From: Candidatus Latescibacterota bacterium
Lineage (GTDB): Bacteria; Latescibacterota; UBA2968; GCA-2709665
Length of the DNA stretch: 64,000 nucleotides
NCBI GenBank assembly: GCA_965116875.1
Contig: OZ220733.1
Location: 4,128,001-4,192,000 of the forward strand
Reading direction: 5' to 3'
Part shown: in pieces, positions 1 through 64,000 of the stretch
Layout of the letters: each line of letters starts with the position of its first letter
Position numbering within the stretch: the stretch's first letter is position 1
Position numbers and translations under genes: made by a program
The notes under the pieces: generated by a model
Databases searched by the model: none
Told to the model about the DNA's origin: nothing
What the model saw: the letters and a program-made list of their open reading frames with translations, nothing else

Positions 1-728
1 TCGAGGCTCGCTTCTACCGTGTAGTCGGTGGAAGATAACTCAATTTCGTGGGATTCACCGTCGAAGAGAACGTCCTTGAAGAACGGTTCGGAACCCTCAA
101 ACGGCTCGACGCCTTCGACAACCGGATCTTCAATCCGGTTGTCGGCGATGATGGACGGGTCCTTCGTCGAAAAACGTAGATCGAATCGACCGGATCGATC
201 CGGAGCAATGACACGAATCTGATAGTGATTCCGATTGTCCGGCGGATCCTGAATCCGGAGGGTGATTCGGAAGTCCGTGATTGCCGACACACCGGGTTCT
301 CCCGGAGCGGGATCGGAGGTCTCCACCCGATACGATTCAATGGACGTCGGTACAGGTGGGGGTGCGCTGTCCGTCGCATGAATGGTCTCGAAGCCGGCCG
401 CTGACACCCGCAATGAGTAAGACCGGCCCGCTTGCAGGGTCCTTTCGCTTGCATATACCCGTTCTCGCTGGAGAAAGGGCAGCCGGTCGATGATCCGGCC
501 ATCTGAAAGCAGTTCCACACTTGCGGCGGTTACCAGTCGCTCGGTTCCGGGCGAGGGTTCCAGAATACCTGCGGACCGACTGACGGACGCCGCCCATTCA
601 CGGTCCGGGGTGAAGAATGCCTTTATCACCAGTCGCGGCGTGTGCTCGGGCAATTCCGGTTCAATGATCAACTCGCACCCCGTGAAGGCGATCACGAGTG
701 TCGCGATTTTGATGTACATTTTTTTCAT
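1..728 (-). CDS. DUF4249-family lipoprotein (partial, runs off the window start)
   Basis: Manual translation from ATG 728: MKKMYIKIATLVIAFTGCELIIEPELPEHTPRLVIKAFFTPD..., lipobox FTGC; open to the window edge; directly downstream of a TonB receptor, a typical pairing. Missing from the ORF track. Confidence 0.75.
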   Translation of the reverse strand, partial: MKKMYIKIATLVIAFTGCELIIEPELPEHTPRLVIKAFFTPDREWAASVSRSAGILEPSPGTERLVTAASVELLSDGRIIDRLPFLQRERVYASERTLQAGRSYSLRVSAAGFETIHATDSAPPPVPTSIESYRVETSDPAPGEPGVSAITDFRITLRIQDPPDNRNHYQIRVIAPDRSGRFDLRFSTKDPSIIADNRIEDPVVEGVEPFEGSEPFFKDVLFDGESHEIELSSTDYTVEASL

Positions 729-744
729 TGAGACGGGTTCCCGA

Positions 745-3204
745 TTACAACTTGAACCTGTAGCTGATCCACGGAAGGACCGGAAACAGGGTGACCTGCT
801 TCGCCCGGTACTCCCTGGAATCCGTCCCTGAGTCATAGTAATCGTCGAAATAAATGAAAAACGGGTTCTTTCGGTTGTATGCATTGTAGGCGCCCACGCG
901 GAATCCGTGTCTGCGCCAGTCAAAGTTGAACCCGATATCGATGCGATGATATGCAGACATCCGGAAGCCGTTGCGGTCCTCGTAGATCCTCGCTTCATAC
1001 GGCAGCACGCTGGGGGTCCAAAGCTCGTGTCCGCCGATCGATCCTCTGACGTATTCATCATAGTAACGTGCGACCGGAATGGTAACCGCGTTTCCGGTTC
1101 CATAGACCCAGTTTAACGAGGCGTTCGTGATGCGTGTCAGTCGATGGTTCAGGACCAGCGCGACGTCGTGCCGGCGGTCGTACCGAAATGGAAAGGTGCG
1201 CCCCTCATTCAATTGGGCAAAACGCCGTCTCGTCCAGGAAAGGGTGTATCCGATCCAGCCTGTGGTGCGGCCGCGTTTCCTTTGTACAAACGCTTCGACG
1301 CCGTAGGACCATCCACGCCCGGTTTCCACCTTGTCCTGCCAGTCCTGGTGTTCCCCGAACCCCGCCAGAAAGGTCGCGCCTTCCCTGTATTCGATGAGGT
1401 CGGTCATCGTCTTGTGATAGGCCTCCAGGCTGAGTTCGTACCGTCCCTGGTTCAAGGTGCCCGCCAGGCCCACGCCGAACTGGCGCGACCCCTCGGGACG
1501 CGCGCGTTCGGTGGCCGGGAGCCACAGGTCGGTCGGGAGCCCGATGGTGCTGTTGGAGAGTAGATGAATATACTGGCGCATCCGGGCGTAGGACGCTTTA
1601 AAGGCCCACCGCGGATTCAACAGGAGACGCGTCGAAACTCTGGGTTGGAGGGATGCGAAGCGTGAGTTGCCCACAGAGAAGCCGGAGGCGTGCAGCCCCA
1701 CGTTGGCGCTCATCCGCTTTGACAGGCGGACGTCGTCCTCGAGGTACAGTCCGAACTCCAGAGCGTCTGTCGCCCGGACGGCGCCAAGTGTCGTAGCTTC
1801 CGGAGCGCCGCTTGCGGGGCTGAATTCGTATTGCGCCGCTCCGGGGCTGTACGTGTGGTAGGTGCCGTTGCCGCCGAAGCGGATATAGTGGGCCGGATTG
1901 GGAACGTAGTCGAGATCCAGCTTCAGGCCGAAGTCGCGAATGCCCGAGTGATAGCGAAGGCTGAGCGTCTCATTCTCGTGGACGTCCTCGTCGCGGGTTG
2001 TGGAACGATCGTCGATGTTCGAGGTAAGTTTATAGCGGCTGAAGATCCCGGTGAGATTGCCGAAGAGCCGGTTGTTGAAGAGGATGTTCCAGCGCACCGT
2101 CGAGGTGAAATTGCCCCAGCCGAAATCCGCCGCCGTCGTCTGCTCGCTTCGATAGGTTCCAGACGTGTACTCGTCCTGTATGTCACTCCAGAAACGGTCG
2201 TCACCACCGTACAGGCTCAGGAAAACACGGTTTCGGGGCGACAGGATGTGGTTGACTTTGGCATTGACGTCATAAAAAAAATAACCTCCCCGCTCGCCGG
2301 GATCCAGAAAGGGACGGATCAGCAGATCGATATACGTCCGTCGCGCCGAAACGATGAACGACGTCCGGTCCTTGCGTATCGGACCTTGCAGGGTCACCTG
2401 AGAAGCAACCAGGCCGATGGAACCCTCCACTTCGAACGCCTGCATGTTGCCGTCCTTCATGGCAACCTCCAGGACCGAAGAAAGGCGGCCGCCGAATCGT
2501 GCCGGAAACCCGGCTTTTGTAAGCTGCACGTTCTTGATTGCGCTGGAGTTGAAGACCGAGAAAAAACCGAAGAGGTGGGAAGCGTTGTACACCGGGGCGT
2601 CGTCGAGCAAGATCAGGTTCTGATCCGGACCGCCGCCGCGAACGTAAAGGCCGCTCGTCCCTTCGGCGCCGGACTGGACTCCCGGAAGAAGCTGCATGGT
2701 CTTCATCAGATCGACTTCGCCCAGAAGGGCCGGGGCGTTTTCAATCTGGCTGACAGGCACGTCGACAACACCCATCCGTGTCTGTTCCTGGATCGGATCC
2801 GCCTGCTCGGCCTTTACTTCTATGCCTTGCATTTCCAGCGGTAGGGGCTTGAGGGCGAACTCCACGCGAATGTCTCGTTCCGGGCGGATTGACAGGGTGT
2901 CGCTGTGAAACCCGATGTAGGAAACGACAATCAGAAGCGAGTCCGCAGGCAGGGTCAGACTGAAGAAGCCATAGCGATTCGTCGTGGCGCCTACCCGCAA
3001 GGTGGGTTCGTACAATGAGGCGCCGATCAGCTTCTCGCCGTTCGAGGCATCCGATACGTACCCGCTGATGGTGTGTTCCGCCCGTTGCTGCGCAATGGCG
3101 TCCGTGCCTGTACCAGGTAAGAGAACCGGTAAAATGACATGAAATGACAGCGAAAACGCCGTCGCCGCCGAAAGAGCGCCACGTTTCGCGGAAGAGAATC
3201 GCAT
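745..3204 (-). CDS. TonB-dependent receptor with N-terminal carboxypeptidase-regulatory-like domain
   Basis: ISGYVSDASNGEKLIGA, plug motifs LPGV..YVRGGGPDQNLILLD and GGRLSSVL, barrel end SYRFKL; start chosen at MRFSS (ORF extends to 3249). Confidence 0.92.
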   Translation of the reverse strand: MRFSSAKRGALSAATAFSLSFHVILPVLLPGTGTDAIAQQRAEHTISGYVSDASNGEKLIGASLYEPTLRVGATTNRYGFFSLTLPADSLLIVVSYIGFHSDTLSIRPERDIRVEFALKPLPLEMQGIEVKAEQADPIQEQTRMGVVDVPVSQIENAPALLGEVDLMKTMQLLPGVQSGAEGTSGLYVRGGGPDQNLILLDDAPVYNASHLFGFFSVFNSSAIKNVQLTKAGFPARFGGRLSSVLEVAMKDGNMQAFEVEGSIGLVASQVTLQGPIRKDRTSFIVSARRTYIDLLIRPFLDPGERGGYFFYDVNAKVNHILSPRNRVFLSLYGGDDRFWSDIQDEYTSGTYRSEQTTAADFGWGNFTSTVRWNILFNNRLFGNLTGIFSRYKLTSNIDDRSTTRDEDVHENETLSLRYHSGIRDFGLKLDLDYVPNPAHYIRFGGNGTYHTYSPGAAQYEFSPASGAPEATTLGAVRATDALEFGLYLEDDVRLSKRMSANVGLHASGFSVGNSRFASLQPRVSTRLLLNPRWAFKASYARMRQYIHLLSNSTIGLPTDLWLPATERARPEGSRQFGVGLAGTLNQGRYELSLEAYHKTMTDLIEYREGATFLAGFGEHQDWQDKVETGRGWSYGVEAFVQRKRGRTTGWIGYTLSWTRRRFAQLNEGRTFPFRYDRRHDVALVLNHRLTRITNASLNWVYGTGNAVTIPVARYYDEYVRGSIGGHELWTPSVLPYEARIYEDRNGFRMSAYHRIDIGFNFDWRRHGFRVGAYNAYNRKNPFFIYFDDYYDSGTDSREYRAKQVTLFPVLPWISYRFKL

Positions 3205-3334
3205 AATCCGGTGGGTTATCTGAACATTCGCGCGGATCATTGCAGTCAAAGAGGAATAAGCTGTCAGCCGCTATAGCGGTACCGTGTACCGGTAACAGTA
3301 TGTCGGCGTCCGTGTCGTTTTCGTTCAGCGTCTG

Positions 3335-3499
3335 TCAGGAGTCAAGAATCAGCCGAAAGCCGCGATCTTCAGTTGTTCGATACGTGGAAAAGCCGCGGCG
3401 GTCGAGGGTGAGGATATCGAAACATCTGATGTGTTCGGCCAGGAGTACGAGGGTAGCGTCCGCATAGTCCATGGGTGTGTCCGCGTATTTTTCCAAAAG
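3335..3499 (-). pseudogene. C-terminal remnant of a VapC/PIN-domain toxin
   Basis: LLEKYADTPMDYADATLVLLAEHIRCFDILTLDRRGFSTYRTTEDRGFRLILDS* resembles the PIN C-terminal half; no N-terminal half or antitoxin. Confidence 0.7.
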
Positions 3500-4507
3500 T
3501 CACAGGTTCCACACCTGCTCGAACAGGCGCATCCAGTTGCCGCCAAGCAGTTTTGTGATCTCCGCAGCGTTGTATCCACGGTTGGCGAGCGCATTCGTGA
3601 CGTTGGGGAACTCGGGCAGCGTGGCCATACCCCTGGGCTGAAAGCTCACTTCGGTATACGGGACCGAACCGTCAGCGAACGTGGACGGGAATTTGGTTCC
3701 CTGCTGCGATGCGATGAAGTGCCAGAATTCGAGGGGTTGTTCGTGGGTGGAATCGGTGCCGATGGCGACGTGGTCGATGCCAATCCGTTCCACCATATTG
3801 TCGATCGCGTCGACAAAATCCTCTACGGTAGAATCGTATCCCTTTGGCAGGAAGGGCGTGTAGGACGTCGCGCCTACAACGCCTCCTTTTTCGGCCAGAA
3901 GTCTCAGCGCTTCCTCTTCCTTGTTTCGCGGATGGTCGCAGAAGCTGCGGGCATTGGCGTGGGTGATGGCGACCGGCTTCTCGGACATCTCGATGGCGTC
4001 CAGGGTCGTCCGGGGACCCACGTGCGACAGATCGATGAGGATGCCCAGCCGGTTCATCTCCCTCACCGCATCCACACCGAAATTGCTGAGACCCGCGTCA
4101 TTCCGCTCCCAGCAGCCGCTGCCGAGAAGGTTGGTCTCGTGGTACGTCAATTGAATCACCCTCACCCCGAGCGCGAGGAACAGGCCCAGACGATCCAGTT
4201 CGTTCTCGATCGGCGAGGCGTTCTGAAATCCCAGGATAATCCCGGTTTTTCCCTGCTGCTTGGCCGCGTGTATATCGACTGTCGACTTCACCTGCAGGAT
4301 GTCGTCGCGCTCACGGAATCGCCGCATCCACGCCGTGAGATGAGCCATGGTTTGGATGAAGTTCTCCCACGTGGAGACGGTGGCGTTGATTGCCGTCAAG
4401 TTGCCGGCGCGCAACTGCCGGAATACGGCATCGCTGTCCCAGTTGCAGATGCTCAATCCGTCGATCACCAGCGCATCGTCGTAGATCTGCCTCGGGTTCA
4501 TTGCCAT
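3500..4507 (-). CDS. Membrane dipeptidase (peptidase M19 family)
   Basis: LVIDGL, GFQN, QLTY, DLSHVG, THAN, HPRNK, IGTD motifs. Confidence 0.9.
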   Translation of the reverse strand: MAMNPRQIYDDALVIDGLSICNWDSDAVFRQLRAGNLTAINATVSTWENFIQTMAHLTAWMRRFRERDDILQVKSTVDIHAAKQQGKTGIILGFQNASPIENELDRLGLFLALGVRVIQLTYHETNLLGSGCWERNDAGLSNFGVDAVREMNRLGILIDLSHVGPRTTLDAIEMSEKPVAITHANARSFCDHPRNKEEEALRLLAEKGGVVGATSYTPFLPKGYDSTVEDFVDAIDNMVERIGIDHVAIGTDSTHEQPLEFWHFIASQQGTKFPSTFADGSVPYTEVSFQPRGMATLPEFPNVTNALANRGYNAAEITKLLGGNWMRLFEQVWNL

Positions 4508-4520
4508 TGGCAGGGTCCTC

Positions 4521-5651
4521 CTACTCAAAGCGGTTACCTGTTCTGAACGGATCGCCCAGCGGATTTTCCCGTTCTTCCAGCGCGTCGGCGATTACGGGTC
4601 CGATGGCGCCGCCGAATTTAAACCCGTGGCCGCACCCGCATCCCGCGACCAGCACGCGTTCGAAACCCCGTGCCCAATCGATAACGAACTCCTCGTCCGT
4701 CATATCGGCCATGTTGGTGTACAGGCAGGCCCGACCGCCAACCAGCGGCGCTGCAGCCAGTCCGGGTATGCGCCGGGCCACGAATTCCCGGGCCCACGCC
4801 AGAAACTCTGAGGTTGGTTCACGCGGGACGTCGACCGTGGTATCCTCCCACTTGCTGTCTTCCGCCACCTTCACGAACCCCTCGTGCAGATGGGGGAACC
4901 CGTACCACAGGTTGCCGGGTGAAAAGATCATCCAGACCGGAAAACGTTCGCGCTCGAACGGCATCGGGTCCTCCGGCGCAAAGAAGGCCATCTGCTGCCG
5001 CGTAATGCGCACGACTCTCTCCATGGCCGGCAGAAGCTCGGCCACCCATGGCCCGGCCGCCACCACCACACGGTCGCAGGTCCGCCAGCCGGTTTCCGTG
5101 CGGATCCGGGCGCCGGAAGGCGTGTCTTCAACCGCGGTGACGAGGGTGTTTTCGCGGATAGTCACACCCGCGTCATCCGCCAGCTTCGCCAGGTCCTCCA
5201 GCGCCTGGCCGCTGCGCAGATAACCCGCCCAGGGGTCGAAGAAGAGACTGTCCTCGTCGCTTACGGTGAACTGCGGATACCGTTCACGGACCTGGCCGGC
5301 CGTGAGTTCGTAGACGTCCTTTCCCATCCTGTTCAGGGTTTCCCATCCCGTGTGGGTTTCGTGATCGGCTTCCAGGTCGCGCGACACGATCAGTGCGCCG
5401 TACTGGAAGTATATCGATCGGCTCGTGCGGTTGTGCCACTCCCGCCATTGGGCCTCGGCCCGGGTGACGAGTTCCACGTAAACCGGGTTCGGGTAGTTCG
5501 TACGCCGGATCACCTTGGACACGTCCGTACTGGATGCCTTCGGATTGGGGATCTTTCCGCGCTCGAAAAGCGATACCTCGTGTCCCCGGTTGCGTAGTTC
5601 CAGCGCCGCGGCCATGCCGAAGATTCCGGCGCCGACGATGCAGGTATTCAT
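4521..5651 (-). CDS. FAD-dependent oxidoreductase, sarcosine oxidase/fructosyl-amino acid oxidase family
   Basis: IVGAGIFG Rossmann motif, ASSTDVSKVIR, AAGPW, CLYT, GHGFKFG. Confidence 0.88.
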   Translation of the reverse strand: MNTCIVGAGIFGMAAALELRNRGHEVSLFERGKIPNPKASSTDVSKVIRRTNYPNPVYVELVTRAEAQWREWHNRTSRSIYFQYGALIVSRDLEADHETHTGWETLNRMGKDVYELTAGQVRERYPQFTVSDEDSLFFDPWAGYLRSGQALEDLAKLADDAGVTIRENTLVTAVEDTPSGARIRTETGWRTCDRVVVAAGPWVAELLPAMERVVRITRQQMAFFAPEDPMPFERERFPVWMIFSPGNLWYGFPHLHEGFVKVAEDSKWEDTTVDVPREPTSEFLAWAREFVARRIPGLAAAPLVGGRACLYTNMADMTDEEFVIDWARGFERVLVAGCGCGHGFKFGGAIGPVIADALEERENPLGDPFRTGNRFE

Positions 5652-5725
5652 GGAAGTGCTCCGTTGTGGGGGTTATATCCTCGTGCGCCAGCAAGAGCAG
5701 GCTGCGATGCCGTACGGCTGATCCA

Positions 5726-6604
5726 TCACAGATCCACGCCCGAACGCCGCAGCAGATCGGGTATCATGTCGGTAAACTCATCCTCTCCGCGGTCTCCAAC
5801 GTCTCGGAACCGGACCATGAGGTCTCTGGCCAGCGGACCGACCTCCAGCGGCACCCCGAGTTCCAACCCAAGCTCAATCCCCAGATGCAGATCCTTCACC
5901 GCCAGATCGGTGGATGCGCCCATTCGACCGCTGTTCAGAAAAAGCGAGAGGGTGTGTTCAAATATCCTGCTTTGTCCCATACTCGACCTGATCGCATCCA
6001 GCAACAGGCGCGGATCGATCCCGGCCCTGGCGCTCATCGCCACGCCCTCGCACGCACCGATGAAATTAACAAACATCATCAGGTTGTTGATCAGCTTGAT
6101 CGCATTCCCGGATCCGGCCGGTCCCACGTGAACGATCCTTCCGCCAATAGACGCCAACACCGGCCTCACCCGCTCCAGGTCCTCCGCGTGACCGCCGACG
6201 AACAGGGTTAGCGAAGCATCCTGGGCGCCATGGATGCCGCCACTGACCGGCGCGTCGAGCACGTGTAGACCCCGTTCCGTCCCCGCGGCGCAAATGCGGC
6301 GCATGGCGGACGGAGCGATGGTACTCGTGTCAACGTACGTCGATCCCCCGACCAGGCCGGAAAACACCCCGTGTTCACCCAGTGCGACCTGCTCGACCGC
6401 ACCGCTGTCGGGCAGGGAGGTCAGCACCACTTCGGATCGAACCGCCACCGCCCTCGGGCCTTCAGCCCAGAATGCGCCGGCCGCCTCGAGGTCGCGGCCG
6501 GTCTGACGCCGGGTATCGTGGATGGTCAGCGTGTGCCCGGCATCAAGGATATTGGCCGCCATCGGCTGCCCCATATTTCCAAGACCGATGAATCCGACTT
6601 TCAT
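5726..6604 (-). CDS. NAD(P)-dependent oxidoreductase, 3-hydroxyisobutyrate dehydrogenase family
   Basis: MKVGFIGLGNMG, DAPVSGG, GSGNAIKLINN, KDL. Confidence 0.9.
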   Translation of the reverse strand: MKVGFIGLGNMGQPMAANILDAGHTLTIHDTRRQTGRDLEAAGAFWAEGPRAVAVRSEVVLTSLPDSGAVEQVALGEHGVFSGLVGGSTYVDTSTIAPSAMRRICAAGTERGLHVLDAPVSGGIHGAQDASLTLFVGGHAEDLERVRPVLASIGGRIVHVGPAGSGNAIKLINNLMMFVNFIGACEGVAMSARAGIDPRLLLDAIRSSMGQSRIFEHTLSLFLNSGRMGASTDLAVKDLHLGIELGLELGVPLEVGPLARDLMVRFRDVGDRGEDEFTDMIPDLLRRSGVDL

Positions 6605-6741
6605 GTCTACCTTGATTCGTAAGTCTTCGTGGACGTTAATTCGATTATGTGCAAGATGATAAAGGCGATTAGACGGCCGATTACCAGGATACACCAGGGG
6701 TCACTGGACATGTTCGGGATCTCTCGCCCGGCCCCTCAGAA

Positions 6742-6865
6742 GCGGGTAGACGGGAGACGGTAGAGGGGAGAGATTGCCTGCCTTGTAAGGATTCCCTTCG
6801 TGCCGAAGGCAAGGAGGGAAGACATTCCGGGCGAGGATTTCTTCTACCGTCTACCCTCTACCCGC
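6742..6865. repeat. Intergenic inverted repeat built from heptamer-like units
   Basis: gcgggtagacgggagacggtagagggg ... cttctaccgtctaccctctacccgc; imperfect arms of ~25 bp. Confidence 0.65.
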
Positions 6866-6914
6866 ATTCAGGCTCTTTGTGCCAATCTGCCTGTTGTCTT
6901 TTTTCGAATTGAGG

Positions 6915-7310
6915 TCAATCCCCGCGCACTTCGTCACGTGTGTCAAATTCGGCAGGCATGGTGATTTCGATCACCTCCCAGTCATCGGAATATTCGAGTA
7001 CCTCGTGCCGGATACCGGGCGGCTGGTACCATGCGTCGCCCGCTTCCACCCGAATCTCGCCGATGTCCTCGAAGTAGAGGCGAGCCCACCCCTTGATCAG
7101 ATAGACCATCTGAAAATCCAGGTCGTGTGAGTGATAACCCAGCGGTCCGGTGCATGATTGCCGGGCGCGGATGATGTGGGCGAGGATTCTTCCGTCCGTG
7201 GCGTCCTTGATGCCGAGGTCCCGGTAGGTGAAGTAGGGACGCAATCCCTCCTCCGTCCAGCGGGCATCTTTGGCGTGTGCGGCGAACGACTCGACTTTTT
7301 TCCCGGACAT
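6915..7310 (-). CDS. Cupin-domain protein
   Basis: GYHSHDLDFQMVYLIKGW and AGDAWYQPPGIRHEV cupin motifs. Confidence 0.88.
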   Translation of the reverse strand: MSGKKVESFAAHAKDARWTEEGLRPYFTYRDLGIKDATDGRILAHIIRARQSCTGPLGYHSHDLDFQMVYLIKGWARLYFEDIGEIRVEAGDAWYQPPGIRHEVLEYSDDWEVIEITMPAEFDTRDEVRGD

Positions 7311-7517
7311 GGCGCGACTCCTGAGTTAAGGGGGATGCCAATGGTTTGGTGAAGGGGCGAACTCACCGGTAATCCGGATACAGCTTCCGAGCGATTGCCT
7401 GTCAATTGTGCGCCATACCCGTCCGGCGCGCAAGACATTTCTGCGATCCGCACCGGTCGCGGTCTTACCGGAACAGGGGCTCTCGAACCTATGGTCGCAG
7501 GGGACGGAGGGGTTCAC

Positions 7518-8342
7518 TCAGGCCGAGGCGCCGGAATAGTGGCGGAGCCCCCAACGCCAGAACAGGCGCGAGGCGATCAGCATACCCGCCGCCACGAGAA
7601 TCGAGGCGGTAAGTGACTCCGAATCGAGCCGGCCGGTAAGGGCCCGGGCGGGCACCGTGATCGCGAACGCGACCGGAACGATGAACGTAAGGACGAAACG
7701 GAGCCAGTAAGGATAAATGCCGACGGGCCAGCGACCGGCCTGGACCATCGAGTCGAAGATATTGAGGATGTTCTCGACCTTGATGTACCAGAATGAAATG
7801 GTGGACAGGATCAGGAAAAAGCTGTAGATCGTGGCCGCGCCGCACAGGAGGACCATGCCGAACGTAAGGGTGTCAATGGCGCCGACGTCCGCGCCCCTCT
7901 CGATGAGGGCGTAGGACAACACGATTCCGCCCAGCACGACGTCGGTCGCCTTCCAGATCCGGAACTGGCTTATGCTGATCAGAAACTGCGCATCCTCGGG
8001 TTTCGTGAGGGTGTAATCGAGCGTTCCCCGCCGGACGTCCGTCATCAACTGCATCATACTGGGGCGGATAACGATGGAAATACCCGCGCCGATAATCACG
8101 AATACGCCGATCAGGGCGAGCAAATCGTAGGATCTCCAGTCCCCAAGGGTATCCGTGTGGAGAAAGACCACGTAGACCCCGAGCAGCGCCTGTACAAGGC
8201 TCACCGCGGACTGGAAGATCTGGACGTAGAAGTTGACGCGATAGGCCAACTCGTTCAGAATGCCGATCTTCAGGAACGTCCATATCACGGTCAGCTTGTG
8301 CAAAATCGATTGCCCCTGGAAGACGGTTGGGGATTCCGGCAC
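7518..8342 (-). CDS. ABC-2 family transporter permease (DUF990-like)
   Basis: Multiple TM segments, YRVNF, GTLDYTLTKP, WPVGIYP, C-terminal YSGASA. Confidence 0.88.
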   Translation of the reverse strand: MPESPTVFQGQSILHKLTVIWTFLKIGILNELAYRVNFYVQIFQSAVSLVQALLGVYVVFLHTDTLGDWRSYDLLALIGVFVIIGAGISIVIRPSMMQLMTDVRRGTLDYTLTKPEDAQFLISISQFRIWKATDVVLGGIVLSYALIERGADVGAIDTLTFGMVLLCGAATIYSFFLILSTISFWYIKVENILNIFDSMVQAGRWPVGIYPYWLRFVLTFIVPVAFAITVPARALTGRLDSESLTASILVAAGMLIASRLFWRWGLRHYSGASA

Positions 8343-8348
8343 GGCTTA

Positions 8349-9143
8349 CTATGATCCCACGGCGGCATATTTCCTGACGCCCCGGCGCCAGACGAGTTTG
8401 ACTATGGCGAAACCGACAACGACCCACAGAAGCTGCATCAGGAGTCCACGTTCGATCTGCGCCATATCGAGCCTGCCAAGGATAAGCTCGACGGGAAAGG
8501 CGACCGACCACTTGAACGGCAGCGCATCGGCGATCGCACGGGCCCATCCCGGCAGCAGGTCCAGTGGCGCAATTCTGCCAGACAGAAAAAGGCCGAAGAA
8601 GAAATACATCTGATTGACAGCGTCGGTCCGTGTTGTCCAGAACGCGACGAGCGAGAGTGCCCACTCAACGAAGAATCTGAGAAGATATGCAAGGAACAAT
8701 GAGAACACGAAAAGGAGCACGTTGACAATTTCGAAGTGAAACGTGGGTTTGAACAGGAGGCAGAGCACGGCCGCGGACGGGATCAGAACGCACAGCGTCA
8801 GGGTCTTGTAACCGATGTTGTCGGCAATATCGCTGTGGATGGGATGGATCGGCTTCAGGAGCATCGCCGACAGTTCGCCGTGCTGGACGCGATAGCCCAT
8901 TTCGTGCATGATCCAGGTAAACGTCCACATGTTGACGACCATCAGTACGATGTAATACGCGGCAAACCCGCCTGCATCGTAACCTCCCACGTCCCCGCCC
9001 CGGGCTATGGCCACGGTCGACCAGACGACACAATAGATCATGGGCTCGAGAAGCCCTCCGATCATCCAGATCGCCATGGCGACGCGATATTGGAACTGAA
9101 GCGCGATGGAGGTTTTCAGGTACGCCCAGTAAATCGCAAGCAT
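8349..9143 (-). CDS. ABC-2 family transporter permease (DUF990-like)
   Basis: FQYRV, GELSAMLLKPI, LSGRIAPLDLLP, C-terminal YAAVGS. Confidence 0.88.
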   Translation of the reverse strand: MLAIYWAYLKTSIALQFQYRVAMAIWMIGGLLEPMIYCVVWSTVAIARGGDVGGYDAGGFAAYYIVLMVVNMWTFTWIMHEMGYRVQHGELSAMLLKPIHPIHSDIADNIGYKTLTLCVLIPSAAVLCLLFKPTFHFEIVNVLLFVFSLFLAYLLRFFVEWALSLVAFWTTRTDAVNQMYFFFGLFLSGRIAPLDLLPGWARAIADALPFKWSVAFPVELILGRLDMAQIERGLLMQLLWVVVGFAIVKLVWRRGVRKYAAVGS

Positions 9144-9196
9144 CTGTGTCTCCTGCGCCCGGAAATCCCTTTACCGATCCGATATGGACAGTCGGG

Positions 9197-10207
9197 TCAG
9201 GGATCGCGCGGGTCCGCCGGCCCGGCATCGTCGTCCGGGGTGTCCACGGAAAAGACCTGCTCGATTACTTCCTCGATGGGCGGGTCTTCGACGGTCAGAT
9301 CGAGTACAGGTAAATCACCGAGTATCCTTGCTGTCACCTGCGGCGTTGCCTCCTTGGGTACCCTCAGGGAGTAGCGCAGCCCGGCGGCCTCCACGACCTC
9401 CCCGTACGGAGAGAGGTCGGCGTTCTCGGTCTCGAGTTCGACGTCGATGGTCTTGTGCGGGGAGAATCGGGTGACAAGATCGGAAAGCGCGCCGTCGAAG
9501 AGAATCCGGCCGTGGTGGATAACCACGACACGTTTGCAAAGCGCCTCGACGTCGGCCATGTAATGGCTGGTCAGCAGCACCGTCGCGCCGTGCGCGCGGT
9601 TGTAATCTTCAACGAAGTTCCGTATCCGGCGCTGCATGGTAACGTCGAGGCCGATTGTGGGCTCGTCCAGGAACAGTACCCTCGGACGATGCAGCAGGGC
9701 GGCGGCGATCTCGCACTTCATCCGCTCTCCGAGGGACAGGTTTCTGACCGGTTTGGGCAAGAGCGGTTCCAGCTCGAGCAATTCCGTCAGTTCATCGAGC
9801 GTCTCTCTGTAGTCCCCGCGCGATATCCGATAGACCGCCCGATTGCGTTCGAGGGAGTCGATCATCGGGATGTCCCAGATCAGCTGGTTTCGCTGTCCCA
9901 TCACGAGCGTAATCTGACGGAGGAAAGCCCTTTCGCGCCGGTGCGGAATATGACCCAGAACTTCGGCCGCGCCGTCCGTGGGATAGAGCAATCCGGAGAG
10001 CATCTTGAGCGTCGTTGTCTTTCCCGCCCCGTTGGGACCGAGAAAGCCGACGATTTCACCGGGTTCGACGCTGAAGGAGATCGCTTCGACGGCCTTGACC
10101 AACCTCGTTTGCCGTTTGACAAGGCTTCTGGCCGCGGCGCGGAGACCGGCCTCGCGCTCGGGAACGGCGTAGTACCTGGAGAGACCGTTTACCGTGATGG
10201 CGTGCAT
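9197..10207 (-). CDS. ABC transporter ATP-binding protein
   Basis: Walker A GPNGAGKTT, LSLGERMK signature, LFLDEPT, TSHYM. Confidence 0.93.
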   Translation of the reverse strand: MHAITVNGLSRYYAVPEREAGLRAAARSLVKRQTRLVKAVEAISFSVEPGEIVGFLGPNGAGKTTTLKMLSGLLYPTDGAAEVLGHIPHRRERAFLRQITLVMGQRNQLIWDIPMIDSLERNRAVYRISRGDYRETLDELTELLELEPLLPKPVRNLSLGERMKCEIAAALLHRPRVLFLDEPTIGLDVTMQRRIRNFVEDYNRAHGATVLLTSHYMADVEALCKRVVVIHHGRILFDGALSDLVTRFSPHKTIDVELETENADLSPYGEVVEAAGLRYSLRVPKEATPQVTARILGDLPVLDLTVEDPPIEEVIEQVFSVDTPDDDAGPADPRDP

Positions 10208-10331
10208 ATGATCGTGGATGCCGTTTGGGATACCCGTCAATATGGACAACGAGCCGCCGGTCTGTTGGAATCGGCGGCCCGTGAGAGCGAGACGTTGAAG
10301 AAAGTACCTGGAAAGGTCGCAGCGGAAACAT

Positions 10332-11564
10332 TCAGGAGCCGATCCGGTCCTGAATGACGCCCCAGTCCGAATCGGTCATGTCGCTGTAGTGCCAGTAAAT
10401 GAGGGTGGTCAGGCCGCCGTGCTCAACGGTCTGCAGCAGGTGTTCGAGTTCGCGACTGTCCATGCGGACGCCACCGTGGTGCAGTCCCATCCAGGGCCGG
10501 ATTCGGGAGACGTCGCCCAGTCGCTCTCGCATCTTGGTGATTTCACTGAGGGCCACCTGCTCGAAGAACTCCGGTGGCAACGGAGCGTCCAGGTCGGCGA
10601 GGCATCCGGCGCCGGGAATCCACAGCGCGAAGAGTTCGCGCACCCGATCGAGCGCTTGCGGTTCGGTCATTCCGGGGTTCCACGCGCAAAGGGTCGCCGC
10701 CCACCGATACAGGGTACCCTTGAGGCCATCGATCCCATGCTGCCAGAAATAGAGTTTCGGGCACTGGAAGTCGACGATTTCCGCAAGACGACCGAAATTG
10801 TAGCCGGTAAGCGGTGCGAAGGCGGGCAGGCGGGGGCCGCAGGCCACCTTGCGCGCCGGCTCCAGGGACCGGGCGGTGTCGGCAAACGCGCCAACGTAGT
10901 TCTCGATGCTGTCGGTCTTGAACCGGAACCAGTCGAAAAGGCCCGGGTTCGAGATCAGTGCGTCGAGGCCGTCGATCAGCCCGCGTTCCCGGCGGCCCGG
11001 CGGCAGACGCCCAAGATTCCCGAGGTTGTCCTTCAGGCGCGCCTGCGCCTGCCACAGGACGTCGAAATCGTACCCCCATTCTGCGGCTCGCTCACGGCAG
11101 CAGTCGCAGTCGCACCGGAACAGATTGCCCCGATGGTCGGGCGCAATTTCGTATCCCCATTCCGGTCCGTCCAGGATGAATCCGTCCACCCCGGGGAAAC
11201 TCCGCACGACGTCACGGGTCCGCGCGGGCCCGTACCTGAGTTTTTCCGGACCGTTGATGCAACCCGGGGCGGATTGAAGCCAATCGTGCAGATACACGTC
11301 GAAGTGCCGGTCTTTCGCCCTCTCAACGGCCCGTTGAAGTATTTCGAACCGGGGGACGTCTTCCGGCGACATTTCCGGCGGACGGGTCTCGCATCCCTCG
11401 TAGAGTTCAGGCGTGGGTGGATACGCGGGCGACGACCCGAATCTCAGGTCGCCCAGCACGATCGTGTCGATGCCCACCCCTTCCAGGCGGTCCAGGACGT
11501 GGTCGACGCCTTCTTCTTCGAAGGCGTCGATCCGGCCGATAAACATCCATATATCGAGTGACAT
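10332..11564 (-). CDS. Hypothetical protein, possible glycoside-hydrolase-like TIM barrel
   Basis: 410 aa ORF co-oriented between nadA and the ABC ATPase; DGFILDGPEWGY and CDCDCC motifs. Confidence 0.65.
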   Translation of the reverse strand: MSLDIWMFIGRIDAFEEEGVDHVLDRLEGVGIDTIVLGDLRFGSSPAYPPTPELYEGCETRPPEMSPEDVPRFEILQRAVERAKDRHFDVYLHDWLQSAPGCINGPEKLRYGPARTRDVVRSFPGVDGFILDGPEWGYEIAPDHRGNLFRCDCDCCRERAAEWGYDFDVLWQAQARLKDNLGNLGRLPPGRRERGLIDGLDALISNPGLFDWFRFKTDSIENYVGAFADTARSLEPARKVACGPRLPAFAPLTGYNFGRLAEIVDFQCPKLYFWQHGIDGLKGTLYRWAATLCAWNPGMTEPQALDRVRELFALWIPGAGCLADLDAPLPPEFFEQVALSEITKMRERLGDVSRIRPWMGLHHGGVRMDSRELEHLLQTVEHGGLTTLIYWHYSDMTDSDWGVIQDRIGS

Positions 11565-11635
11565 GGAAGGTCCATTCCATACAAAAGGAGGGCGGGTATG
11601 GAACCCCGCCCCCGAGGTTCGGGCCGCCTGTCAAT

Positions 11636-12685
11636 TCAACCGATTTCCAGCATGCGGTCCACCGAGCGCCGGGCGCGGATCCGGATGTCTTCCGGTACTT
11701 CGATAATCTGCTCGTTGTTTTTCAGGGCGTTCAATGTGTCTTCCAGTGTAATTTCGTTCATGTGCGGGCAGCGGATACTGCAAAGCCGTACCATTTCTTT
11801 CTCGGGGTTATCGGCCATGATATTGTCGCCCATACTGCACTCCGTGAGCAGCAGATAACTCGATGCTTCGGTCTCCTGCACAAACGCGCTCATCTTCGAG
11901 GTGCTGCTGGAGAAGTCGGAGGCGGCCACAACTTCGGGACTGCACTCCGGATGGGCGAGAACGAGCACTCCCGGAAACTGCTCCCGCACGTGGGAGACGT
12001 CGTCCACGGTGAATTTCTCGTGCACTTCGCACCGGCCGTGCCAGCCGATCATCTCGTATTCGAGCTCTGATCGCGGCAGATCGGGCTTTTCCCGCGTGGG
12101 GAAGACGATTCGCTTGCCGGTTTCCTGAGCCACGTTTGCCGCCAGATATTCATCGGGAAGAAAGATGACGGTTTCGCTCCCGAGCGACTCCACGACCTTC
12201 GCGGCGTTGCTGGACGTACAACAGACGTCGCATTCCGCCTTGACGTCCGCATACGTGTTGATGTACGTGACGATGGGGACGCCGGGGTACTCCTGTCTCA
12301 GCCGGCGGACGTCTTCAGCGCTGATACTCGCCGCGAGCGAACAGCCCGCAACCCGTGCAGGCAGAAGTACGGTTTTTTCCGGATTGAGGATCTTCGCGGT
12401 TTCCGCCATGAATCGCACGCCGCAGAAGACGATCGGGTCGCATTCGGTCTCAGCGGCTTTGCGGCTGAGTTCGAGCGAATCTCCCACCACGTCCGGTACG
12501 GTATGGAAGAGCGCCGGCTCCATGTAGTTGTGACCCAGGATAATGGCGCCCCGCTGTTCCTTCAGGCGGTTGATCTCGTAGACCAGTTCAGCCTTATACA
12601 GCAGCTCGATATCCGGCACGATACCGCTGAGTTTGCGCTCCATGTGTTCGTACGTTTCCTGGAGCGTATCCGCCAGGATTGCCAT
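11636..12685 (-). CDS. nadA: Quinolinate synthase
   Basis: ILGHNY, GDSLELS, FCGVRFMAETAK, AGCSLA, YINT, CEVH, AHPEC, CPHMN. Confidence 0.96.
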   Translation of the reverse strand: MAILADTLQETYEHMERKLSGIVPDIELLYKAELVYEINRLKEQRGAIILGHNYMEPALFHTVPDVVGDSLELSRKAAETECDPIVFCGVRFMAETAKILNPEKTVLLPARVAGCSLAASISAEDVRRLRQEYPGVPIVTYINTYADVKAECDVCCTSSNAAKVVESLGSETVIFLPDEYLAANVAQETGKRIVFPTREKPDLPRSELEYEMIGWHGRCEVHEKFTVDDVSHVREQFPGVLVLAHPECSPEVVAASDFSSSTSKMSAFVQETEASSYLLLTECSMGDNIMADNPEKEMVRLCSIRCPHMNEITLEDTLNALKNNEQIIEVPEDIRIRARRSVDRMLEIG

Positions 12686-12721
12686 CGAGAGAGTCTCCGC
12701 GCCTGCTGAAATCGGTATGGG

Positions 12722-12813
12722 TTAGCAACCCGTTGAAAGAGTCCATCCGGGCTGCCTGCCTGCCAGGACTTCACTGGCAGGCCTGCAGTGCGACTTTATC
12801 AACGGACTGTTAG
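12722..12813. mobile_element. MITE-like element, copy 1 (IS5/IS1182-type ends)
   Basis: ttagcaacccgttgaaagagtc ... gactttatcaacggactgttag terminal inverted repeats; second copy at 51652-51717. Confidence 0.7.
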
Positions 12814-12864
12814 CGCTAAAGATACACAAACTCGGCTGGATCGGCAAGGGCATCGGCCCGATGG

Positions 12865-13923
12865 TTAGTCTGCAAGATCCTCCTGCCGCGAGCGCCTGAG
12901 GAGTTCCGCTTCCGCCGCCTGCCTGTCCGCGTCGTTACTGAGCGGCGTTATGGTGACCCCTGGCGCCGGCCTGGGGGAGAGGATCCGGCTGGCGCCGGCG
13001 CGTTGCAGTTCTCGGACAACGGGTTCGGGGTTCGGCGCCAGCGCAATAATGGTTCCGCCTGCTCCCGCTCCGGCCAGTTTGGCGCCCAGGGCCCCGGCAT
13101 TCAGCGCGGCCTGAATGAGGCGTTCGTTCTCCGGACCGGAACCGCCGAGATCCCGCTGGATGTCGTGATTCTCCACCATCAGTTCTCCCAGGGTTTGCCA
13201 GTCCGCTTCCAGAAGGGCACGTTTTCCCATTCGAGCCACGTGGGCAATGCGCAGGTAGCTGCGGACGACTTCCCGGTCGCCTTCCAGCCAGCGTTCCCGG
13301 ATCGGCTGGTGAACGCGGGCCGAGTTGCGTTTTATCCCCGTGTGGGCGAGGACGAAGGGACATTGGTCGATGAATGGCGCGAGGGGTTCGACGGTGGCGT
13401 AGGGTTCGTCGGCCAGCGCCCGGTAGAACTGCTTTTCCCGGAAATCCAGAAAGTTCAGCCCTCCAACCGTGCACATATATGCGTCCTGGTAACCGCACAG
13501 GACCAGGTAGTGCAACTCGATGTGGCGTGCCATTTCCGCACGGTAGTACACGTGGACGGACCGGCCCATGTAGGCCAGAACGGCATTGAGAATGGATACG
13601 ATCAGGGCGGATGAACTCGACAGTCCCGCCCTGAAGGGGACGTCGCACGACCAGCGCAGGGAGAACAGGGCGTTTTTCAGGTTGAGGTAGTCGACAACGG
13701 CCATCGCAACGTCGAAATATCCGCCGTCCGGTTTCAATTCATCTGCGGCATGAATCACACGGCGGCAGCCTGCGACCTCAAAGCTCAGAACGTCGGCGGG
13801 TTCGATAAGTACGACGGCGCGTTCCTGCGTTGAACACGAGATGACGCTGCCCCCGTACATATCGGTGGGATTGCCGATTATGCCCGCTCTGCCGGGCGCC
13901 GAGCTCAGGTATGCCCCCGGCAT
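12865..13923 (-). CDS. GHMP-family sugar kinase (glucuronokinase/galactokinase-like)
   Basis: APGRAGIIGNPTDMYGG, PFRAGLSSSSA, CGYQD, GAKLAGAGAGG. Confidence 0.85.
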   Translation of the reverse strand: MPGAYLSSAPGRAGIIGNPTDMYGGSVISCSTQERAVVLIEPADVLSFEVAGCRRVIHAADELKPDGGYFDVAMAVVDYLNLKNALFSLRWSCDVPFRAGLSSSSALIVSILNAVLAYMGRSVHVYYRAEMARHIELHYLVLCGYQDAYMCTVGGLNFLDFREKQFYRALADEPYATVEPLAPFIDQCPFVLAHTGIKRNSARVHQPIRERWLEGDREVVRSYLRIAHVARMGKRALLEADWQTLGELMVENHDIQRDLGGSGPENERLIQAALNAGALGAKLAGAGAGGTIIALAPNPEPVVRELQRAGASRILSPRPAPGVTITPLSNDADRQAAEAELLRRSRQEDLAD

Positions 13924-13925
13924 AC

Positions 13926-14831
13926 TCAGAATTCCCTCAATTGCTTCTGGATATGCTGCCGGATGAGATAACCGTGGCGCTGGTCCGAGATGGCGAAGTC
14001 GATGAACGCCTTATAGTACGATACGGGGTCGCCGATGCCATATCGAAGTTCCTCTTTTTTCAGTCGGATGCATCGTACCGTTCGGCCCATCTTGATCAGC
14101 GTGGCAATCGCATCCGTCAACTCCAGCTTGCCGCTGTGTCCCGGCAGAGTGTGCCGTATTGCGTGGAAGATCTCGGGATGAAACACATATCGGGCGGCGA
14201 CTGCAAGGCGACTGGGCGCGTCGGACGGGGATGGTTTCTCCACGATGCTTTCGATTTCGAAGTCCGTGCTGGCGCTGCCTTTGGGTTTGACAATGCCGTA
14301 ATTGGGTACATCCAATGGATCCACTTCCACAACGGCGATCGTACATCGGGAATCGTGCTGGAAATGGGACCTGATCATCCTCCGGATCAGGCCCGCGTGG
14401 TTGCCGGACTTGACAATCGTATCTCCGAGCGCTACGACGAACGGGTCGTTTCCCACGAAGTCCTCGGCGCCGCCAATGGCGTCACCGATCCCAGGCGGTG
14501 TGTGCCGGCCGTGAGGGATGAGCTGACGGGTAAAGAAAAACCTCACTGACTCGCGTCCAAAATCCACTGCGTCCAGCAATTCCCGATTTTCACTCTCCGA
14601 AAGCCGATTCAGAAGTTCATGGTCCCGATCGAAGTGATCTTCGACAGGCCGTTTGTCCCGTCCCGTTATAAACAGGAACCTTGTCAGGCCCTGGTCGACC
14701 ATCTCTTCCACGACGTACTGTACCACGGGTTTACACGCGACCGGGAGCATCTCCTTGGGCTGCGATTTTGTGGCAGGCAGGAGGCCGGTACCCATTCCTG
14801 CCAACGGGATCACGACCTTTTCGATTTCCAT
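13926..14831 (-). CDS. UTP--glucose-1-phosphate uridylyltransferase-like nucleotidyltransferase
   Basis: LPATKSQPKEMLP, EDHFD, VEKP, ELTDAI (GalU family). Confidence 0.85.
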   Translation of the reverse strand: MEIEKVVIPLAGMGTGLLPATKSQPKEMLPVACKPVVQYVVEEMVDQGLTRFLFITGRDKRPVEDHFDRDHELLNRLSESENRELLDAVDFGRESVRFFFTRQLIPHGRHTPPGIGDAIGGAEDFVGNDPFVVALGDTIVKSGNHAGLIRRMIRSHFQHDSRCTIAVVEVDPLDVPNYGIVKPKGSASTDFEIESIVEKPSPSDAPSRLAVAARYVFHPEIFHAIRHTLPGHSGKLELTDAIATLIKMGRTVRCIRLKKEELRYGIGDPVSYYKAFIDFAISDQRHGYLIRQHIQKQLREF

Positions 14832-15036
14832 AAGTTGGAACTCCCCGGGTTGTTAAAATACAAAAATCAGGGCGTGCCTGCTGCAGCACACCCTGTATTC
14901 GACGGGACGGTCTTCGTTCGTACCGCGGCCGCTGATTTCGCCCACGACGGGCGCGGGAACCGGTCAGGATCGAAGCCGGCAAGGCCTTGGGGAGACATTG
15001 CCGGCGCCGGTCGTCTGATGACGTCCTGAAGTGCGC

Positions 15037-15360
15037 CTACAGCACGGCATCGAGTTTTTCAACCAGTTGTTTCTTCGGTACCGCTCCGACAACCTGATCG
15101 GCCAATTCGCCGTCTTTAAAAATGAGCAGTGTGGGAATACTTCGGATACCGTAGTCGGCGGCGATTTTCTGTTCGGAGTCCACGTCGACCTTACCCACCT
15201 TGACCCGGCCCTCGTACTCGACGGCAAGTTCGTCCACGATTGGCGCGACCATGCGACAGGGCCCGCACCACACGGCCCAGAAGTCCACGAGTACCGGAAG
15301 GGTGGACTCGACGACTTCAACCTGAAAGCTATCGTCGGTTATGGTAATCGGATTTCCCAA
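15037..15360 (-). CDS. trxA: Thioredoxin
   Basis: [19 protein letters not shown]; TTG start 8 nt after aaggcgg RBS. Confidence 0.95.
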
Positions 15361-15379
15361 CGCGCACACCGCCTTTCGT

Positions 15380-15546
15380 TAAGAAGTTGTTTTAAAATTA
15401 CCGGTGAATTCCCGAGCGCGAGCGAAAAAGCGGCGGTCAAGGCGGGCAAATCCGCCCATATTTGTCTATACGGGTGGATTTGACCAACGCCGACCGGCGC
15501 TTTTGCAGCCGTGCGAAGTCCGCCGGGAATTTTAGGACAGCTTCTA
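15380..15546. repeat. ~167 bp imperfect palindrome (MITE-like)
   Basis: Ends aagaagttgttttaaaattaccgg / ccgggaattttaggacagcttcta; inner arms aaaagcggcggtc..caaatccgcccatat / tatacgggtggatttg..gaccggcgctttt. Confidence 0.7.
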
Positions 15547-15724
15547 ATGGGATAAATTTTGGAGTTTCCGCTTCGCACCGTCGGCCGTCGTACGGCCGCT
15601 ATCATTGCACGTACGTCCGGATTCGGGCTCCTCATGAATTGTCAAATCTACCAAGTTTTCGAGATCGTGTCAAGAATCACGGAAGAGCGTGAAAGCCCGT
15701 GTGATGGAGTCGCCCGGCGCCGCT

Positions 15725-16753
15725 TCAGACGGCCGGCCCGGAACACATACGGCAGATGAGTTGCGTGAGCGTGGCGGCGGGTGCGCGAGAACGGGACTTC
15801 AGTCGATTGTCCGCGCTCAGGAGCGCTTCGAAGGCGTGCCACAGATTCTTTTCGTCAAAACGGGCGGCCTGGTCCAGGTAGCTGGAAACAAAGAACGGGG
15901 GAACCTTCAGCTTTCCCGCCATTTCGGATCGTGGCAGTCCAAAGCTCCTCAGCCAACGGGCCTTGCGAAGGATGCCTATGTGCCTGATGAGCATTGCGAC
16001 AATTGCCACCGGGCTGTCACCACGGTCCAGTAGGCGATGCAGAACGGCCAGGGCCTCGCCGGTTTTCCTCTGTCCCACGGCATCGGCGAGTTCGAATACC
16101 GTCGCGTTTCTTGAAGCGCCGGCCACCTGTATGACGTCGTCGCGCGTGATGGTATCGCGTTCACTGGTATAGATGGCCAGCTTTTCGAGTTCGCTGACGA
16201 GTTCGCCCGGATTCGGCCCCACGCCGAGGTGAAGCATGTGTGCGGCATCGGGTTCAATCCGCTTGTTCAGCGCAGCCGCCCTGCTTCGAATCCACTGCGG
16301 GAGTTCATTTTCGTAGGGCGGCTTGAATTCCACCGAAACGGCGTTCTTTCGCAATGCGGCGGACAGTTTCTTGCGGCCGTCCAGTTTGTCCACGGTAAAC
16401 ACAAGGACCGTGGTCTCAACGGGGTTATCGATCAGGGGCAGGAATGTACGTGCGTCGGCGTCCCGCAACCGTTCCAGGCGTTTGACCACCACAACGCGCC
16501 GCGCCGCCATCATCGGAAAGGCTGTTGCCCGGCTTACGGCGTCGGCCGCGTCCATGTCCTCGCCGTGAAAGATATCCAGGTTGAATGCGCTTGACGCAGG
16601 ATCGACGGCTGCGTCGAGAAGGGCTTTCAGACTTTCTTCCCTGGCGACGTTCTCAGACCCGTGCAGCAGATACAGCGGCGCGAATTCGCCCCGTTTGATC
16701 TGGGCGGTCAGCCTGTCGTGCGAGTTGCGGGATCTGGCTTTGGATTTGGCCAC
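15725..16753 (-). CDS. holA: DNA polymerase III delta subunit
   Basis: PLYLLHGSE, FPMMAARRVVVVK, ELEKLAIY, VFELADAV. Confidence 0.92.
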   Translation of the reverse strand: MAKSKARSRNSHDRLTAQIKRGEFAPLYLLHGSENVAREESLKALLDAAVDPASSAFNLDIFHGEDMDAADAVSRATAFPMMAARRVVVVKRLERLRDADARTFLPLIDNPVETTVLVFTVDKLDGRKKLSAALRKNAVSVEFKPPYENELPQWIRSRAAALNKRIEPDAAHMLHLGVGPNPGELVSELEKLAIYTSERDTITRDDVIQVAGASRNATVFELADAVGQRKTGEALAVLHRLLDRGDSPVAIVAMLIRHIGILRKARWLRSFGLPRSEMAGKLKVPPFFVSSYLDQAARFDEKNLWHAFEALLSADNRLKSRSRAPAATLTQLICRMCSGPAV

Positions 16754-16765
16754 GGTCGAGGTCTA

Positions 16766-16957
16766 TCAGCCGTCAAGGTCGCGGAATTCGGCGTCCGTGA
16801 CCCGATCCTTGTTGGTTTTCCATGATGGTTTCTTCCCGGTGGGGCGTGAACCGTCTCTTGTTGGAAAGATCCATCGAACCGAAGAGCGCAGAAGATCCCG
16901 AAGCACGCGGAATACAAGAACCAGCATCAGGCAGAAAAGGAAAATACGCAGCAACAT
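16766..16957 (-). CDS. Small hypothetical membrane protein
   Basis: 63 aa, hydrophobic N-terminus, C-terminal VTDAEFRDL; fills the gap between purM and holA. Confidence 0.6.
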   Translation of the reverse strand: MLLRIFLFCLMLVLVFRVLRDLLRSSVRWIFPTRDGSRPTGKKPSWKTNKDRVTDAEFRDLDG

Positions 16958-16969
16958 GGTGTACTCTCG

Positions 16970-18013
16970 CTATTGAATTTGAACACGTGACACCGGGTCG
17001 GTGACGACTTCACCCACAACGTAACCGTTCTCACCGCTTCGATTCAAATGCTCGACTGCCCTTTCAGCCTGACAGGACGGAACGACAAGCACGAGCCCCA
17101 GGCCCATATTGAACACGCGAAACATCTCGTCGGCATGAATGTCGCCGCCTACTCGCCGTAACAGGTTGAACACTGCCGGTTCGGGCCAGGTTCCACGGAA
17201 AATACGTGCGCCAAGTCCTTCCGGAAGGGTGCGGGGCAGGTTATCCAGGATGCCACCTCCGGTGATGTGCGCCATTCCCCGTACCGACACGGCTTCCATA
17301 AGGCCGAACACCGAAGATACGTAACTCTTGTGGGGGGCCAGCAGGGTCTCGCCAACGGTGCCGCCGAGTTCGTCCAGGTGTGTGTCGACGGACCATCCGG
17401 CGGTTTCGAACAGGAGTCTGCGCGCCAGTGAATATCCGTTGGTATGCAGGCCGCACGACGGCAGTCCGATGAGCTTGTCTCCCGGTTGCGCCCGGGAGCC
17501 ATCGATGATGTCTTCCCGGTTCACAATGCCGACGATCGTACCGGCAAGGTCGTATTCGCCCGCGGCGTAAAAATCGGGCATTTCCGCCATTTCGCCGCCC
17601 AGCAGTGCGCATCCGCACGCCTTGCATCCGTTTGCGATTCCGTCGATGACGGACTCGGCCACGGCTGTATCGTGTTTCCCCATGGCCAGGTAATCCATAA
17701 AGAAGAGCGGGCGGGCGCCCTGCACGAGAATGTCATTGGCGCAATGGGCAACAAGGTCGGCTCCGACCGTATTGTGGATGTCGGTCAGAAACGCAATCTT
17801 CAGCTTGGTGCCAACGCCATCCGTACCGGCCACGAGGACGGGGTCGCGGTACGCATCCCATTGGGGCGCAAAGAGGCCACCGAAACCGCCGATGTCGGCA
17901 AGTACTTCCGGGCCAAACGTCGACCGTACCGTTGCGGCGATACCTCTTTTGGTGCGGCCTGCGCTCTCAATATTCACGCCAGCGGCCGCGTATGCGTCTG
18001 ATTTTCCCGGCAT
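16970..18013 (-). CDS. purM: Phosphoribosylformylglycinamidine cyclo-ligase
   Basis: YAAAGVNI, GGFGGLF, TDGVGTKL, GGEMAEMP, GLHTNGYSL, HITGGG, VFNMG. Confidence 0.96.
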   Translation of the reverse strand: MPGKSDAYAAAGVNIESAGRTKRGIAATVRSTFGPEVLADIGGFGGLFAPQWDAYRDPVLVAGTDGVGTKLKIAFLTDIHNTVGADLVAHCANDILVQGARPLFFMDYLAMGKHDTAVAESVIDGIANGCKACGCALLGGEMAEMPDFYAAGEYDLAGTIVGIVNREDIIDGSRAQPGDKLIGLPSCGLHTNGYSLARRLLFETAGWSVDTHLDELGGTVGETLLAPHKSYVSSVFGLMEAVSVRGMAHITGGGILDNLPRTLPEGLGARIFRGTWPEPAVFNLLRRVGGDIHADEMFRVFNMGLGLVLVVPSCQAERAVEHLNRSGENGYVVGEVVTDPVSRVQIQ

Positions 18014-18912
18014 CAGACTTCCTCCCGGGCGTCGCAACCGGAAACAGAGGCGGAAACGATCTGTTCAGCGACCCGTACGGCCTGAACCGCCGCACCAACG
18101 TCGTGCACGCGAACGACGTGAGCCCCGGCCGCAGCGGAAAGACTCACGGCTGCGAGCGTGCCGAACAGCCGCGCCTCCGGCGGGAGATCCAGTGCCGCAC
18201 CGGTGAATTTCTTGCGTGACGGGCCCACCATCAACGGGCAGCCCAGGCCATGAAATTCGTCCAGTCGCGCAAGAATTTCAAAATTGTGGTCATTTCGTTT
18301 CCCAAATCCCAGACCCGGATCGATCAAAATGCGGCCGGGATCGATGCCCGCCTCTATGGCCGCGTTCCTGCGTTCATCGAGAAAATCGAAAATGTCGGGG
18401 ATCAGGTTACCGTACACCGGCCTGATCTGCATGGTCAGGGGCGTACCCTTCATATGCATGAGAACGACAGCGGCGCTCGATTGCGCGATCGTTGTGCCCA
18501 TGCGGGGGTCGAATCGCATGGCGCTGATATCGTTTACGATAGATGCGCCCAGCTGCAAGGCGATTTGCGCGACACCCGCCTTGGTCGTATCAATGGAAAT
18601 GATCAGGTCCGTTCTGGCAGCGACTTCTTCAATAACCGGCGCCGTACGCCGAATTTCCTCTTCCTCGGAAACGGGTTGGGCGCCCGCCCCGTAGGTTCCC
18701 GCCGGACGCGTGGATTCACCGCCCACGTCGATGATGTCCGCGCCTTCTTCAGCCATCAGAATTGCACGTTCGATGGCCTGCTGTCGCTCCAGATAACGTC
18801 CACCGTCGGCAAACGAATCGGGAGTCACGTTGAGAATCCCCATGACCCGGATCCGCGAGCCCAACTGGAGGATGTTTCCCCGGCAATCGAGTCGACGGGC
18901 GGGGGATCTCAT
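18013..18912 (-). CDS. folP: Dihydropteroate synthase
   Basis: MGILNVTPDSFADGG, GGESTRP, SIDT, IDPGLGFGK, SRK, VRVHDV; start approximate; TGATG overlap with purM. Confidence 0.95.
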   Translation of the reverse strand: MRSPARRLDCRGNILQLGSRIRVMGILNVTPDSFADGGRYLERQQAIERAILMAEEGADIIDVGGESTRPAGTYGAGAQPVSEEEEIRRTAPVIEEVAARTDLIISIDTTKAGVAQIALQLGASIVNDISAMRFDPRMGTTIAQSSAAVVLMHMKGTPLTMQIRPVYGNLIPDIFDFLDERRNAAIEAGIDPGRILIDPGLGFGKRNDHNFEILARLDEFHGLGCPLMVGPSRKKFTGAALDLPPEARLFGTLAAVSLSAAAGAHVVRVHDVGAAVQAVRVAEQIVSASVSGCDAREEV

Positions 18913-18999
18913 GTATTGCATGCGAACACTGGAAAAGCAAAGGGGATGGCAAAAAGACACGGCGTTTTACCATCCCCGGATATCACTCGAGTACTGCGG

Positions 19000-21147
19000 T
19001 TAATCGTCGTCCTCGGAAGTTTCTCTTGATTCGGCCGTCGTTTCCTCCGAGGAGGGCGTCTCCGGTTGCTCAACATCGTCGGGGGCATCCTGTTTGGTCC
19101 GACCGTTCTGAGATTCGGGCGGTTCCGGCGGTTTCTGTAGCTTCTCTCCGGCAAGAATGCGGTCGAGTTGGGAGTCGTCCAGTACCTCGAACTCCAGAAG
19201 CGCGTCGGCCAGAACGTGGACCTGTGCGATATTCTCCCGCAGCAGGCTTTCCGCCCGTTCCTCCGCGGTGAGGACGAAGTTGCGGATTTCATCGTCAATC
19301 ACCTGCGCGACTTTTTCGCTGAAGTCCCTGCGCTGGGCGATCTCGCGACCGAGGAAGACCTCGTCCTGCCTGTTGCCGTACGAAACGGGCCCCAGTTTCT
19401 CGCTCATACCCCAGTCACACACCATCCGGCGCGCCAGGTCGGTGGCCATCTTGTAGTCCTGCTGCCCGCCGCTTGAGACTTCCCCGAAGACGATTTTTTC
19501 CGCCACTCTGCCACCCAATGCGTACGTGAGGACGGCGTCGCTGTAGCTCCTGGAATAGTTGTGGCGTTCGTCGATGGGCAGATACGTGGTGAGCCCCAAT
19601 GACTGGCCTCGGGGGATGATGGTTACCTTGTGGACCGGATCGGACTCCGGAACGAGCTTGGCCACCAGTGCGTGACCGATTTCGTGATATGCCGTGCGTT
19701 TCTTCTCAGAGTCGGAGATGACCAGGCTGCGCCTTTCCACACCCATGATGACCTTGTCCTTGGCGTTCTCGAAGTCCTCCATGATCACGGAGGTCCGGTC
19801 GTACCTGGAGGCGAGCAATGCAGCCTCGTTGACCAGATTTTCAAGGTCGGCCTGGGTAAAGCCGGGCGTCGCCCGCGCAAGTACGGTCAGATCCACGTTC
19901 TTGTCCAACGGGGTATTGCGGATATGTACCTTCAGCACGCCCTCCCGGCCCTTGACGTCGGGCCGGTCCACAACAACCTGACGGTCGAAGCGGCCGGGTC
20001 GCAGAAGCGCCGGATCGAGGACGTCGGGGCGGTTTGTGGCCGCGATGAGGATTACCCCCTCCTTGGAGTCGAATCCGTCCATTTCCACCAGCAACTGGTT
20101 GAGCGTCTGCTCTCGTTCGTCGTGGCCTCCGCCGATGCCTGCGCCGCGGTGCCGGCCTACGGCGTCGATTTCGTCGATGAAAATGATGCACGGCGCATTG
20201 GCCTTTCCCTGCTCGAACAGGTCACGCACGCGGGACGCGCCGACACCCACGAACATTTCCACGAAGTCTGATCCGCTCATGCTGTAGAATGGAACGCCGG
20301 CCTCGCCGGCCACCGCCTTGGCCATGTACGTCTTGCCCGTGCCAGGCGGTCCCACCAGGAGGACCCCCTTCGGGATTCGTCCGCCAAGCCGCTGGAACTT
20401 GCGGGGGTCTTTGAGGTACTCGATAATCTCCTGCAGTTCCTGCTTGGCCTCGTCGGATCCGGCAACGTCTTTGAACGTGACTTTCGGGCGGTCTTCCGAA
20501 ACCAGCTTGGCCCTGCTCTTGCCGAAGCTGAACGCGCCTTTCGGGCCTCCCTGCATCTGGCGGAAGATGAACAGCCACAGGCCGACAAAGAGAAGCCACG
20601 GCAGGAAATTGAAGAAGACCTTCAGCCAGTCGAAGGGCTTTTCCTGGAACCGGAAGTCGATTTCGTATTTTTCCCAGTCTGCTATTGCGTCTTCGCCGAT
20701 GACCCCCAGGTTGACGACGAAGGTCCTGTATGCCTGCTGACCGCCACGGCTGGTCGTATATTCGGGTTCGATCAACGTGCCGTGAAAATCGCTGTCTATG
20801 ATGACGGCGCTTTCGATCTTTCCCTGTTTCATCAGGGTGCGGTATTCCTTGTAGCTGATCACGACGTCGCCCGAGCCGGAACTGCTCCCGAAGAACCGTG
20901 TGGCAAAGAGCGCGACCAATACGAAAAAGACCCAGAACGCAAGTGTCTTTGATCGTCGACGCCATTCACCGCCGTCGTTTTCGGGAGAGGCCCCGGGCTG
21001 GCGGTTCTGCCGCGGCCGCGGTCGGTTCCGGGGCGGCTCGGGCGCGTCGCGGTCTGCGTCGGACTCAGGCTTCAACTCCGGAACGGGCGGTTGTTGCTCC
21101 TTTTGCCCTGCGTCCGGAGTTTCTTCCTGTTCTTTGTGTTCTGCCAT
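19000..21147 (-). CDS. ftsH: ATP-dependent zinc metalloprotease FtsH
   Basis: Two TM segments, [29 protein letters not shown]. Confidence 0.97.
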
Positions 21148-21164
21148 AAAAACCGCCTTGACAA

Positions 21165-22625
21165 TTATGCTTGCGAGGAGGTGACTTGCTCTCCCCAGCC
21201 ACCCCTGAAGGTGACTTCCAGCACCGTACTCGTACGATGCGTAACGGCCGCGAACCGGGCCGTACGCAAGCCGACCACCCAGAGGATGGCCTGCCCCCCC
21301 AGAAGCAGCGGGACTTCATCGCGCAGCGGTCTGGGGATCTTGAGGTTGATCAACAGGTCGCTTACCTTTTGTGTTCCGGACATTCCCAACGGCGCGAAAC
21401 GATCGGCACGCAGCCGGTTTCTGAGCGTCAGGCAGCCGCCGATCGCATCCAGATCGAAACAGGCGCGAAATGGATCGGACGACAGTTCGTCCTTTTGCAC
21501 GTCGCCGGCCGGCCTGAGCTTCGTCTCGACAGACGCACCGATTTCCGGAATCTCGGTGACGCCCGGAACGGCCACGTCGGTCTCGAACGCCGGCGTTGGG
21601 CGACTCAGGATCAGCCATGGACTCGAAAGATGAACGGAAATATCGGCAGACACCTGAACCGAACCGGCAGGCGCCAGACGCAGGCCTTCCATCCGGCCGA
21701 CGCCCTTCTCATCGAGGTCTCGGGCGCCGCCTCGAAGCTGAAAAAATGCGGTTCTGAACAACCTGCGCTGAAGTGCTATATGATAACCGAAAACGGCGTT
21801 TTCATCAAGGATTATTTTTCGTTTGCCCTCGTAACGCAGGGCCTTGCGGTATGCGGATTCAGCCTGCTGGCCAAGCAGTTGATCCTCACCCTGGATGATC
21901 TCCGCGGACCTTGCAAGGACCGCCTCGATCGAGGGGTTGTAATCCGATGCGATCTCCGGCAGAAGACGATGCCGGATCCGGTTCCGGAGGAAGCGGGTGT
22001 CCCTGTTGGAATCGTCGTGACGCACGTGCAGGTTCCGATGTGTAACGTATTCCTGTATCTGTTGCCGGGAGATCCCGAGGAGCGGGCGGATCCAGATCCC
22101 GTCGCGGACCGGTCTGATTCCGCCGAGCCCGGTCGTACCGGCGCCGCGAATCAGCCGCATCAGTACGGTTTCGGCCTGATCGCTGCGTGAATGACCCAGC
22201 GCGACGCGGGAAGCGCCGGTGTTTCGCAGGACGCGTTCGAAGAAAGCGAGTCGGGCGTCTCGCGCCGCTTCCTCAGGAGAGCCCCCGCCGGGCAGGGTCG
22301 CTCTTTCGGAAAAGCACGGAAGATCCATCGATGCGGCGAGATCCGATACGAACTGCTGGTCCTCATCCGAAGCCAAACCCCGCAGTTGATGGTTGAGGTG
22401 GGCAACGAAGAGCCGGAGGTCGAGGGAAATGCGAAGCCGTGACAGCAGATCCAGCAGTGAGACCGAGTCCGGCCCTCCGGATACGCCGATGACAATCCCA
22501 TCGCCCGGCCGGATCATGCCGTGCCTGTCAATATACGACTTCACGGCAGGAAACAGGTCGGATGTCGGGGAACTGGCGCCGGAACCCGGTTTCATGAGTG
22601 GATTATCCGTTCTTGCCGAGACCAT
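21165..22625 (-). CDS. tilS: tRNA(Ile)-lysidine synthase
   Basis: VSGGPDS PP-loop, [26 protein letters not shown]. Confidence 0.95.
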
Positions 22626-22938
22626 CAGGATTGTCCTGTTTCACTTTGACGGAGACTTCACTGGCGGTGACCGCTGTCCGCCTCTCTGAAGAGGCGACCG
22701 GTCTTTCGGATTTCCCGCGGCTGGATGCTGAAGGCGTAGCGCGCAGCGATTGGCGCCTTCGGCTGTGTGGCGATTTTCATGTCGGACGATGTCTCACGGT
22801 CGGGCTGGCTATTCGACGCTTGAGTATCCGGTTCGGTTTCTGAAAACCGGCTTCATCTGATCGAATTAAACACCTGATTATCAATTATATAGCCCGTTGG
22901 GACAGAAAACAGTCCAAGCGCGGCGTCCAGGCAGCATA

Positions 22939-22972
22939 AGAAAAAACACGCCGGTAGCAGCGTGTTTTTTCT
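22939..22972 (-). terminator. Intrinsic terminator after the redoxin operon
   Basis: agaaaaaacacgc-loop-gcgtgttttttct hairpin with a U-tract on both strands. Confidence 0.8.
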
Positions 22973-22995
22973 GTTCCGATTTACCCTGCCTGAAC

Positions 22996-23973
22996 TTATG
23001 GCACGCTCTTGCCGAAGTTCTTGGCGAATTCAAGAAAATCCGTGAAGTCGACCAGGCCGTTTCCATCCAGGTCGAAGGTCGGGTTGTCGGTGCTGAAGGC
23101 CTGGGCGAAGGCGACGAAGTCGCTGAATCCGATTTGTCCGTCATGGTCGAAGTCGGCCCGGGGATTGAGGGGTACAACGATGACCGCTCCGGAAACAGCG
23201 AGCGTGATGCTTCTGTTTTCCGGATCGTCGCTCAGGATTGTCAGGTTGCCGGAGAAGGGTCCGGATTCCGCCGGAGTGAATGTGATCGCCACTCTCGCGC
23301 TGTCTCCTGCCGCGACCGTTACCTCGGTCGTGTTAATAGAGATTTCCTCGAGATCGGATTGAATGTTGCTGATCGTGAGCGATTCTCCTCCGGTATTGTA
23401 CACGACCAGGGTGAGCGTTTTGGATACTCCGGCTGAAACGTCCTCGCCAAAGTCGAGTGAAGGTTTCGAAAGATCGATCGCCGGCGGCGGAACGCTCAGC
23501 AGTTCCCGGATACGCGCGGCCGTTGCGGTGATTGACGCAGGTTTTCGTATCCCGATGTGACGGATAATGCCCTTGCGGTCCACGACAAGCGTATGGTCAA
23601 CGCCGAGAGTTCTCGGAAACGCGCGGCCGGCCCGGAGGAGAAGCGGGAACGTGACACCGGTGACTCTTTGAAAGTCCCGCAGTTCCGATTTGCTGCCATT
23701 GTAGACGTCGAGTCCCAGAACCGTCAGGCTGTCATCCTGGAACGCCCTCCAAATCTGTCTTTCTATAGACGGACCCGTCTGTCTGCACAGGTCTCAGTTA
23801 TGGCCCAGGTAGTAGAGCACGAAGACGCGCCCCATGTAATCTGCGGGCGTGTAGGTCTTGTCATCCAACCCCGTGAGCGAGAAGGTCGGTACTGTGTCGC
23901 CGACCTTCTGAGCCCGTGCAGACGCAGGCGCGAAGAGTCCCAGAATCACTGCGGCAATCAAGGGTCGGTACAT
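22996..23973 (-). CDS. Putative selenoprotein B: exported redoxin (UDLC) + Ig-like domain + dockerin/EF-hand-like tail
   Basis: ATG 23973 with RBS gagg; signal peptide MYRPLIAAVILGLFAPASARA; VLYYLGHN-TGA(23794-23796)-DLCRQTGP, then open in frame to TAA 22996; 325 aa with Sec. Confidence 0.85.
23767..23793 (-). promoter_or_regulatory. Candidate bacterial SECIS, gene B
   Basis: AGACAGA-CGGG-UCCGUCU hairpin (one A.C mismatch), loop at +17 from UGA. Confidence 0.5.
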
Positions 23974-24027
23974 GGGATACCTCTTTCAGGAAGGGAAAGT
24001 CCTGCGGGTGTATACGCCCGGGGAAAC

Positions 24028-25011
24028 TCATGGCACGCTCTTGCCGAAGTTCTTGGCGAATTCGAGGAAGTCCGGGAAGTCGACTACGCCGTTCCCATTC
24101 AGGTCGAAGGTCGGGTTGTCGGTGCTGAAGGCCTGGGCGAAGGCGACGAAGTCGCTGAATCCGATTTGTCCGTCATTGTCGAAGTCCGCCCGGGGATTGA
24201 CCGGGACTACGATGGCGGTTCCGGAAATCGCGACGGTAACGGTGCCCTTCTCCGGGTCGTCGCTGGAAATGGTAATCGTCCCGGAAAACGGACCGCCCTC
24301 CGTGGGCGTAAAGGTGATGTCGACGGTAGCGCTGTCGCCCGGTGCGACCGTAAGTTCCGTCATGCTGAACGTGACGCCCTCCAGGTCGGACTCCAGGTTC
24401 GTAATGCTGAGGTCCTCCCCTCCCGTATTCTTCACGACGAGGGTTACGGTCCTGGTTTCGCCGGCCGGAACGTCCTGGCCGAAGTCGAGCGAAGTACCTG
24501 GAACATCGATTGCCGGCGGCTGAACGGTCAGCAATTCCCGGACGCTCGCCGCCGCTGCGCTGAGACCGGAAGCGCCGCGCCCGATGTGACGGACAATCCC
24601 TTCGCGGTCCGCGACCAGCAGAGTGTGGGTCCCGTGAGATCCCCTGATATTGCCTGCCTGAAGCAGGAGGGGAAACGAGATCGTGGACACGGACTGAAAA
24701 TTCCTGAGCTGAGCCTGACTGCCATTGTAGATGTCAAGTCCCAGGACCGCAAAGCCGTCATCATCCTGGAACGCCTTCCAGATCTGTTGTTCTATGGACG
24801 GACCCGCCGCCCGGCAGGTCGGTCAGTTATGGCCCAGGTAGTAAAGAGCCAGAACACTTCCCTCATAATTCGCGGAGGCATAGGTTTTGCCGTCCAGCCC
24901 CGTAAGCGAAAACGTTGGTACCGCGTCACCGACGTTCTGGGCTTCCGCGGGCCCGCCCGGGCAAAACCCCAGGACCAGCAGGAACACGACGCAGGCAGCG
25001 ATTCGACCCAT
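24028..25011 (-). CDS. Putative selenoprotein A: exported redoxin (UPTC) + Ig-like domain + dockerin/EF-hand-like tail
   Basis: AGGAGG RBS; signal peptide; LYYLGHN-TGA(24823-24825)-PTCRAAGPSIEQQIWKAFQ joins the 24028..24690 ORF in frame; 327 aa with Sec. Confidence 0.85.
24796..24822 (-). promoter_or_regulatory. Candidate bacterial SECIS, gene A
   Basis: GGGCGG-CGGGU-CCGUCC hairpin, loop at +17 from UGA. Confidence 0.5.
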
Positions 25012-25045
25012 TGCAATCCTCCTTTGAGATGGTGTGTGGTCTGCG

Positions 25046-26629
25046 TCAGAAATAGGTCTTCAGACGCATTTCAAGGCCATTGAACGGCAACACGAGATAG
25101 CATGTCCCGGATGTGCACGCGGCGCCGCCTCGCCTGCGGCCGGCGAATACGAAGGCTTCGTATCGATCGAGAAAGGCGACGTTCAGGTTGACCGACAGCC
25201 AGGAACGAGCCCCGGTCTCGACCCGGTCCGGCGTTGCGCCGTCATCCACTTCGAATGGATCGTTGGTGCGATCCAGTATGACTGCGGCGCCCACACCCGA
25301 GGGATGCTGGAAGGAAAACTGGGTAAAGACGTCCTGGAACACCGGCTGGTTTCGGGGCTGCCTGGCCGCGCGCCGGACCTGCAGATCGAAACCCAGGACA
25401 GACCCTCCGGGTGTAATGGATTCGACCCCCACACCGCCGATCCGGTGCATTCCGATTCCCTTCAGTTCGTCTTTTCCCCAATCAAAAAAGACGGTAGACG
25501 TCAAGCTGTGCCCGCCGGGCTGCCGAGGCAGTTCAACGTCCACGCCCAGATACCGCTCGTTGAACGTCGTTGAAAAGCCGGGCGCCAGTTCGTTCTCTCC
25601 CTTGCTGACGTTTGCCGTCAGCGTGCCCAGTCCGAAAATCGAATACGTTGCTTCCACCTGGTAGCCCGTTTCAGCATCGGCAATCAGGGCATGCGTGGAC
25701 CGGTTGAGCAGGACGGCCGCGTGTTCGCGGACCAGGGACGGGGGATCGTTGAAGCTGTAGGCGAATTTCTCATAGTCCTTGTATTCCAGGCTCAATCCCA
25801 GATTGGAAATGCCGGCGTTGGCCGAAAGATACAGAGCGCTGCCGTCCACGTGCGCGTCAATCAGCCCGGCGTATTCGGCGTAGACGGTCGCATAGCCGTC
25901 CGGAAAGCCCGATGCTTCAATTGCGGGCGTGACGTCGAATTCCAGAAAACCCGACCACGTTCGCGTGGAGTCAATCCTGGCGGCGTGATGGCTTACGGCC
26001 GTGACGCCGGCCTTGATCCGGCTCGTCGGTCGCAGCGAGACTTCCCCTCCGAGAAGCCAGTTTTCACGCCGTGGTACGTCCCGCAGAGGATCACCCACCC
26101 GCACCGCCGGCGGGATGTCGCTTAATACTGGACGGCCGATCAGGGCTTTTGCCTCGGCCCGGGGACCCGCCCAGGTGGCCATGCCGCCCTCGAGGTCTCG
26201 GGACGGCGAATAGCGGCGCCGGTATTGTCCGCTCTCCAGAACGACGCCAGGCAGATCGAAGGCCCTGAGCGTGATGCCGCGACCCAGGATGGCGTAGTAG
26301 TTGCCCGCAACCAGCTCGACCGGTCCCTGCGACCAGCGCAGGTGCTTCTGGGAAACATGCACGACCTGGTATTCAACCTGCGACAGCGGCGAGCCGGGAG
26401 CGGTGTTGCGCCATGCATTGAAAATCTCTGCCCGTAGTCCGGCCTGAAGACCGTGCCGCGTGTAATCGACGTCGAACTGCTCATAAAGTGACGAAACCGC
26501 CAGCGAGTCCGAGCCCGGGACGCGTCCCCGCTGGATTTCGGTCAGGCTGGATACGGTCACCTGCGCGACGACAGGCTTCGACGTCGCCAGCAGAAGGAGC
26601 ATTATCAGGCTATTGGTCAGCGCTCGCAT
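25046..26629 (-). CDS. DUF6029-like outer-membrane beta-barrel protein
   Basis: Signal peptide, AGNYYAILGRGITLR, EYKDY, NDPP, C-terminal GRRRGGAACTSGTCYLVLPFNGLEMRLKTYF ending in Phe. Confidence 0.75.
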   Translation of the reverse strand: MRALTNSLIMLLLLATSKPVVAQVTVSSLTEIQRGRVPGSDSLAVSSLYEQFDVDYTRHGLQAGLRAEIFNAWRNTAPGSPLSQVEYQVVHVSQKHLRWSQGPVELVAGNYYAILGRGITLRAFDLPGVVLESGQYRRRYSPSRDLEGGMATWAGPRAEAKALIGRPVLSDIPPAVRVGDPLRDVPRRENWLLGGEVSLRPTSRIKAGVTAVSHHAARIDSTRTWSGFLEFDVTPAIEASGFPDGYATVYAEYAGLIDAHVDGSALYLSANAGISNLGLSLEYKDYEKFAYSFNDPPSLVREHAAVLLNRSTHALIADAETGYQVEATYSIFGLGTLTANVSKGENELAPGFSTTFNERYLGVDVELPRQPGGHSLTSTVFFDWGKDELKGIGMHRIGGVGVESITPGGSVLGFDLQVRRAARQPRNQPVFQDVFTQFSFQHPSGVGAAVILDRTNDPFEVDDGATPDRVETGARSWLSVNLNVAFLDRYEAFVFAGRRRGGAACTSGTCYLVLPFNGLEMRLKTYF

Positions 26630-27149
26630 CGGCGTTCGCCCCGTCGTCGGCGCCGGGTTCGGGAAACAGCGCCTCGACTGCCGTCAGCAACACTTGGGCG
26701 TTTTTCGAATGATATCCGACCTGCCGCAGCGCAATCTCTCCGTCCGGGGTGATCAGGAGCGTCGTCGGCAGGACGTTCACCTGCATTCGCCGCATGACCG
26801 CGCTGTCAGAGTCGAGGACGATCGGGAAGTTGACCTTTCTCGCCCGCAGAAAGGGTTTCACACGGTTCTGCCCACGCGGCCCGTCCACGTTTACGCCAAG
26901 TACGGTAAGCCCTGATTTGCCGTACTTCTCGTGAATCTTCTGGAGCTTGGGCATCGCCTTGACGCAAGGCTTGCAGTAGGTCGCCCAGAAATCCAGAAGT
27001 ACCGGACCCTTTGTCAGCAGGTTTTTGAGGTTGACGCGTTCGCCCTGCAGGTCCCGGAGGTTGAAGTCGGGGGCCGAGGCGGCGTTCAGCGTCGCTGCGC
27101 CCAGGGAAATTGAGGCGGCGATGGTCAGGGTATGAACGATCGTCTTCAT
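26610..27149 (-). CDS. TlpA-family thiol-disulfide oxidoreductase, exported
   Basis: Signal peptide, APDFNL, DFWATYCKPC, VLPTTLLI. Confidence 0.92.
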   Translation of the reverse strand: MKTIVHTLTIAASISLGAATLNAASAPDFNLRDLQGERVNLKNLLTKGPVLLDFWATYCKPCVKAMPKLQKIHEKYGKSGLTVLGVNVDGPRGQNRVKPFLRARKVNFPIVLDSDSAVMRRMQVNVLPTTLLITPDGEIALRQVGYHSKNAQVLLTAVEALFPEPGADDGANADASADQ

Positions 27150-27600
27150 TCCCGCAGTTTCTCCTGTTTGCCTTGTCGATCGGCGTGTGTCGCCCTTTAA
27201 TTGAAATACGCCTGAAGGTTTCTCATGGTTCCGGACCGGAGTTCGCCAGCAAAATCCGCGCCGAACGGATTGCGGATCAATAAACGATAACCGAAAAATC
27301 TCGCTTCATCAAGGGCTTTTTTGCGTTGTTTCCGTGATGCCCTCAACGTGTCAGTGCGGACTGATGTCTGAAGAAGGGGACGGAGAAACAGCGGGCTTGT
27401 TGCCGAAAGGCGGTTTCCGCTTGCTGCGCGTCTCCGGTCGATCTATATTTGGGGTCGATATTTTCTCTCTTTGTCGCGGGCGACCGGTTCAATATGTCGC
27501 CCGGGTTCCGCAAGGTCCGCTGTGATGGTCTCAGCAGCGTGGCCGTTCGCAAGGCCGCCTGTTTTACGGACGGTCGTTGAATTTTACCGGAAGGGTCGCC

Positions 27601-28653
27601 ATGGTACACATCGGCATCATCGGTATCGGATTTATGGGAATGACCCACTATCGGGGCGCCCGCGGGGTGAAGGGCGGGAAGGTGGCGGCCATCTGCACGC
27701 GGGACGAAAAGAAACTGAGCGGGGATTGGCGGGGTATTCACGGAAACTTCGGGGAGCCCGGTGGTATCGAGGATCTGGCCGGTATCCGGACATACCGGAA
27801 GATCGACGATCTGCTGGCCGATCCCGGAGTCGATCTCGTGAACGTCTGCCTTCCTTCGGCGATGCACAAAGACGTGACAATCGCGGCGTTGCGTGCCGGT
27901 AAGCACGTATTGCTCGAGAAGCCCATCGCACTGAATCCGAAGGACGCCGACCGGATGGTTCAGGAGGCGGCAACTGCCGGACGCTCGCTGATGGTTGCGC
28001 AGGTACTTCCATTCTTTCCGGAGTTCGCCTTTGCCCGGAAGGTCGTCGCGGACGGCGAGTACGGAGCGCTGCTGGGCGCGCATTTCAAGCGTATCATCTC
28101 GCAGCCCGACTGGTCATCGGAATTCAGCGACGTCGAGCGGAGCGGGGGGCCGGGTATTGACCTGCACATCCACGATACCCATTACATTCTGCTGCTTTGC
28201 GGGGTGCCGGACCGCGTATCGTCCACCGGACGGTTGGTGAACGAACGACACGCGGAGTATTTGTGTACGAGCTACAGGTATCTGGACAGGCCGGACGTAA
28301 GCATAACCTGCGCTTCGGGTGCGATTTCTCAGCCCGGTCGTGCATTTGCCCACGGTTTCGAAATCTACCTTGAAAAGGCGACGTTGATTTACGAATTCGC
28401 CACGCTGGGCGACAAGCCGGTCCTGTCGACCCCCCTGACGCTGCTCACCGAAGACAGGAAGGTCCGGAATCCCAGACTGGGTTCCGGGGACCCGGTGGTG
28501 GCGTTTACGCGAGAGATTCAGGCCGCCGTGGACGAAGTGGCAAAAGGGATTCCGGCCGAGGCGCTGTCCGGGGTTCGGGCGGCGGACGCACTCAGGCTCT
28601 GCTTCAAGGAAGTCCAGTCCGTGCGTCTCGGCCGTGCGGTGCCGGTAAAATAA
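27601..28653 (+). CDS. Gfo/Idh/MocA-family oxidoreductase
   Basis: IGIIGIGFMG, GKHVLLEKP, GGPGIDLHIHD. Confidence 0.92.
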   Translation: MVHIGIIGIGFMGMTHYRGARGVKGGKVAAICTRDEKKLSGDWRGIHGNFGEPGGIEDLAGIRTYRKIDDLLADPGVDLVNVCLPSAMHKDVTIAALRAGKHVLLEKPIALNPKDADRMVQEAATAGRSLMVAQVLPFFPEFAFARKVVADGEYGALLGAHFKRIISQPDWSSEFSDVERSGGPGIDLHIHDTHYILLLCGVPDRVSSTGRLVNERHAEYLCTSYRYLDRPDVSITCASGAISQPGRAFAHGFEIYLEKATLIYEFATLGDKPVLSTPLTLLTEDRKVRNPRLGSGDPVVAFTREIQAAVDEVAKGIPAEALSGVRAADALRLCFKEVQSVRLGRAVPVK

Positions 28654-28718
28654 CAGAGAGGCGAGGGTAAGGAGGGGAAGACGCCGGATCGCAGAGAGGT
28701 CATCGGTGCAGAACGGAA

Positions 28719-28755
28719 AACGGGCGTGCGGCAAGGTCAAGGCCGCACGCCCGTT
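28719..28755. terminator. Perfect 14-bp stem hairpin between convergent genes
   Basis: aacgggcgtgcggc-aaggtcaag-gccgcacgcccgtt. Confidence 0.55.
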
Positions 28756-28821
28756 CAAACTTGGACCCGCAAGCGTGGATCCCATTGCAATATGCGTGGG
28801 TACGCCGAGGTACCGCCATGG

Positions 28822-30294
28822 TTAATTGCGGAATGCGAAATCGACAGGTTTACCCTGCGCGAACTCGGCTTCGACGTTGCCCAGCCCGAAAAGGGTCGCG
28901 GAAAGATCTCGCGGAGAGAGGGGTTCGGCTAGGGCGAGGCCCGCTGGCAATCCGGGTCCCACGAGCAGCGCACGACCGGCAGCGGCATCCAGTACCGCCA
29001 GGGTCGTGCGATTCCGGTAGCGGTGGTGTTCCTGGACGATTTTCCGGAGTTGCTCGATCGTCCTGCGACTGTCGGGGCCGTCGGTTAGCTGGAGAAGCAT
29101 CAGGTCTGGCTGCGCCCTTGGCAGGCACGCGACAGCCAGAGATGCCAGAAAGCTGTTCCTGAGTTTAAGATTTCTGTCGGACGATACCAGGGTTCTGACG
29201 ATCAGTCGAGAAAGGACTTTGTCCTTAACGGCCTTGGTTATTTTAAGCTTTTTGGGGTCCAGCGTCGGGTACACGACGTTTTCGATGAACGCCTGCGATC
29301 TGCCCTCCGAACGGGCTTCGTCCAGTGCTTGCCGGACCGTTTCCGCCGCTCTGGTCAACAACGAAGCCCGCACGGTCAGTGGTCCGAATTTCCTGTATTT
29401 CCTGTGAGAGCTCCGCTCCGGCGGGGCGCTGTCGTCCATGTAGAGCGCCAGCGTGCGGGTACGGGTCTTGTCCTTAATGGCGCGATTGTGATATTCGAAC
29501 AGCGTCGGATGTGCGAGCTTGTCGCCCTTCAGCGCGTCGTCGCGTCCCGTCAACAGGGTGGCCAGCCATCGTCTTGCCGGATCGGGGGCGGGCGCGGTCT
29601 GCAACAGGGTCCCCTGAGCGAGCAGGCTGTCGTTGAACGTTGAATCGGATGTACCGTATTGGCCCGGCATGATTGCAATCGCCAGAAGCGCGGGGGGAAA
29701 GTCCGTACCTTTATAGACAAACCGATTGAACGCGGCTTCGATTCTTGCTTTCTGTTCGGGCATGATCTGTATTTCCGGACTTCGACGTCTCCGCTGCACG
29801 GGGTCCCCGCGTTGCCCTATTCCCCCTCGCCGGCCAGGACCCTGTCGTCGTCCAATTCCCTGCCGGTCTCCCGCGTCGGTACGTTGCCGGGGCCCCGTTC
29901 GCCGGGCGAAGATGCCTGCGATCGCCTCGCCGAAAGCCTCCCGCAGGTCCCCATCCGACACTTCGCCGGCCCTCGCGAAAAAGAGCCTGAATCGTTCCTT
30001 TTCCCGCGGGAAGAAATCGTCCCAGGCAGCCAGTGAGTTCAGTACATAGGACCTGATGGGCAAGGGGAACCGGTTGAACGTCCCTTCGTTCCCCTTCACG
30101 AGGTCGTAGGCGCCCGAGGGTAGATCGGAGTACCGGTCGTTCCGAATCGGGCTAAGGTCGACGCCCCCGCCTCCGCCTCGTCTCCTTCCGCCTCCCCTCC
30201 CCTGTGCAAGCGCGTCCTCACACGCGAGCGCCAGGACAAGAAATGTCGCCGCGACCGATACGATCCCGTGAGAGGACTTCTGAAAAACCGGCAT
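28822..30294 (-). CDS. Hypothetical exported protein with Gly/Arg-rich low-complexity segments
   Basis: ATG 30294 after ggagg; signal-like ATFLVLALACEDALAQ; C-terminus LLVGPGLPAG..DLSATL resembles alkaline-phosphatase-fold ends. Confidence 0.6.
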   Translation of the reverse strand: MPVFQKSSHGIVSVAATFLVLALACEDALAQGRGGGRRRGGGGGVDLSPIRNDRYSDLPSGAYDLVKGNEGTFNRFPLPIRSYVLNSLAAWDDFFPREKERFRLFFARAGEVSDGDLREAFGEAIAGIFARRTGPRQRTDAGDRQGIGRRQGPGRRGGIGQRGDPVQRRRRSPEIQIMPEQKARIEAAFNRFVYKGTDFPPALLAIAIMPGQYGTSDSTFNDSLLAQGTLLQTAPAPDPARRWLATLLTGRDDALKGDKLAHPTLFEYHNRAIKDKTRTRTLALYMDDSAPPERSSHRKYRKFGPLTVRASLLTRAAETVRQALDEARSEGRSQAFIENVVYPTLDPKKLKITKAVKDKVLSRLIVRTLVSSDRNLKLRNSFLASLAVACLPRAQPDLMLLQLTDGPDSRRTIEQLRKIVQEHHRYRNRTTLAVLDAAAGRALLVGPGLPAGLALAEPLSPRDLSATLFGLGNVEAEFAQGKPVDFAFRN

Positions 30295-30454
30295 ATATCG
30301 CCTCCCTGAGCAATTGTCATCGACTGACGAACCGTTATGGAACCGGCGCGTACGCCGACTCGCGTTTGGGTCTCTGAGCATCGTGCGTTCGTGAACCTCC
30401 CTTCCGGCGCGAAGGAAGTCGAAAACGTCGCGAAAACCGACCTGCAAGGATCGT

Positions 30455-45095: not shown

Positions 45096-46184
45096 ATGTT
45101 CAACCAGGCGGTTGTGGGACAGGAACGGGTGACGGAGCGGCTGGAGCGAATGGCGGGAAGCGCCAATCTGCCGCACGCCCTCCTTTTTACCGGACCTGAG
45201 GGTACGGGAAAAGCGGCCGCGGCCCTCGAAATGGCGAGGAGTCTTTACTGCGACAAAGGGAACCCGGGGTGCTGTGAAAATTGCCGGGGATGCAGGAAGA
45301 CAGCGGGCCTGAACCACCCTGACCTGTCTCTGCTGTTTCCGTTTTCACAGAGGTCGTCCCCGGAGATGGAGCGGGAGACGCTCGTGGGGATCGCGGCGGA
45401 TCCGTACGGGTACCCGCTGCCGGCCGACCATGCAACCCATTCGATCGGGCGGATTCGAACCTTGCAGAAACAGTTCGCGTATGGCGCGTTCGAAGGGGGA
45501 TGGCGGGCGGCGGTAATCCTGCATGCGGATCGGATGCGTGTGGAAGCCGCCAACGCGCTGCTGAAAACGCTCGAAGAACCTCCCGACCGGTCTCTGTTGA
45601 TTCTCGCGGCGTCCGCACAGGATTCCCTGCTGCCGACGATCGTGTCCCGCTGTCAGTGGGTGGTGTTCTCTCCCGTTTCGGTTGACGGCGCGGCGCGGAT
45701 GTTGTCGAGTGAGCGAGGCATCGGCGACGAGGCGGCGACGTCTATCGCGCGAACCTGCGGCGGCAACCTCAGGCGTGCACGCGAAATGGCAGATCATGAG
45801 GTCGACGGGTTGCAAGACAGGGGGTGCCGGTTTCTGTCCGCGCTCCTGTGGGACGAGGAAGCCAGAATCCACGCGGCGCTGGAGAAACTGGCCGCAGACC
45901 GGGATGAAGCCCTGCAATTGCTCGGCAGCGCGGAGACATGGCTTCGGGACGCCCTTCTTCTCCATTACGGCGACCCCGGCAGCGTGACCCATGGCGGCCG
46001 AATAGACGAAATCCGACGACTGACCCGCGTGCTGGGTCTGGACGGTGTCAGACGTACAGCCGAAAAGATCGAGTCCCTGCGTGAGATGAACCGGCGCAAC
46101 GTGAACCTGTACGTTGGCCTCGTTTCGCTTTGGCGAGAGGTAAGAAGTGTCGCGAATTCAACGACTTCAGTCGGGACAGGTTGA
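45096..46184 (+). CDS. holB: DNA polymerase III delta' subunit
   Basis: HALLFTGPEGTGK, Cys cluster, HPDL, AANALLKTLEEP, LLPTIVSRC. Confidence 0.92.
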   Translation: MFNQAVVGQERVTERLERMAGSANLPHALLFTGPEGTGKAAAALEMARSLYCDKGNPGCCENCRGCRKTAGLNHPDLSLLFPFSQRSSPEMERETLVGIAADPYGYPLPADHATHSIGRIRTLQKQFAYGAFEGGWRAAVILHADRMRVEAANALLKTLEEPPDRSLLILAASAQDSLLPTIVSRCQWVVFSPVSVDGAARMLSSERGIGDEAATSIARTCGGNLRRAREMADHEVDGLQDRGCRFLSALLWDEEARIHAALEKLAADRDEALQLLGSAETWLRDALLLHYGDPGSVTHGGRIDEIRRLTRVLGLDGVRRTAEKIESLREMNRRNVNLYVGLVSLWREVRSVANSTTSVGTG

Positions 46185-46243
46185 ACGGGACGTGCGCCCG
46201 GGAACGGCCGAGGACCGGCGATCGGGTCTTGAAGGTTGAATCT

Positions 46244-48148
46244 ATGGGGCGGTTTTACATCACAACACCGATATACTACGTGAACGACGAGCCGCATCTG
46301 GGTCACGCGTATACAACCATAATGGCGGACGTCTTTGCCAGGTATCATCGGATTGCGGGCGACGACGTACTGTTTCTGACGGGAACGGACGAGCACGGTC
46401 AGAAGGTGGCCCAGGCGGCGAAGGAGCGCGGTATCGACCCGCAGGAACACTGTGACGAGATGGTCGAACGCTTCCAAAAGCTCTGGGCGACCTTGAATAT
46501 TTCTTGCGATGACTTCATCCGGACAACCGAATCCAGGCACAGGCGCGTCGTTCAGCGGATACTCCAGCGTTTATACGATGCCGGTGAGATCTACGCGGAC
46601 GACTACGAGGGATGGTACTGCGTACCGGACGAACGGTTCTGGACGGAGAAGGACCTGGTGAACGGGAAATGCCCGGAGTGTGCGCGCGAGGTGGTGCGGA
46701 TATCGGAAAAGAACTACTTTTTCCGCATGGGGAAATATCAGGCCTGGCTGACGGACCGTATCCAAAACGACCCCAGGTTTGTGCTTCCCCTATCGCGTAG
46801 AAACGAAATGCTCGGTTTTCTGCGCCGGCCTCTGAACGATCTCTGTATCTCCCGGCCGAAAGCCCGCCTTTCCTGGGGTATTCCGCTGCCATTCGACGAA
46901 TCCTACGTGTGTTACGTCTGGTTCGACGCGCTGATCAATTACATTACAGCCGCGGGTTATTTTCAGAACGAGGAAGAGTTCGAGAGGTGGTGGCCCGCCT
47001 CCTGTCATCTGATCGGCAAAGATATACTGACCACGCATTGTATTTACTGGCCGACGATGTTGAAGGCGATGGGCGTAGAGACACCGGAAACGGTGATGGC
47101 CCACGGATGGTGGCTCGTCGACGAGGAAAAGATGAGCAAGTCTATGGGCAATGCCATACGTCCCCTTGATCTGGCCGACAAATACGGCGTGGACGCCTTT
47201 CGGTATTTTCTGGTACGCGAGATGGTGCTTGGAATGGACAGCAGTTTCGGGGAAACGGGATTCGTCCACCGGTACAATTCCGAACTGGCAAACGATCTGG
47301 GCAATCTGCTGAATCGCACTGTTGTCATGGCCACGCGATACCTGGGTGGCAGGGTGCCTGCGGCGGATTTGAACCACCCCGACCTTTCTTCGTTGAAGTT
47401 GCAGGCGCGCAAGACGCTGGACGGTGTGACCAACGCTGTGGACGAGATGAGTCCCTCGGGAATTCTGGACGCGATCTGGGACCTCGTCCGGCAGGCGAAT
47501 CGTTTTGCGGAGGTGCAGGCGCCGTGGAACCTGGCCAGGGATCCCAACGCCAGGGATACACTGAAGGCGACGCTCTACGGCCTTCTCGAGACGATGCGCT
47601 ACCTGGCGGTACTTCTGTTTCCGGTCTTGCCGGGCAAAGCAGAGGAAATCTGGTCGCAGATTGGCGCGGATGGCGAAGTGACGACGCAGACCATACACGG
47701 CCTTCATCCCTGGGGCGGGCTGCGCGCCGGGGCGAAGGTGAACGCCGGAAGTCCGATTTTTCCCAGGATCGATCCGGTAGTCGATGACCATTCGGAGAAA
47801 ACTGACATGGAGGACAGCAAAGAAACTCTGGTCCCGTTCAGTGAGTTTCAGAAGCTCGAGTTTCGCGTGGCGAGGGTGGTGTCCGCACAACGGGTCCCGG
47901 GCGCTGATCGCCTGCTGGTGTTGCAGGTCAGCCTGGGTGACGAGCAGCGCCAGATCGTGGCGGGGGTGGCTGAGCAATACCTGCCGGAATCGCTGGTTGG
48001 CCGCCAGATCGTGGTGGTTGCCAATCTGGAGCCGGCGACGATCCGGGGGGTGACGTCTGAAGGGATGCTGCTGGCGGCATCGGCGGACGGGCGTGTCTCC
48101 CTGCTGCAACCGGACGCCGACGTACCCGACGGAGCCGAGGTGGGCTGA
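46244..48148 (+). CDS. metG: Methionine--tRNA ligase
   Basis: YITTPIYY, HLGH, GTDEHG, YVWFDAL, KMSKS, C-terminal tRNA-binding domain. Confidence 0.97.
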   Translation: MGRFYITTPIYYVNDEPHLGHAYTTIMADVFARYHRIAGDDVLFLTGTDEHGQKVAQAAKERGIDPQEHCDEMVERFQKLWATLNISCDDFIRTTESRHRRVVQRILQRLYDAGEIYADDYEGWYCVPDERFWTEKDLVNGKCPECAREVVRISEKNYFFRMGKYQAWLTDRIQNDPRFVLPLSRRNEMLGFLRRPLNDLCISRPKARLSWGIPLPFDESYVCYVWFDALINYITAAGYFQNEEEFERWWPASCHLIGKDILTTHCIYWPTMLKAMGVETPETVMAHGWWLVDEEKMSKSMGNAIRPLDLADKYGVDAFRYFLVREMVLGMDSSFGETGFVHRYNSELANDLGNLLNRTVVMATRYLGGRVPAADLNHPDLSSLKLQARKTLDGVTNAVDEMSPSGILDAIWDLVRQANRFAEVQAPWNLARDPNARDTLKATLYGLLETMRYLAVLLFPVLPGKAEEIWSQIGADGEVTTQTIHGLHPWGGLRAGAKVNAGSPIFPRIDPVVDDHSEKTDMEDSKETLVPFSEFQKLEFRVARVVSAQRVPGADRLLVLQVSLGDEQRQIVAGVAEQYLPESLVGRQIVVVANLEPATIRGVTSEGMLLAASADGRVSLLQPDADVPDGAEVG

Positions 48149-48152
48149 GAAG

Positions 48153-48917
48153 ATGCTCGTCGATACCCATGCCCATCTCAATTTCCCGCAGTTCAAGGGC
48201 GACGAGGAGGCGACGATCCGGCGTGCCCGTACGGCAGGGGTTGGAATCATCGTCAACGTCGGTACGAACCTGAAGGTGAGCAGGAGCGCGCTGGATCTCG
48301 CTCGGCGCCATGAAGGGGTCTACGCGACAGTGGGTTTTCATCCGCACGATGTCGAACTGGCCGATGCGGACGGGTTGAGGGCACTGAGGCGGCTTGTATC
48401 GTACAGGAAGGTTGTTGCCGTCGGCGAGACGGGTCTGGATTTCTTTCGTAATTATGCGCCCCGGCCCCTTCAGGAGCGGATCTTCCGGTTCCACATTCGT
48501 CTGGCGCGGCAGAAGGGACTTCCGCTTGTTATCCACAGTCGCGGCGCGGAGGACAGGGTGATGGACATTCTCGAATCGGAAGGCGGCAGTGCGGCCGGCG
48601 GAACGTTGCACTGCTTCGGGGGCTGCGGCGACCAGGCGAAGCGGGCGGTGGACCTTGGGTTCCATCTTGGATTCGGCGGAACGGTGACGTATAATCGCTC
48701 CACGTCGTTGTCCGTGGCGCTGGACACCCAGCCCGATCGAATCCTCCTGGAAACCGATTGTCCGTATCTTGCGCCAAACCCGCACAGAGGCCGGCGAAAC
48801 GAGCCGGCCTACGTTCGGCAGATTGCCGAATTCCTGGCTGGACGCGCGAACAAGCCGTTGGACAGCTTCGCCGCTCGAACCACGGAGAATGCCCGCAGGC
48901 TTTTCGGATTGATGTGA
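48153..48917 (+). CDS. tatD: TatD-family hydrolase
   Basis: DTHAHL, GFHPH, GETGLD, IHSR, HCF, ETDCPYL. Confidence 0.95.
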   Translation: MLVDTHAHLNFPQFKGDEEATIRRARTAGVGIIVNVGTNLKVSRSALDLARRHEGVYATVGFHPHDVELADADGLRALRRLVSYRKVVAVGETGLDFFRNYAPRPLQERIFRFHIRLARQKGLPLVIHSRGAEDRVMDILESEGGSAAGGTLHCFGGCGDQAKRAVDLGFHLGFGGTVTYNRSTSLSVALDTQPDRILLETDCPYLAPNPHRGRRNEPAYVRQIAEFLAGRANKPLDSFAARTTENARRLFGLM

Positions 48918-49746
48918 TGATCAAGCCCAAAAAGGGCCTTGCGCAGCATTTCCTGACCGACGTCGGGGCCGTCCAGAGAATCGTCAGGGCTGCAGGCGTC
49001 CAGGCCGACGACCTTGTGGTTGAAATCGGCCCGGGCCGCGGCGCGCTGACCGGCCGGCTGTTGGCACAGGCGGGCAAAGTCATCGGAATCGAACGCGATG
49101 AGGCGCTCTGTGACTTCCTGCGGTCCCGCTTCGGACACGGGTTGCGCCTTCGCAACCAGGATGTATTGACGGTTGACTTTTCCAATCTGATTCTCGAGGA
49201 AGGATTTGACCGCGCGATTCTGGTGGGAAACCTGCCGTATTACATTACGGGCGCGGTCATACGGCGAATCCTGGATGCGCGGAGCCGGTTCAGGCGGGCT
49301 GTACTGACCGTTCAACGGGAGGTTGCCCGACGGATCGTCGCCGCGCCGGGCAACAGAGACTATGGCGTTCTGTCAATTGCGGTTCAGTTGCATTCTGATC
49401 CGAAGATGCTGTTCGACCTGGCCCCCGGCGTCTTCCACCCGGCGCCACGGGTCTTTTCGTCCGTGATACGGCTGGATTTCCACGGGAGACGCGCTACCGT
49501 ATTCAGGATGAGCGGTTTTTCTTTCGCGTGGTCCGTACGGCTTTCGGTCAGCGGCGGAAGATGCTGAAAAATTCCCTGCTGGGAATGGCGCACGGCAGGA
49601 TGGAGGTTCTGCAGCGCGTGGGAGCAATGGCGGAAATCGACTTCAGTTTGCGGCCGGAAGCCGTTTCCATACCGGAATTTGAGCGGATTTCCCTCGCGCT
49701 CAAGGCGTTTTGCGATTTCAGCGGGCAGCTTCACGGGAGCCGATAG
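48917..49746 (+). pseudogene. rsmA: 16S rRNA m6,2A1518/1519 dimethyltransferase, frameshifted near 49484
   Basis: KKGLAQHFL, EIGPGRG, VGNLPY in one frame; the C-terminal [16 protein letters not shown] is in another frame. Confidence 0.85.
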
Positions 49747-49849
49747 CCGTCACAGGAAACCTGCCATCGCGGATTGTCGATGGGAGCGAAATGCCCGCGG
49801 GGGGCGTCTTTCTCGGCATTTCCGTTCATCTATCCTGGAGGGAAGAGAA

Positions 49850-50773
49850 ATGCCTCCGATGCCGAAGGCCGACAAGATCTGGTTCAACGGCAGATTTGTC
49901 GATTGGGACGATGCAAGGGTCCACGTGTTGTCGCACGTGGTGCACTACGGATCCAGTGTTTTTGAAGGGATACGCTGTTACGATACACGAAAGGGTCCGG
50001 CCTGTTTCCGTTTGACGGATCACGTGAATCGCCTGTACGATTCAGCCAAGATCTACCGAATGCCGATTCCTTATGACCGAGAGGAAATCTCGCGGGCAAT
50101 CCTGGAATCTATCCGTACGAACGGGCTTCAGGGATGTTACGTACGTCCCGTGATCTTTCGAGGATACGGCAGCCTGGGTGTGGATCCCTCGTCCTGCCCC
50201 GTGGAAGTCGTTATCGCGGTCTGGGAATGGGGCGCCTATCTGGGCGAGGAGGCGCTGGAAAAGGGGGCCGAGGTCCGTTTTTCGTCGTGGAACCGGCTGG
50301 CGCCCAACACCATGCCCTCACTGGCAAAGGTCGGCGCCAACTACATGAACTCGCAGTTGATCAAGCTGGAGGCGCTCGCCGATGGATACGTGGAGGGAAT
50401 CGCTCTGGATGCGCAGGGCCACGTGAGCGAAGCGAGCGGAGAGAATATCTTCATGGTGAAGAACGGCGCGATTTACACCCCCTCCACCGGATCGTCGATT
50501 CTGCCGGGAATTACCCGTCACTCGGTGATTACGCTGGCGCGCGATCTTGGCTACGCGGTAACACAGCGCGCCATACCCAGGGAGTCGCTGTACATCGCCG
50601 ACGAAGTCTTCTTTACAGGCAGCGCGGCTGAAGTCACGCCGATCGCCCGAATCGATCACATTCCAGTCGGTGAAGGGACCCGTGGACCCATCACCAAGGC
50701 TCTGCAGGACGCTTACTTCGGCGTTGTATCGGGCGAGACGGACGACCGGCACGGCTGGCTGACCTTTGTCTGA
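49850..50773 (+). CDS. ilvE: Branched-chain amino acid aminotransferase
   Basis: [42 protein letters not shown]. Confidence 0.96.
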
Positions 50774-50836
50774 CAGCGAACCCGCTCATTGTGGAGACCG
50801 GGTCATGGAACAGAACTCCGGACCGGAACGCATGGT

Positions 50837-51655
50837 ATGTATGAAATAAGGGACAAGCACGTTGCTGTCATCGGCGCCGGGAATATGGGCGGCGCGTTGA
50901 TCGCGGGGCTGGTGCAATCCGGCGCCCTGCCGCCGGAACGGATGACCGCGGTGGATATCGACGATGACTTGCTGGAATCGCATCGGCGCACGCTGGGCGT
51001 CAAAACCGTCCGCGACGCCACCTCGGTCGCCGCCGAACAGGACGTGGTGGTGCTTGGACTGAAGCCCCAGGTATGGGCGTCGGTCCTTACACCGCTGGCG
51101 ACGTCGCTTACCGGACGGCAACTGGTGATCTCAATTATGGGCGGCGTACGGACCGGGGCGATTGAGGAAGTTCTGGGTGGACGGATCCCGGTTGTGAGGG
51201 CGATGCCGAATATTCTCGCGCAGATCCGCGCGTCCGTCACGGCGATCTGCCCGGGCCGTTTTGCACGGGAAGCGCATTTGGCTGCAGCCGAGGCGATTCT
51301 GGAGTCGGTCGGCGCGTCCGTCCGCCTGGGTGAAGCACAGATGGATGCGGTTACCGGGCTTTCCGGCAGCGGTCCTGCCTTTGTGTACGTGATGATCGAT
51401 GCGCTGGCCGACGGCGGCGTCAGGATGGGAATACCCAGACCCATTGCGCTCAAGCTGGCCGCGGAAACGGTTTTGGGCGGTGCAAAGATGGTCATCGATA
51501 GCGGGGAGCACCCGGCGGTGTTGAAAGACCGGGTAACGTCCGCGGGCGGTACGACCATCGCCGGATTGCAGGCGTTGGAACAGGGGGGATACCGCGCCGC
51601 GCTGATGAAGGCGGTGGAAGCCGCGACCCGGCGGTCCGAGGAGCTGGGAGCCTAG
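50837..51655 (+). CDS. proC: Pyrroline-5-carboxylate reductase
   Basis: IGAGNMG, KPQ, RAMPN, LSGSGPA, VTSAGGTT. Confidence 0.95.
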   Translation: MYEIRDKHVAVIGAGNMGGALIAGLVQSGALPPERMTAVDIDDDLLESHRRTLGVKTVRDATSVAAEQDVVVLGLKPQVWASVLTPLATSLTGRQLVISIMGGVRTGAIEEVLGGRIPVVRAMPNILAQIRASVTAICPGRFAREAHLAAAEAILESVGASVRLGEAQMDAVTGLSGSGPAFVYVMIDALADGGVRMGIPRPIALKLAAETVLGGAKMVIDSGEHPAVLKDRVTSAGGTTIAGLQALEQGGYRAALMKAVEAATRRSEELGA

Positions 51656-51717
51656 CAGCCCGTTGAAAAAGTCCATCCGACCTCGCCTGCAGAGCGACTT
51701 TACCAACGGACTGTTAG
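51652..51717. mobile_element. MITE-like element, copy 2
   Basis: ctagcagcccgttgaaaaagtccatccg..gcgactttaccaacggactgttag; the TAG is the proC stop. Confidence 0.7.
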
Positions 51718-51771
51718 CGATGCAGTCGCCGAAACAGAGCGTCGTGCAGGGTCTTCCGGCCGGAGGTCGTA

Positions 51772-52377
51772 ATGATTGTGATTGTAGACTGTGGCATGGG
51801 TAATCTGCGCAGCGTTCAAAAGGGGTTTGAACGCGTCGGACACGCCGCGGCGATTACGAGTCGTCCCGAAGACGTGGACCGTGCCGACCGCGTCGTATTG
51901 CCCGGCGTCGGCGCCTTCGGAGACGCGATGGTCAATCTGAAAGCGGCGGGACTGGTGGAACCTCTGATGCATTCGATTTCCAGCGGTCGGCCGTTCCTCG
52001 GGATCTGCGTCGGTCTTCAGCTCCTGTTTGCCGAGAGCAGCGAGATGGGCCGCCACCGCGGATTTGGCGTGCTGCCCGGATCCGTGCGTCGGTTTCCGGA
52101 CGGGGTGCGGGTGCCTCAGATCGGATGGAACCAGATTCGAATTCAGAAGCAAACGCCGCTTCTTGCGGACATACCCGATGAAGCATTTTTTTATTTCGTA
52201 CATTCATACTATGTTGATGCTGAAGTGGAAACCGATTGCGTGGCAACCACCGAATACGCGCTCGATTACACGTCGATCGCGGGCCGGGGGTCAACCTACG
52301 GCATTCAGTTTCACCCCGAGAAGAGCCAGGATCTGGGACTGCGTATCCTGAAGAATTTCGCGGAGCGGGTATGTTAG
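51772..52377 (+). CDS. hisH: Imidazole glycerol phosphate synthase glutaminase subunit
   Basis: GNLRSV, LPGVGAF, LGICVG, YFVHSY, QFHPEKS. Confidence 0.96.
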   Translation: MIVIVDCGMGNLRSVQKGFERVGHAAAITSRPEDVDRADRVVLPGVGAFGDAMVNLKAAGLVEPLMHSISSGRPFLGICVGLQLLFAESSEMGRHRGFGVLPGSVRRFPDGVRVPQIGWNQIRIQKQTPLLADIPDEAFFYFVHSYYVDAEVETDCVATTEYALDYTSIAGRGSTYGIQFHPEKSQDLGLRILKNFAERVC

Positions 52378-53159
52378 CGAAACGCATCATTCCCTGTCTG
52401 GACGTCAAGAACGGCCGGAACGTGCGCGGGGTGAAGTTCTCGGCCGACCGCGACGCCGGAGACCCTGTTGAACTGGCGCGCCGATACGACGAGGAGGGCG
52501 CCGACGAACTCGTCTTTTACGATATCACGGCGTCAGCGGAAAAGCGGGATATCGTCGCCGATCTCGTGCGTCAGGTATCGGAACAGGTGTTTATCCCGTT
52601 TACGGTGGGCGGCGGCGTGCGGACATTTGACGACATCTGCACGATCATCGAGGGCGGCGCCGAAAAGGCATCCATCAATTCAGCCGCGATTCGTTCACCG
52701 GATCTGATTACCCGGGGCGCGGCGCGTTTCGGCGCACAGGCGATCGTCGGATCCATCGACGTCGTTCGATGCGGCGACCCGGCAGGGAAACCCCGGTGGA
52801 ACGTCATGATCGACGGCGGCAGGACGACCACGGGAAGGGACGCCCTGGAGTGGGCGGTGGAACTGGTCGACAGAGGCGCGGGAGAGCTGGTTTTGAACAG
52901 CATCGACGCCGACGGAACGCGAGAGGGGTACGACATCGAGCTGAACCGCGCTGTGGCGGAACTTGTGGACGTGCCGATTGTGGCATCGGGGGGCTCGGGC
53001 GGACCTGAGCACATGTATCAGGTGCTTCAGGAAGGCAGGGCCAGCGCGGCGCTTGCTGCGTCTATTTTTCACTATCGCCACTATAGCATTCCACAGGTAA
53101 AGGCATACCTGGCCGGGCGGGGCGTCTGCGTGCGCCCCCGGGTAAGGGTGGATCTGTAA
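52371..53159 (+). CDS. hisF: Imidazole glycerol phosphate synthase cyclase subunit
   Basis: MLAKRIIPCLDV, GADELVFYDITAS, SIDADGT, ALAASIFH. Confidence 0.96.
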   Translation: MLAKRIIPCLDVKNGRNVRGVKFSADRDAGDPVELARRYDEEGADELVFYDITASAEKRDIVADLVRQVSEQVFIPFTVGGGVRTFDDICTIIEGGAEKASINSAAIRSPDLITRGAARFGAQAIVGSIDVVRCGDPAGKPRWNVMIDGGRTTTGRDALEWAVELVDRGAGELVLNSIDADGTREGYDIELNRAVAELVDVPIVASGGSGGPEHMYQVLQEGRASAALAASIFHYRHYSIPQVKAYLAGRGVCVRPRVRVDL

Positions 53160-54367
53160 TGGATCGCAAGTTGACGAACGGGTCGCGAGAGATCCGTGCA
53201 GGGGACGGAATGGCGCGTTGTTCCAATCCGAACCGGATCTGTCCCGAACGAAAGGCGTTGTTCGAAGGGGTTCGTCGTGTCGTGCTGAAGCTGGGCACAC
53301 GCCTGGTCACGAAAAGGGACCAGGGCCTGAATACCGGGTTGATTGAGCGCCTGGCTGCAGACGTGGCCGAACTGCGGCGCACGGGAATACAGGTTGCCGT
53401 CGTGTCGTCCGGCGCGGTCGGAGCCGGAATGGGGCGGTTGGGCCTGGAGGAGAGGCCGCGGCGGCTGTCGGCGTTACAGGCGACCGCGGCCGTCGGGCAG
53501 GGGTTGTTGATGAACGCTTACAAGCTCGCGTTCAGAGCGCATAACCTCCCGGTCGGGCAGGTCCTCCTGACCGCCGATGATCTGGACAACCGGCGCCGTT
53601 ACGTCAACGCGAGGAATACGCTGGATTCGCTGTTCCGGTTCGGCGCCGTTCCGGTGCTGAACGAGAACGACAGCGTCGCCGTTGAGGAACTCCAGCTCTC
53701 GGTTGGCGACAACGACCGCCTTTCGGCGCTGGCGGCGCATCTGATCGACGCCGACCTTCTCGTTATCCTGACCGACGTCGACGGGTTTTTCTCTGAAGAT
53801 CCGGACCGCCGTACCGACGCGCGCCTCATCACGCGGGTTGAGGAGATACGCCCCGAAATGTTCGAGTGGGCGGGAAGAGCCGGCAGCCGCGTGAGCCTGG
53901 GTGGAATGCGTTCAAAACTGGAGGCGGCGCAGAGTGTGACGCGGGGAGGCAGGCTGGCGGTAATCGCAAACGGGCACAAGATCGGACTGAGCCGGATCCT
54001 CGCCGGTGCGCCTGCGGGAACGCTGTTCCTTGCCGCGAGGGAAAGGCTGCCCGGCCGCAAGCTCTGGATTGCCAATTCCCGTCGCAACGGCGCCGTGATC
54101 GTCGACGACGGCGCAGTGGAGGCAATCGTTAAACGGGGCAAGAGTCTCTTGCCATCGGGAATACTGAAAGTGGAAGGCGCCTTCGAGGCCGGTGAATTGA
54201 TCGCCGTTGAGGACCGGCGCCGGTTGGAGGTCGCACGCGGCGTGGTCAAGTACGGTTCGGACGACGTACAGCGGATATTGGGCAAGTCGACCGGCGAGGT
54301 GGTTTCAATTCTGGACGTGGAAGCCGGAGGAGAGGTGGTTCACCGGGACGATCTGGTGGTTCTTTGA
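53159..54367 (+). CDS. proB: Glutamate 5-kinase with PUA domain
   Basis: VVLKLGT, VSSGAV, AAVGQ, NENDSV, GDNDRLSA, VVHRDDL; true start may be downstream. Confidence 0.94.
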   Translation: MDRKLTNGSREIRAGDGMARCSNPNRICPERKALFEGVRRVVLKLGTRLVTKRDQGLNTGLIERLAADVAELRRTGIQVAVVSSGAVGAGMGRLGLEERPRRLSALQATAAVGQGLLMNAYKLAFRAHNLPVGQVLLTADDLDNRRRYVNARNTLDSLFRFGAVPVLNENDSVAVEELQLSVGDNDRLSALAAHLIDADLLVILTDVDGFFSEDPDRRTDARLITRVEEIRPEMFEWAGRAGSRVSLGGMRSKLEAAQSVTRGGRLAVIANGHKIGLSRILAGAPAGTLFLAARERLPGRKLWIANSRRNGAVIVDDGAVEAIVKRGKSLLPSGILKVEGAFEAGELIAVEDRRRLEVARGVVKYGSDDVQRILGKSTGEVVSILDVEAGGEVVHRDDLVVL

Positions 54368-54447
54368 GAATGGCGGGGCTTCCGCCCGCACACCGTTACT
54401 TCGCCGCGTATACTTCGGCGGCGCAGTTTTGCATCGGGGTTACCGGA

Positions 54448-54795
54448 ATGAGATTCTATCGGGTAAAACGGGATTTTCTGATTGCACCGCGCAGGCGGAT
54501 GTATCGATTTCTGTGGATGCTTCCGGCCCTGTGGTTCGTCTATCTGTTTTTCGCCGGAGACAGCGGTTATCTGCAGATTCGGGAGCGGAGCAGGCAGATC
54601 GAGGCGATGCGTCGAGAGAATGAAACCGAAAGCGCGGAAAACGTGAAGTTGGAGGCCGAGGTCGAAATGCTGAAGAACGACCTGGCGATCATTGAGAGAA
54701 TCGCACGGGAGCGGTACGGCATGGTCAAAGAGAACGAGACGGTCTATATGGTCTACCCGGGCACACCGGATCCGACGTCGGTAACCGAAAAATGA
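54448..54795 (+). CDS. ftsB: Septum formation initiator (FtsB/DivIC)
   Basis: TM helix, GDSG, coiled coil, IERIARERYGMVKENE. Confidence 0.85.
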   Translation: MRFYRVKRDFLIAPRRRMYRFLWMLPALWFVYLFFAGDSGYLQIRERSRQIEAMRRENETESAENVKLEAEVEMLKNDLAIIERIARERYGMVKENETVYMVYPGTPDPTSVTEK

Positions 54796-55574
54796 TTTCG
54801 AAGACCGAAGGGCTGGTTCTACGCGGGTACCGGATGAGCGAGAGCAGCAAGGTGGTGGTCATCTATACCCGGAGCGCCGGCAAGGTGAAGGTTGTGGCCA
54901 GGGGCGCCCGTCGTCCCAGGAGTAAGTTCGGCGCCAGCGTGGAACCGATCACGTGGGGAGCGTATGTCTATTACAGCCGGGAAAACAGAGACCTGCAGAC
55001 GCTTGGCGAGGGTGATATTCTGTATGCCTTTGAGGGCCTGAAACGGGTTTACCGGCGCCTCGCTTACGCAAGCGCCGTTTGTGATCTGCTGGATCGTCTG
55101 ACGCCGGAAGAGGATCCGAACTCACTCCTGTGCAGCGTCACCCTGGACTCGCTGCGATGGATGGAAACCGTCGAGGAAGAAGCGGTTGAATTGCCGCTCT
55201 GGTACTTTCAGCTGAAGGCGGCGGCGATGCTTGGATATCGTCCTCATCTGAGCGGCTGTGTCGCGTGCGGCACGCGAATAACCGGCGACAAAGCCTGCTT
55301 CGACGCAGGGCGAGGCGGCACGGTCTGCAGCCGTTGCGATCGCGGAGGCATTGAAGTGAAACTGGCAACCATCAGATACCTGGAACACCTTCAGACGGCG
55401 CATGCGGACCGGATCGACGACAGGGGATTCCGGGGGGTTGATACCGGCGAAGCGCGTCGCGTGCTGCGCGGCTTCCTGTGGCGCCACATTGAAAACCGCG
55501 GCCAGGTCAAGTCACTGGACTTTCTGAATCGGCTGTTGGCCGCGGAAGCGCCGTCGGCGTCCTACGGCAGTTGA
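54792..55574 (+). CDS. recO: DNA repair protein RecO
   Basis: TEGLVLR, GKVKVVARGARR, CVAC..CSRC zinc finger. Confidence 0.94.
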   Translation: MISKTEGLVLRGYRMSESSKVVVIYTRSAGKVKVVARGARRPRSKFGASVEPITWGAYVYYSRENRDLQTLGEGDILYAFEGLKRVYRRLAYASAVCDLLDRLTPEEDPNSLLCSVTLDSLRWMETVEEEAVELPLWYFQLKAAAMLGYRPHLSGCVACGTRITGDKACFDAGRGGTVCSRCDRGGIEVKLATIRYLEHLQTAHADRIDDRGFRGVDTGEARRVLRGFLWRHIENRGQVKSLDFLNRLLAAEAPSASYGS

Positions 55575-55650
55575 GAACCCGCCGGCGGCGGGCGGTATCC
55601 GAAAACACAATCCGGGCAAACTTCATCTGGTAAAGGAACGGGTTAGACGA

Positions 55651-58332
55651 ATGCGAGAGCAGGCCGTGTTCGAAAAAAAATACGATCCGGGGTCTGTCGA
55701 AAGGACCTGGTACGCCTTCTGGGAGGAAAAGGGCTATTTCAAGCCGGAATACCGGTCTGGGGGTAAGCCGTTTTCTGTCACGATTCCCCCGCCTAACGTC
55801 ACGGGAGAACTCCACATGGGGCATGCGCTTCAGCATGCGATCCATGATGCAGTGGTGCGATGGAAGCGCATGCAGGGGCATCGAACGCTCTGCCTGCCGG
55901 GCACCGACCACGCCGGAATCGCAACCCAGATGAAGGTGGAACAGCAGTTGTTCGAGGAAGAAGGAAAGGGTCGCCACGACATTGGCCGGGACGAGATGTT
56001 AAAGCGTATCGTGGCCTGGAAACAGGAATACGGAGGAACGATTTTAAACCAGCTCCGGGAAATGGGTTGCAGCTATGACTGGGGCCGTGAACGGTACACA
56101 ATGGAAAGCGGCTACGCCCGCGCGGTTCTGTTCGCTTTTGTGAAGTTCTATGAGCGGGGATGGATCTACCGCGGCAAGCGTATGGTCAACTGGTGTCCAA
56201 GGTGCGGCACCGTTATCTCCGACCTCGAGGTGGAGGATCGGGAGAACGAGGGACATCTATGGCATATTCGATATCCGGGCCTGGAAGGCCGGCCCGACGT
56301 GGTGGTTGCAACGACGCGCCCGGAAACGATGCTGGGCGACACAGGTGTGGCGGTTCATCCCGATGACCGGCGCTGGCAGCGTGCAGTCGGCGGACGCGTC
56401 ATGTTGCCGCTGATGGAACGCCCGGTCCCGATCGTTGCCGACAGCTATGCGGATCCGGAGATGGGCAGCGGAGCTGTAAAGGTGACCCCCGCGCACGATC
56501 CAAATGACTACGAGATCGGATTGCGACATGGGTTGCCGGAGATACAGGTAATCGGATTCGGCGGAGAGATGACCGGGGAAGCCGGTACATACAGTGGTAT
56601 GGACCGGTTCGCCTGCCGAAAAGCGGTGATTTCGGACCTGAAGGAGTCAGGTCTTCTCGAGCGAATCGAGGAGTACCGGCACATGGTGCCTCACCACGAC
56701 AAATGTGGCACCTCCATCGAGCCGCTGCCGATGGACCAGTGGTTTCTGGCCATGAAGTCCCTGGCGAAACAGGCGCTGCCCACCCTGAAAGAACAGGAGA
56801 TCAGGTACGTGCCGGATCGATTCCGGGCGTATTCGATCGATTGGCTCGAGAACATCCAGGACTGGTGCATCTCCCGTCAGATCTGGTGGGGACACCGAAT
56901 TCCGGTGTGGACCTGCGAGGATTGCGGGGAGATGCTGGTTCGTGTGGATGCGCCCGCAGCCTGTGACGCGTGCGGCGGCCGAAACCTTGTGCAGGATCCC
57001 GACGTTCTCGATACCTGGTTCTCTTCGGCCCTATGGCCCTTCGCCACCCTCGGATGGCCGGAGCCGGCTGAAGATCTGAAGGAGTTCCATCCGACCGACC
57101 TGATGATTACCGGCAGGGATATCCTCTACCTGTGGGTGGCGCGGATGATCATGACGGCCGTCGAGTTCGTGGATGAGATCCCTTTTGGTACGGTTCTGGT
57201 GCATCCGACCGTCCAGACCCGTGACGGCAAGCGAATGAGCAAGTCGCTGGGTACCGGAATCGATCCCAGGGAACTGATCGAGCGATACGGCGCCGACGCG
57301 ACGCGTCTGTCCCTGCTCTACCAGTGCGGCAGTTCGCAGGACATTCGTTTCGACGCCGACGTCGTGGATAACCGCTTGCAGGAATCACCCATAACGGAGT
57401 CCTGCAGGAATTTCTGCAACAAGGTCTGGAACGCGGCGAGGTTCGTTCAGATGAACCTGGAAGGATACGACCTCGCGGACATGCCGCCGCCGCTTGCCGA
57501 AGACGCCGCGGACCGGTGGATTCTCAGCCAGTACAACCGCACGGTGCATGCGGTGACGGCGTCTCTGGAGGCCTATCGTTTTGACGAAGCATGCAGGATG
57601 CTCTACGAATTCGTGTGGAATGCGTATTGCGACTGGTATCTTGAGATCGCGAAGGTCCGGCTGAGCGCAGGCGCTCCGGAAGCGGCAGCGATGACGCGGC
57701 GCAACCTCGTCCACGTACTGGAGGGATCGCTGCGGCTGTTGCATCCAATGGCGCCGTTCATCTCCGAAGCGCTGTGGCAGCAACTTCCACATACGGGAGC
57801 GGCGCTGATTGTCGCAAAGTGGCCAGAGGCGGACCCGGGCCGATTCGACGAAACGGCGGAGCGCGAGATGGCACTCCTGCAGGCGGTCGTGGGTGCAGTA
57901 CGGAATATACGGGGCACGATGCGGGTGCCGCCCGGCAGGCGCGCGGACCTCCTCCTGAAGGTGAGTTCGCACGAAGTCGGAGACGTCCTGACCCGTTTCG
58001 AGGTTGATCTCCGAACGCTGGCCAGGGTTGCGGATCTTCGTATCGGCGCGGACGTCGTCAGGCCTGCGGCTTCTGCCAGCGCCGTGTTGAAGGACGTGGA
58101 GATCTTTGTGCCCTTACAGGGTCTCATCGATCTGGAAGTCGAGCGCCGGCGTCTGCAGAAGGAGATCGAAAAGCTGGAGAAACTGCTCGGCGGGCTTGAC
58201 AGGAAACTCGGGAACTCAGGTTTCCTGGACAACGCGCCCTCCGAGGTGATTGACAGGGAAAGGGTACGTCACGCAGAGGTTTCGAGTGCGCTGGGCAGGT
58301 TGAACGAGAATCTCGCCGCTGTCATGCCATGA
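55651..58332 (+). CDS. valS: Valine--tRNA ligase
   Basis: PPPNVTGELHMGH, DHAGIATQ, DWCISRQIWWGH, DTWFSS, RMSKS. Confidence 0.97.
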   Translation: MREQAVFEKKYDPGSVERTWYAFWEEKGYFKPEYRSGGKPFSVTIPPPNVTGELHMGHALQHAIHDAVVRWKRMQGHRTLCLPGTDHAGIATQMKVEQQLFEEEGKGRHDIGRDEMLKRIVAWKQEYGGTILNQLREMGCSYDWGRERYTMESGYARAVLFAFVKFYERGWIYRGKRMVNWCPRCGTVISDLEVEDRENEGHLWHIRYPGLEGRPDVVVATTRPETMLGDTGVAVHPDDRRWQRAVGGRVMLPLMERPVPIVADSYADPEMGSGAVKVTPAHDPNDYEIGLRHGLPEIQVIGFGGEMTGEAGTYSGMDRFACRKAVISDLKESGLLERIEEYRHMVPHHDKCGTSIEPLPMDQWFLAMKSLAKQALPTLKEQEIRYVPDRFRAYSIDWLENIQDWCISRQIWWGHRIPVWTCEDCGEMLVRVDAPAACDACGGRNLVQDPDVLDTWFSSALWPFATLGWPEPAEDLKEFHPTDLMITGRDILYLWVARMIMTAVEFVDEIPFGTVLVHPTVQTRDGKRMSKSLGTGIDPRELIERYGADATRLSLLYQCGSSQDIRFDADVVDNRLQESPITESCRNFCNKVWNAARFVQMNLEGYDLADMPPPLAEDAADRWILSQYNRTVHAVTASLEAYRFDEACRMLYEFVWNAYCDWYLEIAKVRLSAGAPEAAAMTRRNLVHVLEGSLRLLHPMAPFISEALWQQLPHTGAALIVAKWPEADPGRFDETAEREMALLQAVVGAVRNIRGTMRVPPGRRADLLLKVSSHEVGDVLTRFEVDLRTLARVADLRIGADVVRPAASASAVLKDVEIFVPLQGLIDLEVERRRLQKEIEKLEKLLGGLDRKLGNSGFLDNAPSEVIDRERVRHAEVSSALGRLNENLAAVMP

Positions 58333-58445
58333 TGGGCCCGACCACAGACCCAAATGGCATGTCCTTAACACATCACGGTGTGATTCCGAGTCACGGAGCA
58401 GCAACGGTTCGCCACCGGCGAATCGACCCGGTCAGGTGATATTCG

Positions 58446-60620
58446 ATGAGATTCAGGATCGGCAAGGTGTTGAGATACTACTCGCGGCGCGTTTTGCTCT
58501 ATTGCGGTATTTGCGTGCTGGTTTACGCCGGCGTCGCGGGAGGCGTGGTGCTTCGTTTCAAGGATGAACTGCCTTCCTTTACGCAACTGGAAGAGGTGGA
58601 GCCGGCGCGCACCACCAGCATCATTTCCACCGATGGAGCGGTGCTGAAGCGGTTCTGGGTGGAGAATCGTGTGCCCATATCGTACAGCGAGATACCGGAG
58701 GCCGCAATATCGGCACTGACCGCAACGGAGGACCAGCTCTTCTGGCGGCATTGGGGCGTGAGCCTTCCCGATATTTTCCGCGCCGTCTTGCGTAACCTGA
58801 CGCAGGAGGGAAGTCTCAAGGGGCACGGCGCCAGCACGATTACGCAACAACTTGCCCGCAATCTGTTTCTGGACCGGAAGCAGACCTGGACGCGAAAGGT
58901 GAAGGAGCAGTTGACGGCCGTGCTGCTCGAGCGGACGTACACGAAACGTGAAATCGTCGAGATCTATTTCAATAAGGTGCTGTTCGGCAATGGCGCTTAC
59001 GGTCTTCAGTCCGCTGCGGAGCGGTTTTTCGGCAAAAACGCGGGTGAGTTGGCGCTGGAGGAGTGCGCGCTGCTGGTCGGTCTGCTGAGAGGACCCTATT
59101 TCTATTCACCAATCAACCATCCCCGACGGGCGAGAGACAGGCGCGACCTGGTCCTTCGTTTAATGCGAAATACGGGTCAGATCAGCCAGGCGAAGTTTCT
59201 TTCCGCTGTGCAGCGACCCATCGTACTGAAAGATACCAGGGTTGAAGAGATCGGCGAAGCGCCTTATTTCACGGAGTACATCCGACGATATCTGGAGAAG
59301 AATTACGGCTGGAATCTCCTCTACAAGGACGGCGCTTCAGTCTATTCGACCGTGGACAGCCGAATCCAGTCCATTGCGGAGAAGACCCTGCTGGACCATC
59401 TGGAAGTCGTGCAGAAGCGGGTGGATGCCAGACGACGGCGGAGCAGACCGGATACGGCGTTCTGGGCTGGTATCCATACGCTGGAAGACTCCCTCAGGGC
59501 TTCCGTGGTTCAGGGCGCCCTGGTTGCCATGGACACCCGCACGGGACACATTCTCGCCATGGTGGGCGGTCGCGACTTCACCGAGACCAAGTTCAACCGG
59601 GCGGTTCAGGCGCTGCGCCAGCCTGGATCGGCCTTCAAGCCAATCATATACGCGTCGGCGGTTGCGCAGAAGATCCCGCCCACGCGCCGGTATCCCGACA
59701 CGGCAGTTACCGTAGAGATGTTCGACGGCAGCCTGTGGCGACCGCAGAACTACGATCGAAAGTTCCTGGGCTGGATGACGATGCGTGAAGGTCTGGCCAT
59801 GTCGCGGAACGTGGTAACCACGAAGATTCTGGAAGACATCGGCCCCCGCTCCGCCGTGCGACAGGCCCGGCGAATGGGAATTACGAGCAGGATCCGGGCC
59901 GTGAAATCCCTCGGCATGGGTACGAGTGAAGTTAAACTGATCGACCTGGCGGCCGCCTACGGCACGTTCCCCAACGGAGGTATCCGCGTGGAGCCGGTTG
60001 CCATCCTGAAGATCACGGACAAAGATGGAAACGTTATCGAGAGCCGGGTTCAGGGTAGAGAGCAGGAGGCACTGAGCGCGGAAGCGGCCGCCGTGGCAAC
60101 GAGTATGCTCCGGTCCGTAATGGACATGTATAAGCAGACCTCCAAAGGTGTCTGGCGCGGCACCGGTACGGGCGCGCGATCGTACTACGGGTTTCGGCGA
60201 CCGGCGGCGGGCAAAACGGGAACCACCCAGAACTTCGCGGACGCGTGGTTCGTAGGTTTCACGCCGCAGATCGTGGCCGGCGTATGGGTAGGATTCGACG
60301 ACTATCGGGTCTCCCTGGGAAGCAGGATGTCGGGTGCTGCCGTTGCGCTTCCGGTTTGGGCGAAATTCATGAAGAAAGCACATCAGACACTCGGATTGCC
60401 CAAAGAGGAATTCGAACTGCCTCCGGGCGTCGCCCAATTGGAGGTATGCGGCGATACGTTTGAGGTGGCGTCCATGTATTGTCCGAATCGCCTTGAAGAA
60501 GTGTTTGTGCCCGGTTCCGAACCGACGTCTCCCTGTCCGGACCACACGGCGGCGGTGGTCAGGCGTCCCGGATTGAAGAAGCAGGAACGTGAAAACGCAA
60601 AACGGGCATATCAATTCTGA
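58446..60620 (+). CDS. Class A penicillin-binding protein (PBP1A)
   Basis: TEDQLF, GASTITQQLARN, QPGSAFK, SRN, GKTGT. Confidence 0.95.
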   Translation: MRFRIGKVLRYYSRRVLLYCGICVLVYAGVAGGVVLRFKDELPSFTQLEEVEPARTTSIISTDGAVLKRFWVENRVPISYSEIPEAAISALTATEDQLFWRHWGVSLPDIFRAVLRNLTQEGSLKGHGASTITQQLARNLFLDRKQTWTRKVKEQLTAVLLERTYTKREIVEIYFNKVLFGNGAYGLQSAAERFFGKNAGELALEECALLVGLLRGPYFYSPINHPRRARDRRDLVLRLMRNTGQISQAKFLSAVQRPIVLKDTRVEEIGEAPYFTEYIRRYLEKNYGWNLLYKDGASVYSTVDSRIQSIAEKTLLDHLEVVQKRVDARRRRSRPDTAFWAGIHTLEDSLRASVVQGALVAMDTRTGHILAMVGGRDFTETKFNRAVQALRQPGSAFKPIIYASAVAQKIPPTRRYPDTAVTVEMFDGSLWRPQNYDRKFLGWMTMREGLAMSRNVVTTKILEDIGPRSAVRQARRMGITSRIRAVKSLGMGTSEVKLIDLAAAYGTFPNGGIRVEPVAILKITDKDGNVIESRVQGREQEALSAEAAAVATSMLRSVMDMYKQTSKGVWRGTGTGARSYYGFRRPAAGKTGTTQNFADAWFVGFTPQIVAGVWVGFDDYRVSLGSRMSGAAVALPVWAKFMKKAHQTLGLPKEEFELPPGVAQLEVCGDTFEVASMYCPNRLEEVFVPGSEPTSPCPDHTAAVVRRPGLKKQERENAKRAYQF

Positions 60621-60678
60621 ATGAACCACCCGGTCCGCGCTCAATCTGCCAGTGTGACCCGACCAGGACGGATTACAA

Positions 60679-60712
60679 AAAGCCCGGCGATATCATCGCC
60701 GGGCTTTGTTTT
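60679..60712. terminator. Bidirectional terminator between PBP1A and secDF
   Basis: aaagcccggcgat-atc-atcgccgggcttt flanked by A/T tracts. Confidence 0.8.
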
Positions 60713-60730
60713 CCGATCCGGACTTCCAGT

Positions 60731-63283
60731 CTATGCTCTCGCGCGGCGGGCGGCGGAGCCCGCGGCCTCTTTCCGGCGATCCAGGGCATTCTGCCAGACC
60801 AGCACCAGCGGACTTGCCACGAACGAAGAGGAGTAGGTTCCGACGATGACCCCGATCATCAGAGCAAAGGCAAAGTCACGAATGACCTCCCCGCCAAGGA
60901 GCAGCAGGCCCAGGACAACGAGCAGCGTTGTGCCGGAGGTGAGTACCGTACGATTCAGGCTTTCGTTGATACTCCGGTTGATGACCTCCATCGAACTGTC
61001 TCGTCGATAGAGCTTTCGATTCTCCCGAATACGGTCGTAGACCACAATGGTGTCGTTCAGTGAGTACCCGACGATCGTTAGCAACGCTGCCACAATGGCG
61101 AGCGATATCTCCTTATCCATCAGGGAAAAGACGCCCAGGGTGATCAGAACGTCGTGGAAAAGCGCCACCACCGCGGCGATACCGAACTGGATCTGCTTGA
61201 AGCGCCACCAGATGTAAAGGACGATCAGTATCAGAGAGACCAGGATGGCATTGACCGCGTTCTGTTTGAGTTCGCTGCCGATCTTGGGCCCAACCGCCTC
61301 CTGTCGCCGCAGCCACTGCGTCGGATCGGGAATGCTGTACGCAAATTCCGATTTGAGCGTGTTCTTAATGGCGTCAGCGGTGACCGTCCCTTCCGCTTCC
61401 TCCTCGACGCGAATAAGTATGTCGGAAGCCGGACCGAAGACCTTGATCTCGCTGTGTCTGAGGTCGCGTCTTTCACCCTTGACGTCCACGTCCTGAAGGG
61501 CATCCCTCAGGTTGGCGACCTCTACAGGGGGATTGAAGTGCAATTCAAGCAGCGTGCCACCGGCGAAGTCGATGCCGAGGTTGTAGCCGCCCTTCGTAAT
61601 CGTGGAGCCCAGGCCAATCAGGATCAGAAACGTTGACAGTACGAACGCCGCCTTGCGCAGACTGAGGAAGTCGAACGATGGCCGGCGGAATACGGTCAGT
61701 CTGCCGATGCTGATGGAGGTGAGCTGCCAGCGATTGATTGCGATGTTGAAGAGGGTACGGGTGACGAACAATGCGGTGAACATGCTGCAGAGGATACCCA
61801 CCATGAGCGTCAGCGCGAAGCCCCGGATGGGCCCCGTACCGAACTGGTAGAGTACGACGGCGGTGATGATCGTGGTAATGTTGGCGTCGACAATGGTGAG
61901 CAGGGCTCTGCCGTACCCGTCTTCCACCGCGACGCGGACGGTCTTGCCGTTACGCAACTCTTCGCGGATACGCTCGAAGATCAGCACGTTGGCGTCGACT
62001 GCCATACCGATAGTCAGGATGATACCGGCGATTCCGGGCAGGGTGAGCGTGCCGCCGAAACCGGCGAGGACCGCCATCACGAACACGAGATTCAGGAACA
62101 GCGCAAAATTGGCGACGATCCCGGAGAGGCCGTAATAAAGAATCATGAATACCATAACAACGGCCAGGCCGATCAGGGCAGCCTTCCGACCCTGCTCGAT
62201 TGAGTCCCGTCCGAGCGAAGGACCTACCGTTCGGTCTTCGACAATCGGCGCGTTGGCCGGAAGGGCGCCCGCCCGCAGCACGATGGCGAGGTCCTTTGCT
62301 TCCTCCAGGTCTCCGCTGCCTTCGATGATGGAGCGCCCGTCGCGGATTTTCGCCCGAATCGTAGGCGCCGAGTACACCTGGTCATCGAGAATGATGGCCA
62401 TGCGTTCTTCGAGGTGGGCGCCGGTTACCCGGGAGAAGAGTTTGATGCCGTCGTTCGTGGTGGTGAAATTGATGATGGGCTGGCCCGCATTTTCAAAACT
62501 CTGACCCTTGGTCACCTTGGCGTCCTGGACGATTTCGCCGGTCATTTCGATACGTTTATACAGGTAGTACAGCCGGCGGTACCTCTGACCATCGCCGAAT
62601 TCCTCCACCTCGTTTCCCCAGAGGAACTGGGTATCGTCCGGAATGAGATCCCGGATCTCCGGATCTTCGAACAGAAGGGCCTTTACGGTCTGAATCCGGT
62701 CTGCCGGTACAACCATGTCCTCACCAAGCGCGAGAACATACCGTTTGATCGACGGTCTCTCGTCATCGGCCTCTTCCTCGAAGAGGCCGGCGGCGTCCTT
62801 TCGCGTCGAGTCTTCCGGAGCCCGTGCGGCCAGACGCGACTCGATTCGGTCGACAAGCCGGGAGCGGTCGAGTACCGGAGCCAGAATCTTGAACTCGAGC
62901 CGGGCCTGGGTCTGGATGAGGTTCTTGGCCCGCTCCACGTCCTGAACACCGGGCAGTTCGACCACGATACGCCATTCGCCCTCCCGGTGAATAATCGGTT
63001 CGGCCACACCGAACTGATCGACCCGGTTGGTGATGATCTCCTTGACGCGATCGACGACGTCCGCCCGTTCGTCTTCGGAAAGTCCGGTTGGATCCACTTC
63101 GAGGACCAGATGGATTCCTCCCTGGAGATCCAGCCCCAGGTTGACGGCTTCCCGTTTGACGGCTTCGAGTCTGTCTGGATCCGAAGGCGGGTCGAAATAG
63201 TACCGGTACGTGGGGAAAAGGTAATAGACGGCCAGCAGTATTGTCGCGAGGATGATCAGGATGCGGACGTTGTCTTTTTTCAT
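60731..63283 (-). CDS. secDF: Fused protein translocase subunit SecDF
   Basis: LGLDLQGG, GMAVDANVLIFERIREE, GIDFAGG, GYSLNDTIVVYDRIRE. Confidence 0.96.
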   Translation of the reverse strand: MKKDNVRILIILATILLAVYYLFPTYRYYFDPPSDPDRLEAVKREAVNLGLDLQGGIHLVLEVDPTGLSEDERADVVDRVKEIITNRVDQFGVAEPIIHREGEWRIVVELPGVQDVERAKNLIQTQARLEFKILAPVLDRSRLVDRIESRLAARAPEDSTRKDAAGLFEEEADDERPSIKRYVLALGEDMVVPADRIQTVKALLFEDPEIRDLIPDDTQFLWGNEVEEFGDGQRYRRLYYLYKRIEMTGEIVQDAKVTKGQSFENAGQPIINFTTTNDGIKLFSRVTGAHLEERMAIILDDQVYSAPTIRAKIRDGRSIIEGSGDLEEAKDLAIVLRAGALPANAPIVEDRTVGPSLGRDSIEQGRKAALIGLAVVMVFMILYYGLSGIVANFALFLNLVFVMAVLAGFGGTLTLPGIAGIILTIGMAVDANVLIFERIREELRNGKTVRVAVEDGYGRALLTIVDANITTIITAVVLYQFGTGPIRGFALTLMVGILCSMFTALFVTRTLFNIAINRWQLTSISIGRLTVFRRPSFDFLSLRKAAFVLSTFLILIGLGSTITKGGYNLGIDFAGGTLLELHFNPPVEVANLRDALQDVDVKGERRDLRHSEIKVFGPASDILIRVEEEAEGTVTADAIKNTLKSEFAYSIPDPTQWLRRQEAVGPKIGSELKQNAVNAILVSLILIVLYIWWRFKQIQFGIAAVVALFHDVLITLGVFSLMDKEISLAIVAALLTIVGYSLNDTIVVYDRIRENRKLYRRDSSMEVINRSINESLNRTVLTSGTTLLVVLGLLLLGGEVIRDFAFALMIGVIVGTYSSSFVASPLVLVWQNALDRRKEAAGSAARRARA

Positions 63284-63368
63284 TATTGAATCTTGACTCC
63301 TGTAAACGCTTCGGCTCCGGTTACGGGATGGCGTCGGCCTGCAACGTCGTTCCCCTGGGCACGACGAT

Positions 63369-64000
63369 CTACTTCTGCCGGTCGACCACGTGTCGCACGG
63401 CGAGTTCCAGGGCGTTCCGCGCTTCCGACGATTTCAGTTTCGCCAGGCTCTTCAGGCCGGAGGACGCGTATTCCCGCGCTTCCCGGCGGGCGGCCTTGAT
63501 ACCGTCGTAACGCCTGACGAAGCGGAAGACTTCCTGGAGCTCGGCATCGGACTGTATGCCGTTTTGCACCTTTGTCTGGATCTTCTCGGCATCGCCGTTG
63601 GGACAATTGGCAATCGCGCGAATCAGCGGCAACGTCAGTTTTCTCTCGCGCACGTCGGTCCCGACCGGTTTGCCGAGAGACGCTTCGTCGCCGATGAAGT
63701 CCAGGAGATCGTCGGTAATCTGGAAGGCGATTCCCACTTCCTGTCCGAACGTGGACATCCGTGAGACCTGTTCGGGTGTCCCGCCCCCCAGAATGGCGCC
63801 AACCTCGCAGGAAAGGGCCATCAGCGACGCGGTCTTCTTGTCGATCATCTTGAAGTAGCGCGCGGCCTCCGCGTCGTTTCCACTTTCCACCTCGAGGATC
63901 TCGCCTTCGATCATCCGGCTCACGGCTCGCGTCGCGGCTCGCATCACGTCCATGGAATCCAGGCCGACCAGCAGTTGCAAAGCCCTGGCCAGAAGAAAAT
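63369..64000 (-). CDS. Polyprenyl diphosphate synthase (partial, 5' end outside the window)
   Basis: EGEI, KKTASL, GIAFQITDDLLD, GKPVGTD..KLTLP. Confidence 0.9.
   Translation of the reverse strand, partial: FLLARALQLLVGLDSMDVMRAATRAVSRMIEGEILEVESGNDAEAARYFKMIDKKTASLMALSCEVGAILGGGTPEQVSRMSTFGQEVGIAFQITDDLLDFIGDEASLGKPVGTDVRERKLTLPLIRAIANCPNGDAEKIQTKVQNGIQSDAELQEVFRFVRRYDGIKAARREAREYASSGLKSLAKLKSSEARNALELAVRHVVDRQK

What the first reader, a model, noticed from the sequence alone, without database searches (positions are those of the whole stretch)
22996..27149. Candidate envelope selenium-redox operon: TlpA + DUF6029-like barrel + two exported UxxC selenoproteins
Seen: four co-oriented, closely spaced genes (overlap 20 bp, gaps 34 and 54 bp), closed by a terminator at 22939-22972. 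All four have signal peptides and a potential redox motif: CKPC, CTSGTC, UPTC, UDLC. Known: TlpA/ResA proteins carry reducing power in the periplasm; from memory, DUF6029 barrels occur next to TlpA and Omp28-like genes in Bacteroidota (needs checking). Inference: a relay from periplasmic TlpA through a Cys loop on the outer-membrane barrel to surface or exported selenoenzymes held by Ig and dockerin-like domains. Standard gene callers split the last two genes, so the system would be overlooked.
Basis: partly seen in the sequence, partly recalled or inferred. Interest (0 to 1): 0.92.

Follow-up and report, generated by a model that had tools for sequence, protein, structure and literature searches.

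The report
Exported selenoproteins beside TlpA–barrel redox module
A sponge/reef-type Latescibacterota genome carries two real, previously mis-split selenocysteine enzymes that are exported to the cell surface and sit directly behind a thioredoxin-like protein and an outer-membrane barrel, a gene pair that turns out to be linked to surface thiol-redox proteins in several bacterial phyla.

Summary
In detail: four co-oriented minus-strand genes (TlpA-like CKPC; DUF6029 barrel with CTSGTC; two paralogous UxxC redoxin-Ig-dockerin-like proteins) closed by a strong terminator. The two in-frame TGAs are genuine Sec codons. The genome has selA, selB, tRNA-Sec and selD. In 51 homologous genes from relatives the same codon is TGA in 46 and Cys in 5. 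A short hairpin follows the UGA, and its GGUC loop puts G23/U24 where E. coli SECIS has them. Public databases hold only the downstream fragments ('DUF1573 protein'). As selenoproteins they are a secreted multidomain variant of the known 'Prx-like thiol:disulfide oxidoreductase, UxxC' kind. The new part is the context. TlpA-DUF6029 is an invariant pair (41 of 41 loci) across Latescibacterota, Bacteroidetes and Ignavibacteria. The barrel's CxxGxC hairpin is invariant. A complex model passes its controls (0.81 vs 0.50). In Bacteroidota the pair is usually flanked by Omp28-like CxxC proteins and T9SS-tailed proteins. The electron relay through the barrel remains inference: in one large genus the selenoredoxins are unlinked, and one family has them without the barrel. 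Co-transcription and selenium incorporation are untested.

The parts
26610..27149 (-). TlpA/ResA-like periplasmic thiol:disulfide oxidoreductase, 179 aa, signal peptide without lipobox Cys, active site C59-K-P-C62, cis-Pro P128
   Evidence: Pfam AhpC-TSA 2.7e-25, Redoxin 8.8e-20. NCBIfam ResA subfamily 109.8 bits, under its cut-off of 170. CKPC and P128 invariant in 21 of 21 aligned orthologues.
25046..26629 (-). DUF6029 outer-membrane beta-barrel, 527 aa, signal peptide, C-terminal Phe, invariant hairpin C505-T-S-G-T-C510
   Evidence: PF19494 51.8 bits. Aligns full-length with Bacteroidetes/Ignavibacteria members that score 200 bits over the whole Pfam model. AF2 model is a barrel, pLDDT 69.7, pTM 0.66. 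Foldseek finds only generic large OM barrels, TM <= 0.49.
24028..25011 (-). Selenoredoxin A, 327 aa: signal peptide, AhpC/TSA redoxin with U63-P-T-C66, Ig-like (choice-of-anchor D/DUF1573) domain, dockerin-like EF-hand tail; ends at a normal TGA stop
   Evidence: dockerin_GC 29.8 bits against a cut-off of 29. Orthologues with TGA at the same codon in every g1 genome searched.
24790..24825 (-). UGA (24823-24825) plus SECIS-like hairpin of gene A; core stem nt 18-21/26-29 after the U of UGA, loop G22-G23-U24-C25 (about 24797-24808)
   Evidence: An RNA-library contig of 198 nt with 0 differences covers 24774-24971.
22996..23973 (-). Selenoredoxin B, 325 aa, paralogue of A (57% identical in the redoxin domain, 72% in the Ig-dockerin part), U60-D-L-C63
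   Evidence: Orthologues at 86-91% identity with TGA in G003, G008, G010.
23767..23796 (-). UGA (23794-23796) plus SECIS-like hairpin of gene B: stem AGACG/CGUCU, loop GGUC (nt 17-30 after the U of UGA)
   Evidence: Read. The MFE fold prefers an overlapping hairpin (-13.9 kcal/mol, z -2.6).
22938..22972 (-). Intrinsic terminator closing the four genes
   Evidence: -38.3 kcal/mol, z -8.5, stem followed by a U run.

Best explanation
The four genes encode an envelope thiol/selenol redox module of a Latescibacterota bacterium. SHOWN OR STRONGLY SUPPORTED: (1) Genes A and B are true selenoproteins. Each is an exported TlpA/ResA-like thiol:disulfide oxidoreductase in which Sec replaces the first, attacking Cys of the CxxC site. 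Each is followed by an Ig-like spacer and a dockerin-like tail. (2) TlpA and the DUF6029 barrel form an ancient, invariant gene pair in the FCB group of phyla. (3) A controlled complex model places TlpA, with its CxxC/cis-Pro face, at the periplasmic mouth of the barrel. There it touches the most conserved barrel segments and the tip of the barrel's invariant CxxGxC hairpin. INFERRED: reducing power enters the periplasm through a DsbD-type protein (one is encoded elsewhere in the genome) and reaches TlpA. It is then handed on at or through the barrel, most simply through its Cys hairpin, to redoxins displayed outside the outer membrane: the selenoredoxins here, Omp28-like CxxC proteins in Bacteroidota. 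These reduce a still unknown oxidised substrate at the cell surface, with Sec giving a faster and more oxidation-tolerant nucleophile. My odds: selenoprotein nature about 0.97; TlpA-barrel physical pair about 0.7; selenoredoxins working with that pair about 0.5; electrons passing through the barrel's Cys hairpin about 0.2.
For: Sec decoding: tRNA-Sec scores 73.4 bits with anticodon TCA. selA scores 549 bits, selB 373 bits, selD 366 bits with its own in-frame TGA. TGA is otherwise a stop here: gene A and the barrel gene both end in TGA. Of 51 homologous genes from the window plus 40 loci, 46 have TGA and 5 have TGT/TGC at the same codon of G-x-x-[U/C]-x-x-C, with the frame conserved on both sides. 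The redoxin domain matched 56 of 61 related genomes. The U aligns with the first Cys of WCGVC/WCPPC in solved TlpA-like proteins 2ls5 and 3kcm. SECIS: core pairs 21-32, 22-31, 23-30 and 24-29 of alignment A3 are paired in 40, 41, 34 and 39 of 43 distinct sequences. The covariation score is 0.220 against 0.167 in shuffles (0 of 500 reach it) and is higher than every slid register. The loop is GGUC, with G and U at nt 23 and 24 as in E. coli (passage read in PMC8659212). 35 of 36 Gly codons there are GGT although GGT is 19.5% of Gly codons in the window. Of the four Cys forms with Gly at that place I read GGT in one. TlpA-barrel pair: a CKPC gene lies directly upstream of DUF6029 in 41 of 41 loci. 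A TlpA-like CxxC gene lies within 1.5 kb in 25 of 30 Bacteroidota loci (20 upstream on the same strand, 5 divergent), and CxxGxC is present in 30 of 30 barrel tails. Complex model: ipSAE 0.81 against a best control of 0.50; the mark was reached by 58 of 80 solved complexes and 2 of 110 mismatched pairs; runs agree in at least 74% of contacts; partner pLDDT at least 80. The interface includes TlpA 56-60 (active site) and barrel 110-128, 295-304 and 506-508. Link to surface redoxins: a selenoredoxin lies directly downstream of the barrel in all 17 fetched f1 loci and in 21 of 41 loci. It also does so in genus g8 (L082, L086) and, in rearranged orientation, in f3 genome G057 (L095). In 21 Bacteroidota-type loci an Omp28-like protein lies within 4 genes in 15 and directly adjacent in 10, and a T9SS-tailed protein lies within 4 genes in 13. 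All 23 Omp28-like ORFs carry the motif LxE(E/D)xT...CxxC. Surface targeting: dockerin-like tails occur in nearly all family members. T9SS type A sorting domains (37.9 and 34.4 bits, cut-off 23) replace them in f3. Cohesin domains (3 over cut-off) and a DsbD_TM protein (73.9 bits) are encoded in the genome.
Against: In genus g6 (21 genomes) the barrel gene is followed directly by TilS, and the selenoredoxins are stand-alone genes elsewhere with no conserved redox neighbour. Six of 61 genomes have a redoxin match but no DUF6029 match, including all three f4 genomes; G036 among them is only 82% complete. In f1 the flanks (GFO oxidoreductase, TilS) are conserved as well, so linkage there may be inherited order. 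The Cys hairpin has pLDDT under 50 in the AF2 model, and by strand alternation it starts from the extracellular side. No coordinates were available to check whether TlpA C59 approaches C505/C510. The control with the barrel replaced still scored 0.50. RNAalifold found no consensus structure for the 43 sequences, because the register shifts between lineages. Rfam found no SECIS family. The synonymous-recoding test is only moderate: mean z -0.95, with 20 of 43 below -1, against -0.07 for 5 Cys forms. The selenoredoxins lack the cis-Pro typical of TlpA/ResA; the aligned residue is Asp or His. One paper links DUF6029 by HHpred to Wzi-type polysaccharide barrels (PMC9603273, passages read).
Confidence: 0.5

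Rival explanations
1. The selenoredoxins are autonomous secreted disulfide reductases or antioxidant enzymes that draw electrons from some other source. Their place behind TlpA-DUF6029 in this family is inherited gene order without functional coupling. TlpA-DUF6029 has its own job.
For: Stand-alone selenoredoxin genes in g6, g10 and G060. Redoxins without any DUF6029 match in f4. Flanking genes also syntenic in f1.
Against: Adjacency recurs in three families of the class and survives a change of gene orientation in G057. Non-homologous but analogous CxxC surface proteins (Omp28-like) flank the same pair in another phylum. 50 of 61 genomes have both; 4 lack both, two of them in family f1. Kin are not independent.
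Confidence: 0.25
2. DUF6029 is a translocon or anchor that brings the neighbouring CxxC/UxxC proteins to the cell surface, or a Wzi-like polysaccharide barrel. TlpA is a periplasmic chaperone-reductase that keeps their Cys/Sec, or the barrel's own Cys pair, in the right state during passage and folding. No electrons cross the membrane.
For: The barrel is large, with about 22-24 strands in the model. The predicted TlpA docking is at the periplasmic mouth. The neighbours are surface-destined proteins. HHpred likeness of DUF6029 to the Wzi barrel is reported (PMC9603273).
Against: Many neighbours carry T9SS sorting tails and so already have an export route. No polysaccharide genes were seen beside the pair in the loci read. 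An invariant CxxGxC in the barrel is not needed for a pure channel.
Confidence: 0.2
3. The in-frame TGAs are real stops. Genes A and B would be pseudogenes, or pairs of short genes, as databases annotate them.
For: Database entries are split at the TGA. No Rfam SECIS hit.
Against: TGA sits at the same catalytic codon in 46 of 51 homologues down to about 30% identity, with both sides under protein-level conservation. Cys stands there in 5 of 51. The full Sec machinery is present. A SECIS-like hairpin is under synonymous-site constraint.
Confidence: 0.02

Closest known systems
Prx-like thiol:disulfide oxidoreductase selenoproteins (PF00578, UxxC), together with the related 'Redoxin family (PF08534, UxxC)' and 'Thiol-disulfide isomerase-like (cd02966, UxxC)' entries of Table 1 in PMC13188914 (table passages read)
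   Same: AhpC/TSA-Redoxin fold, Sec as the first residue of UxxC, Cys-containing homologues, predicted redox function.
   Different: Here the redoxin is the N-terminal module of an exported protein with 1-5 Ig-like domains and a dockerin-like or T9SS tail. It occurs in Latescibacterota and is often linked to TlpA-DUF6029. No NCBIfam selenoprotein model reaches its cut-off. Direct sequence comparison with the listed type members was not done.
TlpA / ResA / CcmG periplasmic reductases fed by CcdA/DsbD
   Same: Gene 1 has the fold, the CxxC, the cis-Pro and an export signal. The genome encodes a DsbD_TM protein.
   Different: It is not next to cytochrome-maturation genes. Its invariant partner is an outer-membrane barrel. 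Its scores lie below the ResA and TlpA equivalog cut-offs.
DsbD-type transmembrane thiol relay (works-like comparison only)
   Same: A membrane protein with an invariant Cys pair lies between thioredoxin-fold proteins on its two sides.
   Different: There is no homology. This is a beta-barrel in the outer membrane, not a helical inner-membrane protein. The relay is hypothetical.
Omp28-related selenoprotein (NF045500, 'GOS_C', UxxC) and Omp28 lipoproteins of Bacteroidota
   Same: Surface-type proteins with a conserved CxxC (UxxC in the selenoprotein form).
   Different: They are not homologous to genes A and B; they occupy the analogous gene position. The L136 protein scores only 28.9 bits against that model's cut-off of 200.
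E. coli fdhF-type bacterial SECIS
   Same: A hairpin directly after the UGA, with G23 and U24 in the apical loop (PMC8659212, passage read).
   Different: The stem is only 4-5 bp in many members and no bulged U17 is evident. The register shifts in some lineages and an alternative longer hairpin exists in gene A. There is no Rfam match.

Membership tests
Bacterial selenoprotein | Sec machinery (selA, selB, selC, selD) in the genome | tested here: met
   73.4, 549.3, 373.5 and 366.3 bits, all over their cut-offs. ARAGORN reports tRNA-SeC with anticodon TCA.
Bacterial selenoprotein | In-frame TGA conserved in homologues, frame conserved downstream, Cys in some homologues at the same column | tested here: met
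   46 TGA and 5 Cys among 51 genes. The matches in the 60 relatives mostly carry exactly one TGA.
Bacterial selenoprotein | SECIS hairpin immediately 3' of the UGA with a conserved G/U in the apical loop | tested here: met
   GGUC loop at nt 22-25; GGT in 35 of 36 Gly codons.
Bacterial selenoprotein | Covariation support for the hairpin | tested here: inconclusive
   Covariation score 0.220 against 0.167 in shuffles (0 of 500), but RNAalifold gives no consensus. Recoding test z -0.95.
Bacterial selenoprotein | Selenium actually incorporated | not testable with these tools
   Needs 75Se labelling or mass spectrometry.
Prx-like thiol:disulfide oxidoreductase selenoproteins (PF00578, UxxC) | AhpC/TSA domain with U at the first position of the CxxC site | tested here: met
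Prx-like thiol:disulfide oxidoreductase selenoproteins (PF00578, UxxC) | Sequence relatedness to the family's type members | not tested
TlpA/ResA family (gene 1) | Exported thioredoxin fold with CxxC and cis-Pro | tested here: met
   Family level only, because the equivalog cut-offs are not reached.
TlpA/ResA family (genes A and B) | cis-Pro loop opposite the active site | tested here: not met
   the Pro of 3kcm aligns with Asp in gene B. The nearest solved relative, 2ls5, also lacks it.
DUF6029 (PF19494) | Pfam score over cut-off and full-length likeness to members | tested here: met
   51.8 bits against 27 but a partial match. Full-length alignment with 200-bit members and shared invariant G497, R499, G502, C505, G508, C510, F527.
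Dockerin | Duplicated Ca-binding EF-hand-like segment recognised by a dockerin model | tested here: inconclusive
   NF041540 dockerin_GC scores 29.8 (A, cut-off 29) and 26.7 (B). There is no Pfam Dockerin_1 hit, only EF-hand hits near their cut-offs. Cohesins are present in the genome.
DsbD-type relay | Homology to DsbD/CcdA | tested here: not met
   None of the four proteins hits DsbD_TM. The only such gene lies at G000:C1:1968881.

The most novel reading that the evidence does not exclude
TlpA plus DUF6029 is an outer-membrane counterpart of DsbD. A periplasmic thioredoxin-fold reductase plugs the mouth of a barrel, and the barrel's invariant lumenal CxxGxC hairpin carries reducing equivalents across the outer membrane. 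The recipients are surface-anchored CxxC or UxxC redoxins: selenoredoxins in Latescibacterota, Omp28-like proteins in Bacteroidota. This would give FCB bacteria an enzymatic reducing surface.
Probability: 0.2. Interest if true: 0.9.

Novelty: new variant of a known kind. Interest (0 to 1): 0.72.

Why it matters
Three reasons. (1) It adds a widespread, systematically mis-annotated selenoprotein family: it was found in 56 of 61 related Latescibacterota genomes searched, while databases hold only 'DUF1573' fragments. No selenoprotein report naming this phylum turned up in my searches (3 papers hold both words; the one I read names the phylum only in a list of bins). (2) Secreted, scaffold-tethered selenoenzymes are unusual. 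They imply a need for fast thiol chemistry outside the cell, in a lineage whose close relatives occur in sponge and coral-reef metagenomes. (3) The TlpA-DUF6029 pair and its recurrent surface CxxC neighbours give a function-less Pfam family a testable role. They also make an open question experimentally approachable in tractable Bacteroidota: how reducing power could reach the outer face of a diderm envelope. Searches for DUF6029 (2 papers, on polysaccharide barrels), Omp28 with selenoprotein (0 papers) and selenocysteine with dockerin (7 papers, none relevant by title or abstract) found no description of this module.

Tried and rejected
Rfam scan of 22800-27400 at E <= 10 gave only two chance-level hits and no SECIS family.

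RNAalifold on 43 UGA contexts gave no consensus structure.

The consensus terminator scan missed the terminator that folding confirms.

Foldseek of the barrel model gave only generic OM barrels (TonB-dependent transporters, ushers, AlgE, porins) at TM 0.28-0.49, so no specific fold assignment follows.

The search for homologous proteins returned only split fragments and so gave no view beyond the phylum.

Sequencing runs: one RNA-library run (X8) yielded three short contigs. One of 198 nt without differences lies across the TGA of gene A, and one lies inside the barrel gene. Contigs cannot show strand, ends or a single transcript, and DNA can be present in such libraries, so co-transcription stays untested. 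Parts of the stretch without cover in X3, X4 and X8 mean nothing.

The idea that TGA is read as a standard amino acid was rejected, because gene A and the barrel gene end in TGA.

The ~485-aa T9SS-tailed proteins upstream of TlpA in L173, L177 and L179 matched my local TlpA profile only weakly (about 1e-8). Pfam confirmed only the sorting tail for L173, so I do not count them as redoxins.

A barrel-selenoredoxin complex could not be run, because the single job went to TlpA-barrel.

Supplementary files of papers were closed; the supplements of the selenoproteome surveys cited in PMC13188914 may list this family, and I could not check.

Full report
ANATOMY. On the minus strand of the window lie four closely packed genes. 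The first is a 179-aa TlpA-like protein (26610-27149; CKPC). The second is a 527-aa DUF6029 protein (25046-26629; C505-TSGT-C510, C-terminal Phe) that overlaps TlpA by 20 nt. Two paralogues follow, of 327 and 325 aa (24028-25011 and 22996-23973), after gaps of 34 and 54 nt. Each paralogue is interrupted by one TGA (24823-24825, U63, UPTC; 23794-23796, U60, UDLC). A hairpin of -38.3 kcal/mol (z -8.5) with a U run closes the set at about 22938-22972. Pfam gives AhpC/TSA and Redoxin for TlpA. For A and B it gives AhpC/TSA, a HYDIN/DUF1573-type Ig domain and EF-hand-like repeats. For the second gene it gives DUF6029: 51.8 bits against a cut-off of 27, over residues 53-124 only. NCBIfam adds choice-of-anchor D and a GC-type dockerin (29.8 and 26.7 bits, cut-off 29), and no dedicated selenoprotein model. 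The flanks are TilS on the downstream side and a divergent GFO/IDH/MocA oxidoreductase upstream. Record titles of close relatives place the organism in Candidatus Latescibacterota.

ARE THE TGAs SELENOCYSTEINE? Yes, with high confidence. The 5.45-Mb genome has a selA-selB-tRNA-Sec cluster at C1:184347-187783 and a selD that itself carries an in-frame TGA. TGA is otherwise a stop: gene A and the barrel gene end in it. The redoxin domain matched 56 of 61 related genomes, and the strong matches nearly all carry exactly one TGA. I extracted 51 homologous genes from the window and 40 fetched loci. In these the codon at G-x-x--x-x-C is TGA in 46 and TGT/TGC in 5, the Cys forms being in G018, G020, G054, G049 and G048. 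The U aligns with the first Cys of the WCxxC site of solved TlpA-like proteins: 2ls5 at E 3.7e-12 and 3kcm at 1.7e-9. Public protein collections hold only the downstream fragments of 195-241 aa, one named 'DUF1573 domain-containing protein'.

SECIS. Counting the U of UGA as 1, most U forms show a 4-5-bp stem at nt 17/18-21 and 26-29/30 with the loop G22-G23-U24-C25. A review passage states that G23 and U24 in the apical loop of the E. coli element are the conserved positions and that the minimal element spans nt 15-31 (PMC8659212). The four core pairs are formed in 34-41 of 43 distinct sequences. The covariation score is 0.220 against 0.167 in shuffles (0 of 500) and above every slid register. 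The loop is encoded by Gly-Pro, so protein conservation explains part of this. However, 35 of 36 Gly codons there are GGT, against 19.5% GGT usage in the window's long ORFs. Cys forms use GGC or GGG in three of the four cases that have Gly (read). More distant lineages keep a hairpin at the place with a different sequence and register (L075, L086, L095, L096). That is why RNAalifold finds no common structure. A synonymous-recoding null gives only moderate support: mean z -0.95 for 43 U forms and -0.07 for 5 Cys forms. Rfam has no match.

THE FAMILY. Across families f1, f2 and f4 the architecture is signal peptide, U/CxxC redoxin, zero to five Ig-like domains and a dockerin-like tail. In f3 the tail is a T9SS type A sorting domain instead (TIGR04183, 37.9 and 34.4 bits, cut-off 23). 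This swap of two surface-display devices is the main argument for a location at or beyond the outer membrane. The own genome has 108 matches to protein B, most of them to the tail alone. It also has three cohesin matches over the cut-off. The redoxins lack the cis-Pro of classical TlpA/ResA. Table 1 of a 2026 review lists 'Prx-like thiol:disulfide oxidoreductase, PF00578, UxxC' and related Redoxin and cd02966 UxxC families (PMC13188914). As selenoproteins, therefore, these are a new multidomain, secreted variant of a known kind.

THE TlpA-DUF6029 PAIR. In 41 loci found with a DUF6029 alignment (39 Latescibacterota, one Bacteroidetes MAG, one Ignavibacteria MAG) a CKPC TlpA gene lies directly upstream in 41 of 41. 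In the phylum of the Bacteroidetes MAG, PF19494 was found in 52 of 201 sampled genomes. Of the 30 best loci, 25 have a TlpA-like CxxC gene within the 1.5-kb flanks, 20 upstream on the same strand and 5 divergent. All 30 barrels end with C-x-x-G-x-C about 15 residues before an aromatic C-terminus. C505, G508 and C510 are invariant in the 21-row alignment. The AF2 model is a large barrel (pLDDT 69.7, pTM 0.66), with low confidence in 113-143 and in the Cys hairpin. Foldseek gives only generic barrels. The only paper found that discusses the family reports HHpred likeness to the Wzi barrel (PMC9603273).

COMPLEX PREDICTION. A controlled complex prediction of the barrel (residues 23-527) with TlpA (25-165) passed. 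The score was 0.81 and the best control 0.50. The mark was reached by 58 of 80 solved complexes and 2 of 110 mismatched pairs. Contact agreement was at least 74% and partner pLDDT at least 80. My own alignments were used, so the calibration holds only roughly. I mapped the listed contacts on the strands. TlpA touches both termini and every second inter-strand turn (58-62, 100-105, 154-155, 200-206, 269-282, 326-336, 364-379, 405-411, 441-445, 485-491). Because the termini of outer-membrane barrels lie in the periplasm (established knowledge), this is the periplasmic rim. TlpA also touches three conserved long segments that by alternation start from the outer side (110-128, 295-304 and the hairpin tip 506-508). 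On TlpA the interface includes 56-60, which holds C59.

IS THE SELENOREDOXIN PART OF THAT MODULE? For: the redoxin gene or genes (1-3 copies) lie directly behind the barrel in all 17 fetched loci of family f1 and in 21 of the 41 loci. The same holds in genus g8 of family f2 (L082, L086) and twice in G038. In f3 genome G057 TlpA is divergent and the redoxin convergent, yet the three remain neighbours. In 21 Bacteroidota-type loci the pair is accompanied by Omp28-like proteins within four genes in 15 and directly adjacent in 10, and by T9SS-tailed proteins in 13. All 23 Omp28-like ORFs share LxE(E/D)xT...CxxC, and NCBIfam knows an 'Omp28-related selenoprotein' with UxxC. Thus non-homologous surface CxxC/UxxC proteins occupy the same neighbourhood in distant phyla. 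Of 61 genomes, 50 have both barrel and redoxin, 4 have neither, 6 have the redoxin only and 1 has the barrel only; kin are not independent.

Against: in genus g6 (21 genomes) the order is TlpA-DUF6029-TilS-FtsH, and the selenoredoxins stand alone elsewhere. The three f4 genomes have redoxins but no barrel match. Within f1 the flanking genes are conserved as well.

MECHANISM. The steps that are shown or well supported are these: genuine exported Sec enzymes, an invariant TlpA-barrel pair, an invariant Cys hairpin, and a predicted docking of TlpA's active face on the barrel. The rest is inferred. A DsbD-type protein would reduce TlpA. TlpA would act at or through the barrel. The surface-tethered redoxins would be the terminal reductants for an unknown oxidised substrate. 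The strict relay through C505/C510 is the boldest reading, and I put it at about 0.2. The rivals are autonomous redoxins, and the barrel as a translocon or anchor with TlpA as a folding reductase.

EXPRESSION AND HABITAT. Close relatives of the stretch occur in sponge and coral-reef metagenome runs that were laid (X3 and X4; pieces of 150-540 nt with 0-13 differences). A metatranscriptome-library run holds a 198-nt contig identical to 24774-24971, across the TGA. This is weak evidence of expression and says nothing about operon structure.

VERDICT.

Noticed in passing
own genome G000:C1:184347-187783 and 1070717-1071640 (outside the window): selA, selB and tRNA-Sec lie head to tail on one strand. 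selD carries an in-frame TGA and so is probably itself a selenoprotein.
   Followed up: partly
own genome, many places; cohesin hits at C1:1571003, 683111, 685094: Most of the 108 matches to protein B cover only the dockerin-like tail, and three cohesin matches are over the cut-off. The organism seems to tether a large set of exported proteins to scaffolds.
   Followed up: no
L133 and L134 (G038:C1 about 1133837-1135980 and 3201266-3203409): Two near-identical copies of TlpA-DUF6029-redoxin (UGIC) in one 8.4-Mb genome. In both, the redoxin continues in another frame after about residue 88: a frameshift, a decaying gene or an assembly error.
   Followed up: no
L089:8643-11160, also L087 and L091: In genus g6, 1-3 kb from the stand-alone selenoredoxins, lie an ECF sigma factor gene and a 427-aa protein with a C-terminal AhpC/TSA-Redoxin domain. 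This is a possible alternative redox partner or regulator.
   Followed up: partly
L173:3929-5377, L177:3885-5348, L179: About 485-aa T9SS-tailed proteins with a CGPC motif lie directly upstream of TlpA-DUF6029 in three Bacteroidota genomes. They match my local TlpA profile only weakly, and Pfam confirms only the sorting tail for L173.
   Followed up: partly
own genome G000:C1:2031628-2032149; also 1560269-1560541 and 1722844-1723029: Further weak matches to protein B that contain an in-frame TGA (one also a TAG). They may be additional selenoprotein candidates or chance.
   Followed up: no
L073 (G020:C1:5120875-5123110): Three tandem redoxin genes lie behind the barrel: U form, Cys form, U form. 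The Cys copy still has a hairpin-like sequence after its TGT, suggesting a recent Sec-to-Cys change.
   Followed up: no
G017:C1:4185464-4187890: A second, diverged DUF6029 copy is preceded by a redoxin-like gene without TGA, apparently a paralogous TlpA-barrel pair.
   Followed up: no

What the first reader, a model, noticed from the sequence alone, without database searches (positions are those of the whole stretch)
22996..23973. Hidden selenoprotein B: the paralog keeps TGA at the same position (UDLC)
Its N-terminal 59 aa are missing from the ORF track. YYLGHN-TGA is identical in both paralogs while the neighbouring codons have diverged (PT vs DL; signal peptides barely similar), and both frames remain intact. 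That argues against a chance nonsense mutation or sequencing error. Both also lack the usual cis-Pro of the redoxin fold (GVDHTLVVD, GTHTLLVAD have His there), which hints at altered chemistry (inference).
Basis: partly seen in the sequence, partly recalled or inferred. Interest (0 to 1): 0.8.

Follow-up and report, generated by a model that had tools for sequence, protein, structure and literature searches.

The report
Hidden secreted thioredoxin-like selenoprotein, second copy
This is a real but unannotated selenoprotein gene: the younger of two tandem copies of an exported thioredoxin-fold redox enzyme that reads an in-frame TGA as selenocysteine, an ordinary kind of bacterial selenoprotein in an unusual surface-anchoring format.

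Summary
Window 22996-23973 (-) is one 325-codon frame interrupted only by TGA at codon 60 (23794-23796). Its tandem paralog, 24028-25011 (-), has TGA at the equivalent codon 63. Both TGAs sit at the first position of a UxxC redox motif.

- **Machinery:** the genome, whose closest named relatives are Candidatus Latescibacterota, encodes tRNA-Sec, SelA, SelB and a Sec-containing SelD.
- **Conservation:** the TGA recurs in 44 distinct homolog sequences. Bacteroidota homologs have Cys at that position.
- **Selection:** dN/dS is 0.05-0.37 on both sides of the TGA.
- **SECIS:** a short hairpin with a GGUC loop at nt +22-25 fits the published bacterial SECIS model. It shows some covariation and strong synonymous-site conservation, and matches this genome's own SelD element.

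The protein is a signal peptide, a TlpA/ResA-like thiol-disulfide oxidoreductase domain, an Ig-like domain and a dockerin-like tail. It belongs to the known class of PF00578 UxxC "Prx-like" selenoproteins.

Both copies lack the Pro, but His occupies that position only in paralog A. Paralog B has Asp there, and the family consensus is Asp/Glu.

Public protein sets hold only C-terminal fragments. No protein-level evidence exists.

The parts
22996..23973 (-). Paralog B coding sequence: 325 codons plus a TAA stop, with Sec at codon 60
   Evidence: AAAGAGG lies 7 nt upstream of the ATG (read). The gap to the stop of paralog A is 54 nt.
23794..23796 (-). In-frame TGA read as selenocysteine; first residue of the UDLC redox motif
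   Evidence: The same position holds TGA in 44 distinct homolog windows and Cys in Bacteroidota and some other homologs.
23767..23780 (-). Proposed SECIS core of paralog B: a 5-bp stem (AGACG/CGUCU) closing a GGUC loop at nt +22-25 from the U of UGA (loop = 23772-23775)
   Evidence: Sequence; pair counts; synonymous-site bias; this genome's SelD element; energy of only -3.7 kcal/mol.
23911..23973 (-). Signal peptide (residues 1-21, ...PASARA|QKVG)
   Evidence: Read from the sequence: a hydrophobic core followed by AxA. The model has low confidence and a helix at 4-12. No signal-peptide predictor was run.
23494..23910 (-). TlpA/ResA-like thioredoxin-fold domain (residues 22-160)
   Evidence: PF00578 46.8 bits and PF08534 33.0 bits. 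PDB sequence hits to 2LS5, 3KCM and ResA. Foldseek gives 2LS5 at E 6.4e-13 with TMt 0.79, and ResA at TMt 0.82.
23182..23484 (-). Ig-like (HYDIN/VesB/DUF1573, 'choice-of-anchor D') domain, residues 164-264
   Evidence: PF22544 47.7 bits and NF012200 49.3 bits. Foldseek gives 2E6J, the HYDIN PapD-like domain, at TMt 0.81.
22999..23166 (-). Dockerin-like C-terminal module with two DxDxDG calcium-loop repeats (residues 270-325)
   Evidence: EF-hand Pfam hits. NF041540 dockerin_GC scores 26.7 bits for B (cut-off 29) and 29.8 for A. The module is 43-64% identical to the C-termini of about 100 other frames of the genome, some of which pass PF00404.
24028..25011 (-). Paralog A: 327 codons, Sec codon 63 at 24823-24825, UPTC motif, and a 4-bp GGUC hairpin at 24797-24808
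25046..26629 (-). DUF6029 protein, a predicted outer-membrane beta-barrel; syntenic partner
   Evidence: PF19494 51.8 bits. The AF2 model is all-beta, pLDDT 71.4. All Foldseek top hits are outer-membrane barrels, at TM 0.3-0.5. Synteny.
26610..27149 (-). Canonical TlpA-like CxxC redoxin (WATYCKPC, with LPTT cis-Pro); first gene of the apparent operon
   Evidence: PF00578 89.2 bits. Sequence. Relatives are syntenic in Bacteroidota loci.
22940..22975 (.). Perfect 11-bp inverted repeat (A6CACGC/GCGTGT6) directly after the stop of paralog B; probably a bidirectional terminator
   Evidence: Seen by eye. The pattern scan did not report it.

Best explanation
Paralog B is a functional selenoprotein gene.

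**Decoding.** The ribosome reads UGA at codon 60 as selenocysteine, using the genome's own tRNA-Sec, SelA, SelB and SelD. SelB is recruited by a small hairpin that presents a GGUC loop 18 nt after the UGA.

**Product.** The protein is exported through an N-terminal signal peptide. It consists of a TlpA/ResA-type thiol-disulfide oxidoreductase domain with a Sec60-x-x-Cys63 active site, an Ig-like spacer domain, and a dockerin-like calcium-binding tail. That tail probably tethers it to cohesin-bearing scaffolds outside the cytoplasmic membrane.

**Chemistry (inferred).** The selenolate attacks a substrate disulfide, or another oxidised sulfur or peroxide species. A selenenylsulfide forms with Cys63. 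It is then re-reduced by an extracytoplasmic reductant, and the co-encoded canonical TlpA-like CxxC protein, fed by DsbD, is the obvious candidate.

**Origin.** Copy B arose by a recent tandem duplication of copy A within part of the genus.

**Status of each step.**
- Shown: the frame, the conservation, the selection, the machinery, the fold and the synteny.
- Inferred: Sec insertion itself, export, dockerin anchoring, the substrate and the redox partner.

**My odds.**
- Sec-decoded gene: about 0.9.
- Exported thiol-disulfide oxidoreductase: about 0.75.
- Dockerin tethering: about 0.5.
- The TlpA-like neighbour as reductant: about 0.35.
For: **Machinery.**
- tRNA-Sec scores 73.4 bits against a cut-off of 47.
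- SelA scores 474.8 bits.
- The SelB wing domain scores 74.6 bits, next to tRNA-Sec.
- SelD scores 366 bits and has its own in-frame TGA.

**UGA is not generally reassigned.** 26 of 38 long (>=300-codon) stop-to-stop frames in the window end in TGA, and paralog A itself ends in TGA.

**Conservation.**
- All 14 other genus genomes carry a one-TGA match.
- There are 44 distinct Sec windows.
- 37 of the 66 family ORFs have U and 29 have C. Some of the 29 are nested starts of tandem-domain genes.
- On the tree, a Latescibacterota clade holds 35 Sec and 2 Cys rows (SH-aLRT 89) and a Bacteroidota clade holds 24 Cys rows (97).

**Selection.** dN/dS before and after the TGA is 0.08 / 0.26 between the paralogs, and 0.05-0.37 / 0.10-0.26 in 14 ortholog pairs.

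**SECIS.**
- nt 22-25 read GGTC in 37 of 44 windows.
- Gly codon +7 is GGT in 38 of 40 cases, against 292 of 1273 (23%) elsewhere in the same genes.
- The four inner pairs are formed in 38, 42, 41 and 41 of 44 sequences.
- 17 cells have compensatory changes, reached by 1 of 500 shuffles. The covariation score is 0.229 against 0.164, also reached by 1 of 500.
- Slid controls pair in at most 55% of cells, against 70.2% for the proposed structure.
- This genome's SelD has a 7-bp stem with a GGUC loop at +21-24.
- The element meets the published bSECIS constraints (passage of PMC13188914) and the G23/U24 rule for E. coli (passage of PMC8659212).

**Fold.** The AF2 model has pLDDT 91.6, with 94 across residues 51-70. 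The best structural matches are TlpA/ResA-type proteins.

**Context.**
- DUF6029 is found in 53 of 82 loci.
- In the 16 Bacteroidota-labelled loci, a TlpA-like gene is present in 16 of 16 and DUF6029 in 15 of 16; the last locus is cut short.
- The genome has 3 cohesin matches over the cut-off.
- 25 of its 29 Dockerin_1 matches are over the cut-off.
- One DsbD is present.
Against: - There is no protein-level or Se-labelling evidence.
- The GGUC hairpin is short and weak in the two window genes. It is 5 bp at -3.7 kcal/mol in B and 4 bp at -0.6 in A, against -7.6 to -12.7 in many relatives.
- The thermodynamic optimum is a different, 5' hairpin that uses the same nucleotides. Folding z-scores are unremarkable: -1.13 and -2.31 for 70 nt, and +0.33 and -0.56 for 111 nt.
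- Two of the five covariation measures are not beyond shuffles. Pairs with a double change are reached by 35 of 500, and further pair types by 55 of 500. The tool also warns that related sequences can beat shuffles without any structure.
- The four outer pairs form in only 14-36 of 44 sequences.
- 7 of 44 Sec windows lack GGTC.
- The C-terminal module of B does not reach any dockerin model's cut-off.
- No RNA contig was found for B.
- Substrate and partner are inferred from fold and synteny only.
Confidence: 0.8

Rival explanations
1. The TGA terminates translation. The locus would then be a decaying pseudogene, or two separate products: a 59-aa peptide and a C-terminal Ig-dockerin protein started internally.
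For: Gene callers treat it this way. Public protein sets hold only 195-241-aa C-terminal fragments named 'DUF1573 domain-containing protein'. A GTG at 23583 opens a 195-aa ORF.
Against: - The TGA sits exactly on the catalytic position of a fold that the model predicts with pLDDT 94 across the junction.
- The 70 codons between the TGA and the GTG are open and conserved.
- dN/dS is well below 1 on both sides.
- The same TGA occurs in 44 distinct sequences across four families of the class.
- Cys replaces it in homologs.
Confidence: 0.04
2. UGA is read through, but by a standard amino acid (Cys or Trp, via near-cognate or suppressor decoding) rather than selenocysteine.
For: Nothing here measures selenium. 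The hairpin is weak in the window copies.
Against: - A complete, intact Sec pathway is present, with SelD itself Sec-encoded.
- The GGUC loop is conserved at synonymous sites at the SelB-type distance, and recurs in the SelD gene.
- TGA is the commonest ordinary stop in the window.
Confidence: 0.05
3. The domain is a peroxiredoxin-type peroxidase (AhpC/TSA) rather than a TlpA/ResA-type disulfide reductase.
For: The best Pfam hit is PF00578 AhpC/TSA. Bcp-type peroxiredoxins appear among the structural matches: 3HJP, 3DRN, 4X1U and 5ENU. Sec is an excellent peroxidatic residue (general knowledge).
Against: - The active site is UxxC, preceded by L-G-H-N. There is no Thr/Ser at -3 and no Pro at -7, so the PxxxT/SxxC signature is absent. 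That signature is recalled from general knowledge; the protein sequence is.
- The best sequence and structure matches are ResA, DsbE, 2LS5 and 3KCM.
- The NCBIfam ResA subfamily is the top redox hit, although well below its cut-off (37.8 against 170 bits).
Confidence: 0.15
4. Loss of the cis-Pro, together with nearby His residues (H58 in GHNU; H127 in B; the His at the Pro position in A), makes the site a metal- or metalloid-binding centre, in the manner of Sco proteins, rather than a redox catalyst.
For: No Pro occurs in the loop in any family member. Genus-specific His residues lie next to the motif.
Against: Neither His is conserved outside the genus, and the family consensus at the Pro position is Asp/Glu. 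The closest solved relative, 2LS5, also lacks the Pro (GITRNVLID in the alignment) and is described as a putative disulfide isomerase.
Confidence: 0.07

Closest known systems
'Prx-like thiol:disulfide oxidoreductase' selenoproteins (PF00578, UxxC; 'Prx-like 1' of the ocean metagenome surveys)
   Same: It has a PF00578 hit above the cut-off, a UxxC motif with Sec first, Cys-containing homologs, and a SECIS directly downstream. The family is listed as a known predicted selenoprotein family in the table passages of PMC13188914 and PMC2398784.
   Different: This clade has a signal peptide, an Ig-like domain and a dockerin-like tail, and it lacks the cis-Pro. No NCBIfam selenoprotein model reaches its cut-off. 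I could not fetch the reference accession named in the review, so orthology with it is untested.
Extracytoplasmic TlpA/ResA/CcmG(DsbE) thiol-disulfide oxidoreductases, and 2LS5 (putative disulfide isomerase of Bacteroides thetaiotaomicron)
   Same: The fold matches (TMt 0.79-0.85). The export signal, the position of the CxxC-type motif and the overall domain length also match.
   Different: Sec replaces the first Cys. The conserved cis-Pro is replaced by Asp in B and by His in A. Identity is only 18-28%. There is no link to cytochrome c maturation genes in the neighbourhood.
E. coli fdhF-type bacterial SECIS
   Same: It is a small apical hairpin just outside the ribosome footprint, with G and U at positions 23 and 24 from the U of UGA. 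The spacing and loop rules of the bSECIS model are met. The identity of the fdhF loop letters is my recollection, not a tool result.
   Different: The stem is shorter (4-5 bp in the window copies). No bulged U17 equivalent was identified. Stability is weak.
Dockerin-bearing (cellulosome-type) secreted proteins
   Same: The C-terminal tail carries two DxDxDG-type calcium loops, each followed by a helix. The genome has cohesin and many dockerin matches.
   Different: The cargo is a redox selenoenzyme rather than a glycoside hydrolase. The B tail is below every dockerin model's cut-off. Cohesin binding is untested.

Membership tests
Bacterial selenoprotein gene (Sec-decoded UGA) | The genome encodes tRNA-Sec, SelA, SelB and SelD | tested here: met
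   all are above the curated cut-offs.
Bacterial selenoprotein gene (Sec-decoded UGA) | The in-frame UGA aligns with Cys in homologs and is conserved in orthologs | tested here: met
Bacterial selenoprotein gene (Sec-decoded UGA) | A bSECIS downstream of the UGA: a loop of 3-9 nt, a stem of 4-16 bp, G in the first two loop positions, and 16-37 nt of spacing (criteria as quoted in PMC13188914) | tested here: met
   The loop is GGUC (4 nt), the stem is 5 bp in B and 4 bp in A, and 18 nt lie between the UGA and the loop. The model's free-energy criterion could not be checked, and stability is low.
Bacterial selenoprotein gene (Sec-decoded UGA) | Selenium is incorporated at the UGA position in the protein | not testable with these tools
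   This needs 75Se labelling or mass spectrometry.
Prx-like thiol:disulfide oxidoreductase selenoprotein (PF00578, UxxC) | A PF00578 domain with a UxxC motif | tested here: met
   B scores 46.8 bits and A 40.6 bits against a cut-off of 26. The motifs are UDLC and UPTC.
Typical peroxiredoxin (AhpC/Bcp) | A PxxxT/SxxC peroxidatic motif (feature recalled from general knowledge) | tested here: not met
   The residues before Sec are V-L-Y-Y-L-G-H-N. There is no Thr/Ser at -3 and no Pro at -7.
TlpA/ResA/DsbE-like extracytoplasmic oxidoreductases | A thioredoxin fold with the TlpA-type additions | tested here: met
   Foldseek top matches are 2LS5, ResA, 3GL3 and 4GRF, at TMt 0.79-0.85.
TlpA/ResA/DsbE-like extracytoplasmic oxidoreductases | A conserved cis-Pro in the loop facing the active site | tested here: not met
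   The Pro of 3KCM aligns with Asp in B and His in A. No Pro occurs there in any of the 36 aligned family members.
TlpA/ResA/DsbE-like extracytoplasmic oxidoreductases | An export signal or membrane anchor | tested here: inconclusive
   The N-terminal hydrophobic segment and AxA motif were read from the sequence. No predictor was run. Relatives carry lipoprotein-like or T9SS-type ends.
Dockerin | A match to a curated dockerin model | tested here: inconclusive
   PF00404 gave no match for A or B. NF041540 scores 26.7 bits for B (below the cut-off of 29) and 29.8 for A. The tail is homologous to C-termini that do pass PF00404.
Dockerin | Binds a cohesin | not tested
   Cohesin domains exist in the genome. 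No complex prediction or assay was done.

The most novel reading that the evidence does not exclude
The family may be the catalytic end of a conserved three-part envelope redox module: a canonical TlpA-like reductase, a DUF6029 outer-membrane barrel, and this U/CxxC protein. In this reading the module carries reducing power to the cell surface. In Latescibacterota the terminal enzyme would then have become a dockerin-tethered, surface-displayed selenoenzyme. I found no such arrangement in print. Of the 2 papers in the held library that contain both 'dockerin' and 'selenoprotein', neither title concerns bacterial selenoproteins. It would act on extracellular disulfides, peroxides or host or environmental oxidants, not on periplasmic maturation substrates.
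Probability: 0.2. Interest if true: 0.65.

Novelty: new member of a known kind. Interest (0 to 1): 0.4.

Why it matters
It adds a widespread selenoprotein family to an uncultured phylum, and that family is systematically mis-annotated. Public protein sets contain only the C-terminal fragment, labelled DUF1573, so selenium use and envelope redox capacity of Latescibacterota are underestimated.

The family offers a natural Sec/Cys contrast. Latescibacterota forms mostly carry Sec and Bacteroidota forms carry Cys, in one conserved gene neighbourhood with a TlpA-like reductase and an uncharacterised outer-membrane barrel (DUF6029). That gives DUF6029 a testable functional context.

The SECIS has the E. 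coli-type G23/U24 loop placement. This makes heterologous expression a reasonable experiment.

The chemistry itself, a UxxC thioredoxin-fold selenoprotein, is the commonest kind known. The core finding is therefore sound but not surprising.

Tried and rejected
1. **The minimum-free-energy hairpins directly after the UGA.** The A-type register is paired in 78.9% of cells but has 0 compensatory changes and is not above shuffles (474 of 500 reach it). Synonymous changes in genus orthologs break it (seen). The B-type register pairs in 47.4% of cells with no signal. I rejected both as the conserved element. They may still form in free mRNA.
2. **The second hairpin, about 45 nt downstream (UGGAxGGCGUUCCAG).** It lies in the conserved IW(K/R)AFQ codons. 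It was not tested separately and no weight is given to it.
3. **Whole-segment folding z-scores.** They are not informative.
4. **Search of 5.8 billion proteins with residues 1-165.** It returned only 5 hits, all C-terminal fragments or Ig-domain proteins. No full-length annotated form was found. The 'longer' and 'shorter' length options were not run.
5. **NCBIfam.** No redox or selenoprotein model reached its cut-off. The OS_HP2 hit (22.8 and 29.2 bits against a cut-off of 100) is on the Ig domain, not on the Sec site.
6. **Sequencing runs.** No RNA contig lay on paralog B, except a 35-nt piece with 5 mismatches that belongs to something else. This is not evidence of silence. Small-share runs were not used to name a habitat.
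7. **Earlier notes of this scan.** There was nothing to show.
8. **Literature searches.** 'Latescibacteria' with 'selenocysteine' gave 4 papers, 3 of them listed. I opened one for passages, and its mention is incidental. 'Latescibacteria' with 'dockerin' and 'cohesin' gave 0 papers.
10. **Complex prediction of the TlpA-like neighbour with the selenoprotein domain.** Not run, because a transient redox pair is a poor case for that tool.
Full report
**Observation.**
On the minus strand, window 22996-23973 is a single 325-codon frame ending in TAA. One TGA, at codon 60 (23794-23796), interrupts it...VFVLYYLGHN-U-DLCRQTGPS.... Under the standard table the frame splits into two ORFs. One is 59 aa (23794-23973). 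The other is 195 aa and begins only at a GTG at 23583. The 70 codons between them are open but have no start codon.

Fifty-four bases upstream lies paralog A (24028-25011). It has TGA at the equivalent codon 63, the motif UPTC, and TGA also as its true stop. The two proteins are 65% identical. The six codons before the TGA are identical at the nucleotide level, and the two codons after it differ.

**Is it a real gene read through the TGA?**
The window's genome is one 5.45-Mb contig. Its nearest named relatives are Candidatus Latescibacterota MAGs, going by the record titles. The Sec machinery is complete:
- tRNA-Sec scores 73.4 bits and lies next to SelB and SelA.
- SelD is present and itself carries an in-frame TGA.

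UGA is not generally reassigned. 26 of 38 long stop-to-stop frames in the window end in TGA.

I searched 60 relatives with the protein, reading stops through.
- All 14 other genomes of the genus have a near-full-length match with exactly one TGA.
- By my hand tally of the listed rows, about 80 of 84 non-own matches that cover the N-terminal domain have one TGA and 4 have none.
- From those loci and from 53 loci of the species-genome collection, I extracted 44 distinct 54-nt windows with TGA at the same UxxC position.
- I also extracted 66 distinct family ORFs, 37 with U and 29 with C. Several of the C rows are nested starts of tandem-domain genes.

On a quick maximum-likelihood tree of 65 domain sequences, with the catalytic residue masked and a midpoint root used only for drawing:
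- The Latescibacterota rows form one group of 35 Sec and 2 Cys (SH-aLRT 89).
- The 24 Bacteroidota rows, all Cys, form another group (97).
- Paralog B and its three orthologs (G003, G008, G010) form a 100%-supported group nested inside the genus clade of A-type genes.

B is therefore a recent tandem duplicate, present in 4 of 15 genomes of the genus.

Nei-Gojobori dN/dS values are:
- Between the two paralogs: 0.08 upstream and 0.26 downstream of the TGA.
- In 14 ortholog comparisons: 0.05-0.37 upstream and 0.10-0.26 downstream.

DNA contigs of two runs cover both TGAs without a difference. One of those runs may be the source sample.

**SECIS.**
RNAfold's optimum places a hairpin directly after the UGA in both copies, but that hairpin is not the conserved element. 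Counted over the 44 sequences, the A-type register has no compensatory change and does not exceed shuffles. The B-type register is unpaired in most sequences.

What is conserved is GGGUCCG. It forms a small hairpin whose loop, GGUC, occupies nt +22 to +25 counted from the U of UGA.
- The four inner pairs are formed in 38, 42, 41 and 41 of 44 sequences.
- Pair 19-28 occurs as G-U (21), G-C (11) and A-U (10).
- Pair 18-29 occurs as G-C (33) and C-G (4).
- Cells with a change on both sides number 17, reached by 1 of 500 shuffles.
- The covariation score is 0.229 against 0.164, also reached by 1 of 500.
- Slid controls are clearly lower.

Against this, two measures are not exceptional: 35 of 500 and 55 of 500 shuffles reach them. 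The four outer pairs form in only 14-36 of 44 sequences. The tool also warns that related sequences can beat shuffles without any structure.

Independent support comes from synonymous sites. The Gly codon at +7 is GGT in 38 of 40 cases, against 23% (292 of 1273) of Gly codons elsewhere in the same genes. GGTC occupies nt 22-25 in 37 of 44 windows. The Cys paralog in L060 has GGC there.

The SelD gene of this same genome has a 7-bp stem with a GGUC loop at +21 to +24.

The element meets the published bacterial SECIS constraints: a loop of 3-9 nt, a stem of at least 4 bp, G in the first two loop positions, and 16-37 nt of spacing (passage of PMC13188914). It also places G and U at positions 23 and 24, the SelB contacts described for E. 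coli (passage of PMC8659212).

The weakness is stability. The hairpin is worth -3.7 kcal/mol (5 bp) in B and -0.6 (4 bp) in A, against -7.6 to -12.7 in many relatives. When UGA is in the A site, the first dozen or so downstream nucleotides lie inside the ribosome. The competing 5' hairpin would then be melted, and the GGUC hairpin could form just outside. This last point is inference from general knowledge.

**What the protein is.**
Pfam and NCBIfam give three modules:
- AhpC/TSA and Redoxin over residues 23-142.
- An Ig-like HYDIN/VesB/DUF1573 ('choice-of-anchor D') domain over residues 164-264.
- EF-hand-like or dockerin-like repeats at the C-terminus.

An AlphaFold model built on 36 family sequences has mean pLDDT 91.6, with 94 across the Sec site. 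The best structural matches are 2LS5 (putative disulfide isomerase of Bacteroides thetaiotaomicron; E 6.4e-13, TMt 0.79), ResA, DsbE-like proteins and DipZ. The Ig domain matches the HYDIN PapD-like domain.

The active site has no peroxiredoxin-type Thr or Pro in front of the Sec (the signature itself is recalled from general knowledge). I therefore file the domain with TlpA/ResA-type thiol-disulfide oxidoreductases, and with the known selenoprotein class 'Prx-like thiol:disulfide oxidoreductase, PF00578, UxxC' (table passages of PMC13188914 and PMC2398784).

The N-terminus looks like a cleavable signal peptide (read from the sequence). Relatives in other phyla end in T9SS-type sorting domains or start like lipoproteins. 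The family is thus consistently extracytoplasmic.

About 100 other frames of the genome share the C-terminal module. Some of these pass Pfam Dockerin_1: 25 of 29 matches are over the cut-off, though none of them is A or B. Cohesin domains are present. Tethering through a cohesin is plausible but untested, and the B tail is below every dockerin cut-off.

**The cis-Pro remark.**
3KCM contains the canonical GVPETFVID. Aligned to it residue by residue, the Pro position is Asp126 in B, with His127 next, and His in A. In the 36-sequence family alignment there is no Pro in this loop in any member, Sec or Cys, and the usual residue is Asp or Glu.

The closest solved relative, 2LS5, also lacks the Pro (alignment). 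By contrast, the neighbouring TlpA-like gene keeps LPTT.

So the loss of cis-Pro is real and family-wide, while the His is genus-specific and not positionally equivalent in the two copies. Whether this changes the chemistry could not be tested.

**Neighbourhood.**
The apparent operon on the minus strand, followed by an 11-bp inverted repeat (seen by eye), runs as follows:
- A canonical TlpA-like CxxC redoxin (26610-27149).
- DUF6029 (25046-26629).
- Paralog A.
- Paralog B.

DUF6029 models as an all-beta protein of more than 20 long strands (pLDDT 71.4). Its Foldseek matches are all outer-membrane barrels, at modest TM of 0.3-0.5. One paper relates DUF6029 to Wzi-type barrels by HHpred (passages of PMC9603273).

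DUF6029 lies next to the family gene in 53 of 82 fetched loci. In the 16 Bacteroidota-labelled loci, the order Cys-form gene, TlpA-like gene, DUF6029 is seen with TlpA-like in 16 of 16 and DUF6029 in 15 of 16; the last locus is cut short. Many loci of the sister Latescibacterota family lack DUF6029 within the 1.5-kb flanks. The genome has one DsbD.

This supports, but does not prove, a shared envelope redox function, with the TlpA-like protein as a candidate reductant.

**Annotation and literature.**
A search of 5.8 billion proteins with residues 1-165 found only C-terminal fragments of 195-241 aa, one of them named 'DUF1573 domain-containing protein'. The selenoprotein is therefore missed by public annotation. 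I found no paper in the held library that deals with Latescibacterota selenoproteins or a dockerin-bearing bacterial selenoprotein. Supplements were not consulted.

**Expression.**
A 198-nt contig of a metatranscriptomic library (X5) lies on 24774-24971 without a difference, and so spans paralog A's TGA. DNA carry-over cannot be excluded.

**Verdict.**
This is a genuine, unannotated Sec-encoding gene: the younger tandem copy of an exported TlpA-like UxxC oxidoreductase. The kind is well known. The architecture, the family-wide loss of cis-Pro and the conserved link to DUF6029 are the new parts.

Noticed in passing
window 22996-23190 vs 24028-24220: The dockerin-coding 3' ends of the two paralogs are almost identical. 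dS is 0.27 over 60 codons, against 0.9-1.8 in the rest of the genes. This suggests gene conversion between the tandem copies, or homogenisation of this module.
   Followed up: partly
G000:C1:1070717-1071640 (L098): SelD of this genome is itself a selenoprotein. Its in-frame TGA is followed by a 7-bp stem with a GGUC loop at +21-24.
   Followed up: partly
L073, L077, L080, L081, L083, L095, about 1 kb upstream of the family gene, same strand: A conserved frame reads ...SSAR-U-SSCAMTC..., with TGA where L084, L071 and L090 have Cys and where L068 and L069 have Trp (TGG). It may be a second U/C-pair gene in the sister family.
   Followed up: no
window 23557-25083 (+): A 508-aa ORF runs antisense across both selenoprotein genes. 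It is most likely a spurious frame of a 59% GC region, because selection and homology follow the minus strand.
   Followed up: no
L070, L076, L078, L082, L085, L087-L089, L091, L092; L067, L094, L096: Bacteroidota Cys homologs carry two tandem copies of the domain in one lipoprotein-like gene. Calditrichota and Cytophagia members end in a T9SS-type C-terminal sorting sequence instead of a dockerin, and the Calditrichia one (L067) is a Sec form with a fully compensated stem (GGUU/AACC).
   Followed up: partly
L045, L047: Two records titled Gemmatimonadota carry both paralogs at 88-91% identity to the window's genes, like the Latescibacterota records. The taxonomic label of these bins may be wrong.
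   Followed up: no
window 24774-24971: A contig from a metatranscriptomic library (X5) matches this stretch without a difference and spans the TGA of paralog A.
   Followed up: partly
window 34342-34515: tRNA-Ile(GAT) and tRNA-Ala(TGC) lie 22 nt apart, the usual spacer of an rRNA operon.
   Followed up: no

Follow-up and report, generated by a model that had tools for sequence, protein, structure and literature searches.

Located on the minus strand of the window, the 64,000-nt stretch of Latescibacterota DNA analysed here, are two neighbouring genes, referred to here as gene A and gene B. We read them as intact, tandemly duplicated Latescibacterota selenoprotein genes encoding exported U-x-x-C redoxins, with an in-frame UGA decoded as selenocysteine (Sec), and give this reading a probability of about 85%. 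An apparently broken gene thus proves to be one of two neighbouring intact genes, its internal stop codon most likely encoding selenocysteine. At the UGA of both genes, selenium would be incorporated during translation. The proteins are real but ordinary members of the known UxxC redoxin selenoproteins, in an unpublished dockerin-tethered architecture.

Tandem genes with an in-frame UGA

Gene A (24028..25011, minus strand) encodes 327 residues and ends in a TGA stop; its layout, derived from a translation with TGA as U, from Pfam matches and from an AlphaFold2 model, runs from a signal peptide through a UxxC redoxin domain and an Ig-like domain to a dockerin-like tail. In agreement with the original prediction, the 62-aa open reading frame at 24823..25011 (minus strand) stops at an in-frame TGA (24825..24823) at the position of the first Cys of a CxxC motif, and past this TGA the frame runs stop-free into the 220-aa open reading frame at 24028..24690. 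The Sec codon (24823..24825, minus strand) is codon 63, in the motif GHN-U-PTC, and with TGA read as U its context is ...LYYLGHN-U-PTC-RAAGPSIEQQIW.... Gene B (22996..23973, minus strand; 325 residues, TAA stop) shares the architecture of gene A, of which it is a tandem paralog with 65% identity. Its Sec codon (23794..23796, minus strand) is codon 60, in the motif GHN-U-DLC, and both TGAs fall in one alignment column.

Homologs of this site are widespread: a search of 61 related genomes gave 81 distinct sites, spread over 51 or more of them. The codon in the Sec column is TGA at 76 of these sites, TGT at four, TGC at one and never anything else, so that the expected restriction of codon 63 to Cys or TGA holds throughout. 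The TGA column is retained down to about 30% identity. Because the paralog and 76 of 81 homologous sites share it, the in-frame TGA of gene A lies far beyond chance. Only four columns of a 63-sequence alignment are invariant, C63 and C66 among them. The clade is often multi-copy per genome, and in its tandem arrays Sec paralogs stand beside Cys paralogs, in the order U, C, U at locus L053 and as C and U at L048 and L106; nature thus supplies a series in which to ask under what conditions selenium beats sulfur in an extracytoplasmic redoxin. Compared with 14 genus orthologs, dN/dS is 0.10–0.26 upstream of the TGA and 0.10–0.25 downstream of it, which places the downstream frame under purifying selection.

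Assembly error at the two TGAs is excluded by independent contigs. Two studies (runs X1 and X2) supply contigs that cover both codons with zero differing letters, X1 being possibly the very sample behind the window's assembly. The TGA of gene A is covered, again with zero differing letters, by a sponge-metagenome contig (X3) that spans the stretch only partly, and is bridged by an RNA-library contig of 198 nt (X5, 24774..24971), also with zero differing letters; the latter may stem from DNA in the RNA library and is silent on translation. All of these contigs read TGA at gene A, and neither TGC nor TGT.

The host genome encodes the full set of Sec genes, selA, selB, selC and selD. The tRNA-Sec scores 73.4 bits (cut-off 47) and has the anticodon TCA, selA scores 474.8 bits and adjoins a SelB winged-helix domain (74.6 bits), and selD (366 bits) carries one in-frame TGA of its own.

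Hairpins downstream of the UGA

Immediately past the UGA of each gene is a short SECIS-type hairpin. That of gene A (24796..24812, minus strand; nt 14–30 counted from the U of UGA) is GGGCGG-cgggu-CCGUCC, with 6 bp, 16 nt past UGA, and GGCG-gguc-CGUC is another possible register. That of gene B (23767..23780, minus strand; nt 17–30) is AGACG-gguc-CGUCU, with 5 bp, 18 nt past UGA. In isolation, their energies are −7.8 kcal/mol (A, 6 bp) and −4.5 kcal/mol (B, 5 bp). The bSECIS model, as given in PMC13188914, has an apical loop of 3–9 nt, an upper stem of 4–16 bp, a G within the first two loop positions, 16–37 nt after UGA, and a minimum free energy (MFE) of −7.5 kcal/mol or lower. Both window hairpins lie within all four published constraints (gene A: stem 6 bp, loop CGGGU, spacing 16, constrained MFE −15.8; gene B: stem 5 bp, loop GGUC, spacing 18, constrained MFE −12.8), as do 70 of the 76 Sec homolog sites, the window copies included; a bSECIS-type hairpin is present where the prediction of a selenoprotein would have it.

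Across 210 nt, hairpin potential peaks only at +15 and +24. A hairpin centred at +21.5 to +25 has at least 4 bp in all 76 Sec sites and at least 5 bp in 61 of them, in 32 distinct stem/loop forms. With a GGUC loop, 73.8% of cells are paired, against 46–57% in slid registers, a level reached by none of 500 shuffles, which ignore kinship. GGGUCC downstream of the UGA is conserved in most Sec forms, synonymous positions included, and the Cys forms L048 and L080 are without the GGGUCC-type hairpin. No single register was found that fits all homologs. A GUC-loop register (nt 14–22 with nt 26–34), the best hairpin in 17 sequences, was rejected as a family-wide structure, with 56% paired, worse than a −1 slide and not above shuffles that ignore kinship. 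A scan of 22900..25100 against Rfam, at E values up to 10, returned no SECIS family and only two chance sRNA matches.

A second hairpin competes with the first. In gene A it occupies 24801..24820 (minus strand; nt 6–25) as GACCUGCC-gggc-GGCGGGUC, where codons just past the UGA base-pair with the GGGUC motif; the free RNA reaches its minimum energy in this fold, which excludes the SECIS-type hairpin. Its counterpart in gene B (23772..23793, minus strand; nt 4–25) is GACCUGU-gcagacag-ACGGGUC. Unconstrained folds of both window copies choose the alternative hairpin, and for this reason the MFE fold is left out of the SECIS evidence; the fold of gene B is no better than shuffles (z −0.82).

The E. 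coli fdhF SECIS is a small hairpin just downstream of UGA. The elements described here, like it and like the consensus bSECIS (PMC13188914), are small hairpins just past the UGA, with an apical loop, 16–18 nt beyond the codon, in which a G precedes another G or a U (frequently GGUC, nt 22–25). They differ in having short stems of 4–9 bp whose register shifts between subfamilies and in the conserved second, mutually exclusive hairpin (nt 4–12 with nt 19–27). In decoding, Sec-tRNA(Sec) delivered by SelB would insert selenocysteine at the UGA, with SelB binding the small hairpin through a G/U-containing apical loop 16–18 nt downstream. In free mRNA, this SelB-binding loop could pair instead with codons directly following the UGA, and a ribosome arriving at the UGA would melt the alternative pairing. 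The mRNA may thereby act as a two-state element that keeps the SelB-binding loop concealed until an oncoming ribosome exposes it. Our general understanding of selenocysteine decoding is unchanged by genes A and B.

Protein architecture

The product of gene A begins, as originally proposed, with a signal peptide (24940..25011, minus strand; residues 1–24), judged by eye and from an N-terminal helix (residues 2–15) in the model; by the −3/−1 rule, cleavage is predicted after A-E-A. Following it is a ResA/TlpA-like thioredoxin-fold redoxin domain (24526..24933, minus strand; residues ~27–162). The redoxin assignment is upheld by AhpC-TSA and Redoxin Pfam matches that run across the TGA (residues 27–147; PF00578, 40.6 bits for A and 46.8 for B, cut-off 26; PF08534, 28.2 bits for A, cut-off 26.6), and the placement of the TGA at the redox Cys by the CxxC motifs of solved relatives, which align with U-P-T-C (CGVC in 2ls5_A, CPYC in 3hdc_A). 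In the AlphaFold2 model (mean pLDDT 92.2), U63 lies at the N-terminus of a helix spanning residues 64–81; its partner residue is C66, and a near-invariant proline, P114, lies in the motif FPLL. None of the NCBIfam selenoprotein models reaches its cut-off for A or B.

Next to the redoxin domain is an Ig-like β-sandwich (24211..24519, minus strand; residues ~165–267) of the choice-of-anchor D/HYDIN-VesB/ASH/DUF1573 type, found by NF012200 (53.4 bits, cut-off 45), in Pfam matches and in the model. The C-terminal dockerin-like tail (24037..24195, minus strand; residues ~273–325) is formed by two EF-hand-like repeats. It matches the dockerin 2y3n_B with an E value of 7.9e-4; with the NCBIfam model for a GC-type dockerin domain-anchored protein (NF041540, cut-off 29), A falls just over the cut-off (29.8 bits) and B below it (26.7 bits). 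The host genome contains 106 matches, mostly to the dockerin-like tail, and three cohesin domains over the cut-off. The Ig-like domain and dockerin tail together are a lineage-wide tag.

Operon context

Directly upstream of gene A is the gene of a DUF6029 protein (25046..26629, minus strand; PF19494, with an Atlas score of 0.98 to DUF6029 clusters), which is probably an outer-membrane β-barrel; for DUF6029, a likeness to the Wzi barrel by HHpred is described in PMC9603273. The first gene of the operon (26610..27149, minus strand) encodes a Cys-type TlpA/ResA-like redoxin with the motif WATYCKPC and a signal peptide, and its open reading frame overlaps that of the DUF6029 protein by 20 nt. The order TlpA-like redoxin, DUF6029 protein, Sec redoxin(s), tilS is found at all 11 genus loci with 3-kb flanks, and DUF6029 also adjoins the Sec redoxin in three family-level loci. 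Promoter and terminator sites, scanned over 22500..27800, are no more numerous than in shuffles. A single DsbD_TM gene is present in the host genome.

Relation to known proteins

That UxxC thioredoxin-fold selenoproteins are established, as the original prediction assumed, is documented in PMC13188914 (Table 1), PMC1088965 and PMC2398784. Descriptions of UxxC redoxin selenoproteins of PF00578 ("Prx-like thiol:disulfide oxidoreductase") go back to 2004–2008, and exported UxxC thioredoxin-fold selenoproteins of this very Pfam family are a long-listed, abundant bacterial family. PF00578 UxxC/UxxU selenoproteins appear as "Prx-like 1" in the GOS survey, and domain fusions of UxxC thioredoxin-fold selenoproteins have been reported before. 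The prediction that the exported, multidomain architecture is unusual stands for the Ig-like and dockerin tail and fails for the exported UxxC redoxin part, which these sources show to be long known. With the Prx-like selenoproteins, A and B share PF00578 membership, a U-x-x-C at a thioredoxin-type active site, alternation of Sec and Cys and a SECIS that lies within the coding sequence directly after the Sec codon; both groups are abundant in marine microbes and routinely mis-annotated. Set against the descriptions of those proteins, A and B add the Ig-like choice-of-anchor D domain and the dockerin-like tail, and they are tandem Sec paralogs whose operon also encodes a Cys TlpA-like redoxin and DUF6029. 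Titles and the beginnings of abstracts in the literature yielded no Latescibacterota or dockerin selenoprotein, and it is on this ground that the dockerin-tethered architecture is called unpublished.

Structurally, the redoxin domain resembles the ResA/TlpA/DsbE(CcmG) group (1su9, 3c71, 3gl3 and 4nmu), with target-normalized TM scores of 0.80–0.84 and r.m.s.d. of 2.1–2.7 Å. For Bacillus subtilis ResA (1su9), the TM score is 0.83 and the CxxC aligns with the UxxC. Like this group, A and B are predicted from their sequences to be exported, and a DsbD/CcdA-type reductant exists in the host genome. Unlike ResA, they have selenocysteine in place of the nucleophilic Cys, carry the added Ig-like and dockerin-like domains and are not linked to genes for cytochrome c maturation. 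Because their scores (32.1 and 37.8 bits) are far below the NCBIfam ResA subfamily cut-off of 170, A and B are not ResA orthologs; going by the model, they would nonetheless work like the ResA/TlpA/DsbE group. The best match in both sequence (E 1.6e-9) and fold (Foldseek E 3.3e-12, TM score 0.78) is 2ls5, a putative protein disulfide isomerase of Bacteroides thetaiotaomicron, which also has in common the stretch C-x-x-C-R...P-x-IE-x-x-IW from the motif onwards; 2ls5 itself is a single-domain Cys protein of uncharacterized function. The two EF-hand-like repeats of the A tail recall cellulosomal cohesin–dockerin display (2y3n), but here a selenoenzyme takes the place of the glycoside hydrolase as cargo, and the cohesin partner is putative.

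Alternative explanations

Were the TGA a true stop, gene A would be either decayed or split into a 62-residue exported peptide and a separate Ig-dockerin gene. Public records, which hold only downstream open reading frames of 197–241 residues under the name "choice-of-anchor D domain-containing protein", and the status of TGA as the commonest stop codon within the window agree with this, but the redoxin domain spans the TGA, and the downstream frame would start inside a thioredoxin fold. The TGA is moreover kept in one column and swapped only for Cys, dN/dS is equally low on either side of it, the genome has the Sec machinery, and a SECIS-type hairpin follows the codon. On the TGA/Cys column, dN/dS, the fold across the TGA and the Sec machinery, the pseudogene and two-gene readings are rejected as highly improbable. 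As little can be said for a TGA read as a standard amino acid, through reassignment (codes 4 or 25) or near-cognate suppression. A C following UGA is a leaky termination context, and copy A has a C directly after its UGA. Against such decoding, TGA still terminates gene A and closes 19 of the window's 30 open frames with 350 or more codons, homologs substitute Cys only, the selABCD set is complete, and GGGUCC is kept in most Sec forms with the hairpin missing from the Cys forms L048 and L080. Reassignment is rejected, as TGA still ends long frames and only Cys replaces it, and readthrough of this kind is very improbable overall.

Unlikely, though less remote than either of these, is that A and B are genuine selenoproteins acting as GPx/Prx-like surface thiol or selenol peroxidases instead of disulfide reductases. 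The best Pfam match is AhpC-TSA, the literature name is "Prx-like", selenocysteine is typical of peroxidases, and B weakly matches a glutathione-peroxidase model (19 bits, cut-off 270). The U-x-x-C, however, has the ResA/TlpA/DsbE placement at the N-terminus of helix 1 and is not the T-x-x-C of peroxiredoxins; A has GHN-U-PTC in place of the Prx/BCP motif P-x-x-x-T/S-x-x-C, and BCP-type relatives put Thr or Ser in the U63 column and their peroxidatic Cys in the C66 column. ResA, DsbE and a putative disulfide isomerase come closest in fold, and the operon provides a TlpA-like reductant as partner, both favouring a disulfide reductase.

Proposed function

For the preferred reading of A and B as exported, Sec-decoded redoxins, we infer the redox direction, substrate, electron route and cellular location of the products as follows. 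Because the ResA subfamily scores are far below the cut-off, the reductase role is drawn from fold and motif. The N-terminal signal peptide would export both products. The selenolate of U63 would attack an envelope or surface substrate at a disulfide or at some other oxidized form of sulfur or selenium, and C66 would resolve the intermediate to leave a selenenylsulfide. Re-reduction could proceed via the Cys-type TlpA-like redoxin, co-transcribed with A and B, and the only DsbD/CcdA-type membrane reductant of the cell. The Ig-like domain may serve as a spacer and the dockerin-like tail may tether the enzyme to a cohesin-bearing partner, with the neighbouring DUF6029 barrel as a candidate partner in the outer membrane. 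Extended to an envelope-spanning relay of periplasmic Cys TlpA-like redoxin and DUF6029 barrel that serves one or two selenoenzymes displayed on the surface by cohesin and dockerin, with expression gated by the two-state mRNA hairpin, the scheme becomes unlikely; if true, no surface-displayed selenoprotein tethered by a dockerin would have preceded it. Judging by the dockerin-like tail, redox enzymes besides hydrolases may be cargo of the host's cohesin–dockerin system.

Annotation and habitat

Gene callers routinely split UxxC selenoprotein genes in two. All public orthologs found are truncated, at 197–303 residues, and named as "choice-of-anchor D" or "DUF1573" proteins, which renders this Latescibacterota selenoenzyme clade invisible in protein databases. 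Annotation is the main practical point, as 51 or more of 61 related genomes have the clade and yet it is missing from those databases.

The host bacterium is probably sponge-associated. This habitat is taken as a lead, since the query-word shares of X3 (0.24) and X5 (0.08) are small; both runs cover only parts of the stretch.

Tandem redoxin genes with an in-frame TGA

Gene A (minus strand) begins with an ATG at 25011 and, after 62 codons, meets an in-frame TGA at 24825..24823, beyond which the frame is stop-free down to a terminal TGA at 24030..24028. With the internal TGA read as U, it encodes 327 residues and contains the motif LYYLGHN-U-PTC-RAAGPSIEQQIW. The original prediction had described A as a hidden, exported UxxC redoxin selenoprotein, and re-reading the frame and the TGA on the minus strand confirmed its coordinates and wording. 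Directly downstream is a paralog, gene B (23973..22996, minus strand), 65% identical to A over 318 residues, with its own TGA (23796..23794) in the same alignment column, within the motif GHN-U-DLC. Antisense to both genes runs an open frame of 508 codons (23557..25083, plus strand) that independently matches no family; A and B are GC-rich (window GC 59%), and the frame is best interpreted as their shadow.

In Pfam, residues 27–147 of A match AhpC-TSA (40.6 bits) and Redoxin (28.2 bits), both above cut-off and spanning the TGA. These are followed by an Ig-like domain of the HYDIN/VesB/ASH/DUF1573 type (residues 167–265) and, C-terminal to it, EF-hand-like repeats (residues 275–325). NCBIfam names the Ig-like domain ‘choice-of-anchor D’ (53.4 bits, cut-off 45) and the tail ‘GC-type dockerin’ (29.8 bits for A, cut-off 29; 26.7 for B); none of its curated selenoprotein models reaches cut-off for A or B.

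In the AlphaFold2 model of A, calculated from a 63-row alignment (mean pLDDT 92.2), an N-terminal helix precedes a thioredoxin fold in which U63, the residue at the TGA, stands immediately ahead of helix 64–81; a β-sandwich (residues 174–267) and a tail with two short helices follow. The best Foldseek matches of the first domain are 2ls5, ResA (1su9, TM 0.83), DsbE (3gl3) and the DipZ C-terminal domain, and those of the second are PapD-like/ASH domains. The CxxC of the nearest solved structures (2ls5_A and 3hdc_A) aligns with U-P-T-C of A. Each copy is of exported type and has a ResA/TlpA-fold domain in which Sec takes the nucleophilic position and the partner cysteine is invariant.

Predicted selenocysteine at the in-frame UGA

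We assign the in-frame UGA of A and B to selenocysteine, and the genes to selenoproteins, with a probability of about 0.95; the Sec/Cys pairing of homologous codons, the Sec machinery and a SECIS-type hairpin support this interpretation. Among 61 related genomes searched, spanning genus to class, TGA-containing homologs were detected down to ~30% identity. A further 57 stretches were retrieved, the homologous codon was placed by tblastn, and alignments spanning it were kept; sites sharing identical 90 downstream bases were counted once, and four retrieved loci (L062, L067, L086 and L090) have no separate row in the tally. At the 81 distinct sites, to which at least 51 of the 61 genomes contribute, the codon is TGA in 76, TGT in 4 and TGC in 1, that is, Sec or Cys throughout, as the prediction had anticipated. 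The frame beyond the TGA is under purifying selection, with dN/dS against 14 genus orthologs of 0.10–0.25, compared with 0.10–0.26 upstream.

The genome containing the window, a single contig of 5.45 Mb, carries tRNA-Sec (73.4 bits, anticodon TCA) adjoined by selB and selA. Outside the window, selD (G000:C1:1070717-1071640) has one in-frame TGA inside its TIGR00476 match, by which SelD of this genome is probably itself a selenoprotein.

TGA is not reassigned: A ends in it, as do 19 of the window's 30 open frames of 350 codons or more, shadow frames among them. An error of assembly is excluded by contigs from four sequencing runs, which agree on TGA rather than TGC or TGT. Those of X1 and X2, from two studies, cover both TGAs with zero differing letters, X1 possibly being the source sample; the TGA of A and both hairpins downstream of it also lie, without any mismatch to the window, within two sponge-derived sequences, a metagenome contig (X3 at 24631..24835) and one of 198 nt from a metatranscriptome library (X5 at 24774..24971). 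The last is compatible with transcription of A, not proof of it.

Two mutually exclusive hairpins

We measured hairpin potential as the longest ungapped stem with a loop of 3–6 nt, moving base by base along the 210 nt that surround each of the 76 Sec sites. It stands out at two places only, whose centres are +15 and +24 counted from the U of UGA. A stem of 5 bp is reached by 72% of sequences at +15 and 78% at +24; at most other positions the share is below ~10%, with a few local values of 20–36%.

All 76 Sec sequences have a hairpin of 4 bp or more (5 bp or more in 61) whose centre falls between +21.5 and +25. It takes 32 distinct stem/loop forms, among them those with the loops gguc (22), cgggu (20) and guc (17). 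The bSECIS model, as summarized in a 2026 review of prokaryotic selenoproteomes (PMC13188914), has a loop of 3–9 nt on a stem of at least 4 bp, a G within the first two loop positions, a spacing of 16–37 nt and an MFE of -7.5 or lower. All four published constraints are satisfied by 70 of the 76 sites, including A (GGGCGG-cgggu-CCGUCC, spacing 16) and B (AGACG-gguc-CGUCU, spacing 18), both on the minus strand. A hairpin of bSECIS type is present downstream of the UGA in both window copies. In an ungapped alignment of 68 distinct 39-nt sequences, the GGUC-loop register pairs 73.8% of cells, versus 46–57% when slid, and is matched by 0 of 500 shuffles, a control that ignores relatedness; the CGGGU-loop register pairs 65.9%, and the GUC-loop register is unsupported as a consensus. 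The weak points of the SECIS case are the short hairpins of the window copies and the shifting of register among subfamilies.

Among the five Cys forms, the hairpin is essentially absent in two (L048 and L080) and kept in three, for example as GGACG-guc-CGUCC in L106; its retention suggests recent Sec-to-Cys or Cys-to-Sec switches. Some tandem arrays mix both types: U, C, U in L053, and C beside U in L048 and L106 (relatives G020, G018 and G054).

The hairpin at +15 (24801..24820 in A and 23772..23793 in B, minus strand) pairs nt 4–12, the codons straight after UGA, with nt 19–27 (GGGUCC). GGGUCC is also the apex of the SECIS-type hairpin, and the two structures are mutually exclusive. For both window copies the +15 hairpin is the fold of lowest energy, and its stem has 5 bp or more in 62 of the 76 Sec sequences; its register pairs 73.7% of cells, versus 32–54% when slid (relatedness again ignored in shuffles), and pair 4–27 alternates between C-G (29 sequences) and G-C (20). 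The complementary GACCUG lies two bases earlier in B than in A, in a different reading register, which argues for conservation through pairing rather than through the peptide. With UGA in the A site, a ribosome would cover roughly the first dozen downstream bases and so would melt the +15 hairpin, freeing the SECIS-type hairpin. The lower stem of the E. coli fdhF element is described in similar terms.

Operon context

Upstream of A on the minus strand are a DUF6029 protein (25046..26629) and a Cys-type TlpA/ResA-like redoxin (26610..27149; signal peptide, WATYCKPC, PF00578 at 89 bits), whose ORFs overlap by 20 nt. Downstream of A and B come tilS and ftsH; a divergent GFO/IDH/MocA gene lies upstream. 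All 11 genus loci with flanks of 3 kb share the order TlpA-like, DUF6029, Sec redoxin(s), tilS, with one Sec copy in some and two in others. Three family-level loci (54–55% identity) likewise have DUF6029 as a neighbour; in two order-level loci it is missing from the flanks of 1.5 kb. The window's DUF6029 protein falls in DUF6029 clusters of the Atlas, and one report (PMC9603273) describes, from HHpred, a likeness of DUF6029 to the Wzi outer-membrane barrel. The Sec genes, with their SECIS-type hairpins in a genome equipped for Sec, thus share a conserved operon with genes for a Cys redoxin and a probable outer-membrane barrel.

Three minus-strand ORFs upstream of the operon, 28822..30801 (659 residues), 28114..28785 (223) and 31347..32354 (335), have no Pfam match at E ≤1e-5. 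Genes for tRNA-Ile(GAT) and tRNA-Ala(TGC), the usual spacer pair of rRNA operons, lie 22 nt apart at 34342..34515 (plus strand).

Family membership and predicted function

That UxxC thioredoxin-fold selenoproteins are established, as originally noted, is borne out by Table 1 of the 2026 review, which includes a ‘Prx-like thiol:disulfide oxidoreductase’ family (PF00578, UxxC/UxxU) and a ‘Redoxin family protein’ (PF08534, UxxC) (PMC13188914), and by the Sargasso Sea and GOS surveys, which report 22 and 225 Prx-like (UxxC) sequences, respectively, and domain fusions of them (PMC1088965, PMC2398784). Judged by sequence, A and B belong to the Prx-like family under the operational definition of those surveys, because Pfam family and UxxC motif both fit. 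The family is well known, and the two genes are genuine but unexceptional representatives of it. Of the architecture that the prediction called unusual, this holds for the lineage-specific Ig-plus-dockerin part; the genes also have a tandem duplication and the second hairpin. No dockerin-bearing selenoprotein and no Latescibacterota selenoprotein appeared among the titles and abstract openings surveyed in the literature. Genes of this type are mis-annotated in public data.

Outside the lineage, the nearest relatives in a species-genome collection (at most 37% identity) are Cys-type TlpA-like proteins (WxxWCxxC) or BCP-type peroxiredoxins. Comparison with the BCP-type relatives rejects A and B as peroxiredoxins, and a peroxidase role is improbable; NCBIfam rejects them as ResA orthologs. 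Reductase chemistry is the function we moderately favour: the U63 selenolate would attack a substrate disulfide, C66 would resolve the intermediate, and the selenenylsulfide would then be reduced through the TlpA-like protein and DsbD, the genome having one DsbD-type membrane reductant. The Ig-like domain may be a spacer, and the dockerin-like tail may attach the protein, in the envelope or on the surface, to a partner that bears cohesin. The tail is a lineage-wide tag: a search of the same genome gave 106 matches, mostly to residues 260–327 of A; cohesin matches above cut-off number three only (G000:C1:1571003-1571368, 683111-683479 and 685094-685426), and surface display through cohesin is a tentative proposal.

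Tail-bearing proteins in this genome are of very different sizes, and several of their frames are listed with one internal TGA or TAG. In two genus members (L044 and L045, from G005 and G014) A extends into a second Ig-like domain, to at least 433 codons. Open frames of up to ~1,700 residues that carry many Ig-like repeats begin with the Sec redoxin in order-level relatives, and elsewhere among relatives the Ig–dockerin part is a separate downstream ORF.
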